A DNA stretch of 64,000 nt, from positions 85,374,001-85,438,000 of the forward strand of contig JBMRGM010000036.1 in NCBI GenBank assembly GCA_052327205.1. Reading direction: 5' to 3'. The notes below the pieces were generated by a model, which was not told the DNA's origin, ran no database searches, and saw only the letters and a list, made by a program, of their open reading frames with translations. Below are positions 1 through 64,000 of the stretch, in pieces. A program made the translations under genes and the position numbers. This stretch comes from Somniosus microcephalus. Its lineage: Eukaryota. Each line of letters opens with the position of its first letter. Within the stretch, counting starts at the first letter, position 1.

Positions 1-240
1 TATCATATCGCCGGGCTTTGAAATGATCTTTTACATTCACAAAATCATCAAAAGGCAATTTTAAGCATCACATCAGACAGGCCTTAGGGCTGCAATAAGC
101 ACACTGTGCAAACACGCTGAATCGGTAAAAAGGCTTAATTCTCTTCCCAGCTTAGGCCTGAATATATAATATAGGACCCGCAGACCTCACTGACTGCAAT
201 CCACAACCCACAGCCCATTATCCATGATCCCAGATGAACC

Positions 241-915
241 TAAGAACATAAGAAATAGGAGCAGGAATAGGCCACTTGGCCCCTCGAGCCCGCTCCGCCA
301 TTCAATAAGATCATGACTGATCTTGGGCTCAAAGCCACTTCCCTGCCTGCTCCCCACAACCCTTCACTCCCTTATCTTGCAAAAATCTGCCTATCTCCGC
401 CTTAAATGTATTCAATGACCCAGCCTCCACAGCTCTCTGGGGCAGAGAATTCCACAGATTTATGACCCTCTGAGAGAAGAAATTCCTCCTCATCTCAGTT
501 CTAAAAGGGTGACCCTTTATTCTGAAACTATGCCCCCGAGTTCTAGATTTCCCCACGAGGGGAAAAATCCTCTCTGCATCTACCTTGTCGAGCCCCCTCA
601 GTATCTTATATGTTTCAATAAGATCACCTCTCATTCTTCTAAATTCCAATGAGTATAGGCCCAACCTGCTCAACCTTTCCTCATAAATCAACCCCCTCAT
701 CTCCGGAATTAACTGTGTGAATCGTCTCTGAACTGCCTCCAATGCAAGTATAACCTTCCTTAAATAAGGAGACCAAAACTGTACACAGTACTCCAGGTGT
801 AGTCTCACCAATATCCTGTACAGTTGTAGCAGGACATCCCTGCTTTTATACTCCAAACTTGTTGCAATAAAGGCCAACATTCCATTTGCCTTCTTAATTA
901 TTTGCTGTACCTGCT
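241..915 (-). mobile_element. CR1-clade LINE, 5'-truncated 3' fragment (ORF2 C-terminus plus tail)
   Basis: ORF 329-1096 contains KANGML...HLEYCVQFWSP...LEFRRMRGDLIETYK...RNFFSQRVINLWNSLP; short-repeat tail near 241. Confidence 0.9.
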
Positions 916-955
916 GAAAAATGGCCATATGGATGAGGCACCAGAGGGCTATTGC

Positions 956-1156
956 TGTTATGTATTGTGTGTTCTCCTCCCACCTGTGGTGGCGCGTCAC
1001 AGCAGATAAATGGTTGGGTGTTCTCTTGGTTAAGTTTAGCTCTCTTTGTTCGGAACTCTCCAGAACTTCCCTTTCCCTTCGAATAAAGCACTTCATGTTT
1101 GAATCTCTGAGATCTGAGCACTAATTGTGTCTAGGTAAAAAGGTACCGACACAACA
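956..1156 (+). repeat. 5' LTR of Gypsy element 1
   Basis: Direct repeat of 5171-5372 (about 5 substitutions plus 1 indel by eye); TGTT...AACA ends; AATAAA at 1082. Confidence 0.95.
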
Positions 1157-1159
1157 AAG

Positions 1160-1171
1160 TGGCGACGAGGA
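1160..1171 (+). promoter_or_regulatory. Primer-binding site, tRNA-Ser(GCU)-type
   Basis: TGGCGACGAGGA just after the 5' LTR, complementary to the vertebrate tRNA-Ser(GCU) 3' end ...UCCUCGUCGCCA. Confidence 0.8.
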
Positions 1172-1235
1172 GCGGATGAAGCTGCGTACGCTACGGGTGC
1201 AGTGAGTAAACAGAAATTTAAATTTGAAACGTGAG

Positions 1236-4200
1236 ATGGCTACTATATTAGGAAACATCGGTGATTTTGATGAAAATGTGGAGCAATGGAGCGCTTATAC
1301 GGGACGTTTTGACTATTTTGTCTTGGCGAATGCAGTGGCAAACGAAAAGGTCGTGCCTACCTTTTTGAGTGTAATGGGGCCGAAGACATTCAATTTACTT
1401 CGCAGCCTTGTGCAGCCAGATAAGCCAGGAACTAAAACATATAAGCAACTCGTGGAAATTCTTGGAGCACATTTTTCACCAAAACCTCTGGTTATTGCTG
1501 AGAGATTTAGATTTCACAAACGGAATCAAGAGGAGGGGGAATCAGTGACAATGTTTATTGTTGCTTTAAAAAGGTTGTCGGAACAATGCCAGTCAAGGAG
1601 GTGCTGAATGACACCATTAGAGACAGACTCGTGTGTGGTCTGCAAAGTGCAGCCACACAGAAGCGCCTTCTTACTGAGGACAATCTTACTCTTGAAAAGG
1701 CCATTGAAGTTAGTGTCTCCATGGAGATGGCGGAAAAGGAGGCTCACCAGTTGAGTTCAACAGGGAGAGTTCACAAGGTGTCGTCTGAGCCTAAAGGTGC
1801 ACAGAACGGCACATGTTACGGTTGTGGGAAAACGGGCCATCACGCTAATGACTGCTGGTGTACGGAGCTGGAATGCCGAAATTGTGGCAAAAAGGGTCAC
1901 ATTGAACGCGCCTGTAGAGGTAAAAAAAAGTAGACAGAGCTGGGAAGCATGGAAGCAAAATGTCTGTATTTGGACAAGAGAGGAAAAAGAGTGTTCATTC
2001 AGTGCAGTATGATGGAACAAGCAAAACAGAGGGGAGCGACACCTCTGAGGAGGAAGAGGTGCACATACTGACGGTTACAGATGGTTCAAATGGCTACTGG
2101 GTGTCACCACTGGTGGAGGGACAATCAGTGCGGATGGAGGTGGACACAGGCGCAGCTGTGTCCCTTGTTTCAGACACTGTCTACAACAAAATGCTAAAGC
2201 ATCTTACCCTTCAGCCAACAAACATTGTGCTAAAGACGTATACCAGCGAACCTGTGGCCATGAGAGGCGCCATTGAGGTGACAATTAAATTGAACGGACA
2301 GACTGCAAAACTGCCACTATATGTGGTAAAGGGAAATTACCCATTGCTACTGGGACGTGCGTGGCTAGAGAAAATCACACTGGACTGGCCTGCAGTTTGC
2401 ATGATGTCAAAAGGGGAGTCAGGTCTGACTGCAGTGTTAAACAAACATGCAGAACTCTTCAATGGGGAACTTGGGAGCATGAAAAAGATCAGCGTGAGAC
2501 TGGACATTAAACCTGACAGCAAGCCGAAGTTTCACAAAGCCCGATCTGTACCCTATGCAATTAGGCCAAAAGTTGAGGCTAACTTGGAGGCCTTAGTCGA
2601 GAATGGAGTCCTGGAGCCTGTGAGCGTGAGCAAATGGGCCACACCCATTGTTCCTGTCCTGAAAAAGGATGGATCTGTTCGAATCTGCGGGGATTTTAAA
2701 GTGACTATTAACCCGGTGCTGTCTGCGGAACAGTACCCTCTTCCCCTCATTGATGATCTTTTTACGGGCCTGGCCGGAGGGCAAAAGTTCAGCAAAATAG
2801 ACTTATGCCAGGCTTATCTACAAATGCATGTTGATGACAAATCAAAGGAGCTGCTGACAATCGTGACACACAAGGGGCTATACAGGTACTGCCGCCTTCC
2901 GTTTGGAATTACGTCGGCCCCTGCTCTATTCCAAAGGGCAATGGATCAGATTTTGAGTGGACTGCCAAGAGTCCAGTGCTACCTGGACGACACCCTTGTC
3001 ACTGGGACAATCGAGGAGGATCATCTTCTGAACTTGGATGCGACACTACAACGACTGAAAGAGTACGGATTCAGAGTTCGTAAAGACATCAGTTGCTATG
3101 TCAAGGCAAAACATGGAAATGGACTGAACTGTGCAACGAAGCTTTCGCACAAGCAAAGAAAACATTGCTGAAATCGGAGGCCCTGACAAACTTTGACCCA
3201 AAGCTACCCGTGCAGCTAGCATGTGATGCATCACCATATGGTGTGGGAGCAGTCATATCCCACATCATGCCTTCGGGTGAAGAGAAACCTATCGCCTTCG
3301 CATCACACGCCTTGAACAAGGCCGAGAGTAACTATGCGCAGATCGAGCGCGAGGCCTTGGGAATTGTTTTTGGAATTCGAAAATTTCATCAGTACCTGTT
3401 TGGGAGAAGGTTCACACTCCTGATGGACCACCGTCCATTGACTTCAATCTTCGGGCCCCACACCGGAATTCCGTCTCTCGCTGCAAGCAGGATGCAAAGG
3501 TGGGCTTTACTGTTGTCAGGACACACATACGACATCAAATATCGCAAATCAGACTTGCACGGCAACGCAGACGGTCTCTCGAGGCTACCCTTGCCTGTTA
3601 CTCCCCCAGAGCCTCGTCAGATAGACATCTTCTACTTTAGACAAGTGGAGGGAGCACCTGTCACTGCAGTTCAGGTGCGAAGGTACACCCTTTCGATCCA
3701 GTCCTGTCTGAGGTAATGGACGATGTCATTCGAGGGAGAGCTATAGGAGATTCTCCTAGTTTGAAACCTTACGTTTCAAAAAGAAATGAGCTCTCCGTCC
3801 AGGCAGGTTGTCTTCTTTGGGGACGCCGTGTCATCATTCCGCCACCTCTGAGGGAACCTATACTGCAACAACTTCATACAGGCCACAGTGGGATGGTTCG
3901 GATGAAGGAAATGGCAAGAAGCTACTTCTGGTGGCCAGGTCTCGATGGGAATATTGAGGAGAAAGCCAAAACATGTTCCCCATGTCAAAGAGTCCAGAAT
4001 GTTCCACAGCTGGCAACCCTACACCCCTGGGATTGGCCTGCAGAAGTGTGGCAGCGAGTACATGTGGACTTCGCCGGTCCTTTCGAAGAGAAAATGTTTA
4101 TGGTGGTTGTGGACGCTCATAGCAAGTGGCCAGAGGTCGCTGTGATGAGGTCTACCACGGCAGAGAAAACAATTGAGAAACTTGGTGAGATGTTCAGCCG

Positions 4201-5017
4201 TTATGGCTCACCGGAACAACTCGTAAGTGACAACGGTCCACAATTTGTATCACAGGAGTTTGCAACCTTCCTGCATGTGAATGGTGTCCAACACATCAGG
4301 TCTGCGCCCTATCATCCCTCTACTAACGGCCAGGCAGAAAGGTTCGTGCAAACTTTGAAGCACGCCTTGAAGGCATCGCAAGGTCAGGGCTCAATCCACC
4401 AACGTCTGAACAGCTTCCTGTTGTCCTACAGGAACGAGCCGCATGCCACAACCAAAACTTCCCCCGCTTCGCTCATGATGAAGAGGCAGTTGCGGACAAG
4501 TTTTGACTTACTCAAACCTCCAAGGGCAGAGCAGGTTGTCCATCGTCAACAACAAGCTCAAGTTGAAAAGAGAGAGAAAAGAGCCAAGGAGAGACGGTTT
4601 CATCCGGGAGAGCACGTCCTAGCTCGAAACTACAACACTGGACCGAAATGGGTTCCTGCTACGGTGAATGTGCAGACAGGCCCTGTGTCTTACACGGTTG
4701 AGACTGCTGAGGACGTCGTCTGGCGAAGACACACAGATCAACTGTTGCTAGGAGCAGAGACAGCCACAGAGGCTCCAACGGCTGGTTGGCCTGAACTGTT
4801 TCCGGATGATACCGCAAACCAGCATCCTTTGCCACAGTGCTCTTCTCCAACACAGGAAGTCAAAGAGACTGTTCCACCTGTGCAAACTCCTGACTTTCGA
4901 CTGACACAGACACCTTCGCCATCTAGGCCTGTGTCAATACCAACTGCTGTGGAAGCCAGCGATGACCGCCGGTATCCTGTCAGAGAGCGGCGGCCTCCAA
5001 GACGCTTGGATCTGTAG
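1236..5017 (+). pseudogene. Frameshifted gag-pol of Gypsy element 1
   Basis: Split ORFs show two CCHC knuckles (CYGCGKTGHHANDC, CRNCGKKGHIERAC), protease VDTGA, RT YLDD, RNase H CDAS, and integrase HHCC plus D,D35E; frameshifts near 1590, 1930 and 3700, and a deletion near 3086. Confidence 0.93.
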
Positions 5018-5170
5018 GCTTAGCAACTTACCCACAAGACTGGGGCAGAATAAACTCCAGGGTAACAGGAGTTGAGGCAGTCTACCTCTACCCTAGGTTA
5101 GTTGAGTGCATTGAAAGTAACTTACCTGTTGAGGAATAATGTGGACCTTCCATTTAAGAGGGGAGGAATA

Positions 5171-5372
5171 TGTTATGTATTGTGTGTTCTCCTCCCACCT
5201 GTGTTGGCGCTGTCACAGCAGATAAATGGTTGGGTGTTCTCTTGGTTAAGTTTAGCTCTCTTTGTTCGGAACTCTCCAGAACTTCCCTTTCCCTTCGAAT
5301 AAAGCACTTCATGTTTGAATCTCTGATTTCTGAGTACTAATTGTGTCTAGGTAAAAAGGTACTGACACAACA
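5171..5372 (+). repeat. 3' LTR of Gypsy element 1
   Basis: Preceded by polypurine tract AAGAGGGGAGGAA (5156-5168); followed by TSD ATTGC. Confidence 0.95.
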
Positions 5373-5928
5373 ATTGCCACCCGTGAAATGTGAGACTCAG
5401 TAAGCCTGCACTTCCAATCAGTTAAATTACTGCTCAGAAACTGGTAAACGACACACACATGGAACTACAAGAGCTGACAACTGAATACCCTGATTTTCAG
5501 CATTCTCGGTTTGTCTTTTCATCTCCACTGTTTATGCTCAGTCACTTCTCGAATGCTGCTCTATAGGCTCGGAGCTTTGCCAGTGAAACCGCCTGTCTGT
5601 ACTACAATCAGTTTCACCAACAGGATAGACAGATTTTTGGACTCTAGGGGGATCAAGGGATATGGGGATTGGGCGGGAAAGTGGAGTTGAGGTCGATGAT
5701 CAGCCATGATCTTATTGAATGGCGGAGCAGGCTCGAGGGGCCGAATGGCCGACTCCTGCTCCTATTCCTTATGGTCTTTCTGATGCAGAGTGCTGCTTCT
5801 GGACCAGTGACAATCCAAGCCATTTAAACGGTATTTACCCGACATGCTTCTCTCCTTGGCATTGTTAATAAAAAAAAAGCAGCTTAACAAAAATGAAAAA
5901 AAAGTAAAACTGCAATCGCCAACACTAC

Positions 5929-6753
5929 AGCGAAGGTTCACCAGGCTGGTTCCTGGGATGGCAGGACTGTCGTATGAGGAGAGATTGGGTCGACTAGGCC
6001 TGTATTCACTAGAGTTTAGAAGAATGAGAAGGGATCTCATTGAAACGTATAAAATTCTGACAGGGCTAGACAGACTGGATGCAGGGACGATGTTTCCCCT
6101 GGCTGGGGGGGGTCTAGAACGAGGGGTCACAGTCTCAGGATACGGGGTAGGACATTTAGGACTGAGATGAGGAGAAATTTCTTCACTCAGAGGGTGGTGA
6201 ACCTGTGGAATTCTCTACTACAGAAGGCTGTGGAGGCCAAGTCACTGAATACAGGAAACTTTGGTTTATCCGGAGGTTAACTGTCCAGAATGCTCAAGCC
6301 ACCGGCAAAAATCAGGAGCCGTTTCGTTAGTTTTTTTTTCTTTTCGTTGCTTTTTTTTCACTAGTCAGGCTCTGCAAGGTCTCGCTGAAGCTGTTGCTAA
6401 GCTACAGAGACGCTTGCAAGGTACGGCTGATTGTTTAGAAGCTGTTGCTAAGCAACAGGGTTTGTTGCCAGATATGGAGCTCAAAATCTCCGTATGTTTC
6501 AACATTAACGCTGGTTTGTCCGGCAGTTTTGATGGGACGGCAACAGCTCGGTCCCATCGGTGCCGGATAGCACAAAGTTTCCTGTATATTTAAAAAGGAG
6601 ATAGATAGATTTCTAGATACGAAAGGCATCAAGGGGTATGGGGAGAGAGCGGGAATATGGTATTGAGATAGAGGATCAGCCATGATCATATTGAATGGCG
6701 GAGCAGGCTCGACGGGCCGAATGGCCTACTCCTGCTCCTATTTTTCTATGTTT
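5929..6753 (+). mobile_element. CR1 LINE 3' fragment interrupted by a MITE
   Basis: QRRFTRLVPGM...LEFRRMRRDLIETYK; GGGCCGAATGGCC tail; split at 6251/6585. Confidence 0.88.
6252..6584. mobile_element. Tc1/mariner (pogo/Tigger-type) MITE
   Basis: TIRs CAGGAAACTTTG...CAAAGTTTCCTG; TA TSD; removal restores the CR1 sequence gtcactgaatatatttaa. Confidence 0.9.
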
Positions 6754-7546
6754 CACGGGTTAAATTGCTTTCCTTTCACTTTTATTTTGAAAGAAAGAAA
6801 CAATTGCAAGGGTTTCATAAGTCGCTGAGTCAAAATCCTGGAACTCCCTCCCTAACCTTCACCACACGGACTGCAGCGGCAGCTCACCACCACCTTCTCA
6901 AGGGCAAATAGGGATGAGCAATAAATGCTGGCCCTGCCAGCAACGCCCACATCCTAAGAATGAACTTTTTTCACGTCCTATTGAATCTGCTTGCGTTGCT
7001 TTGGAGACATGGAAGTGCTACCTTAATTTGATGCTGCAACATCGCACGCACGAACCATTGCATTTATGTTGGCAGAAAATGTGGAATGAACTAAACCAAC
7101 AATTACTCCCATTACAGCCTCCCTTAGCTGCCTATTATCTAAAACACTAAATAAGGACCTTTTCATTCAGAGCACATTGTTAAAAAAAAATAACTGTGCT
7201 GCCATGTTTTAGTTCCCTCACCCTCAATTAAATTTACCTGATTCCCTTGCAAAAAGGTTAAACAAGCTGGCCTCGGGTCTCTCAGTGTCACTGCCACTGT
7301 ATTCAGCTGGTATGAACAGAAGTGCCGCCACGGGCGATCTGTCTTTTGAATTTCTTTCCTTCCGATCCGATCAGATCAGACTCGTGATCGTTCACTTGTG
7401 TGTTGTCCAAGCTTAACGTGGTGACAACTGAAGGTCCGGAAATCCAGTGGTACAAAGGCTTATTTGAGCCTCAACTGCCTCCCCCCTGAAACAGCTCAGC
7501 ACAGTCCAGGAGTCAGACCTGGGGACCCTTCCAGCTAGTATGGCTT

Positions 7547-7860
7547 AGGACACCCTCAAAGCCTCCTTGAAAAAGTGCAACATCCCCACCACTGACACCT
7601 GGGAATCCCCGGCCCAAGACCCCACAAAGTGGAGGAGAAGCATCCGGGAAGGCGCCGGACACCTCGAGTCTCTTCGCCGGGAGCAAGCGGAAGCCAAGCG
7701 CAAACAGCGGAAGGAGCGCATGTCAACCCAAGCACCCCACCCACCTGCCTCTTCAACCACCGCCTGCTCCACCCGCATTGGACTCATCAGTCACCTGAGA
7801 ACTCATTTTTAGTGTGGAAGCAAGTCATCCTCGGTTCCGAGGGACTGCCTAAGAAGAAGA
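7547..7860 (+). mobile_element. RTE-clade LINE 3' fragment
   Basis: KKCNIP...TWES.AQD..KWRRSIREG...IGLISHLRTH; (GAA)n tail. Confidence 0.8.
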
Positions 7861-8232
7861 AAAATTCTAACAGGACTAGACAAACTAGATGCAGGAAGGA
7901 TGTTCCCGATGGTGGGGGAGTTCAGAACCAGGGGTCACAGTCTAAAGATAAGGGGTAAGCCATTTAGGACTGAGATAAGGAGGAATTTCTTCACCCAGAG
8001 AGTGGTGAACCTGTGGAATTCTCTACCACAGGAGGCAGTTGAGGCCAATTCATTAAATATATTCAAGAAGGAGTTGGATATATTTCTTAAGGCTAAAGGG
8101 ATCAAGGGATATGGGGAGAAGGCAGGGACAGGGTACTGAATTTGGATCATCAGCCATGATCTCATTAAATGGCGGAACAGGCTCGAGGGGCCGAATGGCC
8201 TACTCCTGCTCCTATCTTCTATATTTCTATGT
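7861..8232 (+). mobile_element. CR1 LINE 3' fragment
   Basis: MFPMVGEFRTRGHSL...RNFFTQRVVNLWNSLP plus tail. Confidence 0.85.
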
Positions 8233-8240
8233 AAGAAGAA

Positions 8241-8440
8241 GGATCTTTTACGCCCACCTGAAAGGTTAGACGGGGGCCTCGGTTTAAAGTCTCATCTGAA
8301 AGGTGGCACCTCTGACAGTGCGGCGCTCCCTCAGTGCTGCACTGGAGTATCAACCTGGATTACACATGCTGGAATGGGCCTTGAACCCACAGCTTCCTGA
8401 CTCAAGAGGGGAGAGTGCTACTGACAGAGCCACCGCTGTC
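8241..8440 (-). mobile_element. Deu-domain SINE fragment
   Basis: gggcctcggtttaa..tctcatctgaaag...ctccctcagtgctgcact matches the AmnSINE1/SacSINE1 Deu core as recalled; B-box-like ttgaaccc. Confidence 0.7.
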
Positions 8441-9310
8441 AATGGTGCAATGGAATTTCGTTAATCAATGGCTTAAAAATGCTCCCCGACGCTTTTCACC
8501 AAGTTTATCGAGTGAGCAGCGGAAGCATACAGATCGGGACGGTCCCAGGTTTGATTCCTAGTTTGTGCTGTGAGCTGATTTCAGCAGGCAGGCAATAGGG
8601 ATCTGACAACACCACCGAGTTCGGGGAGGGAGGATCAGACTGGACTCCCATGTCTGACTGTGATTCAGGGACTCCCAGGCTCAGAGCTAGAACTCCTCTG
8701 TGTGCGCACTGAGCGCAGGGAGAGGTCTCAGCTAAACACCCCGTGGTCAAATAGTCCGGCCAAAACTCACCATCGCGACTTGCGGGTGAATGATGGCCAT
8801 TTGGGTGATGTGCCTGGCGCCTGCAGGCTTCTAGCTGGCCAAGAGTGGAACTCCTGCAAGAGAAGGGGAGGAGAGGGGACGAATAATCCCAAAAGGATGC
8901 CTGCTGCCCACGATATTACAATGTCAGGAAATTCAATTGCCTGTTGCGGATCCAATCGGAGGAGGAAATCTTCCAACAGGAACCTGTTAAAACATGGCAC
9001 GGGGACAAAAGCATCAAGAACATCGGTTCAAAGTTCTCTCGTGTCTCCCCGCCCTCCAACTCGTCTCATTTCTCTCGCCGCAGAATAAAACCCGTGCTCC
9101 CGAGCATTTCATGAAAGGAAAGTGGTGCAGCTTCCCCTTTACTGAAATACCCCACAGTGGTCAGGCGTCACAAACTCCCGGTCAAAGAAATTAGGTTAAG
9201 TGAAAGAGCTAATGTTGCAAGATAAAGGGTATGCTCAAGATGTGTGACGGCCCTAGAAACCAGATGGTCTAACAATATCCCAAGGACAGTAAGTAGATCA
9301 GGAAATACGA

Positions 9311-10102
9311 TGGTGGGACTGTCGTATGAGAAGAGATTGAGTAAACGAGGCTTGTATTCTCTTAAATTTAGAAGAATGAGAGGGGATCTCATTGAAGCAT
9401 ACAAAATTATTACAGGGATTGATAGGGTGGATGTTGGGAGAATGTTTCCCTTGGCTGGGGAGTCTAGAACCAGGGGCCACAGCCTCAGGATAAAGGGTCG
9501 GCCATTCAGGACTGAGATGAGAAAAAACTTCTTCACACAGAGGGTGGTGAATCTTTGGAATTCTCTACCCCAGAGGGCTGTGGAGGCTCAGTCATTGGGT
9601 ATATTCAAAACAGAAGTCGATAGATTTCTGACTAGTAAGGGCATCAAGGGATATGGCCTCCTTGAAAAAGTGTAACATCCCCACCGACACCTGGGAATCC
9701 CTGGCCCAAGACCGCACAAAGTGGAGGAGAAGCATCCGGGAAGGCGCCAAACACCTCGAGTCTCTTCGCCGGGAGCAAGCGGAAGCCAAGCGCAGGCAGT
9801 GCAAGGAGCGCACATCAACCCAAGTACCCCACCCACCCGCCCCTTCAACCACCATCTACCCCACCTGTGACAGAGACTGTAGGTTCCGCATTGGACTAAT
9901 CAGTCACCTGTGAACTCATTTTTAATGTGGAAGCAAGTCATCCTCGGTTCCGAGGGACTACCTAAGAAGAAGAAGAAGATGGCGATAAGGCCGGTGAATG
10001 GAATTGAGGCAGAAGATCAGCCATGATCTCATTGAATGGCGGAGCAGGCTCGAAGGGCCGAATGGCCTACTCCTGCTCCTATTTCTGATGTTCTTATGTT
10101 CT
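9311..10102 (+). mobile_element. CR1 LINE 3' fragment split by an RTE insertion
   Basis: CR1 ORF2 C-terminus; the tail resumes after 9978. Confidence 0.85.
9656..9978 (+). mobile_element. RTE-clade LINE 3' fragment
   Basis: ASLKKCNIPTDTWESLAQDRTKWR...TCDRDCRFRIGLISHL; GAA tail. Confidence 0.82.
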
Positions 10103-10475
10103 AAGTAGACACAAAGTCAACATTCTTGGGACAAGGACAAAGGGCCAGTAAACAAATGCTGCTAAGAGCTAAATGATGTTATAACGCAGGACATTCTAGA
10201 AGGTAGGCGGGAACAATGTATATCGCATCAAACTGTATGTATAAATATCTACTAACCGCCGTAACAATTGGGAGAAGCTTGACTAAAGCAGGCGGGTCAT
10301 TCTACAGAAACGGTGGCATTCCTGTCTCTCACCTTTGCAGCAAGCAAAATACTTTAAATGAACTTAATGATCACATGTAATATATATTTTTGATAAATAT
10401 ACACTGTTCTTTTAATAATAAAACATATTTGAGTCATGTAATGAGCAATGCTTGTTTTTTATAATTTATATAAAA

Positions 10476-11039
10476 CTAGCTGGGGGTGCCCGGTGGTGCC
10501 GAGGCTTTTTTGAGGGCATGTTGTTGTTGGAAGAGAGAGAGAGCAAGTTGGGGGGAAGAGAGAGAGCGAGTTGGGGGAAAGAGAGAGAGCGACTGGGGGG
10601 GAAGAGAGAGAGTGAGAGACGGGGGAGTGAGCGCGACTGGGGGGGAAGAGAGAGAGCGACGGGGGGAAGAGAGCGAGAGACTGGGGGGGGAAGAGAGAGA
10701 GCGAGAGACGGGGGAAGAGAGAGAGCGAGAGACTGGGGGAAGAGAGAGAGCGAGAGACTGGGGGGAAGAGAGAGAGCGAGAGACTGGGGGGAAGAGAGAG
10801 AGAGCGAGAGACTGCGGGGGAAGAGAGAGAGCGACTGGGGGCAAGGGGGAGGAAGGGGAAGGGAGAGGAAGGGAAGGGGGAGAAGGGGGGGAGGGGGAGG
10901 GAAGGGGGGGGGGGAGGGAGGGAAGGGGGTAGCAGGAGGGGGGAGAGGGGGGGGAGGGAAGGGGGGGTAGGGAAGGGAGGGGGGAGAAGGTAGGGGAGGG
11001 AGGAGAGGGGGAGGGAGGAGAGGGGGAGAGAGGGGAGGG
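10476..11039 (-). mobile_element. Non-autonomous Helitron, 3' portion (5' end lost at the gap)
   Basis: Ends CTAG followed by T on the minus strand; subterminal GC hairpin; first ~70 bp nearly identical to 62196 onward; purine-rich tandem repeats. Confidence 0.75.
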
Positions 11040-11326
11040 NNNNNNNNNNNNNNNNNNNNNNNNNNNNNNNNNNNNNNNNNNNNNNNNNNNNNNNNNNNNN
11101 NNNNNNNNNNNNNNNNNNNNNNNNNNNNNNNNNNNNNNNNNNNNNNNNNNNNNNNNNNNNNNNNNNNNNNNNNNNNNNNNNNNNNNNNNNNNNNNNNNNN
11201 NNNNNNNNNNNNNNNNNNNNNNNNNNNNNNNNNNNNNNNNNNNNNNNNNNNNNNNNNNNNNNNNNNNNNNNNNNNNNNNNNNNNNNNNNNNNNNNNNNNN
11301 NNNNNNNNNNNNNNNNNNNNNNNNNN
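11040..11326. other. Assembly gap (N run)
   Basis: Run of N following a G/A-rich low-complexity tract. Confidence 0.99.
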
Positions 11327-11576
11327 TGTGAGAGAGAGACCAAGTGCAAGCAATTTGCTTGTCACTCAGATCATGTATGGAAGTTTGGAGACATATTCTG
11401 AGTTAAAAAATATATTTTTCTCCTACTTTAAATGTCATTAAGTAAACACAAATGTCACATTTATGGAATGGAAACCTAAAAAAACTAAAATACCAACTAA
11501 ATATTATAAATAATATAACGGTAATAGCGGTAACCCCATGTTATGTCATTGGTGTTACTGCTTCACAAAACACACG

Positions 11577-12263
11577 GGGGGAGAAATCGGGTGAGTAACG
11601 CCAACTGTTAGCGCCTAAAGAGGCAGTCAGTGGCTGTAGCGCCACTGGCTGCGCCTCCCATGATATTCAGCAGGGGCGTTAGCCTGTTGCGCTGCGCCGC
11701 CACCGATGATGTCATCGGTGTGCGCAGCGCCCCATTAGCGCCCTGTTCGCGATATTTGGTAGCGAACGCCGCTGTAGCGCCGTTCGCTACCCGTGCCTGG
11801 TTCACGGGGCATTGCTGTGCCGGCAGCAACGCAATTTAAGGTGGAGGTGCGGGGCGGCCGCCTTTTTCGGCGGCCGCCTGCCAGCACCTCCGTCCCCAGC
11901 CTCCTGACCCACCCTACCGCAGCATTGCCGGCTGTTTCCCGAGAGCCCGGCACTTCTCCTCGGTGCCGGGCTCTTTTGCCAGCACTCGCGATTGGGGATC
12001 GCGCTGTTGCAGGCCCCTCCCCCTTAACAATGGGAGGAAGGCCTGCAGTACCGCAGCACGCCGTGACGCTGCGGCACGTTGCGCTGTGATATTCAGTTTC
12101 AGTGCCCTAAGAGGGACGCAGAGCGCCTCGAGCCTCGCCCCGTCTCCCTCGAGGGTTTCTGAAACTGAATTTCTGGCGATCGGTATTACTCCCAACGCAG
12201 CGCAAAAATCAGCGCCCAGGCGAACTTGGCGCCAGTTTGGCGCCTCAACCCAATTTCTAGGCC
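11577..12263. mobile_element. Harbinger-type MITE (GC-rich)
   Basis: Ends GGGGGAGAAATCGG...CCAATTTCTAGGCC; inverted near-copy of 33538-34249; no clean TSD. Confidence 0.82.
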
Positions 12264-12771
12264 AGCTATTTTGAAAAAATGCAATGACTTTTGGAAGTAC
12301 TTCCTGGTTCAAGAGGTCATTGGAGGAAGTGCGATCAACAGAGGCACATGGTGAGTCTGCTGTCTCTCTTCATTTGTTATAAATTTGATGAAATATTTGA
12401 TAATTTTATGCGAGGCTTTTAAGTATGTCATTGGTGTTAGTCATTTCATAGGAAGGGAAATGAGAAATTGATCATAGAAATTGATTAAATTAGATATTTG
12501 AATGATTTTAATATGATTGAAAACATGTGGTCTGAGGTACTGTGGTGTCCATTTTGTAAAAAACATTTTTTCTGCAAATTATCATTGGTGTTACCGTCAT
12601 GGGTGTTACTACTCCTCCTGGTAACACCAATGACAATCAGTAATACCAGTGACGTTTTTGTGTAAATGAGTTTTTATAAAAGCTTCAACAAAAGTTATTA
12701 GGGCAAAATAGCACATATTGTTTCATTTTCATAACTTCCTATTGTTATTGTTATTGTTCCTTTTGTCAGGT

Positions 12772-15337
12772 ATGGCGAAATTGAGTGCAGCTGAGAAGCA
12801 GAGGCTTTACAGACAGCGCAGGGATGCAGACCCTACACGTAGAGCAGAGTACTTAGAAAAAAGGCGTCAGGATTATGCCAATGATATAGCAACAAAAAAA
12901 AGAAAGAAAATAAATGATCTCAGTGAAAGGGCAAAGAGAGGTCAGCGCAAGGCATGGCGAGTCAACCAGGCAAGACACAGGCAAGATATGAGAGCAGGAG
13001 AGACAGTCTTGACCCCCCCATCATTTCCAGAGAGTTCACCCAGCATCTCAAGGTAGAACTGAAGACATTGGTGTTAGTCATTTCATAGGAAGGGAAATGA
13101 GAAATTGATCATAGAAATTGATTAAATTAGATATTTGAATGATTTTAATATAATTGAAGACATGATTGGATTACTATTCTGACATATTACACCAATATAT
13201 TTGACAGACAACTACGACAAGGGAGGAGAGCGCGCAGGAGAGATGCACAAAGGAGCCCGAGGAAAATTCAGAAGTTGGAAGATAAGCTTGAGGAAAGCAA
13301 ACGACAATGCAACATGTACAAGAAACGTTATTTCCGTTTGCGGCGTAGAGTTGCAAATTCTGAAAGCCCAGGAACGAAGACAAAAGAGATCCTCCAAGGT
13401 TACATAGTCCACTCTCCAGTCAAGAAAGCTCTGAAATTCCACTTTGCTCTTGTGGGAGATTTAAAGGAAAAGTACAATGCAGCCAAAGAAACAAAATCCA
13501 AACAGGTTTTTGCAAACATACTGACGGGAAAGCTGATCAGAAAATACAAATTCCAGCTGCTGTGCCAGAAGAGCATTGGCTTCTCATACAAAGCTTGGAG
13601 AAAACCAAAGATCAGCTCTCGAGAAACCAACACAAACAAGAGGAAGACTGTGAGACAGTTCTACCTCAGAGATGATGTCAGCAGACTGACCATAGGAAAG
13701 AAGAACACAATCGCTCTCCAGAAGGTGAAGAAACAGAGGAGGTTACTCTGTGACTCCCTGCTCGACCTCCACAAGAGATTTGTTGCTGAGCATGGCGAAC
13801 AGATTTCTTATGCCTTCTTCTGCAGGCAGAGACCCTTTTGGGTTGTGACACCAAATGAGCAGGACAGAGAAACATGTCAGTGCAAGACTCATGAAAATCT
13901 TCAGTTTATGGCAGATACACTGTACAAACTTGGGCTCTCAGAGTGTAAAAACCTGGATGAAATGGCTGACAGCACCGTCTGCAACAACTCAAAGTCATGT
14001 GCCTAAGGTGAATGCCAAGAATGTGAACGCACCACATATCCCCTCACCGAATCAACATCAAATACACTGGTAACTTTAACCCAGTGGCGCCTGGAGAAGA
14101 TTGACCATTCCAAACCAGGTGAAGAGTCTGAGAAGAGAAGAACAATCACTGTCAAGAAAGATGTGCCAATAACAGAGGATGAGCTTGCTACCCATTTTCA
14201 AGATAGGCTCTTTAAGTTCCGCAGACACATCTTCAACATCCGTTGGCAGTATAATGCTTACAGAAATCTAAGAGAGAACCTGACCTCCAAGGACTGCCTT
14301 ATACACATAGATTTTAGTGAAAACTACACTTGCAAGTATGCAAATGAAATCCAGTCTGTGCACTTTGGGGGGTCACATCAACAAGTGACCCTCCACACTG
14401 GTGTTCTCTATGTGCAGGACCAGCCCCCCATGCCCTTTAATACGATCTCCCCAAGTAGAAGGCACGACCCAGTGGCTATATGGGCTCATCTTGACCCCAT
14501 CCTGGAGATGGTGAAAAATCAGTGCCCTGAAGTCCAGAACCTTCATTTCTTCAGCGATGGCCCTGCCACCCAATACAAGCAGAAGGGCAATTTCTACATG
14601 ATTTGCTCAGAACCTCACCAGAATAGCTTCCCCAAAACCACTTGGAACTTCTTCGAGGCAAGCCATGGGAAGGGTGCTCCGGATGGGGTGGGGGGTGCAT
14701 TAAAGAGATCAGCCGACATCTTGGTCTGTCAGGGAAGGGATATCCCAGATGCACTCTCTTTCTTCCAGGAGTTAAAGAACTCTGGAACGCAGGTGAAACT
14801 CGTCTATGTAAGCGAGGAGGATGTTGAGACTAAGGCACAGAAAATGCTGGAGGTGCCTCTTGTGGCAATAAAGGGGACCATGAAGTTTTGAGCATCACAC
14901 CTGGCATCCTCAAATACAGAGACATCAGTTGTTTCTGCCACGCAGCAGAGGACGTGTGGGATTGCCCATGTTACAGTCTCCAAGAAATCATTGTAGGAGC
15001 TGTGCCGCCTACAGAACGTGACCACTCTGCTCCACAACAACCACACCGGCCTGATGTCATTGAGACTCACCATAGCGGGCAGTGGTGTATTGTGAGGTAT
15101 GATGACCAGCCATACCCTGGCATTATACTGGAGGTGGAAGAGCACAACATAAAAGTCAAGTGCATGCACAGGAATGGCGTGAACAGGTTTTTCTGGCCAA
15201 GCCCAAGAGATGACGTAAACTGGTATGGGGACGACCAGATAATGTGTTTCATGCCACAGCCAGTTCCTCTGAACAAACGATCAGTTCAGGTTGACCAGAA
15301 GATCTGGACATATTTGAATGGGCAGCTGGATGTGTGA
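12772..15337 (+). pseudogene. Sola2 transposase pseudogene (exons 12772-13052 and 13208-15337)
   Basis: DFSENY, FSDG...QYK and HGKGAPDGVGG motifs; GT-AG intron 13053-13207 joins the frames; nonsense TAA at 14004-14006; frameshift near 14886. Confidence 0.85.
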
Positions 15338-16172
15338 CCACAAGTCAAAAACCAGTTGCTGGAAGCCTAAAGTTGATGTAAAGACAGATTACTTTGTTTA
15401 CTTGCGTTCTAATGAGTATGTTTTATATCTGGCTCAATCAGGATAAAACTAGGCTACATGTTTTATGAGTTTCTATGAAAATGGTGATGTTGACTCCGAT
15501 GTTGATGACAATGTTCAGACACAATCATTCTTGGTCTTGGTCTTAATGTGCTCTCTTTAATGTGCTCCTCTTTGGTCTTAAAGTGCTTTGGCTAAGTTTT
15601 TTTATGTTATTACTCAAATTATATGAATCTCTCAGTGCTGTAAATGAGTTAACTGAAAAAAATGGCACATTACTTAGATGAAATGTAATAAATTCATTGA
15701 GTTGTTTGAAATAGTCTGGGGTCAAGTCATTGGTGTTGTATTGTGTCACTGGTGTTACTGCATGTTTTTTTTCAGTGATATGATATCAAAGGTGTCATTT
15801 TTGACTTTATAATAATTTTGTGTTTGTTGATTGTTGCTTTATTCATGAGTTAGCAGTTTAAGGATAGTATCATTCAATTTTGATGACTGTCCTTCAGTTA
15901 TTGTTGATATTATAGCAAAAACATGATGGCGCAAATGAAAAAATGTCACACAATGTAACTTTACACATACCTGATTATAATAAATAAATAAATAATCAAA
16001 ACTTCTTTAAATTATTATCAACCTACTCTGTCTTTCAGTATATGTGCAGATTGAATTGAGAAATAACATTCTGATAAGCCTTTAATTTTGTTTAAGGTAT
16101 AAGTAACACCAATGACAAAAAGACGGCACAAGCATTCTTTGAGTGAATGTATAAAAATAATTAAAATACATT

Positions 16173-16875
16173 GGTCTAGAAATTCAGTTAAGGCCCGCCA
16201 GCAGGCTAACGCCCAAAAGTTAGCGCTGCGCGTGGAGCCACTTGCGCCCGCCGGAAATTCAGTTTCAGCGCCCCAACTCGAAGGCGGCCGCTATTCAAGG
16301 GTTTCGGCGCCCCCGCTTGGGGCGCTGAAACTGAATATCGGCGCGCTAGGTGCCGCAGCGCCACCCGCTGCGGAGCGGCAGGCTGCGGTACTGCAGGCCT
16401 CCTCCTTCTCTTAAGGGGGAGGTGCCTGCAACAGCGAGATCGCCGCTGGATTGTGCCGACAAATGAGCCCGGCACCACGGAGAAGTGCCGGGCTCGCGGA
16501 AAGCAGCCGGCAATGCCGCGGGGGGGGGGTGGTGGAGGAGGCCGGGGAAGGAGGTGCGGGCAGGCGGCCGCCGAAAAAACGGCCGGCCGCACCTCCACCT
16601 TAAAGCACCCCAGTAGCGCAGCAGTACGGCCCCGTTTTTCAATCGCTGTTTGCGGCCGCTGCAGAAGAGGCGGCCGCAACTCAATATGGGGTTTGGGCCG
16701 GAAGCGGGGCGGAACCGGGGCACTGCGCACACCGATGACGTCATCGGTGTCGGTGCAGCGCTACCGGCTACCGCCGCCATTACCACAGTGCTGAATATCA
16801 GCGCACCCTCTTACACTGGCGCAGAAACCCTGTTTGGGCGGTAACTGGGCGCAAAGCCCACTGAATTTCTAGGCC
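16173..16875. mobile_element. Harbinger-type MITE
   Basis: TIRs GGTCTAGAAATTCAGT / ACTGAATTTCTAGGCC; 3-bp TSD ATT. Confidence 0.88.
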
Positions 16876-17397
16876 ATTAAGCTTTCATTTTTGTGGATTG
16901 ATAAAGTTAAGAGGTTAATTAATATTGTACAATCAGTTTTGATTATGTAAAATGAAATACATTTCAAGACATCTTGCAATTCCAAATGCCACTGTTTCTG
17001 TAGAACGACCCAGAAGCAGGCTGTCTCCACACCGGTGCGAATAAAGGCTGTTTGGACTCTCGATCTTGGGCTTGTGTTGAGTGATTTGAAATTACTCCAC
17101 AACACTCCGATCATTTGAAGCTCATATTTTGAAGAAGTGAGACTCTACATAATTCATTTCTTGCCACGTCTGAGGAATCTGGCATTAAATCACGGAAGTC
17201 GGTTCACTATCTTGTCGGGTGCACCATTTCACTACAGCAACTGAGACATCTGTGGGGGGGGGGGGGGGGGAGTGTCTAGGTCAAGCACGTAGGCTTTTGT
17301 GTTAAATTATTAAAGGCTGGATTAATAAAAGCGATTGAAGGAATTCCCCGACTGGCTCAATGAGCTCATCCAGGGAGTAGCTGAGCCAAACAAATAC

Positions 17398-18366
17398 AAA
17401 GAAAGACTCACATTTCTACAGCGCCTTTTACAACCTCAGGACGTCCCAAAGCGCTTTGCAGCCAATGAAGTACGTTTGAACTTTAGTCACTGGTGTAATG
17501 TAGGAAACGCAGCAGCCATTTTGCACACATCAAGGTCCCACAAACAGCAATGAAAAAAATGACCAGATCATCCGTTTTAGGTGTTGGTTGAGGGATATAT
17601 GTTGGCCAGGATACCGGGAGAACTGCCCTGCTCTTCTTCAAATAGCGTCATGCTTTTATGTCTACCTGAGAGGGCAGACGGGGCCTCGGTTTAACATCTC
17701 ATCCGAAAGATGGCCTCTCCGACAGTGCGATGCTCCCTCGGTACTGCCCCTTCGACAGTGCGGCGTTCCCTCAGTACTGCCCCTGCGACAGTGCAGCACT
17801 CCCACTGCACTGCCCCTCCAACAGTGCGGCACTCCCTCAGTACTGCCCCTCCGACAGTGCGGCGCACCCTCAGTACTGCCCCTCCGACAGTGCGCCGCTC
17901 CCTCAGTACTGCCCCTCCGACAGTGCAGCGCTCCCTCAGTACCGCCCCTCCAACAGTGCGGCACTCCCTCAGTACTGCCCCTCCGACAGTGCGATGCTCC
18001 CTCAGTACTGCCCCTCCGATAGTGCGGCGCTCCCTCAGTACCGCCCCTCCGACAGTACGGCGCTCCCTCAGTACTGCCCCTCCGACAGTGCGGCGCTCCC
18101 TCAGTACTGCCCCTCCGATAGTGCAGCGCTCCCTCAGTACTGCCCCTCCGACAGTACGGCGCTCCCTCAGTACTGCCCCTCCGACAGTGCGATGCTCCCT
18201 CAGTACTGCCCCTCCGACAGTGCGGCGCTCCCTCAGTACTGCCCCCCGCCCCCGACAGTACTGCACTTAAGTGCCAGCCTCAATTGTGTGCTCAAGACTC
18301 TGGAGCGGGACTTGAACCCAAGACCTTCTGAGCCTCGAGTGCTACCCACTGAGCCAAGGCTGACAC
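17398..18366 (-). mobile_element. Deu-domain SINE (SacSINE1-like) with internal minisatellite
   Basis: tRNA-like head near 18300-18366, Deu core near 17590-17720, L2-like tail near 17400. Confidence 0.75.
17718..18262. repeat. 33-bp minisatellite, about 16 copies
   Basis: Unit ccgacagtgcggcgctccctcagtactgcccct; 11-aa periodicity in all overlapping ORFs. Confidence 0.95.
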
Positions 18367-19811
18367 CTCCTGCAAATTAGCAGAGTTGCAGGTTCAATTC
18401 CTAATCTCTGTTGAGTTAGCAGATGTGCGCCAAGGCTGAGTTGGGGTGGTGTAACTTGCCTCAGGAACCTGGCTAAAAATCAGTCAGGGTCCCTGCTCAT
18501 GAGTCCTCTTGGAAAACATGTCTGTTGCTGTCAGATGTGGACTGGTTCAGCCTTGGCTGCAATGCTCCCACGGTCAAATAGCTTGCCAACTTTCACTGCC
18601 TGGGCTCACACCTGAAGAATGGAAACTTGGGTGAGGAACTGGTGGGTTGGCAGGACTTGTGGAATTGTACCTCATCAAGATCCTTCGCCTTCAGGTGATT
18701 GAGAAAATCAGGGGGGAGAAACAGGGATCTACAATGCTTTATTCTTAAAAGTGTTGTAAAAGATATGCTCGCTATTCCCTGAAGAGTTAACTATTAAGTG
18801 TTTTAGATTTATAACAGGTAAATAAGAGTTGTGATATGAAAATGACTTCTAAATATAAAAATAAAATTGTGCAGCTGTCACATCCGAATGCAATTTCCAA
18901 ACTACTGGAGTAGTCTCTAAAGGGGGCAGGCTGACAGTGCGATAATAGGCAAGATGAACAGAGATGGGACCGCACAGAAAGACAGCCAAGTAGCGCTGCC
19001 TATCGCTCAGACTGACACAATATCCCTCAGCGTGCGAAGGGCCTCAGCTGTTTACACAAAATTACAGCTGGCGAAGAGAGCGGTGCCCATCTTTGGCCAG
19101 CACAGGCGACAGATAGAAGGATGATAGGTAGAGTGGAAATGAAGGAGATAAAAGGCTTCTGCTGGACGAGTATTTTTTTTACCACTCCCCCCATCCCCCA
19201 CCCATCTGCTTGACTGAAAAGAGCTGCAACTTGCACGTTATTGTGCTAACACTGTCGCATATTATGCGCGTTGCTAAACACGCCTGCATTTCTGTTTGAG
19301 ATCCCGGAGCTGATGGGGGCACCTGAAAATAAAATCACAGCTACCACATCTGGTTTCCTTCAGTCTCCAAAAATTAAAAACTCCAGGCGTTTGTTTTAAA
19401 TTACCTATTTCTGCAGGAATCATTGCGGTAATAATGCCATATGTTCAGCAGGTAATTGGGGTGAAATCACACTGTGCAATATCCGACGGTGAAATTCCTC
19501 TGACCACTATTTTAACAAAGGTGTTAACCCATTAACACATTCCCGTGCTAATGTTGCATGCACGGTTCAAGCTCCCTCCAAACGGGAGGAGCACAGGTGA
19601 GAATCAGGCCCGTAACATCAGTCGGAGATTTCAATTCAGGAATAGGTGGGAAGTGAGAGGCGACATAAATCCTTAAAAAAATCCTATTTTTAGGTCCGTT
19701 CCCTCACCAGTCAGTTGTGTTTTCCCCGCAGGACAACTCTGGGTATCAGTGAAGTCTCTGTGGAAATATCTGCAAACTGGTTCATAAGCAGCAGCAACAA
19801 CTTCCATCTAT

Positions 19812-20235
19812 ACAACAACTTGTATTTATATAGCGCCTTTAACGTAGTAAAACGTCCCAAGGCGTTTCACAGGAGTACTGTAAGACAAAAAAATTTGACA
19901 CCGAGCCACATGAGGAGAAATTAGGGCAGGTGACCAAAAGCTTGGTCAAAGAGGTCGGTTTTAAGGAGCGTCGTAAAGGAGGAAAGCAAGGTAGCGAGGC
20001 GGAGAGGTTTAGGGAGGGAATTCCAGAGCTTGGGGCCCAGGCAACAGAAGGCACGGCCACCAATGGTGGAGCGATTATAATCAGGGATGCTCAAGAGGGC
20101 AGAATTAGAGGAGCGCAGAGATCTCGGGGGGGTTGTGGGGCTGGAAGAGATTACAGAGATAGGGAGGGGGCGAGGAGGGATTTGAAAACAAGGATGAGAA
20201 TTTTGAAATTGAGGCGCTGCTTAACCGGGAGCCAG
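19812..20235 (-). mobile_element. L2-like LINE 3' fragment
   Basis: KQRLNFKILILVFKSL; tail caacaacttg.atttatatagcgcc; related copies at 35163, 41908 and 58131. Confidence 0.7.
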
Positions 20236-20753
20236 AAAGTAAACAGAAAGTAAAAAGGACAACTAGTTGGCACAGTAAGTGGAACCAAAAAAGAGCAAGG
20301 ACGGCCTGATGGAATCCATTCTTCAGAACTGAACACTGAAAGATTATTTATATCATGATCAGTACTTACAAGGAGGCGTCTCAGAGTGCTTCATAGGGTG
20401 GTTGATAACAAGAGGACCTCAGGGAGAAAGGGTCCTGTGTCAAGGAGGGTTTCAAGAAGGTTGCTGAAAGCAGGAAGGGAGATGGCAAGGAGGAGCTGCT
20501 GAGAGAAGGAGTTGCAGGGGGCAGGGGCGCAAATGGCTGAAGGTGCAACTGCCAACAAGTAGAGGGAGCAAGGAAAGATAAATCGGAAAATGTTGAAACA
20601 GCAGAGGGTGAGGCACAGTGCTGAAGGAGATCATGGAGTGGTGCCATGGAGGTGAGGATGAGAAGTTCAGGGACACACAAAGCCTGTAGTGTTTGACGAG
20701 GGCAGACGTAATTGGAATTTGGGCTTCAGTGTGCCGAGGACACAGAAAACAGC

Positions 20754-20978
20754 TGTTATAAATCTCATCAAGAAACTACTCATGAAATAATGCTGGATGG
20801 CCAGCTGGTGGCGCCGTCCAAGGAGTATAAATACTCGGGCGTCGGCCCCAGCTTGTCCAGGGACATTTTGTAAGACAAGGAACTAGTGAAGTACAACTAG
20901 ACCTCCATGTTCTGAAACAAGTTGATTAAAGCCTTGCTTTATGCTCAAACCAAGTGCGTAGTGAGTTTTATTACGCCA
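20754..20978 (+). mobile_element. Solo LTR (diverged relative of the 54129/57768/60231 family)
   Basis: TG...CA ends; TSD ACAGC; TATAAA and ATTAAA. Confidence 0.82.
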
Positions 20979-21464
20979 ACAGCGTTTTAGAAGATGCATC
21001 TTACAGGTTTTCAAAAGCGGGAGGAAAGCCTTGGAGATGTCCAGCTGTGAGGTGATAAATGTGTGCATTAGGGTTTCAGCAGAAAGGGGGAAGAGGTGGA
21101 GGTACTGGGGGAATTGGTTCAAATGTGGGGAAGGAAGCCTGGTTTGGGGTTGAACAGAACAACAAGGTTCTGAACTTCTGGGCTTAACCCAAGGTGGCAG
21201 CTTTGAATCAGATGGAGCTGCGGCAAGCAGCATAGGTGTTTGACTCATCCAGGTCTTAATGTCAGAGAGGCAGTTTGAAATTGGCTACAGTGCAGGTCCA
21301 ATGGGGGAGGCAGAGAGGTCCGTAGAGCACATATGATAACTGACCCCTTACTTCAAGATGATGTCACCACCGGGGGATAGCACGCAAGTGATGAAGAGGA
21401 GGGGGGTTAAAGATGGAACCCTGGGGTAACCATTGGAGGTATTGCACGTCCACAGTGGGACCAA

Positions 21465-22255
21465 TAAGAGCAGGAGTAGGCCATACGGCCCCTCGAGCCT
21501 GCTCTGCCATTCAGTAAGATCATGGCTGATCATCGACCCTCAACTCCACTTTCCTGCCTGATCCCCATATCCCTCGATTCCCCATGAGTCCAAAAATCTA
21601 TCGATCTCAGCCTTAAATATACTCAACGACTGAGCATCTACAGCCCTCTGGGGCAGAGAATTCCAAAGATTCACCACCCTCTGAGTGAAGAAATTCCTCC
21701 TCATCTCAGTCCTAAATGGCCGACCCCTTATCCTGAGACTGTGAGCCCTGGTTCTAGACTCTCCAGCCAGGGGAAACAACCTCCCTGCATCTACCCTATC
21801 AATCCCTTTCAAAATCTTGTATATTTCAATGAGATCACCTCTCATTCTTCTAAACTCCAGAGAATATAGGCCCATTCTACACAATCTCTCATCATAGGAC
21901 AACCCTCTCATCCCAGGAATCAATCTAGTGAACTGTCGTTGCACCGCCTCCAAGGCAAGTATATCCTTCCTTAAATAAGGAGACCAAAACTGTGCACAGT
22001 ACTCCAGGTGTGGTCTCACCAAGGCCCTGTACAATTGTAGCAAGACCTCCTTACTCTTATACTCGAACCCTCTTGCAATAAAGGCCAACATGCCATTTGC
22101 CTTCCTTATTACTTGCTGTACCTGCATGCTAGCTTTCTGTGTTTCTTGCACGAGGACACCCAAATCTCACTGAACACCAACATTTGAAAGTTTCTCACCA
22201 TTTAAAAAATATTCTGTTTTTCTATTCTTCCTACCAAAGTGAATAACCTCACATT
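21465..22255 (-). mobile_element. CR1 LINE 3' fragment
   Basis: ORF 21540-22163 is the CR1 ORF2 C-terminus; KCEVIHFG lies upstream. Confidence 0.9.
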
Positions 22256-22834
22256 TCACCAGTGCAGTCTTGGTGCTGTGGATGGGGGGTGGGGTGGGGG
22301 GAGGAAGCCGGATTGGAGATCTTTGAACACAGAGTGGGTGGATCTGAGCTGCGAAGAAACACGGTCTGGGACTTCCGAAAGATCGCTGCGTACACAGGAG
22401 CAATGGTAGATTTAGTAGTCCCTTCAGACTCCCACATTCAATATTCTGCAGCAAGGAGGGAAAATGGAGCGGATGACAGTGTAGCAATTATGTCTGTCCC
22501 TGTTCTGTAAATGCATAATAACGTACAGGATTTACTGAACTTATCACTGACACCAATTGGCAGAAGATCAATATAGAACCAGGGTTTATGCTTATGAGTG
22601 ACATACTGTACAATTTGGACAACTTCAAACCTTTCTAGGGCATCTAACTGTAATTAGAACGTCAACTATCTGTATACTTAGACATACAGCTAAATAAGAT
22701 ACTGAATGGGGGCTAAATTACTGGTACAGCAAAGGCAGAGTGTTTCATTATTCTACTTAATGCAAAGTTACTTTTTTTTAAAACACAGTTTTCACCACAT
22801 CATCTCCTGAAGACACTGCCTCATGCTGGGGTAC

Positions 22835-23204
22835 ATAAGGACATAAGAAATAGGAGCAGGAATAGGCCACTGGGCCCCTCGAGCCTGCCCCACCATTCAA
22901 TAAGATCATGGCTGATCTTGGGCTCAAAGCCACTTCCCTGCCCACTCCCCACAACCCTTCACTCCCTTATCTTGCAAAAATCTGCCTATCTCCACCTTAA
23001 ATGTATTTAATGACCCAGCCTCCACGGCTCTCTGGGGCAGAGAATTCCACAGATTTATGACCCTCTGAGAAAAGAAATTCCTCCTCATCTCAGTTCTAAA
23101 AGGGCAACCCTTTATTCTGAGACTGTGCCCCCGAGTTCTAGATTTCCCCACGAGGGGAAACATCCTCCCAGCATCTACCTTGTCGAGCCCCTGCAGTATC
23201 TTAT
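22835..23204 (-). mobile_element. CR1 LINE 3' part; the remainder resumes at 32778-32870
   Basis: cagtatcttat | atgtttcaataag rejoin into the same CR1 sequence seen at 600-620. Confidence 0.88.
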
Positions 23205-23435
23205 GGGGAGAAATTCAGTTGGTTTGCGCCTCCCGTTAGTGCCGTAAGAGGGCACTAATGGGGCGCAAAGCATCTAGCACCCGGGCGCAGCGATATCTGC
23301 GCCTCTCGCGAAATTGACCGGACATTTTGCAGCGGCGCGAAACAATACCGCCCGATCTCCTGCTCACGCAGATCTTGACGTCATTCGAGCGTGCAATGCC
23401 CTTGTGACACCCCGGAACGGAAATTGAGTGGCGCC

Positions 23436-23658
23436 TGTAAAGTCTGTGTGTTATATGGCGAATTAATACACAGACTACAAGAGTAACTTTAACAGGACTT
23501 TACTATTCGAAGGTCAGGGCGAATCTGCCCAATAAATCCTTACACAGCACTTATATACCGGTGTGGTCACCACCAGTATTACAGTATACAGTAGCCAAGA
23601 TAAAGTAGTGCAACCCTTAAAATAGTTCTCTTAAAGGTGGAACGTTACATACACTACA
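23436..23658 (-). repeat. 3' LTR of Gypsy element 2
   Basis: Differs from 28582-28804 at 2 positions by eye. Confidence 0.95.
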
Positions 23659-23741
23659 ATCCTCCCTTTTTAGGTTAACAGTATATATATATTCCCATTA
23701 ATATAACATCATAACATATATACAACTTTATGTAAAACAGT

Positions 23742-26700
23742 TCACAGATTCAGTCTCTCTGGAGGCTTCCTGACTCTGTCCAGATAACGCCTCGGTGGTG
23801 TAGTAGTTTTCGGTGGTGTAGTCGGTTCTTCTGGCAAGGTCGATTCTGCTTGAAGGACAGTGTCAGGTTCATCTGATTCCAGTATTACCGGATCGGAGGT
23901 AGATGCTCTGGGTATCTCTGCTTCAACATTAGGCGTATAGAGTTGTGGAGTAGGTTGGCCCTTTGTGGATGACTCTATGATCTGGTCAACATGGCGCCTT
24001 ATTATGCTTTCACCAATGTCCACGGTATACATCAGCGGTCCTAGCCTTTTTCCAATAGTTCCAGGCTGCCATTTCTCGGTACGGTAGTCCCGGGCCAAAA
24101 CTTGTTGACCTATCTGGAAGGTTCTAGTTGGCCTTTCATTCATGCCTTGAAATTGCCGGTTCTCTACGTCCCTTCTGATGTTTGGCTTAATCAAATCCAG
24201 CCGGCATCTTAGTCTTCTATTGAAAAACATCATGGCGGGAGTTTGGTTTGTGACCGCATGTGTTGCATTCCTGTACACCAACAAGAAGTTATCTACCTTA
24301 TGTTGTAGATTTATGTCTTCATTACCCATGGCCTTTATGGCCTTCTTGAAGGTCTGGACAAACCTTTCAGCTAATCCATTGGTGGCGGGATGGTATGGGG
24401 CGGACGTGTAGTGCTTAACCCCATTGCTTTTTAAGAACTTCCTGAATTCTTCGGACACAAATTGCGGTCCATTATCAGAACAGATCTGTTCCGGCAGCCC
24501 ATTCCTGGCAAATATGGTCCTTAATACTGTGATGGTTTTTTCCGTGGTGGTGGAGGACATCTTTATTACATCCGGCCACTTGGAGTGTGCATCCACCGCG
24601 ATTAAAAACATTGAGTCCATAAATGGACCAGCAAAGTCGATATGTACCCTTTGCCGTGGAGATGAGGGCCACTCCCATGGATGCAGAGGAGCTTGTGGTG
24701 GGGCGTTTTGGACCTTCTGGCATCCTAGACAGCTCTTGGTTATTTCTTCGATGTCTCCATCAATACCCGGCCACCACACAAACGCTCTGGCTAGGTTCTT
24801 CATTTTCACTCCACCCAGATGCCCCTCGTGAAGCTCCTTTAGCACTTTATGCTGGAGTTTGGGTGGAATCACCACTCTAGATCCACACATCAAGGTTCCT
24901 CGGCACACTGACAGCTGTTCTCTTCTTTGCGAAAATGCTGGCAACATTGGTTCGCCATGTGCTGGCCATCCCTCCACCGTTAAATCGTAGACTCGTGAGA
25001 GAGTCGGGTCATTTCTTGTTTCCTTTTCGATCATAGAATTTGTTACTGGTAGACATTCCACTATGGTTGAGTGGAACATCTCCACTGGGTCCACTGTAGT
25101 CGCCTCTTCTACCACTGGCAACGGTAGGCGCGATAACCCATCAGCATTTCCATGCTGTTTGGACCTTTTGTATTCGATGTCATATTGGTGTGCCCCTAGT
25201 AAAACGGACCACCTCTGTAGCCTTTGCGCTGTCATAGTGGAAACGGCCTTGTTAGGGTTGAATATGGATACCAACGGCTGGTGGTCTGTCAGCAATGTAA
25301 ACTTCTTGCCCTGCAGGTAATGATTGAATTTCTTTACTCCCCACACAAGGCTGAGAGCCTCCCTATCTATCTGAGCATAATTGCGCTCAGCGGAGGTCAA
25401 TGATCGGGATGCAAATGCGACTGGCCTTTCTGAGCCATTTGGCAACTTGTGTGAGAGTACTGCTCCAATACCATAAGGGGAAGCATCACAAGCTAGACGA
25501 AGAGGTAGCGTTGGATTGAAGTGAGCCAACACTTCCTCAGAGGTGATCAATGCCTTGCTTTTGCGAAAGGCCTTCTTACAGTCCTCACTCCACTTCCATG
25601 GTACTTCTTTCCGCAACAGAGCATTCAGCGGGTGCAGCACCGTGGATAGATTTGGCAGAAACTTATGGTAATAGTTAATCAACCCCAGAAACGACCTCAA
25701 CTGTGATACATTTTCCGGAGCGGGGGCCTTCACGACAGCTTCGATCTTTTCAGGTGACTTGTGCAGCCCCTCTTGGTCAATGACATGACCACAGTACGAG
25801 ATCCGTTTCTGGAAGAACTCACATTTCTGGCGGTTAGCTCGAAGGCCATATTCTTTCAACCTGGTGAGCACCAGTTTCAAATTTGTGAGGTGTTCCTCCT
25901 CGTCCTCTCCCGTAATCAGGATATCGTCCAAGTAACACTGAGTGCTTGGAATACCCTGTAAGACCTGCTCCATGACCCTCTGCCAAATTGCTGGAGCCGA
26001 AGCCACTCCAAAAACCAGTCTATTATATCGATACAAGCCTCTGTGCGTGTTGATTGTGAGATACTGGCGCGACTCTTCCTCGACTTCCATCTGTAAGTAT
26101 GCTTGCGCCAGGTCTATCTTGGTGAAGTGTTTCCCGCCAGACAATGAAGCAAAGATATCCTCAATCCGCGGAAGCGGGTATTGTACCGTGTGAAGCACTG
26201 GATTAACTGTGATCTTGAAGTCTCCGCAGATGCGGACCTTTCCCGGTCCCCCTGGCTTGTTACTCGACGAAGGCTTCATGACGGGAACAATGGGCGTGGC
26301 CCACTCACTCCAGTCCACCTTAGACAGTACCCCTGAACGTTCAAGCTCCTCCAGTTCTGCCTCCACAGCAGGTCGTATCGCGTAAGGTACCGATCTGGCT
26401 TTGAAAAATTTTGGGCTTGCATGTTCTGCAATCTTGATTTTTGCCTTAATTCCTCTCAGTATTCCCAGTCCCTGCTGGAATACCTCTTTAGCCTCGTCCA
26501 ATATTCTGGACAATCGTTCAGGTTTGACATCTTTCTTTCCGGAATCTACCGTCATTGTGTTTAGGGAGTGCCAGTCTATCTTTATTTTCCTGATCCACTC
26601 CCGCCCCAGAAGTGGTGGACCTCCCTCGGGTAGTACATATATGTCCATTCCTTGGTGTTCTTTGCCCTTGTGTCTCACCTTGCCTTTTATCTTCCCGATG

Positions 26701-27710
26701 GGGTATACTTTATGCCCCATGTATGTCTGCAATACTATCTCCGTATCCCGTAGGGGAATATGTTTGAATAACTTTTTGTAATCTTGCTTATTCATGACCG
26801 TCAACGCCGATCCGGTGTCCACTTCCATCTTCACTTGGACTTTTGCAATCTGTAGTGTGACCCAGATAGTTTGTCGGTCAGTTTCCTTACTCACATTGTG
26901 AATCCTCAGACTACCCAGTTCCTTGCTGTTGGAGTCTGAATCCGAATTCTGTTCATCTGAACTCTTCACAGTCACCTTATGTACCTTTCTGTACTTCTTC
27001 TGCGGTGACTTATTGTTGCTGGTCTTCTTTCCTGACCGGCATACTTTAGCAATGTGACCAAGCTTGCCACATTTTCTACATTCCTGGTTTTTAAACCAGC
27101 ATTGGTTCTGGTCGTGTGTTGTCTTCCCACAACGATAACATTTAGTTGTACCCGAAGTCATTTGATCCACGCTGAGTACCGCTGTCTTCAGCTGCATTAC
27201 CACCGTGCCTCTCGCTGCGGCTTCGTGCGATGCTGCAATAAGGACAGCCTTATCAAGTGTAAGATCGTTCTCTTCGAGCAGTCGCTTTTGTGTTTCTTCC
27301 TTCGACATCCCACACACGAACTTGTCTCTCAGTGCCTCTGTCAGATTTTCCCCAAACTGACAGTATTTTGCTAGCCTACGCAGTTCAACCAAGTACTCCG
27401 CGTTGCTTTCCTCTTTTAGTTGCGTTCTCACGTAAAATTTAGATCGTTCCGCTAACATCAGCGGTGTGGGGTTCAAATGATCCTTCAGGACAGCAACAAT
27501 ATTAGCGAAAGGCTGATCCGCCGGTTTAGCTGGTGATAGAAGATGCTTCAATAGCCCGTATGTCTTCGCACCCATTGAGTTTAGTAAGGTTAGAGCTTTA
27601 TCATAATTTGCTATCTTATTGACCTTACAATATATCTCGATGCATTCTACATACGTGGCCCAATCTTCCACATCGGAATCGAAATCGTTGATGTTACCAC
27701 GCTTAGGCAT
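23742..27710 (-). CDS. Gypsy gag-pol polyprotein (Gag with 2 CCHC, protease, RT, RNase H, integrase), about 1322 aa
   Basis: Single uninterrupted ORF from ATG 27710 with CYRCGKTTHDQNQC, CRKCGKLGHIAKVC, VDTGS, YLDD, CDAS, HEGH..C..C and IDF..SDNG..AER. Confidence 0.95.
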   Translation of the reverse strand: MPKRGNINDFDSDVEDWATYVECIEIYCKVNKIANYDKALTLLNSMGAKTYGLLKHLLSPAKPADQPFANIVAVLKDHLNPTPLMLAERSKFYVRTQLKEESNAEYLVELRRLAKYCQFGENLTEALRDKFVCGMSKEETQKRLLEENDLTLDKAVLIAASHEAAARGTVVMQLKTAVLSVDQMTSGTTKCYRCGKTTHDQNQCWFKNQECRKCGKLGHIAKVCRSGKKTSNNKSPQKKYRKVHKVTVKSSDEQNSDSDSNSKELGSLRIHNVSKETDRQTIWVTLQIAKVQVKMEVDTGSALTVMNKQDYKKLFKHIPLRDTEIVLQTYMGHKVYPIGKIKGKVRHKGKEHQGMDIYVLPEGGPPLLGREWIRKIKIDWHSLNTMTVDSGKKDVKPERLSRILDEAKEVFQQGLGILRGIKAKIKIAEHASPKFFKARSVPYAIRPAVEAELEELERSGVLSKVDWSEWATPIVPVMKPSSSNKPGGPGKVRICGDFKITVNPVLHTVQYPLPRIEDIFASLSGGKHFTKIDLAQAYLQMEVEEESRQYLTINTHRGLYRYNRLVFGVASAPAIWQRVMEQVLQGIPSTQCYLDDILITGEDEEEHLTNLKLVLTRLKEYGLRANRQKCEFFQKRISYCGHVIDQEGLHKSPEKIEAVVKAPAPENVSQLRSFLGLINYYHKFLPNLSTVLHPLNALLRKEVPWKWSEDCKKAFRKSKALITSEEVLAHFNPTLPLRLACDASPYGIGAVLSHKLPNGSERPVAFASRSLTSAERNYAQIDREALSLVWGVKKFNHYLQGKKFTLLTDHQPLVSIFNPNKAVSTMTAQRLQRWSVLLGAHQYDIEYKRSKQHGNADGLSRLPLPVVEEATTVDPVEMFHSTIVECLPVTNSMIEKETRNDPTLSRVYDLTVEGWPAHGEPMLPAFSQRREQLSVCRGTLMCGSRVVIPPKLQHKVLKELHEGHLGGVKMKNLARAFVWWPGIDGDIEEITKSCLGCQKVQNAPPQAPLHPWEWPSSPRQRVHIDFAGPFMDSMFLIAVDAHSKWPDVIKMSSTTTEKTITVLRTIFARNGLPEQICSDNGPQFVSEEFRKFLKSNGVKHYTSAPYHPATNGLAERFVQTFKKAIKAMGNEDINLQHKVDNFLLVYRNATHAVTNQTPAMMFFNRRLRCRLDLIKPNIRRDVENRQFQGMNERPTRTFQIGQQVLARDYRTEKWQPGTIGKRLGPLMYTVDIGESIIRRHVDQIIESSTKGQPTPQLYTPNVEAEIPRASTSDPVILESDEPDTVLQAESTLPEEPTTPPKTTTPPRRYLDRVRKPPERLNL

Positions 27711-28581
27711 CTTCACAATCTTTCTGAGAACAACAACGAAATTTTTATTTACTTTTTAACTTTTTTTTTTCAAAAATGGCGGTTTCCCGCGCTTATCTTC
27801 TTCCCCGCCTCCGAGGATGGCGGTTTCCCACGCTTGTCTTCCTCTGGCGGGGGGTAAGCTTTGCCCTCGGGCGACGACCGCTGGCTTTCGGGTTTCGCAG
27901 CCTGCGCGCCGGCTTCAGTTTATTCTGAAGCTCTCCCGCTCGCTCGGGCTCTGTCTCTCCCTCAGCGGCTTTCAATCGCGCCTCCCCAGCCCTCTCGCAG
28001 TCCGGTCCTTTCCTCCCCGGCTGCGGCTGAGTTCTCCGCGGTTTTATTTATTTATTTCTTCCCGCGCCTTACGATCCCGGTCGCAGCGCCTCGCGGCCTC
28101 GGTAGCTGCCCGGCCTTTTTCGCCGGTTGCGGTCGAGCTGTCTCCCGACGCTGTTGCGTCTCCCAGCCCGCTTGTAGCCCGGTCTCTCACACCGGCTGCG
28201 TTCCCGCTTATACCGCGGCTTCCGTGCCCTACGCTGCCCCAGTCTCAGCGTCTCTGGCCCCGACTTCTGTCCGGCTCCTTTCCCCCGACCGTGGTTGAGT
28301 TCACCGCCCTTATCCTCCGTTTCTTTTTATTTTCCCCCTACTCACAGTCAACGTGGCCGACTTGCTTCTCGTGGCTGATCGGCTCACTCACCACCGTGGC
28401 AGAAGGGACGATCACTGCCTGTTGCTGATGGAAGGCTTCGTGTCTGAATTCTTCCTTCTTCCTTGCTCTGCAGACTCGAGTCTTCTCTCAGCAGAACGAC
28501 GAGGGCGGATGCCTCTTCTCGACGCTCGTTAACTGCTTCGGATGTATCGCTGCCGCAGGGTAAGATCGAACTCGTCGCCAC

Positions 28582-28804
28582 TGTAAAGTCTGTGTGTTAT
28601 ATGGCGAATTAATACACAGACTACAAGTGTAACTTTAACAGGACTTTACTATTCGAAGGTCAGGGCGAATCTGCCCAATAAATCCTTACACAGCACTTAT
28701 ATACCGGTGTGGTCACCACCGGTATTACAGTATACAGTAGCCAAGATAAAGTAGTGCAACCCTTAAAATAGTTCTCTTAAAGGTGGAACGTTACATACAC
28801 TACA
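28582..28804 (-). repeat. 5' LTR of Gypsy element 2
   Basis: Adjacent to the PBS; TATATAA on the minus strand. Confidence 0.95.
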
Positions 28805-29072
28805 GCGCCCCCCTCCTTTCCGCCTGGCGCAACCAACGACAGGTAGACTGGAACCCTTCCCAGTCGCTGTGGGGCTGCTATTTAAAGGGGGCCTCTTTCT
28901 GGCTTTTTCTGTGGTAGACGTTTTTGCATCACTCGTTCTGAGAGAGAGATATTTTGAGAGAGAGAGAGACTTCTGCATTGAGTCAACGCTGTGTGAAGTA
29001 GTTTTGGCTTCTGACCATAACTTTGCAGATACTTTGGGTTTTGACTTTCATTACTTTGATTGCCAAGAGACT

Positions 29073-30233
29073 TTGGGGGCTGCACTAATTGGGGGTGTCA
29101 TCCTGCGCCAGCAGATTCGGAGGCCACAGAGGCGCAGAGAGAGGGTGGCAATCATGGCCAGACGGAGGAGGGCCAACAGGCCTCTGTACAGGAGACCTTA
29201 CCCTCCCTGGGCATTTCGCCAACAATTCTCCTACATTAATATGATGTCTGAGGAGCAGTGTTTGCGAAGGCTGCGCTTCAGCAAGGAGGTGGTCATTGAG
29301 CTCTGCCACCTGCTGCAGCCAGATCTGCAGCCTCAACTGAGGAGCAGGATGTCTCTGTCGGTGGCAGTGAAGATAACAGTGGCTCTCAACTTTTATGCCA
29401 CCGGCTCATTTCAATCAGCTACTGGGGACATCGCCAATATCTCCCAGTTCGCGGTCCATTGCTGTATCTGTCAGGTCACAAATGCCCTCTATAAAAGGAG
29501 ACGAGAGTACATCTCTTTCCACATGACCCCGGCCAAGCAGTATGAACATGCTATGGGCTTTGCGAGGATAGCAGCCTTCCCCATGGTGCAGGGCGCCATT
29601 GTCTGCACGCATGTGGCTTTGCGTGCTCTGCATGAGAATGTAGAGGATTTCCGCAACCGAAAGGCGTTCCATTCCTTAAACATGCAGTTGGTCTGTGACC
29701 ACAGGCAGCTGAAACTCGCTGTCAATGCCTGCTATCCTGACAGCAGCCACGATGCATACATCCTGCGCCAGACTACTGTGGCAGAACTTTTCCAGGCACC
29801 GCATCACCCAGGTGGTTGGCTTCTCGGGGACAAGGGATAGCCACTGTGCACCTGGCTGATGACACCGCTCCGTACGCCCAACACCCCTGCTGAGCTGCGG
29901 TACAACGAGAGCCATTAAGCTACCAGGAACATCGTTAAGCACACAATCGGCGTGCTCAAGCAACGGTTCCGCTGTCTGGACCATTCTGGAGGAGCCCTGC
30001 AGTACTCGCCTGAGCGAGTCTCCCACTTTGTTGTTGTGTGCTGCATGCTGCATAACCTGGCAATCCTCAGGACCCAGCTAATGCCACCAGGCCTTGGAGC
30101 ACCACCAGAGGAGGAGGAAGAGGAGGATGAAGAGGAGGAGGATGATCATCAGCAGCACCAAGGCGGGAGGGAGGCCCACAATGTAGAAACTGGAAGGGCC
30201 GTCCGTCAACGGCTGATAGCAAGCCGCTTCTAG
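29073..30233 (+). pseudogene. Harbinger (HARBI1-like DDE) transposase pseudogene
   Basis: CLRRLRF, ALNFYATG, GAIVCTH (first catalytic D changed to V), SHDA, GDKG*P, LKQRFRCL, CCMLHN; stops at 29838 and 29916; start position inferred. Confidence 0.9.
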
Positions 30234-30544
30234 GCCCCTGCTGAGGAAATGGCTTCTGCCTTTGAGAACAACATGAATGAAACCAACCCGCAACCCCTAA
30301 GCCGGCCAAGGCAGCAATGATTGCAAAGACCAAACATGTACATTTTGAATACAAAAACGTATTTATTTTACAAACTCTGTGTGTGTCATTTCCTCATGAC
30401 AAATTAATAGAAAGAAACACAAAAAAACAGTCATTAACATAACTGGTTCTCACAACCTGGAGATAATGTCCAAAACACTAAACAAAAGTTTGACCACGAA
30501 CCTCGACCTTTAATAAAAAAATGAACAACATTTTGTCACACCTC

Positions 30545-32416
30545 CTACTTTTTGCCCTTCGAGGGTGATCTCCTTCCCCTGCGCACTTCCCCCCTTCCCA
30601 CCCTACTGCTCCTCCGTAATGGGACCCCAGTGGCTGCAGCAAGGCTGCTGGAAGGCTGCTGAATGTCAGAACCTGGGACTGCAGATGCCCTTGAAGGACG
30701 GCCTCGACCAGCTCTGGGCCTGGATGGCCCGCCTGCAGACTGCACCAACTCTGCATGGGCGGCAGCAGTCTGTCCTACAGGCGGTGGCAAGTGCAGTGGA
30801 GAAGTGACAGTGGTGGCAGCAGGAATGCTGTCATCTTGAGAGAGGACAGCAACTCCCTGCTCGACCGACACACTGGCACTCCCACAGGGCAGCACTTCAG
30901 CATCCGGAGCAATCTGCTGGAGCACAGATTGCTGGCCTGCTGCGGCTTGGTGAGAGCCCCGGGGAAATGTGTCCGAACCAGCGAGGATGGCAGCAGTCAG
31001 TGCTCTCGTGGCCTCAATCTGAGTCTGCATGAGAGCAGTCAGAGGTGCGATCATGGCAGCTAGTGACTGAATTACAGCACTAAACATTTGCGTGGCATCC
31101 GCCTGTGCTACAGCGAAGTGCTCCACACTCCTTGCCAGTGATTCAATGTATTCGGGCACCTTTCCCACTGCACCCATGAGCTCAGTGCACATGTCCACTG
31201 CCTGGGTGTTCATTTCAGCGATCAGCCGCTTCTCCTCTGCGTCCAGTGCAGCAGGACTCACTGGCCAGACTCTCCCTCCGGGGAGAAGGCCCCCGAGCTT
31301 CCCTACCCAAATCACGTTGCTGCAGCCCGCTGGGTCCTGGAGCTTCACCCTCATCAGAGCCTTCCCCCCTGCTCCCCTCCAGGGAAGGCGTGTACCCAGT
31401 GTGGGCATGGGCTTCCTCGGGAGAGGGTGGCGCTGATGCTCCGGCTTCATCTTCCTCCTCGTCTGCAGCTTCACTCCCACTGGCAGCTTGAGGGCCTGTC
31501 TCCTCAGCTGGTGAATCACCATCTGAAAGCAGGGAGGTACAAGAGTGGCTTTAGCGTGAGGTCAGGGTGGCAGTAAGGGAGGAATGAGTGCAGCGATTTA
31601 GTAAGTTGGATTGAAAGTGTCAAAGGCTGGGGTTCTGAGGAACAAGTGGAAGGAGAGATGACAAAAAGGTGATGACCATACCACTGCTGTCCAGAACGGG
31701 GTCGGCCTCTCCAGTGGCGACGGGACCGATCATCCGCCTTGCCACAATCCTGTGGACGCGCTCCTCAAGATCGCTGAGGGGTTGCAGCTGAGGCCGCCCT
31801 CCACCCGTCTGTTGCTGCTGTCTCCTATTATGAGATAGCTTGGCCTGCAAGAAAAAGGACGGCGTCTGAGTAAATATACAGCCATGGTCTTGCCTGATGT
31901 GCCTCCCATAGGTGAATAGCCCTTACTGTATGCAGCCATGGTCTTGCCTGATGTGCCTCCCATAGTTGAATAGCCCTTACTGTATGCAGCCATGGTCTTG
32001 CCTGATGTGCCTCCCATAGGTGACTAGCCCTTACTGTATGCAAAGTGTGGAATGTGCGTGTGTGTTTCATGAGAGGGCCATAGGTGTTGGATGAGTGTTG
32101 GGCATTGGGGTTTTAAGACCCTCTGGCCATAGAGTGAGGTTGAGATGGAGGGATGGAAAGGTATTGAAAAAAAGCCACTCACCCTGACGACCCGAGTGAG
32201 GTCGAACTTTTTTCTACATTGTATGTGGGTCCTGGGCACCATGCTCCTGGAGGAGACGCTCTGTGTCACCTCCCTCCACACTCTTCTGTAATCGCGCGGC
32301 AAAGGCCTCCTGCCCCTCTCTGGGTACAGTATTGATCTTCTGCGCTGCACCGCGCCAACCAGAGCCTCCAAGGCCCGCTCACTGAAGCGCTGTGCTCGCT
32401 CCCTGGCCCTCTCCAT
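30545..32416 (-). pseudogene. Harbinger Myb/SANT-like DNA-binding gene (exons 32416-32183, 31844-31682, 31522-30545)
   Basis: RFSERALEALV...VWREV...QCRKKF trihelix motif; GT-AG sites with compatible phases; one frameshift near 31250. Confidence 0.8.
31879..32042. repeat. 54-bp tandem repeat, 3 copies, in intron 1 of the Myb-like gene
   Basis: agccatggtcttgcctgatgtgcctcccatag.tgaatagcccttactgtatgc. Confidence 0.9.
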
Positions 32417-33299
32417 AGTCCTTGGCTGCAAGATTTAGGCACAGGCCTCTCCAGGCCGAGATTCAAGGCTCCAATGAGTAGGGTGTGGCTGGAGAGCAAG
32501 ATCGACCCTCCCCTTTAAGAATTGTCCGGCGCCAGTGTGTCTGTGTTCCATGGCTAACTGACAGCACCTGCGCTGCGCCCGCGCTCTGAGGTAGCGCCTC
32601 GCTCCTCGGCCTTTGCGCCTTAAGAGAGGTGTGTAGCGCCTGATTTAGTGCTCCAATCACCTCCAGGGGCGATAAAAGCCAAGTTTGCTGTCGGAGGCGA
32701 TAATTAACGCCAGGCGCTAAACTTTGCGCACGGCCGATAATTGCGCCCCAAACGGTGCGATACTGAATTTTCCCCCCTATATGTTTCAATAAGATTGCCT
32801 CTCATTCTTCTAAATTCCAATGAGTATAGGCCCAACCTGCTCAACCTTTCCTCATAAGTCAATACCTCATAAGGTACGGTTCCATGGGTATCAGCAACCA
32901 TCCTGCAAATCACTCAACTGCCCATCTTACAGGCCTGATCGTAGGCAGTGATTGCCGGCAAGTTATTTGCCTGTGGAAAGCATCACAGCCAAAGCCAATC
33001 CCGCCTTCACCCAAAGCCCACACGTGCAGTTGCCATCAGGCGTCGCTGGTTAACTCTTGGGAGCTGGAGTGCTGACTGATTTTACCCCCTCACAACGATC
33101 AAGGGCACTGAGGCCAATTACATGCTGGCCTGACTGAGATCCGCTGACTGAATGCAGTCCAGGAATTGAGCCGGGAACCTGCTAACGTCCAGGTCTCAGT
33201 GCAACACCACACGGCTTAAAACATTAACTATATGAAGTAACAACAGAAAGTGCTGGGAGCACTCAGCAGGCCAGGCAGCATCCGTGGAGAGAGAAACAG

Positions 33300-33336
33300 A
33301 GTGAACGTTTCAGGTCTGTGACCCTTCGTCAGAACT
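33300..33336 (-). ncRNA. Minimal type I hammerhead ribozyme motif
   Basis: AGTT-CTGACGA-AGGGTCACAGACCT-GAAACGTT-CACT on the minus strand; one stem I mismatch. Confidence 0.7.
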
Positions 33337-33537
33337 GGAAAAGGTTAGAGATGAAACAGATTTTGAGCAGGTGCAGAGGCAGGGAAAGGGGGAGGGGAGG
33401 GGAGGAAGGAACTGAAGGAACATTCGGTGCTAGTGTAGGAGGCAGGAGAGATTAAATGTTGCAAATGGGGAGGGCAGAATCATAAACAGCCTGAAAAATG
33501 AGGGCAGGGATTATGGTCTGAAATTGTTGAACTCAAT

Positions 33538-34249
33538 GGCCTAGAAATTGGGTTGGGGCGCCAAAGTGGCGCAAAAGTCGCCTGAGCGCAGGATTTAGCG
33601 CAGCGATCGGAGTGATACCGATCGCCAGAAATTCAGTTTCAGTGCCCCTCGAGGGAGACGGGGCGAGGCTCGAGGCGCTTCGCGTCCCTCTTAGGGCGCT
33701 GAAACTGATTAGCGCAGCGCAACGTGCCGCAGCGCCACATGCTGCGGCACGGCACGCTGCGGTACTGCAGGCCTTCCTCCCATTGTTAAGGGGGAGGGGC
33801 CTGCAACAGCGCGAGCCCCGATCGCGAGTGCCGGCAAATGAGCCCGGCACCAAGGAGAAGTGCCGGGCTCTCGGGAAACAGCCGGCAATGCCGCGGGGGG
33901 CGGGGGGTTAGGAGGCCGGGGACGGAGGTGCTGGCAGGCGGCCGGCGAAAAAGCGGCCGCCCCGCACCTCCACCTTAACTTGCGCCGCTGCCGGCACAGT
34001 AAGGCCCCGTGAACCGGGCGTGGGTAGCGAGCGGCGCAACTGCAGCGTTCGCTACCAAATATCGCGAACGGGGCACGAATGGGGCACTGCGCACACCGAT
34101 GACGTCATCGGTGGCGGCGCAGCGCAAATGCCTAACGCCACCATTAGCGCCCCTACTGAATATCGCCGGAGACGCAGCCAGTGGCGCTACAGCCACTGAC
34201 TGCCTCTTTAGGCGCTAACAGGTGGCGCTACTCACCCAATTTCTCCCCC
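33538..34249. mobile_element. Harbinger-type MITE
   Basis: TIRs GGCCTAGAAATTGGGT / ACCCAATTTCTCCCCC; TSD AAT; removal restores the Penelope sequence ctcaatgtt. Confidence 0.9.
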
Positions 34250-35162
34250 AATGTTAAGTCCAGAAGGCTGTGAAGTGCCTAATAGAAAGATGAGGTGCTG
34301 TTCCTCGAGCTTACGTTGAGCTTCATTGGAACAGTGTAAGAGGCCAAGGACAGAGAGGTCAGAGCGGGAGTGGAGCGGAGAATTAAAGTGATGAGTGACT
34401 GGAAGCTCGGGGTCATAGTGACGATGTGAAGTCACTTTATTCAGTGGGCTATGACTTGAAAAAATACTCCACATACTCTCTTGCATATCCAAAACATTGA
34501 CAGTAATTACGGAGGATAAATTTAAGTTGAGGTTGAAGTTGAGCTGGGACACTCTTGTCGATTAGCGAGCACTCATTGTCGAACCCTTCCCGTTAAATAA
34601 GGAAATAAATGAGAATTCTGCGTGTGGGGTAGGTGGGGCGGGGAGAAGAGATTCTACTCTGTGCGTTTGTTATCTTGCTCGTCAAAATAAAATGTTCTCC
34701 AGGGTTTCTGATTCATTAGCAAACGTTGTTGTCGGTTTTAAACAGCCCATTCGGGAACCCTGGACCGCACAGAAGCATGTTATCAAAGTGACAGACATCA
34801 CACGCTGAAATGAAGCGTGACAACGCGGTCGCAATAATTGGGATGGTCAGCTCTACACGGTAGGGGTGCTCGCACAATTACAACAATGTAATAAGCAGCA
34901 ATTCGGAGTTATAATGATAATATCTGCAAAGGCGGCTCAGGGTAAGTGCACAGCTATCAACTGGCATCAGCCTGTAAGAAAACGATCAGGCAGAAGGAGG
35001 CTTCTGCATCAAATTCTGCGCGTTTCACCTGCGTGGGGAAATTTTTTTTTTAATGCCTTCGGGTCCTTAGCCCCAGTTTTCAGATTTTGCAGCCTGACCC
35101 AGATTTGTAGGCTGCATGGGGGCACAATGACAAACTCTGACAGGAGACACGGAAGGAGAAAA

Positions 35163-35570
35163 TTTCAAAATTCTCATCCTCGTTTTCAAATCTCTCCTCG
35201 CCCCCCCCTCCCTATCTCTGTAATCTCCTTCAGCCCCACAAGCTCCCCCGAGATCTCTGCGCTCCTCTAATTCTGCCCGCTTGAGCATCCCTGATTATAA
35301 TCGCTCAACCTTTGGTGGCCGTGCCTTCTGTTACCTGGGCCCTAAGCTCTGGAATTCCCTCACTAAACCTGTCCACCTCGCTACCTCTCTTTCCTCCTTT
35401 AAGATGCTCCTTAAAACCGACCTCTGTGACCAAGCTTTTGGTCACCTGCCCTAATTTATCCTTATGTGGATCAGTGTCAAATTTTTTGTCTTAAAATACT
35501 CTTGTGAAGCGCCTTGGGACGTTTTACTACGTTAAAGGTGCTATAGAAATACAAGTTGTTGTTGTTGAGA
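35163..35570 (+). mobile_element. L2-like LINE 3' fragment
   Basis: Reverse-orientation copy of the 19812-20235 family; (TTG)n tail. Confidence 0.7.
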
Positions 35571-36439
35571 AGGGGCAGACTGGATTGAGGGAACGGCTTC
35601 TGGACAAATCTTATAGGTGGAAGTAAAAATAAAACTGAATTGATTTAGAGAGGAAGTCAAGTGCGCCTTTAAAGTAGTAAAACTATTCCCAAGGTGCTTC
35701 ACAGGAGCATTAACAGACAAAATTTGACACCGAGAAAGGTTTCGGGAAGAAATACCAGAGCTTAGGGCCCAGACGGCTGAAGGCACGGTCGCGATGGAAA
35801 CGGGGCGCTAACAGGGGGCGCAAAGCAACCGAATATTTCCCTTTTTCTTTAAAAAAAAAAATCTCTTTCTTCTCAATTTTCTCCCCTTTTCCTCCTCACC
35901 TTTGCTGAAGACATTGACTCCTCACTGGGGTAGAGTTCCTGCTCCTGATCACTATCCAATGGCCCTTGATGGAACATGTGCATCTATGGGTGTTGGGAGA
36001 GGGCCGGGGTGGGTGAGAGCAAGAGTGGGCTTGGGCTGCGATAGCCCCAATAGTCAACCAGCCAACCAGTGGTCACTGTCCAGACTTACATATATGAAGA
36101 ACGGCTACTCGGGGTGAAGTGCCAGAGAGCTGCCGGCGTCCCGTGGAATTATATCCCAGCACGAATCAGCGCCTTCAGACAAGGAGAGAAGATGAGTGGC
36201 AAGAAATATCCTGAAAGAAATCAACAGAAGCTGCCAGCCTACTTGTCAGGAGGGGGCAAACCAGCAGAGTCGCGTGGACTGCTCTTGTGTAACTGCAGCA
36301 ATCGATTACACACTAGCGCATGGAAAGGGGGAGGTGATTAGGCTACTTATGATGAGAAAAGTGATGCATCGAGGCACAGGAAAAACTGCTGGATTTCTAC
36401 TATCTGTAATAGATCAAAAAAAGAACGTGATGGTATGAT

Positions 36440-36868
36440 GCAATTACATAGAATTACATCGAATCTACAGCACAGAAACAGCCGTTCGGCCCATCTGCTC
36501 CGTGCCGGTGTTTCTGCTCCACTCGAGCCTCCTCCCACCCCTCTTCATCTCACCCCCATCAGCACATCCTTCTATTCCTTTCTCCCTCCTGTGTTTGTCC
36601 AGCTTCCCCTTAAATACATCTATACTATTTGCCTCAACCACTCCCTGTGGCAGCGAGTTCCACATTCTCACCACTCTCTGGGGAAAGAAGTTTCTCCTGA
36701 ATTCCCGATTGGATTTATTAGTGACTATCTTTATATTGATGGCCCCTAGTTCTGGTCTACATCTACCCTATCAAACTCCCTTCATAATTTTGAAGGCCTC
36801 TATCAGGTCTCCCCACAGCCTTCTCTTTTCTAGAGAAAAGAGGCCCAGCCTGTTCAGCCTTTCCTGAT
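36440..36868 (-). mobile_element. CR1 LINE fragment (divergent subfamily)
   Basis: VRMWNSLPQGVVEANSIDVFKGKLDK. Confidence 0.75.
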
Positions 36869-37109
36869 AGTTCCGGTATCAATGGTGCAGCATCAGGGAC
36901 TGATACCAATACGTTCCGGTCTCTGAACAGGTTGTCTGAAGTACAATTTGATCGCCAACCTCCAGAGTGGAGAAGCAACCGACAGATGGCAGGAGGTCAC
37001 CTGCTTGCCCTCATATTCAGGCAAATAAAAGAGCACTATATTGTGTGATGAATGGATAGGATAGGGGTTCACATCTACAATCCCCAGTGCCATTGAGTTT
37101 CCACTCCTA

Positions 37110-37790
37110 GGGCTGGATTTTGCCAATGGGGAGCTTTTGGAGGCGGGACTCCCACTTGTCGGGTCGATGTCCCGCCTCCATCAATTTCTGGCCAACCCAT
37201 GCTATTTTCCCTTGATTGACCTTGTTAAGCCTGCCCAGCGTATGACGTTTCATCTGTCAAAAAGTTTTGACAGATGAATTGTCATCGTTTGACAGCTCTG
37301 TGAAGCTGTCAAACACTGACATTCTCTGTAGTTTGATGAGTTCTTGAGTTCAAGACCTCATCAAACCTCTTTCTTTTGCAGAAATGAGATGGTTATTTCA
37401 TTGGAGAATGCAACGGCCATCTGTCATCTCTACCGCGGAGGTCCGAGACTCCCCGCATACCCACTGACTGAAGCCTGCAGGAAGAAACAAAGGTAAGTAC
37501 GCTTTTACTAACATTTTGCATTTACCTCAGATACTCATCTCTCCACACTTGCACCCATCACTTACCTTCACACCACACTTTTGCACCCTCCCGACCCCCG
37601 CAGACCCACTACTCGCCTCGGTGACCCTGGCGGGTTTCAGAGCCTTCGGGAAGCCCGCACTTGTGAGGGCAAAAAGGAGATAATCCTATTTTCTGCCTGT
37701 TAACAGGCAGTTAAGCGCTCCCAAATTCTGCCATTTTCCCAGCAGTCCCGCCTCCAAACCCGCCTCCCCAGGGCTGGCTAAATCCAGCCC
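37110..37790. mobile_element. Harbinger-type MITE, family 2
   Basis: TIR GGGCTGGATTT / AAATCCAGCCC; TSD CTA; homologous to 45301-46090. Confidence 0.85.
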
Positions 37791-38219
37791 CTAGTCTCAT
37801 CACTGGAGGTAATAGGGAAGCAAAAGACTGGACATTTTCCCATTCGAGGTGGTAAAAATCAGTAGATTTGTTACAAGCTGTTCCTAAAAAAATAATAGGT
37901 AAAGGGAGGGCAGTATTAAACGCTACCCTCCCTGGAACTGACAGGTTCCAATTTGCACCTGCTCTCCTAAGCAGGTGACTGGTCCTTTTTTTAATGTCTG
38001 CATGTCAGGTCCCTATTGCATTTTTTACTAGATGTGAGTTCTTAATTTGTTTTTAAACTTTCCTCTGGGCCCTCACAAAGAAAGTGTGCTGCGATCTCAC
38101 GCCTCCCCGATAGCGGGACAGCCTGGCATACGATCCCACCACTTCCTTGCTGTTGACGGGAGGGTCGTTGTTCTGGACCGATGGACATTATGTGACATTC
38201 TGGACATTTTTACATGCAA

Positions 38220-38235
38220 TAGCACCCTCTGGTGG
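38220..38235 (-). promoter_or_regulatory. Candidate CTCF core motif
   Basis: CCACCAGAGGGTGCTA on the minus strand; motif match only. Confidence 0.45.
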
Positions 38236-39159
38236 TGGTTATTGTGTTAACAGTTTGTAAGCTGGAAAGGTCATTTGTTCCTTTCTTCCTGTGAGAGGTC
38301 ATTTGACCTTCCTACCTTTCTTCCTGTTGATCCCAAGAAGCAGTTTTGCCAGGAAGAACCTGACTTGAGTAATGGAGAATTTGCTATGAGAGGTTCCATT
38401 TACAATCCAGTGTAATCTGACTTCATATGTTAGGCCAAACGCAATATCTGTGAGTATCTTTAGTTCTTAGCATAATAGCAATGTTGTCAGAGTAATATTT
38501 TGATAATACTATGTTTATAAAAGGTTAATTTTTAATAGTTACAGAAGTTAGTTCAAATGTTAGTTAGTTATACAATTAGTCTATTCTACTGTTGTAAATA
38601 TGTTTATATCTTGTGTAATATCGAATGTGTAGTACTCAGTTTATGTACAAAACATACTTTGTCTTTGTTTACAGTTTCACAAATTTGTTCAAGTAAAGGC
38701 TTCAAACAGCAAACAGCTTCACGAAGAATTATTTGAATAGAATGTTTAACTTGCTGGATAACTAGATAGGAGCACGTCTAGCGCGGCCAGTACAGTCGTA
38801 TCATCTTCCACTGCTTCCCATCGGCCAGGTCTCATTCTGCTGTGGGCGGGCCGGAAATTGACTTGCCAGGAGCACGCTGGTAGTTAAAATCCAGACCACC
38901 TTTTCCTTTTACAAATTCTTTTCCTCACAAACTTCTGTGTTTCTTTCTTCCCCCCCGCCCCGCCCCCGTACCCCCATCCACAAAGTCAAACAATATAGAG
39001 GCAGTAAGATCAGCCCAGATAATGAACCCTCAAATCTTTTCGGGATATTTAACAGCTAAAATATGTCTCAAAGCAACTCCTTATGAGAGGTCAACTGTCT
39101 GAAGTGCTGCAAGGGAACTATAATGGCATTTGTGTCTTTTTTTTATTTGTTTGTTCACA

Positions 39160-39510
39160 GGCCGGCGTTTATTGCCCATTCCTAATTGCCCTTGACAAGG
39201 TGGTGGTGAGCCACCTTCTTGAACCGCTGCAGTCCTTGTGGTGAAGAGTCAACCCCATTGCTGTGGGTCTGGAGTCACATATAGGCCAGACCAGGTAAGG
39301 ACAACAGATTCCCTACCTTAAAGGACATTAGTGAACCAGATGAGTTTTTACAACAATCCAGTAGCTTCATGGTCACCATTACCGGTACTAGCTTTTTAAT
39401 TCCAGAGTTATTTAATTAACTGAATTTAAATCCACCGTGGTGGAACTCACTTCTCGGGATCATTAGTCCAGGCCTCTGGATTACTAGTAACATAACCACT
39501 ATGCTGTCGT
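39160..39510 (-). mobile_element. tRNA-derived SINE, same family as 47611-48012
   Basis: Reverse-complement similarity to 47611-48012, including the A-box end taaccactatgct. Confidence 0.7.
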
Positions 39511-39820
39511 ACCTCTGATTCTTGTGTCTTTAACTCTTTCCTGACTTCAGCAAACAAGCATAAGTTGGGAGCAACCATTTCAGCAACTTCAAACCCATAG
39601 TAAAACCACAACATCACAAAGATAGGTTTGGATAAAGGTCACCTTTCAGCTCGTTCGAATCTCAAGTCTTGCAGAACACAAGCCCTACAGGCATCCCCTT
39701 ACAGCGTCAAACTGTTTCATCGATGCTTGACCTGTGATGAAATATTCCATTAATCACTGCCTGTGACTGTGGTTGGTTTCAGGTTTCAGTTCCCTTACCT
39801 CAGTTCCGTCTCCTCACCAT

Positions 39821-40022
39821 TGTATTGTATATTGTAATGTATTGTGTGTAGGGCTCCGCCCATACCTGGCCCCTATGTAAGCAAGCTCAGTCTGGCCTCA
39901 TATCCAGTACTGCAGACCTCCAGATGGAAGATACCTCTCTCCACTGCGTGTTACCTTCTAAGTTAATAAAAGCCTTGTTTTGTTTCGCTAACATCGGGTC
40001 TCGGAATTATTGAGGCACATCA
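39821..40022 (+). mobile_element. Possible solo LTR
   Basis: About 200 bp TG...CA segment with AATAAA about 55 bp from the end; no clean TSD. Confidence 0.4.
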
Positions 40023-41194
40023 TGACCCTTCCTGGCACCTGCTGATCACCTCTGCGCAAAGACATCTCTCTTGGTGTCTATCCTAGACTTCCTCCGACCC
40101 TGTTCTGTCCGCAGATCTGAAAGCATGTGTTTACTCTAAAAAAGGATCCCCTCTGACAAGTCTCTTTTTGAAGCTGAAGACCTCTAGCTTAGCTCATTGT
40201 TTCTCATGGCTCATCCCTCTCACACCGGGGATCTGCTTCGCTGCTCTGGCTGGCACCCCCCCCCCTTCTAGAAACTGAAAGGTCCTTTTAAATCACAGCA
40301 ATCGCAACTGTACACAGCCCTCTAAGATCAATTAAGCGAGGCTGGCTAGTACAGGAGTGCACGGCAGGCTACCCAAGGGAAAAGAGACAAAGCAGTCCAT
40401 TTCAAACAACGTTGTGTGTGAGAAGTGCTTGTTGCTCCCATGATCTTTCTCTCCTCCTGATCACAGATGCTGCAGAGGCGAATTGTAGTGGCCCCCAACT
40501 CAGATCAGTTAACTCAGCACATACGGCCAATTAAACCGGGAACCCTGTTGGGATTAGTGACACGCTGGGCAGCGCCTTCGCTTAACCACTATTTGAAGTG
40601 ACTTCTGTGTTTAAAAATCCACCAGCCGGGGAACTGGGCTGTGCTCTGGATTCCTGAGCTTGGAGTTATCCTTTTCCTGGGCCGACTCCCTTGCTCGAAA
40701 TAGTAGCTGGCCCGCGCCTGGGTTCTCTTTGATCTGCATCCCACCAGGATTTCCTGTATAATCCTTTTAGAGATGCTGCAGTCATAGAACTAATAGGGCG
40801 ACAATGGCGCTGTCTCCTGGTTTCCCCCCCAAAGGCTGCAACAAAGCACACACAAGAGAGAGAAACAGGAAGCACATGCGCATTGTCTGTCATTCCTCAC
40901 TTCGCATTACCCCAGTCACTCAAAGGTTCCAGACAGTTGTTTCAAGAAATGAGATGGAAAAGGGCTCAGTCAAGAGTTTCAATTCTAAGCTGCCCTTGTG
41001 GTTATACGAGTGATATTTCGAACATCTGGATGATACCATACGATATATTAAGCTCGAGCATTGCATTAATGCTGAACGCTTGTATCTGTCGTATTGATGC
41101 TTTCATGTAGATATTCCTGGTGAAGATATACTTGGATTTCTTCTCTCCCCCCCCTCTTCCCCATCACTTAGTCAAGATCAAGACTCCATTATGT

Positions 41195-41890
41195 CTTCTT
41201 CTTAGGCAGTCCCTCGGAACCGAGGGTGACTTGCTTCCACACTAGAAATGAGTTCTCAGGTGACTGATGAGTCCAATGTGGGACCTACAGTCTCTGTCAC
41301 AGGTGGGGCAGACGGTGTTTGAAGGGGCAGGTGGGCGGGGTGCTTGGGTTGACGTGCGCTCCTTGTGCTGTTTGTGCTTGGCTTCCGCTTGCTCCCGGCG
41401 AAGAGACTCGAGGTGTTCGGCGCCTTCCCGGATGCTTCTCCTCCACTTTGTGCGGTCTTGGGCCAGGGATTCCCAGGTGTCGGTGGGGATGTTGCACTTT
41501 TCCAAGGAGGCTTTGAGGGTGTCCTTGAAGCGTTTCCTCTGCCCACCTGGGGCTCTCTTGCTGTGCCGGAGCTCTGAGTAGAGCGTTTGTTTTGGGAGTC
41601 TCGTATCGGGCATGCGGACGATGTGGCCCGTCCATCGGAGCTGATCGCGCGTGGTCAAAACTTCAATGCTGGGGATGTCGGCCTGAGCGAGAATACTGAC
41701 GTTGGTGCGCCTATCCTGCTAATGGATTTGCAGGATCTTGCGGAGGCAGCGTTGGTGGTACCTCTCCAGTGCTTTGAGGTGCCTGCTGTACATGGTCCAT
41801 GTCTCTGAAGCATACAGGAGGGCGGGAATCACTACTGCTCTGTAGACCATGAGCTTGGTGCTGGGTTTGAGGTCCTGAGGTTTGAGGTCC
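41195..41890 (-). mobile_element. RTE-clade LINE 3' fragment
   Basis: TKLMVYRAVV.PALLYASETW...RWTGHIVRM...CPTCDRDCRSHIGLISH. Confidence 0.88.
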
Positions 41891-41907
41891 ATTATGTAGT
41901 GAATTAG

Positions 41908-42690
41908 CAACAACTGGCATTCATAGAACACTTTTAATGTAGAAAAACCTATCAAAGCAGTTCACAGAGGTGTAATCAAAAAATGGACGCTGTGTCAAAG
42001 GAGGTAATAGGAGGGTGACCAAAGGCTCAGTTAAAAAGGTGGGTTTTAAGGAGGCCATAAAAGAAAGAAGGAGGTGGATAGGCAGAGGGGTTTACAGACG
42101 GCATTCCAGAGCATGCAAACCAGGTAGGTGAAGACACGGAAGCCAATGGTGGGGTGGAAGGAGCCGGGGATGCACAAGAGGCCAGAATCAGCAGAGTGGA
42201 GAGTACAGGGAAGGGGTGTGTGCAGGCCTGCGGGGAGTTAGGGATAGGGAAGGGTGACGGCGTGAAGAGATTTAAATATGAGGATGAGAATTTTCCATTT
42301 GAGGTGCTAGGGGACGGGAAGCCAATGTGGGCCAGCAAGGGCAGGGGTGATGGGCGAGTGCAACTTGGTGCAGAATAGGATCCGGGCCAGCAGAGATTTG
42401 GATGAAGTGAAGTATACGGAGGGTGGAGAATGGTCGGCCAGCTCGGAGATCCTTGGAATAGTTGAGTCTGGAGGTGACGGTTTTAGCAGCAGGTAGGCTG
42501 AGGTGGGGGCAGCAATGGGTGCTGCTGCAGAGGTGGAAGCTGTTGGTCTTTGTGAGAGAGAGGATATGGAGTCGGAAGCTCAACTTGGGGTTGAGTAGGA
42601 TGCCTAGGTTGCGATCAGTCTGGTTCAGCCTAAGGCAGTGGCTGGGTAGGAGGATGGTATCTGTGGCAAGAGTATGGAGTCTGCCATAGG
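41908..42690 (-). mobile_element. Old L2-like LINE fragment
   Basis: L2-like tail at 41908; VTSRLNYS motif. Confidence 0.6.
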
Positions 42691-42694
42691 CAGA

Positions 42695-43570
42695 AAGAGG
42701 TTGTAGATGGATTTGGCTCTGCTTGGAGACCGGTCACCATTGGTGTCCCGCAGGGATCGGTGTTAGCACTGGTGCTATTTACTATTTTCATTAATGATCT
42801 AAACGTAGGTGTTGGGACAATGATCTGCAAGTTTGCAGATGACACAAAAATATGTGCTAGAGTCTGGACTGTAAAGGATGCTCGATTACGACAAAATGAT
42901 TAGGAGGCGCTGAGGGCATTGGGTCTGGCGTGACTGGTGAATCATAGAATAGAATCATAGAATGGTTACAGCACAGAAGGAGGCCATTCGGCCCATCGAG
43001 CCCATGCCGGCTCTCTGCAAGAGCACTTCAGCTAGTCCCACTCCCCCGCCTTTTCCCCGTAGCCCTGCAATTTTTTTTCCTTCAGGTACTTATCCAATTC
43101 TCTTTTGAAAGCCACGATTGAGTCTGCCTCCACCACCCTTTCAGGCAGTGCATTCCAGATCCTAACCACTCGCTGAGTAAAAGAGTTTTCCCTCATCTCG
43201 CCTTTGGTTCTTTTGCCAAACATCTTGTATCTTTGTCCTCTGGTTCTCGACCCCTCCACCAACAGGAACATTTCCCTCTATCTACTCTGTCTAGACCCCT
43301 CATGATTTTGAACACCTCTATCAAATCTCCTCTCGACCTTCTCTGCTCCAAGGAGAACAACCCCAGCTTCTCCAGTCTATCCACGTAATTGAAGTAAATG
43401 ACATTTAACTTAGCAAAGTGCAGTGTTATGAATGCGGGCAGGTCAAATGCTGAGCATGCATACGCCCTTCAGCGAAAAGAACTAAAGCCGGTGGGGAAAG
43501 AAAAAGATCTGGGCATTCTAGTGCATAGATCGCCAAATACTCAGGACCAATACCATGAAGCGAGAGCTAG
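42695..43570 (+). mobile_element. Old CR1 RT fragment interrupted by an opposite-strand CR1 (42941-43395)
   Basis: GVPQGSVL...FINDL...KFADDTK; continues FNLAKCSVM...EKDLGILV after 43398. Confidence 0.75.
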
Positions 43571-44029
43571 AGTAAATACTGGACATCAAGTCACATGCTT
43601 TTGTTGGGCACAGCAGTCCCCACAGAAACAGTATTAGCACAACAAAATTAATAGCTTTGTGTTCATAGAATCATAGAAATTTACAGCACAGAAGGAGGCC
43701 ATTCGGCCCATCGTGTCCGCGCTGGCCGACAAAGAGCTCTCCAGCCTAATCCCACTTTCCAGCTCTTGGTCCGTAGCCTTGTAGGTTAAGGCACTTCAAG
43801 TGCATATCCAAGTACTTTTTAAATGTGGTAAGGGTTTCTACCTCGACCACCCTTTCAGGCAGTTAGTTCCAGACCCCACCACCCTCTGGGTGAAAACATT
43901 TCTGCTCAACTCCCCTCTCCTGTTGTGGAGAACCTCTGGCATGGGAGGCCTGAAACTCCTTCACATAAAAACTGAGTGGTTGAAAACATTTGATGCCAAC
44001 AACATGCCCAGATTAGTAATATTGAAGAT

Positions 44030-44610
44030 TTTTTTTATTCGTGTATGGGGTGTGGGTGTCGCTGGCGAGGCCCAGCATTTATTGCCCATCCCTAGTTGCC
44101 CTCGAGAAGGTGGTGGTGAGCCGCCTTCTTGAACCGCTGCAGTCCGTGTGGTGAAGGTGCTCCCACAGTGCTGTTAGGAAGGGAGATCCAGGATTTTGAC
44201 CCAGCGACGATGAAGGATCGGCGATATATTTCCAAGTCAGGATGGTGTGTGACTTGGAGGGGAACTTGGAGGTGGTGGTGTTCCCATGCGCCTGCTGCCC
44301 TTGTCCTTCTAGGTGGTGGAGGTTGCGGGTTTGGGAGGTGCTGCCAAAGAAGCCTTGGCGAGTTGCTGCAGTGCATCTTGTAGATGGTCCACACTGCAGC
44401 CACGGTGCGCCGGTGGTAGAGGGAGTGAATGTTTAAGGTGGTGGACGGGGTGCCAATCAAACGGGCTGCTTTGTCCTGGATGGTGTCGAGCTTCTTGAGC
44501 GTTGTTGGAGCTGCACTCATCCAGGCAAGTGGAGAGTATTCCATCACACTCCTGACTTGTGCCTTGTAGATGGTGGAAAGGCTTTGGGGAGTCAGGAGGT
44601 GGACTCCTGA
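44030..44610 (-). mobile_element. CR1/L2-group LINE family B, 3' fragment
   Basis: IYKAQVRSVMEYSP.AW...LDTIQDKA.RLI...SL.HRR.VA; related copies at 6822, 48675, 50790 and 56370. Confidence 0.8.
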
Positions 44611-45300
44611 AGAAGATGACGGCAGACAGATTGAGGTCACCACCATTCTTACATTACACAGCATTTGAGCAGCCTCCAGAGTGGCAATCTGCAATTGCCA
44701 TGTAGCGTATGGACCCAGGGCAAACTGTGCGAATTACTGATGAGTTTTTAACTTGCATTCTCACTTCCAAATCCTGGTCTCCCTCCCAGCTTCCTGTACC
44801 AATGCCAGGACCAAACCCTTGTTTAAAAAATTTATAGAGAAGGTCTCACATCAGAATGACCCTCCCCATTTCACAGAAATAATCTTGACAATATGCCCCG
44901 GGTTTAAAATATTAATAATTAAGTTGAATTTTATATTTTATAATTTTTTTTAAAGAATTGAAGGAACGCTGCCACAGAATAAACTCCAAGTATGCAGGGG
45001 AGGTCAGTAATAATTTTGTGCGGCTCATGGCGACCTGTGTTAAGTCTGACACGCGCAGTATATGGGCTGGACATGGTTACTGACGGCTCCTGATCTTTCA
45101 CAGCTGGAAGTGAAGGAACTCAAGAAGCAAGAGCTCTGTAACCCGGGGTGGGAGGCCCTTGTCAGCAGCGCCACCACGCTTCACTCCTCCCCCTCCTCAC
45201 ACTTTGCTGGCGCCACAGATATTTTGCGACCTTCAGCTATCTCACAGCATTTCGCCTCCACCCCACACAATTCACTCTACAAGGTAGATTTCTTTCACTT

Positions 45301-46090
45301 GGGGGGTGATTTTCTCAATGGGGAGCTTTTGGAGCCGGGACTCCCACTTGTCGGGTTTCAGTCCCGCCTCCAACAACTTCTGGCCAACCCACGCTATTTT
45401 CCCTTGATTGACCTTGTTAAGCCTGCCCAGCGGGCACAGCAGGCCAATTAAGGGAAAGCCGGTTGCAGAGAATGTCAACGTATGACGTTTCATCTGTGAA
45501 GCTGTCAAACAGTGACATTCTCTGTAGTTTGATGAGTTCTTGAAGTCAAGACTCATCAAACATCTTTCTTTTGCAGAAATTAGACAGTTGTTGCATTGGA
45601 GAATGCAGCAGCCATCCGTCATCTCTGCCGCGGAGGTCTGAGACTCTCCGCATCCCCACCGACTGAAGCCTGCAGGAAGAAACAAAGGTAAGTACACTTT
45701 TACTAACACTTTGCACTTACCTCAGATACTCACCTCTCCACACTTGCACCCATCACTTACCTTCACACCACACTTTTGCACCCTCCCAACCCCCGCAGAC
45801 CCACTACTCGCCTCGGTGACCCTGGCGGGTTTCGGAGCTTTCGGGAAGCTCGCACTTGTGAGGGCAAAAAGGGGATCATCCTATTTTCTGCCTGTTAACT
45901 ACCTGTTAACAGGCAGTTAATAGGCTTTAATCCCTTCCCGCCTCCAAGGAGACGGGACCCAGCGCAGGACGGCTACCCGCCTCCTGGGAGGATGGCACGG
46001 AAGCGGGTTGGGCGTCCGCCCCCAAATTCTGCCATTTTCCCGGCAGTCCCGTCTCCAAACCCGCCTCCCCAGGGCTGGCAAGATCGCCCC
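45301..46090. mobile_element. Harbinger-type MITE, family 2 (longer copy)
   Basis: Homologous to 37110-37790; imperfect TIRs; TSD CTT. Confidence 0.8.
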
Positions 46091-46825
46091 CTTACTTTCT
46101 GAAGTTATTTCTGCCCCTCTTCAAATCCCAATGTTATTGAGTCCTGTATGTAACTTAAGTGTCCAGTTTATTCACATTACACATATAGATGAAGAAAGCC
46201 ATTCAATCTATCTTAGTTCAGCCACCCAGAAATTCCCTATAGTCCCTCCAACCCTTACTTTGCCTCCATTTCATATTTTGATTATTCTTTCTGTGAAGAA
46301 CCTCCTGACTTCAATCCTAAATTGCTCGCTTACATCTGTTCCCTTGGCCTCCAGGCGTAGAGCCCAAATTTCCTGGGTCGGCAGAGGGCGTAAGTCAGCA
46401 ACTGAGCCTTTATGGAGGGGCGGGATTTTTTTTTTTTTTTACGGGTCCAATGTACACTGGGGCTCCGTGGCAGTGATTCCATTGAGCTTCAGGGTGTGCT
46501 AAAGAGGTGTCTGCAGCCCCAGTGACAGCCAGATGCAAATGATGGAGTTACGACAGGAGACGCCACAACTTGCGCTGCTTGGGGAGTGAGCGGGAATATG
46601 GTATTGAGGTAGAGGATCAGCCACGATCATATTGAATGGCGGAGCAGGCTCGAAGGGCCGAATGGCCTACTCCTGCTCCTATGTTTTGTCAAGACCTGTA
46701 CATCTAGGTGGAAATAGTTGGTTCAAGGGACACTGCTGATCTCAGCATGCTCCTGGAGACTTCCAGCCGCATCTTGGGAGTCACTGCAGATACTGGGAAG
46801 AAATGCCACTGTTATACTCAGGAAG

Positions 46826-47190
46826 CTGGAGTTTAGAAGAGTAAGAGGTGACTTGATTGAAACATATAAGATCCTGAGGGGTCTTGACAGGGTGGATGTG
46901 GAGAGGATGTTTCCTCTTGTGGGAGAATCTAGAACTAGGGGTCGCCCATTTAAGACAGAGATGAGGAGAAATTTTTTCTCACAGAGGGTGGTGAGTCTTT
47001 GGAACTCTCTTCCTCAGAGGGCGGTGGAAGCAGAGTCTTTGAATATTTTGAAGGCAGAGGTAGATAGATTCTTGATAAGCAAGGGGGTGAAAGGTTATCA
47101 GGAGCAGGCGGGAATGTGGAGTAATCAGGTCAGCCATGATCTTATTGAATGGCGGAGCAGGCTCCTGCTCCTAATTCATATGTTTGTATG
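46826..47190 (+). mobile_element. CR1 LINE 3' fragment
   Basis: LEFRRVRGDLIETYK...RNFFSQRVVSLWNSLP. Confidence 0.85.
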
Positions 47191-47249
47191 TTCCCTTGCA
47201 TTCTGCATTCCCCTTGGAAAGAATCACTGAGCTACTATCTGAGGGCTTC

Positions 47250-47600
47250 CTTTGCAGGCAAACAGAACAGCCATTTTGCATACAGCAGAGCACCACAAAC
47301 AGCAATGAAATAAATGATCGGGTTAATTCTTCCTTTTGGCGTTGGTTGAGTGAACGATGTTGCCCATGATACCAGAAGAACTACCTGCTCTTCTTTGTAT
47401 TGCACAGTACTGTGGGATCTTTAACATCTACCTGAAGCAATGGGCCTCAGTATGACTCTCAGCTGAAGGCCAGCGTCTCTAACAGTGCAACACTCCTTTG
47501 GTACGGCACTAAAGCTTCAGCCTAGATTATGTCCTGCAGTGGAGCTTGAACCCACACCTTCAGACTCAGAGGCAAGGGTGCTGCCAATTGAGCCAAGGTG
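47250..47600 (-). mobile_element. Deu-domain SINE (degraded)
   Basis: Colinear with 17398-18366 but without the minisatellite. Confidence 0.6.
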
Positions 47601-47610
47601 ATATTCAATA

Positions 47611-48012
47611 GGGGTACGATAGCATAGTGGTTATGTTACTGAACTAGTAATCCTGGAGACGTGAGTTCAAATCCCACCACAGCAGCTGCAGAATTTAGAT
47701 CCAGTTAATTAAATAAATCTGGAATAAAAGGTAGTATCAGTAATAGAGACTGTGAAACTATGCCAGATTGTCGCAAAAACCCATCTGGCTCACTAATGAG
47801 GAAAGGAAATCTGCTGTCCTTACCCGGTCTGGCCTATATGTGACTCTAGACCCATAGCAATGTGGTTTGACTCTTAACTGCCTTCTGAGATGGCCTAGCA
47901 AGACACTCAGTTGTATAAGGTGGCTCACCACCAGCTTCTCAAGGCCAATTAGGGATGGGCAATAACTGCTGGTCTTGCCAGCGATGCCCACATCCCATGA
48001 ATGAATAAAAAA
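47611..48012 (+). mobile_element. tRNA-derived SINE with a LINE family B tail
   Basis: A box TAGCATAGTGG, B box GAGTTCAAATCC; 3' end matches the family B LINE tail; A-rich end. Confidence 0.8.
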
Positions 48013-48674
48013 AACTATTATCTATTTTATTCACATAAGCATGGGTCATCATTCCATGGCACAGTAAACTGGAGTACAGATAGATTTCATAGATCATTAT
48101 TTATTATCAATTGCTATACGCACAGTTACAGTAAGTAAGCAATGAATTCAGCCACAGAATAATTTGCGTCAGAAATCTTTTGAAATGAAGACGCCAGATT
48201 ATAATGATGCTGATGGTAATTCCCTTAATTCTGAAATGTATGCGGCTCCGATCATTAATAATGTCAGTGCAACAGCTCATTTAAAGGCACTGTTGTCAGC
48301 AGTGTGATTTCCCCCCCCCCGCCCTCAAGCTGTCAGGTGTTCCCAGCAGAGGGTGAGCTGCCAGTTTAAGACTCACAGTCCGTTTAAAAAAAAATCCATT
48401 CAACTTAAGACATTCCACATGTACCCATATCAACTCTTTTACACCCACAGGACGCTTCCCAATAAAAATGAGATTAAGGTATAAACAGTTTCCACTCAAT
48501 CAGCGCCAGCCCCCTGGGTGTAGCTGTAACTTCTGTGCGAAAGATTCAAATCGCACATTGTAACACCTCACACCTATATCATTCCAGACAAAACAGGTCA
48601 AAATAATGCATGACTGGAATATAGCACTAAACACCATCCAGACCGTTGACCTATCGCCTGAGTTTTTTTAAAAT

Positions 48675-49080
48675 TCGTTCCTGGGATGTGGATGGGCAAT
48701 AAATGCTAATCCAGCATTCATTGCCCATCCCTAGTTGCCCTTGAGAAGGTGGTGATGAGCCGCCTTCTTGAACCGCTGTAGTCCGTGTGGTGAAGGTGCT
48801 CCCACAGCGCTGTTAGGGAGGGAGTTCCAGGATTTTGACCCAGCGACGATGAAGGAACGACCGATATATTTCCAAGTCAGGATGATGTGTGACTCGGAGG
48901 AGAACTTGGAGGTGGTGGTGTTCCCATGCGCCTGCTGCCCTTGTCCTTCTAGGTGACAGAGGTCGCGGGTTTGGGGAGGTGCTGCCGAAGAAGCCTTGGC
49001 GAGTTGCTGCAGTGCATCTTGTAGATGGCACACACTGCAGCCACGGTGCGCCGGTGGTGGAGGGAGTGAATGTTTAAAGT
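48675..49080 (-). mobile_element. LINE family B 3' fragment
   Basis: Near-copy of 44030-44440. Confidence 0.8.
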
Positions 49081-49615
49081 GAGGATTCAAACTCCAAAGG
49101 AATGACACAGCTGAGAATATCAGATCACGACATGAGTGGATATGAAGAAAGGATAGATGAATGGACAAATGCAATCCTCCAAGGCACAAGGTAATGCATT
49201 AACTAAACATATTCTTTCTAATTAGATCAGCTAAAATTCTAATAAATGCACATGCAATACATGTCAGCAAACATGGGTGCGACATAGAAAGCACCCAATG
49301 AGAAAAGACCACTTTTGTGTAGAGAGCAACACATTTCCTGTAAGATTCTGTAAGTTTCCTGATCCATATAGCTCAGATATACACAGCCTTTACCTATATA
49401 GCCTTTAAGGGAGCCTGAGGAGTTGGCATCATACAGCAGAATAAGATTTGTGTGATGCAGAAGCCAGTATTCCTTTTGCTAGCACCTCAGATGCACAAGT
49501 CAGCCAAGCATCTCATATACTGCCGATCTCCTGGATGACAAAGTACCTTTTACATTGTGTGCACTGCAGGTCTGCTAGTGAGAAGATTACACGGGCAGGA
49601 ATGAGCATGGAATCT

Positions 49616-50355
49616 CCTTCTTAGGCAGTCCCTCGGAACCGAGGATGACTTGCTTCCACATTAAGAATGAGTTCTCAGGTGACTGATGAGTCCAATGCGG
49701 GACCTACAGTCTCTGTCACAGGTGGGGCAGGCGGTGGTTGAAGGGCCGGGTGGGTGGGGTGCTTGGGTTGACGTGCGCTCCTTGCGCTGCCTGCGCTTGG
49801 CTTCCGCTTGCTCCCGGCGAAGAGACCGAGGTGTTCGGTGCCTTCCCGGATGCTTCTCCTCCACTTTGTGCAGTCTTGGGCCAGGGATTCCCAGGTGTCG
49901 ATGGGGATGTTGCACTTTTTCAAGGAGGCTTTGAGGGTGTCCTTGAAGTGTTTCCTCTGCCCACCAGGGGCTCTCCTGTCGTGTCGGAGCTCTGAGTAGA
50001 GCGCTTGTTTTGGGAGTCTCATATCGGGCATGCGGATGATGTGACCGGTCCATCGGAGCTGATCGAGCGTGGTCAAAGCTTCGATGCTGGGGATGTTGGC
50101 CTGAGCGAGAACACTGACGTTGGTGCGCCTATCCCGCCAATGGATTTGCAGGATCTTGCGGAGGCAGCATTGGTGGTACCTCTCCAGTGCTTTGAGGTGC
50201 CTGCTGTACACGGTCCATGTCTCTGAGGCATATAGCAGGGCGGGTATCACTACTGCTCTGAAGACCATGAGCTTGGTGCCGGGTTTGAGGTCCTGGCCTT
50301 CAAACACTCTCTTCCTCAGGCGACCGAAGGCTGCACTGGCACACTGAAGGTGGTG
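49616..50355 (-). mobile_element. RTE-clade LINE 3' fragment
   Basis: ORF 49675-50307 is the RTE ORF C-terminus. Confidence 0.88.
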
Positions 50356-50789
50356 TGTTAAATAAATGTATACTTAAATAAATGCGCGTCCCTGACGATA
50401 ATGAGGTGCGAAAATGTTCTTGGTGTCGGAAACCTCTGAGAAAATGTGCAATGTTCCATCGCTCTTCCACAATCTTATCTGCTGTACATATATTGCAAAC
50501 ATGGCACATCTGGTGCACGCTGTCTGTTACATTCCAAAAGAAAGTCTTCAAAAAGAAAAAGAAACAAAACATTTAAATTGTACAAAGCAACAGAAAAACA
50601 CTCACTTGACACAACGGTAAGAATGTCTGTACCCTCTGAATAAACTTAACCAAAGAGAGAGAAATACTGGGTACTTCTGATCTGCAGCCTGAAAATGACA
50701 TGCACTTTCCCACAACAACCACTTGCATTTATACAGTGCCTTTATCATAGAAAAATACCCTAAGGTGCTTCAACAAGCATAACATTTGC

Positions 50790-51230
50790 ATCACAGGTGT
50801 GCCAGGCAATGACTAGCTCCAACAAGTGAGAGTCTAACCACCTCCCCATGACATTCAATGGCATCCCCCACCATCAACATCCTGGGGGTCACCATTGACC
50901 AGAAACTTAACTGGACCAGCCACATAAATACTGTGGTAACAAGAGCAGGTCAGAGGCTGGGAATTCTGCAGCGAGTGTCTCACCTCCTGACTCCCCAAAG
51001 CCTTTCCATCATCTACAAGGCACAAGTAAGGAGTGTGATGGAATACTCTCCACTTGCCTGGATGAGTGCAGCTCCAACAACACTCTAGAAGCTCGACACC
51101 ATCCAGGACAAAGCAGCCCCGCTTGATTGGCACCCCATCCACCACCTTAAACATTCACTCCCTCCACCACCGGCGTACCGTGGCTGCAGTGTGGACCATC
51201 TACAAGATGCACTGCAGCAACTCGCCAAGG
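50790..51230 (+). mobile_element. LINE family B internal fragment
   Basis: NILGVTIDQKLNWTSHI...YKAQVRSVMEYS. Confidence 0.8.
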
Positions 51231-52004
51231 CTAATTCACCCCCCAGTTTTTGCATACTGACGTTCTGGAATAGTGTGTTGTGGTGTACTGAAGATTATAG
51301 TTAGGTTGGGTTCACTTGGATTTTAAAGCACCTTTAACCCCTTTCAGTGGGTCCCTTTGCTGTGGAATTCACCCCAGTACACTGCACGTGCGACACGATT
51401 TCAGAGTTACATTTATAGCTTTCTCAGTTTGGTCATGGAGCCTGCCGCCTTCGATGGCACTGGCAATGGGTCGACCCGCTGGCGATCCCATTGACTCGAC
51501 CCAACCCAATCCCTTGTCGGCGCCATCAAAGGTGGCGGACCCCTCCTCGGGGAAGTGGGCAGCAGCTAGGCTGGGTAATTCTGGCAGTGGGCAGGCTGAA
51601 CTCTGGGCAGAGTGGCACACTTCCCAGCATTGAGCAACCTCCACAGCGGCCGCCTCCAACTACTCCCTTGCCTTTTAAAGGTAAAGAGGTCACTCAATCA
51701 GCAGCGTAATTCAATGATACGCTTTAGCACCTCCCCACAACCTGCTTAACATTTGCAGGTGTTTGTTAGGCCTTTTAAACACAATCTCTTGCGGAATTAA
51801 GCGGCCTAATGATTTTTTGGGAATGCTGTGAATGGTTAGACACGGGTCTCTTACTGGCATAGATTTCTTACTTTCAGTTTAAGTGAGAGAATGTTCTTTT
51901 CTCTGTATCCCTTAAAATGTCCCTAAACAATCAGACCATGTTAGAAACAGTCAGAGGGAATAAAAATACAAATGAGCTAAAATCACATTGGGCAGTATGC
52001 ATTA

Positions 52005-52740
52005 ACATAGAGAAATCGGAGCAGGAGTCGGCCATTCGGCCCTTCGAGCCTGCTCCGCCATTCAATATGATCATGGCTGATCCTCTATCTCAATACCAGA
52101 TTCCCGCTCTCTCCCCATACCCCTTGATGCCTTCTGTGTCTAGAAATCTATCTATCTCCTTCTTAAATATATTCAGTGACTCGGCCTCCACAGCCTTCTG
52201 TGGTAGAGAATTCCACAGGTTCACCACCCTCTGAGTGAAGAAATTTCTCCTCATCTCAGTCCTAAATGTCCTACCCCGTATCCTGAGACTGTGACCCCTC
52301 GTTCTAGACCCCCCCAGCCAGGGGAAACATCCTCCCTGCATCCAGTCTGTCTAGCCCTGTCAGAATTTTATACGTTTCAATGAGATCCCCTCTCATTCTT
52401 CTAAACTCTAGTGAATACAGGCCTAGTCGACCCACTCTCTCCTCATACAACAGTCCTGCCATCCCAGGAATCAGTCTGGTGAACCTTCGCTGCACTCCCT
52501 CTATGGCAAGTATATCCTTTCTTAGTTAAGGAGACTAAAACTGCACACAGTGCTCCAGGTGTGGTCTCACCAAGGTCCTGTATAACTGTAGTAAGACATC
52601 CTTGCTCCTGTACTCAAATCCTCTTGCAATGAAGGCCAACATAACATTTGCCTTCCTCACTGCTTGCTGTACCTGCATGTTTGCTTTCAGTGACTGGTGT
52701 ACAAGGACACCCAGCTCCCTTTGTACATCAGCATTTCCCA
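52005..52740 (-). mobile_element. CR1 LINE 3' fragment
   Basis: CR1 ORF2 C-terminal motifs across three broken ORFs. Confidence 0.88.
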
Positions 52741-52886
52741 ATTAACGTGTTCCTATGGCACAGTGTGATTTCACCTCACTTGCCGATCACCTTTGGTAAA
52801 ACAGGGGACAAAAGACTTTCACCCATTACTGTCTTAATGCGCTAATTTCATGCCAACTGGTTTTATTTCGGAAACAAATCCACATA

Positions 52887-53429
52887 CAGGAAACTCTCAT
52901 TTAAACGGCACCTAAATATCCGGAATTCTCTATTAACCGGCAAAATTCTCACTCTGAAAACAACACCTCAATAACCGGCAATGTTGCCGAGTCCGAGTCT
53001 CCCGCGGTGGCCGAGTTAGTCAGTGGGGGTAGTTCTCCAAACTGCCACTACTCGGCTTCTTGGCGCTGTCAGAAGTCGGAACACCTCAATACCCCTGTAA
53101 CAGGAGTCCGACTCTCCCGCGCTGCCGGTAGTCTCTTCTGATCCGCCATTTTACAGGGGTACTGTGTGTCTCCCACGCTGCTGGTAGTCATTGCATTGCA
53201 TTACCCTCAACTGGCAGTACTGTACTTAATCAAGCATCTTCCACCATCCATTTAACACAACATTCTGTAGGTGAGTACCCAATTACTGTATGCTGCACAT
53301 TTCTTGATTTTTTAAATTTTTCTTTGTTTAAAAAATAGCCTCGGTAGATAACCCTCTCCTTCATCTGGAATCTTTGATCAACCGGCAACACGCCGGTCCC
53401 GTCGTTGCCGGATACCAAAGAGTTTCCTG
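52887..53429. mobile_element. Tc1/mariner (pogo/Tigger-type) MITE
   Basis: TIRs CAGGAAACTCT...AGAGTTTCCTG; TA on both sides; termini related to 6252-6584. Confidence 0.82.
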
Positions 53430-53848
53430 TACATGCCTCAAAGCAGGAGAAAGTTCCTGAAACTGATTCCAAACACAATGTGAAGGGCTACAAAACAGCA
53501 AGAATATTCACCTCCTGTCACCCTTTGTTTGGGGCAGTCTGATCAGTGCTTTCATACATAAAACAGTTCAATTCAAGGTACAATTCAATATTACATCTCT
53601 CACGGTGCAATTTTTCAAAAAATATTTTTTTAATTGAATATTACAAAGTTTGATGAGAGAGCTAAGCTGGGATGTGGCGACTCTAGTCAAACTCCCTTAT
53701 ATATCGTATCGACCTGTTCATTGGGAAACGACTTGGTTAAACATAAGCTCAAGTGCGACGGCAGTGATGCAGAAGGGATTTCCCTTTGCAGGGAAGGAAA
53801 CAGCTTGTTTCGTGTTAACAGGAAAAAGCTAACGTTATCTTTACTCAC

Positions 53849-53965
53849 ACTTGGCAGGCAGGCAGTAGCCGCTGGTAATCTTAGCATCTCCGGGGCTGCA
53901 CCCTCCCAGCGTACTGCATTCCTTCTGTAGCAAGGGCCCTGCTGCCAGGTGGATCGAGCCATCCA
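53849..53965 (-). CDS. MACROD1: Internal coding exon (117 bp, phase 1-1) of a MACROD-family mono-ADP-ribosylhydrolase gene
   Basis: Acceptor ttttctctttttgcag, donor gtgagt; translates (V)[38 protein letters not shown], matching the macro-domain VDG.IHRAAG...EC..L..C..G.AKIT.GY.LPAK exon. Family call is strong; MACROD1 versus MACROD2 is less certain. Confidence 0.88.
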
Positions 53966-54128
53966 CTGCAAAAAGAGAAAACACCAGTCAGACAATGCAA
54001 TTTGTGGAGTGATCACTTCTCAGGTCCGGAGTGTGGCAGCACCCGCGAGGGAGTGACCTGGCTGCATCACAGGCAGGCGTGCTCAAATACACAGTCCCAA
54101 CAAAAACCCTCATCCGACACAATATGCT

Positions 54129-54355
54129 TGACGTAAGAAAACTACTAGGCACTTGGTCTCAGCATTAAACAAAGCTTTAATCAACTGTTTTACAACATGG
54201 AGGTCTAGTTGTGTCCTTCACTAGTTCCTGTTAAGAATGTCCTGCGCAAGCTGGGCCCGTGCCTGAGTATTTAGACTCTCCCTGGACAGCGCCACACGTA
54301 GGTCGCTCAGTATTATTCCATAAGTCTTTCTTTCATGAATGACTGATTCATGTCA
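54129..54355 (-). mobile_element. Solo LTR
   Basis: TGA...TCA ends; 5-bp TSD ATGCT. Confidence 0.9.
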
Positions 54356-54653
54356 ATGCTCCACGTAAGCAATTTTTTTTTGACGTTTACAGCAACTGCA
54401 TTCCTAAATCGCCGGCAGATCCGCTTGCTCCCACCCACCCAAAACGCTTCAGGTGGCAATTTGTTTCTGCGTTCCACGGCTTCTTTACATAGTAGTAACA
54501 GCACAGAAACAGTCCATTCAGCCCAACACGTCCATGCCAGTGCTTATGCACCACACGAGCCTCCTCCCACCTTCCGTCGTCTCACCCGAGGAACATATAA
54601 TTCTTCTTGTCAACTTTTTAGTTTTCCCCCTCTAATTTATTCCCTCTTTGCTA

Positions 54654-55128
54654 AACATAAGAACATAAAGATCATAAGAAATAGGAGCAGGAATAGGCCA
54701 CTTGGCCCCTCGAGCCTGCTCCGCCATTCAATAAGATCATGGCTGATCTTGGGCTCAAAGCCACTTCCCCACCCGCTCCCCATAACCCTTCACTCCCTTA
54801 TCTTGCAAGAATCTGTCTATCTCCACCTTAAATGTATTTAATGACCCAGCCTCCACGGCTCTCTGGGACAAAGAATTCCACAGATTCACGACCCTCAGAG
54901 AAGAAATTCCTTCTCATCCCAGTTCTCAAAGGGCGACCCTTTATTCTGAAACTATGCCCCCGAGTTCTAGATTTCCCCACGAGGGGAAACATCCTCTCTG
55001 CATCTACCTTGTCGAGCCCCCTCAGTATCTTATATGTTTCAATAAGATCACCTCTCATTCTTCTAAATTCCAATGAGTATAGGCCCAACGTGCTCAACCT
55101 TTCTTCATAAGTCAACCCCCTCATCTCA
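54654..55128 (-). mobile_element. CR1 LINE 3' fragment (same subfamily as 241-915)
   Basis: Shared diagnostic tail atcttgggctcaaagccacttccc. Confidence 0.88.
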
Positions 55129-55649
55129 GGTACTGCCATTTGTTGAGGTGCAGTTTAATGGGCACTTGTTGCTGTCCAGTACTTCACCCAAGTGATTAGT
55201 CTTCATGTGCTAGTCTAGACAACGAGTGTTGGCAGGCCATTTAATCGCAGGGCATCATGGCTGATCCCAATTCCATTCCTGCACAAGGACCACGCAGGCA
55301 TGCGTTCCACCAGGTGTCACAGGGCAGTGACCAGGAATAGAACTCTATTAACAGAGCACAGGAAGATAGAGCTTGCATTTCCACAGCACGTCCCACAAGC
55401 AATCAATTACTTTTCAAGTGTAGTTAATCTTGTTATGTAAGCAAACAGAGATCTCTTGGGAGGATGAAACTATGGAGACTGAGGGTATATCATGGAGTGA
55501 AACACAGAGCACCAGTGACTGGTAGGAGGTGGGAGGGGATGATGAGGAACCAGCCATCTCTTCACTGGAGTGGATGGGGTGCAGCCACAACAGGCCTCAG
55601 CTGAAAAGCCCAGGTACCCAGTCTACCAATTACAATTCGGGAGTGCAGA

Positions 55650-56285
55650 TAGAAACATAGGGGATAGGAGCAGGAGTAGGCCATTCAGCCCCTCGAGCCT
55701 GCTCCGCCATTTAATGAGATCATGGCTGATCATCCAAATTCAGTACCCTGTCCCTGCTTTCTCCCCATATCTCTTGATCCCTTTAGCCTTAAGAAATATA
55801 TCTAACTCCTTCTTGAATATATTTAATGAATTGGCCTCTACTGCCTTCTGTGGTAGAGAATTCCACAGGTTCACCACTCTCTGGGTGAAGAAATTCCTCC
55901 TCATCTCAGTCCTAAATGGCTTACCCCTTATCCTTAGACTGTGACCCCTGGTTCTGGACTCCCCGGCCATCGGGAACATCCTTCCTGCATCTAGTCTGTC
56001 TAGTCCTGTTAGAATTTTATAAGTTTCAATGAGATCCCCTCTCATTCTTCTAAACTCTAGCGAATATAAGCCTAATCGACCCAACCTCTCTTCATACGTC
56101 ATTCCTGCCATCCCAGGTATCAGTCTGGTGAATCTTCGCTGCACTCCCTCCGTGGCAAGAACATCCTTTCTCAGATAAGGCGACCAAAACTGCACACAAT
56201 ACTCATGGTGTGGTCTCACCAAGGCCCTGTACAACTGCAGCAAGACATCCTTGCTCCTGTACTCGAATCCTCTCGCTATGAAGGC
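55650..56285 (-). mobile_element. CR1 LINE 3' fragment
   Basis: ORF 55740-56243. Confidence 0.9.
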
Positions 56286-56369
56286 AACGGAAACAGTCTC
56301 CTTCTCATGTGTTGCTGGTCGTGGACGTTGAAGTAGTCCACGCCCTGCATCTTCAAGACAATGGATTGA

Positions 56370-57020
56370 TGCTTGCTTGGCACCCCGTCCACCACCTTAA
56401 ACATTCACTCCCTCCCCCACCAGCACACCGTGGCTGCAGTGTGTACCATCTACAAGATGCACTGCAGCAACTCGCCAAGGCTCCTTCGGCAGCACCTCCC
56501 AAACCCGCGACCTCTTCCACCTAGAAGGACAAGGGCAGCAGGCGCATGGGAACACCACCACCTCCAAGTTGCCCTCCAAGTCACACATCATCCTGACTTG
56601 GAAATATATCGCCGATCCTTCATCGTCACTGGGTCTTCACTCAGAGGGTTATGAACCTGTGGAATTCTCTACCACAGAAGACTATGGAGGCCAAGTCACT
56701 GTATATATCTAAGAAGGAGATAGATTTCTCGACACACATGGCATCAAGGGGTATGGGGAGAGAGCGGGAATATGGTATTGAGATAGAGGATCAGACATGA
56801 TCATATTGAATGACGGAGCAGGCTCGAAGGGCCGAATGGCCGACTCCTGCTCCAATGTTTCTATGTTTCTATGGGCCAATATCCTGGAAGTCCCTCCCTA
56901 ACAGCACTTTGGGAGTACTTCACCACACGGACTGCAGCGGTTCAAGAAGGCGGCTCACCACCACCTTCTCAAGGACAATAAATGCTGGCCTTGCCAGCGA
57001 CGCCCACATCCCAGAACAAA
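56370..57020 (+). mobile_element. LINE family B 3' fragment split by a CR1 tail (56636-56872)
   Basis: catcgtcactggg | CR1 piece | gggccaatatcctggaagtccctccc. Confidence 0.78.
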
Positions 57021-57767
57021 CAAACAAAATGAAGAAAGTACGTCAGAGCATGCAGAACATCCCTGGTGAAGGTGCCCAGGAGATTGCTGCAACAAGAAAA
57101 GGTCAGGGGGAGGTTCGAAGGGTGAATGTTGCATCCAGAGTACAGGCATGACTGTTTCCAAAGGCTTTCGGCACTTAGTTGAGACGTTTTGTTCTGCTGT
57201 CATGTAGACCATAACCCCAACCGAGCCCGTGCCCAGCACAAGTGAGGTGCCAGGGATGGTCGTAGATGCTGCCACTTCTCATGATGCTGACAATGTTGCT
57301 ACATCAATCCCAACACCTTCCCATACCAGCACAGGAGGGAGCCTCTGGGACAGACAGGCATTGAACGCACAAGCAACGCGACATTGGAAGCAGGTGCTGC
57401 AAGGACACCAATAGCAGTGAGATGACTGCCTCCTTAGTCCTCAATCAGTCAAGTCCCAGCCACCAAACTCAAAACCTCATGACACTAAGGTAGGTTCATA
57501 TCTGAATAAGATTCAGCACAATGATAAGAAATATTAATAATAGGACATAATAGAGAGACAGTCTGTAAATGTGGATAGCTTTGGCTGATGGGTGCATTTA
57601 TGGATTATTTCTATCTAGGCTTTCGGGGTCTCTGTTTATCTGTTCAGGAAGATCTGCACGTGTCCTTTCCCTGAAAGGGTGGGTAGTGTTCTGCAACTTT
57701 GAGTTCTGATGATTTGTGAGCATTGCAAAGGCTTCTCAACATCATTGTGGGCTCTGGAGATGGGCTG

Positions 57768-57996
57768 TGATGTAAGAAAACTACTGGGCACTTGGTCTGA
57801 GTATTAAACAAGGCTTTAATCAACTGTTTTACAACATGGAGATCTAGTTGTGTCCTTCACTAGTTCCTGTTAAAGAATGTCCTGAGCAAGCTGGGCCCAT
57901 GCCCGAGTATTTATACTCTCCCTGGACAGCGCCACCAGCAGGCCGCCCAGTATCATTTCATAAGTCATTTCCACATGAATGACAAGATTCATGTCA
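57768..57996 (-). mobile_element. Solo LTR
   Basis: Homologous to 54129-54355; TSD GGCTG/GGGTG (1 mismatch). Confidence 0.85.
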
Positions 57997-58130
57997 GGGT
58001 GTATCCTATCTAATGGAAAACGTTGTTGATAACTTCCTGTCGAATGTCACCTACTGCTGGCAACTGGTTGTCCTCTCTCTCTCCTCGGTGCCCTCACCAT
58101 GATGAGGGGTTGATGGCTTACACCCCCTTC

Positions 58131-58548
58131 AACAACAACAACCTGTATTATATAGCACCTTTAACAGAGTAAAACATCCCAAGGCGCTTCACGGGAGTGT
58201 TATAAAACAAAATTTGACACCGAGCCACATAAGGACAGGTCCTTGGTCAATGAGGTCGGTTTTAAGGAGCCTCTTGAAGGAGGAGGGAGAAGCGGAGAGG
58301 TTTAGGCAGGGAATTCCAGAGCTCAGGGCCCAGGCAGCTGAAGGCACGGCCACCAATGGTGGAGCGATTAAAATCAGGGATGCTCAAGAGGGCAGAATTA
58401 GAGGAGCGCAGATATCTCGGGGGTTGTGGGGCTGAAGGAGATTACAGAGATAGGGAGGGGGCGAGGCCATGGAGAGATTTGAAAACAAGGATGAGAATTT
58501 TAAAATCGAGGTGTTGCTTAACCGGGAGCCAATGTAGGTCAGCAAGCA
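58131..58548 (-). mobile_element. L2-like LINE 3' fragment
   Basis: Copy of the 19812-20235 family. Confidence 0.7.
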
Positions 58549-59116
58549 CGTCTGCGAACGGGAAGGTTCCTAACTGCACAATTATGCAACGTGCAGCCGG
58601 CCATTATAATTCTTGAGATTATTGCTGGGTTGTATTGCAGGGGGGTCCCCCCGACCTATCCGGGCAACAGAAGCAGGACTTCAGGATACCAAGGAGCCTC
58701 TTCAATAATGAAACAGGTAGAAATAAAAGCTTCAGAGAAGCTGTTGTCACTCTCGGTTCCCAAGTGATGCAGGGGTGCCACCAGCCAGGGTTGAAGTGGG
58801 TAACCCTGGTCTGCCAGCAACCATGCTGACATATATTGCTCTGGATGAACAATGCTGACTTTGATTAGTCAGAGAACGAAAGGATCATCTCCGCTTCCAG
58901 GGCAGCAGAATGATGTGGCTGGTGTCACTCACAAGCGATGAAAACCCTCGCTGATGGTGACATTTAGGGAGCCTTCAGTTGAGGCCTTTAAATGTCACAC
59001 TGGCGGGCATCACTTGGGGAAATCCAACCACTTGATAAAATGTTCAATCCCTCTGCTCTGGTGGGGAAGGATATGAAACCGGTGTCCTGCCTGAACGGAG
59101 CATTCGTCTCCAACTT

Positions 59117-59595
59117 AGAAACATAGGAAAATAGGAGCAGGAGTCGGCCATTCGGCCCTTCAAGCCTGCTCCGCCATTCAGTATGATCATGGCTGATCCT
59201 CTATCTCAACACCATATTCCCGCTCTCTCCCCATACCCCTTGATGCCTTTTGTGTCTAGAAATATATCTATCGCCTTCTTAAATATATTCAGTGACTTGG
59301 CCTCCACAGCCTTCTGTGGTAGAGAATCCCACAGGTTCACCACCCTCTGAGTGAAGAAATTTCTCCTCATCTCAGTCTTAAATGTCCTACCCCGTATCCT
59401 GATCCTGTGACCCCTCGTTCTAGACCCCCCAGCCAGGGGAAACATCCTCCCTGCATCCAGTTTGTCTAGCCCTGTCAGAATTTTATACGTTTCAATGAGA
59501 TCCCCTCTCATTCTTCTAAACTCTAGTGAATACAGGCCTAGTCGACCCAATCTCCCCTCATACGACAGTCCTGCCATCCCAGGAATCAGTCTGGT
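59117..59595 (-). mobile_element. CR1 LINE 3' fragment
   Basis: ORF 59206-59631. Confidence 0.88.
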
Positions 59596-60230
59596 AATGC
59601 AGTTGTGCACTGCTTGATTCTCTTGTGTCACCTGAGGCTACCTGGAAACATCTGGCTGCATAAAAATTTAGAGCTGCTGGCACCTTTAAACACACTGACA
59701 AAGGATTTTCGGTAAAAAGCTCTGCTCGGTGATAAATGCTGTATCCTCTTACTTCTACATTCTTTTATGTACAGTACTGCGGTAGACGCTGCTCTTGGCT
59801 CGCAGTTCAGCCTACTTCTTTGAGCATCTCAGCAAATGGGATAGGTTTCAATCCGAGAGAAATCTGCTGCTCGCTGTCCAACGCAGGCTGCACGGAGACG
59901 AGAGCTGATCAAGAGGGGGAATACTTTGAAGAAGGGCTGACGCGTTTCGCACAACGACCTGAGTGAGAGGCAGCTGCTGCGTGGCCAGCAACCCGCCTTG
60001 TATTGGCGCAGGGAGATTAGCCTCTGTCTGGCCTGCAATATTAGCAGCTGTTTCTCATTTTTTGCTTCACCGAAAGAGCGAACACTGCCTGCCGACTCTT
60101 TCACACGTGACAGCCAATCTATTATGCCGAACTGCCGATAACAACCCTTACAAAACGCAGAGCGGCCTTCATTTTTTAATCGTGGTTTTCCCTCATGCTT
60201 CCTTCCTACAGCAATGCCCGTGGAGATTTG

Positions 60231-60457
60231 TGACGTAAGAAAACTACTAGGCACTTGGTCTAAGCGTTAAACAAAGCTTTAATCAACTGTTTTACAACAT
60301 GGAGGTCTAGTTGTGTCCTTCACTAGTTCCTGTTAAGAATGTCCTGTGCAAGCTGGGCCCGTGCCCGAGTATTTATACTCTCCCTGGACAGCGCCACCAG
60401 CAGGCTGCTCAGTATTATTTCATAAGTCTTTCTTTCATGAATGACTGATTCATGTCA
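60231..60457 (-). mobile_element. Solo LTR
   Basis: TGA...TCA ends; TSD ATTTG; TATAAA on the minus strand. Confidence 0.9.
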
Positions 60458-60917
60458 ATTTGCGCCTCTCGTGATGCACTTCTGAGATTGGCCTCTCTAA
60501 CCGCATCTGACTTGATTGTGTTTAAGAGAGTTCTCCCGGCATCCTGGCCAAAGTCCCTTCCTCGAACAACATCACCCAAAAAAACAAATAACAGGTCGTT
60601 TATTTCATTTTTTGTTTCTGGAATCTGGCTGTGCACAAACTGGCCACGTTTACTCCTACGTGACAACCGGTGACTGCCTTTCATTTCATTTCACTGGATG
60701 TGCAGCCCTTTGAGAGGTCCTGAAGACATGTTAAGGCGTTATGAAAATGCAGGTTCTTTCTTTTGAGGGGTGCGGTCACAACACTAAAGTGTTGTACAAG
60801 TCAGTTTTCTTTTATTTTGTAAAAGAAAAGCAAAGGCGTGCATTTATATAGCGTCTTTAATGACCCCAGGATGTCCCAAAGCGATTTACAGCCAATGAAG
60901 TACTTTTGAAGTATATT

Positions 60918-62195
60918 TGCAAAATACTGCGGATGCTGGAAATCTGAAACAACAACAGAAAATGCTGGAAATACTCAGCAGGCCAGGCAGCATCCGTGGA
61001 GAGAGAAACAGAGTTAACGTTTCAGGTCTGGGACCCTTCATCAGAACTGGAAAAAGCTGGAGATGTAACAGATATTAAGCAGGTGCAGAGACAGCGGGGG
61101 GGGGGGTTAGGAGGGGAGGAAGAAATAGAAAGAACATCCTGTACTTTTGTAAGAGGCAGGAAAGATAAAATGTTGCAAATGGGAATGGCAAAAATCACAC
61201 CATGAAAAATGGGGGCAGGGATAATTAGCTGAAATTGTTGAACTCAATGTTGAGTCCGGCAGCCTGCAAAGTGCCCAATCGAAAGATGAGGTGCTGTTCC
61301 TCGAGCTTACGTTGAGCTTCATTGGAACAATGCAATAGCCCGAGGACAGAGAGATCAGAGTGGGAGTGAAGCGGTGAATTAAAGTGACAGGCGACCGGAA
61401 GCTCAGGGTCACCCGTACGGACTGAACGGAGGTGTTCCGCAAAGCGGTCGCCCAATCTGCGTTTGGTCTCCCCAATGTAGAGGAGACCGCATCGTGAGCA
61501 GCGAATACAGTATATTAAATTGCAAGAAGTACAAGTAAATCGCTGTTTCACCTGGAAGGGGTGTTTGGGGCCCTGGACAGTGGGAAGGGAGGAGGTAAAA
61601 GGGCATGTGTTGCATCTCCTGCGCTTGCACGGGAAGGTGCTGGGCGAAGGGGAAGGGGTACTGGGGGTGGTAGAGGAGTGGACCAGGGTGTCGCGGAGGG
61701 AGCGGTCCCTTCAGAATGCTGAAAGGGGAGGTGAGGGGAAGATGTGTTTGGTGGTGGGATCACGCTGGAGGTGGCGGAAATGGCGGAGGATGATCCGTTG
61801 AAGGTGGAGGCTGGTGGGGTGAAAGGTGAGGACAAGGGGAACCCTATCGTAGTTCTGGGAGGGAGGGGCAGGGGTGAGAGCAGAAGTGCGGGAAATAGAA
61901 CGGACACGGTCAAGGGCCGTGTCAACCACGGTAGAGGGGAATCCTCGGTTGAGGAAAAAGGAAGACATGTCAGAAGCACTAGTATGGAAGGTGGCATCGT
62001 CAGAACAGACGCGGCGGAGACGGAGAAACTGGGAGAATGGAATAGAGTCCTTACAGGAAGCGGGGTGGGAGGAAGTGTAGTCCAGGTAGCTGTGGGAGTC
62101 GGTGGGCTTGTAGTGGATGTTTGTTGAAAGCCGATCGCCAGAAATGGAGACGGAGAAGTCAAGGAAGGGAAGGGAAGAGTCGGAGATGGACCATG
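60918..62195 (-). mobile_element. Penelope-like retroelement, 5'-truncated (RT C-terminus plus GIY-YIG)
   Basis: LPFLD...YKPTD..YL.YTSSHP...SQFLRLRR; NLIYCIRCSRCGLLYIGETKR...EH; in-frame stop near 61711. Confidence 0.92.
61012..61048 (-). ncRNA. Minimal type I hammerhead ribozyme motif
   Basis: AGTT-CTGATGA-AGGGTCCCAGACCT-GAAACGTT-AACT: intact core, stems I and II, palindromic AACGTT. Confidence 0.8.
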
Positions 62196-63601
62196 AGCTG
62201 GGGTGAGCCCGGCGTTGCCGAGGCTTTTTCGAGGGCATGTTGTTATTGGAAGAGAGAGAGAGAGCGACTGGGGGGTGGGGGGGCGGCAGAGAGAGACTTG
62301 GGGGGGGGAACAGAGAGAGACTGCGGGGGGGGGAACAGAGAGAGACTGGGGGGGGGGAACAGAGAGAGATTGGGGGGGGAACAGAGAGAGACTGGGGGGT
62401 AACAGAGAGAGACTGGGGGGAGGGGGGAACAGAGAGAGACGGGGGGGGAACAGAGAGAGAATGGGGGGGGAACAGAGAAGCTCCCCCCCCCCGCGATTTC
62501 CCGAGGCTCTCCCCCCCCCCCGCGATTTCCCGAGGCTCTCCCCCCCCCCGCGATTTCCCGAGGCTCTCCCCCCCGCGATTTCCCGAGGCTCGCCCCCCCC
62601 GCGATCTCCCGAGGCTGTGTGCTGGCGTCACGGGGGCCGTGCGCATGCGTGCCGGCGTCAAGGCGGCTGCGCAACTGGCGGCCTCTTCATTTTTTTAAAA
62701 CTCATGCGTGCTGGCGTCACGGGGTGGCGGGCCGTGCGCATGCGTGGTTTCAAGACCGCCGGCGTGCCCCGTTGCCAGGGTAACGGGGCCGTGCGAATGC
62801 GTGCCGTCGTCAAGGCGGCCGCGCAACTGGCGGCCTCTTCTTTTTTTTTTAAACTCATCTTTCGCCGAGTAAGAGGAGATTAAATAAATAGAGAGCAGCA
62901 AAAGAGGAGGAGGGAGTAGGAGTCGCTCGGTAGGCCCATGCAAGAAGGACGGTAGATGTGAATAGGAGGCAGGGCTCGGCTGCCGGTTAACTAAGTGGCC
63001 CCTCGGGTCGGACGCAGGCCTGGTCTCGAACGAGGAGCCAACTGCCCTGCCCACCGCGTGCGCATTTGCTAAACACAATTTAAAACACAAATAAATTGTT
63101 ATTTAATTCCCTAACACATCATTAAAATATTTACCTTAGTTCCCTAACACACAGAAAGTGTGGGGGAAAAAATCGTGAAAAATCAAGATGGCGGCCACTC
63201 ACCTCGGTTCAGAAGGATAAGGCCGCCCACACACGCACCGATTGGTCGACCGATCAGGTCACCGAAGCGTAGGATTGGTCAATCGTCGAGTCACTCGACA
63301 CTCAACTGTAGGACGGCACGCGCCAGGAACCCGCCGTACGATTGGTCGACCTCGACGTCACACGGTTGCTAATGAGATGCTAATGAGCGGAACGCTGAAG
63401 GTTTTTCGGATACCGCGGGCGCGGTTTTTGTCCGGCCGAAACGTAAATACGCCTATGATCGGTCCGGAATCGCAAGCTTTCTTTTGAGGTGACGCGCGCG
63501 TCGGTACGCTCTGTAACTTTCAAACGTATAGAACACGGACAGACAGACAGACAGACAGACAGACATCAGGACAGACAGAAGAGCCGCTTTATATATATAG
63601 A
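62196..63601 (-). mobile_element. Non-autonomous Helitron with internal minisatellites and a promoter-like segment
   Basis: 5' A|TCTATATATATAAAG followed by (TGTC)n; 3' hairpin CGGC-AAC-GCCG; the terminus matches the CTAG-ended copy at 10476 except for the last 2 nt. Confidence 0.8.
62280..62615. repeat. Two adjacent minisatellites (about 22-bp G(n)AACAGAGAGAGACT; about 29-bp C(n)GCGATTTCCCGAGGCTCT, 5 copies)
   Basis: Visible tandem units. Confidence 0.9.
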
Positions 63602-64000
63602 TGAATTGGCCTCAACTGCCTTGTGTGGTAGAGAATTCCACAGGTTCACCACTCTCTGGGTGAAGAAATTCCTCTTCATCTCTGTCCTAAATGGCTTACC
63701 CCTTATCCTTAGACTGTGACCCCTGGTTCTGGACTCCCCCGCCATCGGGAACATCCTTCCTGCATCTAGTCTGTCTAGTCCTGTTAGAATTTTATAAGTT
63801 TCAATGAGATCCCCTCTCATTCTTCTAAACTCCAGCGAGTATAAGCCCAATCGACCCAATCTCTCTTCATACATCATTCCTGCCATCCCAGGTATCAGTC
63901 TGGTGAATCTTCGCTGCACTCCCTCCGTGACAAGAACATCCTTCCTCAGATAAGGCGACCAAAACTGCACACAATACTCAAGGTGTGGTCTCACCAAGGC
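63602..64000 (-). mobile_element. CR1 LINE fragment whose 3' end is cut by the Helitron
   Basis: ORF 63566-63997 has CR1 motifs up to VEANS and then runs into the Helitron 5' end. Confidence 0.88.

Follow-up and report, generated by a model that had tools for sequence, protein, structure and literature searches.

The analysed window, a stretch of 64,000 nucleotides from Somniosus microcephalus (contig JBMRGM010000036.1, positions 85,374,001 to 85,438,000), carries a transposon copy and, further along the same minus strand, an exon of a host gene. The transposon copy, at 62196–63601 (−), is ~1.4 kb long, lacks a RepHel gene and fits a non-autonomous Helitron of the HLE1 type, an assignment made by its termini. 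It opens with TC at 63601–63600 directly after an A at 63602, and closes at 62196–62222 (−) with a hairpin (62222–62208; −7.5 kcal/mol as DNA) and a truncated terminus, CAGCT, from which the final two bases of CTAG have been lost. This start, the alignment with family members and their 3′ ends agree with the preliminary description, which had recognized a Helitron here. The first ~535 bp (63066–63601, −), hereafter the 5′ module, are common to several subfamilies with different interiors and to autonomous RepHel elements (identity 92.7% to locus L074, 90.8% to L062, and 94.3% to L122). Over 380 bp, the copy shows five substitutions and one deletion; two of the substitutions are CpG transitions, and the deleted base falls in a GC box.

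The insertion target was a LINE fragment at 63602–64000 (−), which we take to be CR1-like, and the 3′ end of the Helitron adjoins a 5′-truncated GIY-YIG (Penelope-like) retroelement at 60930–62195 (−; lower boundary approximate), with a PF01541 match (E 1.4e-4) of 22.5 bits against a cut-off of 22.6. The window copy (L001, at 63602) and a second copy, L022, have different interiors, lie on different contigs and occupy the same base of the CR1-like LINE, with 460 bp of flank 95% identical; this may reflect either a preferred target site or conversion. Elsewhere in the window, a second Helitron 3′ end at 10475–10500 (−) likewise carries the CT-rich tail, the hairpin and CTAG|T; the part upstream of it enters a stretch of N and gives no match to the 5′ module. 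A 1,337-codon uninterrupted ORF at 23742–27755 (−) reads, by eye, like an LTR retrotransposon gag-pol.

The host feature is a 117-bp internal exon of a MACROD1/2-like gene at 53849–53965 (−). It encodes macro domain sequence (PF01661, E 9e-8) with best PDB matches to MACROD1 and MACROD2, and it lies 9.24 kb downstream of the Helitron's splice donor on the same strand, as had been described. Judging from the acceptor and phase of this exon, the Helitron probably lies within a MACROD intron; an upstream MACROD exon was not found by motif search of the window and 20 kb beyond it, nor by a Macro family search. Two MACROD-like genes (C36:84941768-84941887; C3:135140855-135559476) have matching macro-domain exons 418–486 kb apart.

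A cluster of promoter-like motifs sits 250–420 bp inside the Helitron terminus. Read along the minus strand, two CTCATTAGC repeats (63368–63387) come first, a unit also seen repeatedly in front of CCAAT boxes at the 5′ ends of related RepHel elements. A CRE-like core, TGACGTC (63354–63360), follows as part of the first repeat unit. The preliminary description had placed a GACGTCA core on the minus strand here; the site exists, but GACGTCA is the plus-strand reading of 63354–63360, and the minus-strand form at 63360–63354, TGACGTCG, matches 7/8 of the CRE palindrome. Three GACCAATC boxes, predicted as likely NF-Y sites, follow within 63240–63347 (−), at 63347–63340, 63280–63273, and 63247–63240, with the reported spacings of 67 and 33. 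After them come a GC box (63222–63228, −), one G shorter here than in the family majority, and a splice-donor consensus, CCGAG|GTGAGT (63197–63207, −), whose exon end is 63203 as proposed. The YY1 consensus GCCGCCATCTTG (63195–63184, −) is also present, though one base intervenes between it and the donor, so that it does not follow directly as had been stated. No ATG, whether a host start codon or part of a captured coding piece, occurs in 63345–63203, that is, from the first CCAAT box to the donor. The names NF-Y, YY1, NRF1, CRE, and RFX denote consensus matches, and binding is predicted. The combination of CCAAT boxes, GC box, short exon and YY1 site resembles housekeeping promoters. The surrounding DNA is CpG-rich, as described, with an observed/expected ratio of 1.44 in 63001–63500 and 1.03 in 62501–63000.

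The motif cluster exceeds chance. Among 10,000 dinucleotide shuffles of 63160–63420, at least three CCAAT boxes arose in 9, the donor in 94, and the YY1 consensus in 16, and the three boxes together with the donor in none (0/10,000), with the reservation that shuffling takes the three boxes as independent. The CRE core, found in 856 shuffles, does not by itself exceed chance. The boxes in fact resemble copies of one ~32–33-bp unit, for which 22/23 bases are identical in a relative, L079. Because two boxes of L079, separated by 32 bp, belong to a near-perfect tandem copy, the 33-bp spacing would arise by duplication within the lineage; the spacing, earlier read as an NF-Y signature, is thereby explained without one, but selection for NF-Y spacing stays compatible with it.

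Beyond the module, the interior is specific to the subfamily and internally repeated, with a 74-bp duplication (62858–62785 and 62705–62633; 91.9% identical). The two NRF1-like motifs, CGCATGCGCA, are present within 62640–62744 (at 62744–62735 and 62649–62640, −) as had been noted, but they lie 460–560 bp past the donor, in this interior. An RFX X-box-like GTTACCCTGGCAAC occupies 62771–62784 (−), and similar palindromes occur in the interiors of other subfamilies (L019, L105). CT-rich tandem repeats at 62250–62480 (−) contain four acceptor-like YAG sites (62413, 62346, 62321, and 62268).

The family appears to be young and high in copy number: a first look for the 5′ 471 bp returned 3,205 candidates in the 6.4-Gb genome, which are candidates and not a copy number. 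Of these, 40 were scored (93–100% identity) and 30 fetched. All 30 begin at the Helitron TC end, a check in which a diverged single-copy host donor would rank lower. Their 5′ termini read ATC in 24, GTC in 3 (each after another copy's CTAG), and are offset by the match start in the remaining 3; CTAG|T closes 14 of the 18 downstream ends reached. Fourteen of the 30 loci adjoin another copy head to tail, with three pairs neighboring one another in one array. A strong-looking internal acceptor lies ~310–390 bp past the donor in a sister subfamily (20/30 loci).

The motifs are retained across these best-scoring copies (donor 29/30, YY1 30/30, all three CCAAT boxes 26/30), which bears out their proposed conservation. 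The portable and promoter-like character claimed for the block is also supported, promoter activity being a matter of prediction. Such retention says little, however, as the 30 copies are the most similar ones and stand only ~1.4% from the majority. More divergent modules are more telling. Twelve were found, and with the two closest excluded, identity to the window copy in the other 10 stands at 0.90–0.94 between −50 and +10 relative to the donor, at 0.65 between +10 and +30, and at 0.26–0.36 from +30 on, so that conservation stops immediately past the YY1 consensus. Motif positions are identical at 370/390 against 516/660 for non-motif positions; the modules were chosen by donor pattern, which makes the donor part of this comparison circular and leaves the CCAAT and YY1 parts unaffected, and they are related to each other, so that the counts are not independent events. 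The pattern is suggestive of selection on the motifs. Among the 30 closer copies, transitions are approximately fivefold enriched at CpG (70/2816 vs. 18/3507 at other C/G), a bias usual under germline methylation and suggesting that most copies are so methylated. The high CpG content could also be read as a protected CpG island; this was rejected, as the copies stand so close to their majority and their decay is CpG-biased.

The 5′ module also heads autonomous elements. From 150 scored PF14214 matches, 20 RepHel loci with long open frames were picked and 10 kb around each was compared. Module homology lies upstream of RepHel on the same strand at 14/20; the other six are without a same-strand match in ~9 kb (one has opposite-strand matches only, five have none), and 82 kb of other DNA, taken as a control, gave no module match. 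At 9/20 loci the CCAAT–donor–YY1 block stands upstream of the ORF with no intervening element 3′ terminus, counting L064, whose ATG was not located, and L062, with 500 masked bases past the donor. Among the 17 starts that were located (3/20 were not), 14 have an acceptor-type AG one base ahead of the ATG, after a T-rich tract. Two of the three starts without this AG are those of L070 and L080, where the CCAAT array is missing as well; together with the six loci that have no same-strand match, they show that the block is not needed by every RepHel family. All parts of the layout occur in L074: TC at 6637, three CCAAT boxes, donor at 7025, acceptor AG ending at 7528, and ATG at 7530, with the 503 bp from donor to acceptor AT- and pyrimidine-rich and the acceptor T-rich, although this frame meets a stop at codon 151. 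A complete element is represented by L062 and L082, which together hold 690+797 stop-free codons in one frame with PF14214 (Rep) and PF05970 (Pif1) domains, the hairpin and CTAG|T.

Both Helitron termini are common to autonomous RepHel elements, the 5′ end in L074 and L062 and the 3′ tail in L083–L087. The tail (62250–62223 in the window) consists of CT repeats, AACAAC and ATGCCCTCGAAAAAG, and is similar to the acceptor and start of RepHel (AACAG, then one base, then ATGCCCTCAAGAAAA), which might mean that today's 3′ end goes back to an old deletion derivative. A different idea, that the tail is the window copy's own remnant of a RepHel start, was dropped, since the autonomous copies carry the same ATG-like tail.

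Other RepHel 5′ ends form a graded series. CCAAT boxes are absent from L070 and L080, present without the donor in L066 and L079, and accompanied by a related GTGAGTGGC donor in L063, L061 and L077, beyond which stand the families with the full block. In another subfamily (L061, L077, and L105), three to six CCAAT boxes form an array unlike that of the window copy, together with the related donor; the 5′ end of L063 is intermediate. Two loci, L074 and L105, look like chimeras in which the window copy's 5′ end is joined to another RepHel subfamily; in L074, and in L105 together with L122, the 5′ module is attached to a RepHel subfamily that otherwise carries a different promoter array, which suggests swapping of 5′ ends between Helitron families. 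The 5′ region of one autonomous Helitron, L079 (6906–7220), contains a poly(A)-bearing retrocopy of ribosomal protein L36 (PF01158, E 1e-38), similar to the retrogene cargo of bat Helitrons.

The reading that we prefer, at a probability of roughly 78%, is that the block is the Helitron's own 5′ end, where it likely serves RepHel as promoter and first splice donor, and that this gene-less copy, lying within a MACROD intron, is probably inert. A transposase promoter with a 5′-UTR intron is the most likely explanation because the module forms the 5′ end of RepHel elements that have an acceptor just before the ATG. What is observed comprises its position and homology, the shared termini, the acceptor-type context, the pattern of conservation and the CpG decay. 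Transcripts of autonomous copies would begin immediately past the CCAAT array and GC box. Their first exon, short and free of ATG, would run to the donor; the intron that follows, rich in pyrimidines and 0.5 to several kb long, would be removed by splicing onto the acceptor one base ahead of the RepHel ATG. Non-autonomous derivatives retain both termini, and hence the block, with the transposase swapped for other interior sequence. From these relationships we infer promoter activity, NF-Y and YY1 binding, use of the intron, and silence of the window copy.

RNA reads bear on part of this model. Two runs of one study (X11 and X12), from a species that is perhaps a relative (its best run contains 0.59 of the words), place 1,277 and 2,975 reads on 62860–63535, mostly 90–99% alike and thus from sister copies. 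The reads cross the donor mostly unspliced, with depth passing from 454 to 439 in X11 and from 980 to 951 in X12, and no junction from the donor to a host exon or to RepHel appears among the loose ends listed for either run. Among the six largest loose ends listed per run (ahead of 118 further rows), in reads possibly from a relative species, none lies at the donor, so that splicing to any single place stays at <66 of ~450 reads in X11 and <146 of ~980 in X12, below ~15% of local depth. The largest, at 63181 and 63184, continue into the genomic sequence found past YY1 in L075, L076, and L078, and those reads are therefore unspliced. This argues against the donor being used often in these samples, whether for its own transposase or for MACROD. 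In X12, first-mate strands go from +130/−313 at 63458–63480 to +669/−312 at 63205–63227, more weakly so in X11; the flip was not accepted as evidence of divergent transcription, as strandedness is unknown and X11 differs.

It is also conceivable, though unlikely, that the block is a host promoter and first exon, taken up as in the bat element HelibatN3 with NUBPL, spread by Helitrons and possibly adopted by RepHel. The resemblance to housekeeping promoters noted above would fit such an origin, and the sharp end of conservation past YY1 could mark a capture boundary; promoter capture is, moreover, documented in bats (PMC4778049, PMC4224331). However, the RepHel families show graded intermediates, the L079 boxes are near-perfect tandem copies of one another, the exon brings no host ATG or coding piece, and every fetched best match (30/30) starts at the Helitron TC, a rank that a diverged single-copy donor would not reach. 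With 40 of the 3,205 candidates scored, the capture put forward in the preliminary description is not supported; the block instead heads autonomous RepHel elements, whose ATG has an acceptor of its own.

We regard it as quite improbable that the block is no promoter at all, its motifs being side effects of tandem duplications within a GC-rich terminus that is retained for transposition. The CCAAT boxes do arise through duplication, some RepHel families are without the block, and RNA depth over the module tracks the profile of the contig run X9 (kind not on record), as expected if numerous intronic copies were passively read through. Against this, the block lies 250–420 bp inside the terminus, and an upstream donor paired with an AG one base before the ATG (14/17) is hard to explain without transcription and splicing, as are variable bases between conserved motifs and the loss of conservation past YY1.

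The preliminary description further held that the donor is aimed at the MACROD exon, the window copy serving as an alternative MACROD promoter that splices 63203 to 53965. The copy is in sense orientation, has an intact donor and is young by its few substitutions, HelibatN3 traps exons likewise (PMC4778049, PMC4224331), and the strand flip in X12, which concerns some family copies in a library of unknown strandedness, would be a weak hint in the same direction. Between donor and exon, however, a crude pyrimidine rule marks nine acceptor-like sites (four of them inside the Helitron), and 15 AATAAA/ATTAAA hexamers lie there too. Neither exon 53965–53849 nor the following exon that was identified, 486 kb on, offers an in-frame Met. 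All three ATGs of exon 53965–53849 are in the wrong frame, and reading from the first of them meets a stop in that following exon. As the Helitron exon is itself ATG-less, a spliced product would likely be non-coding or degraded. With read depth also steady across the donor—in reads that are family-wide and perhaps from another species, and so no direct test of the window copy—this role for the copy is very hard to credit.

Comparison with known systems places the family among Helitron1-like elements. Non-autonomous HLE1/Helitron1 elements are defined by TC after A and a 3′ hairpin with CTRR before T (PMC11417382). The present family is like them in having TC after A, a family hairpin with CTRR before T, termini shared with autonomous elements and head-to-tail arrays, and the window copy is unlike them in lacking the last two bases of CTAG, at the Penelope-like junction. 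The words "promoter" and "intron" have zero occurrences in the main text of that paper. For Heli1Xen1 of Xenopus laevis, PMC12001565 presents the 5′ end as the presumed transposase promoter, with Foxn4 and Myb ChIP peaks and low RNA coverage. Heli1Xen1 is similarly a vertebrate Helitron1 with a presumed promoter at its 5′ end, many non-autonomous copies and some tandem arrays; unlike the present family, it is described without a CCAAT array, donor or 5′-UTR intron ("CCAAT" and "splic" each occur 0 times), and the host list given there does not include sharks (PMC12001565). A sequence link between the two was considered and not drawn, as five family motifs are absent from the 5 supplementary files of that paper. 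By analogy, the Foxn4 and Myb peaks on Heli1Xen1, taken with the RFX X-box-like sites, offer hints of ciliated-cell or germline control.

Heli1Xen1 is a closer parallel than HelibatN3 of Myotis bats, which carries the NUBPL promoter, six codons and a donor and has chimeric transcripts shown for it (PMC4778049, PMC4224331). The window copy is like HelibatN3 in being non-autonomous, in joining promoter-like DNA to a donor and in being able, in principle, to trap exons when it lies sense in an intron; it differs in that its block traces to the RepHel gene of the transposon itself and is without an ATG, and no chimeric transcript was seen among the loose ends listed. In the open-access literature, no description of a CCAAT/YY1 promoter with a 5′-UTR intron was found for vertebrate RepHel.

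Much of what lies at this locus is thus ordinary transposon anatomy, a Helitron keeping its own front end. More speculatively, and with appreciable doubt, the lineage may have evolved its own NF-Y/YY1 promoter and donor, such that acceptor-less copies would form thousands of exon traps, some of them starting host isoforms without any capture. The comparison does supply a testable gene model for vertebrate RepHel, in which a CCAAT array precedes a short non-coding exon and an intron whose acceptor lies one base ahead of the ATG. Were the promoter active, this family would naturally provide donor-bearing promoters throughout a 6.4-Gb genome, and it would offer a way to ask which cells express the Helitron transposase.
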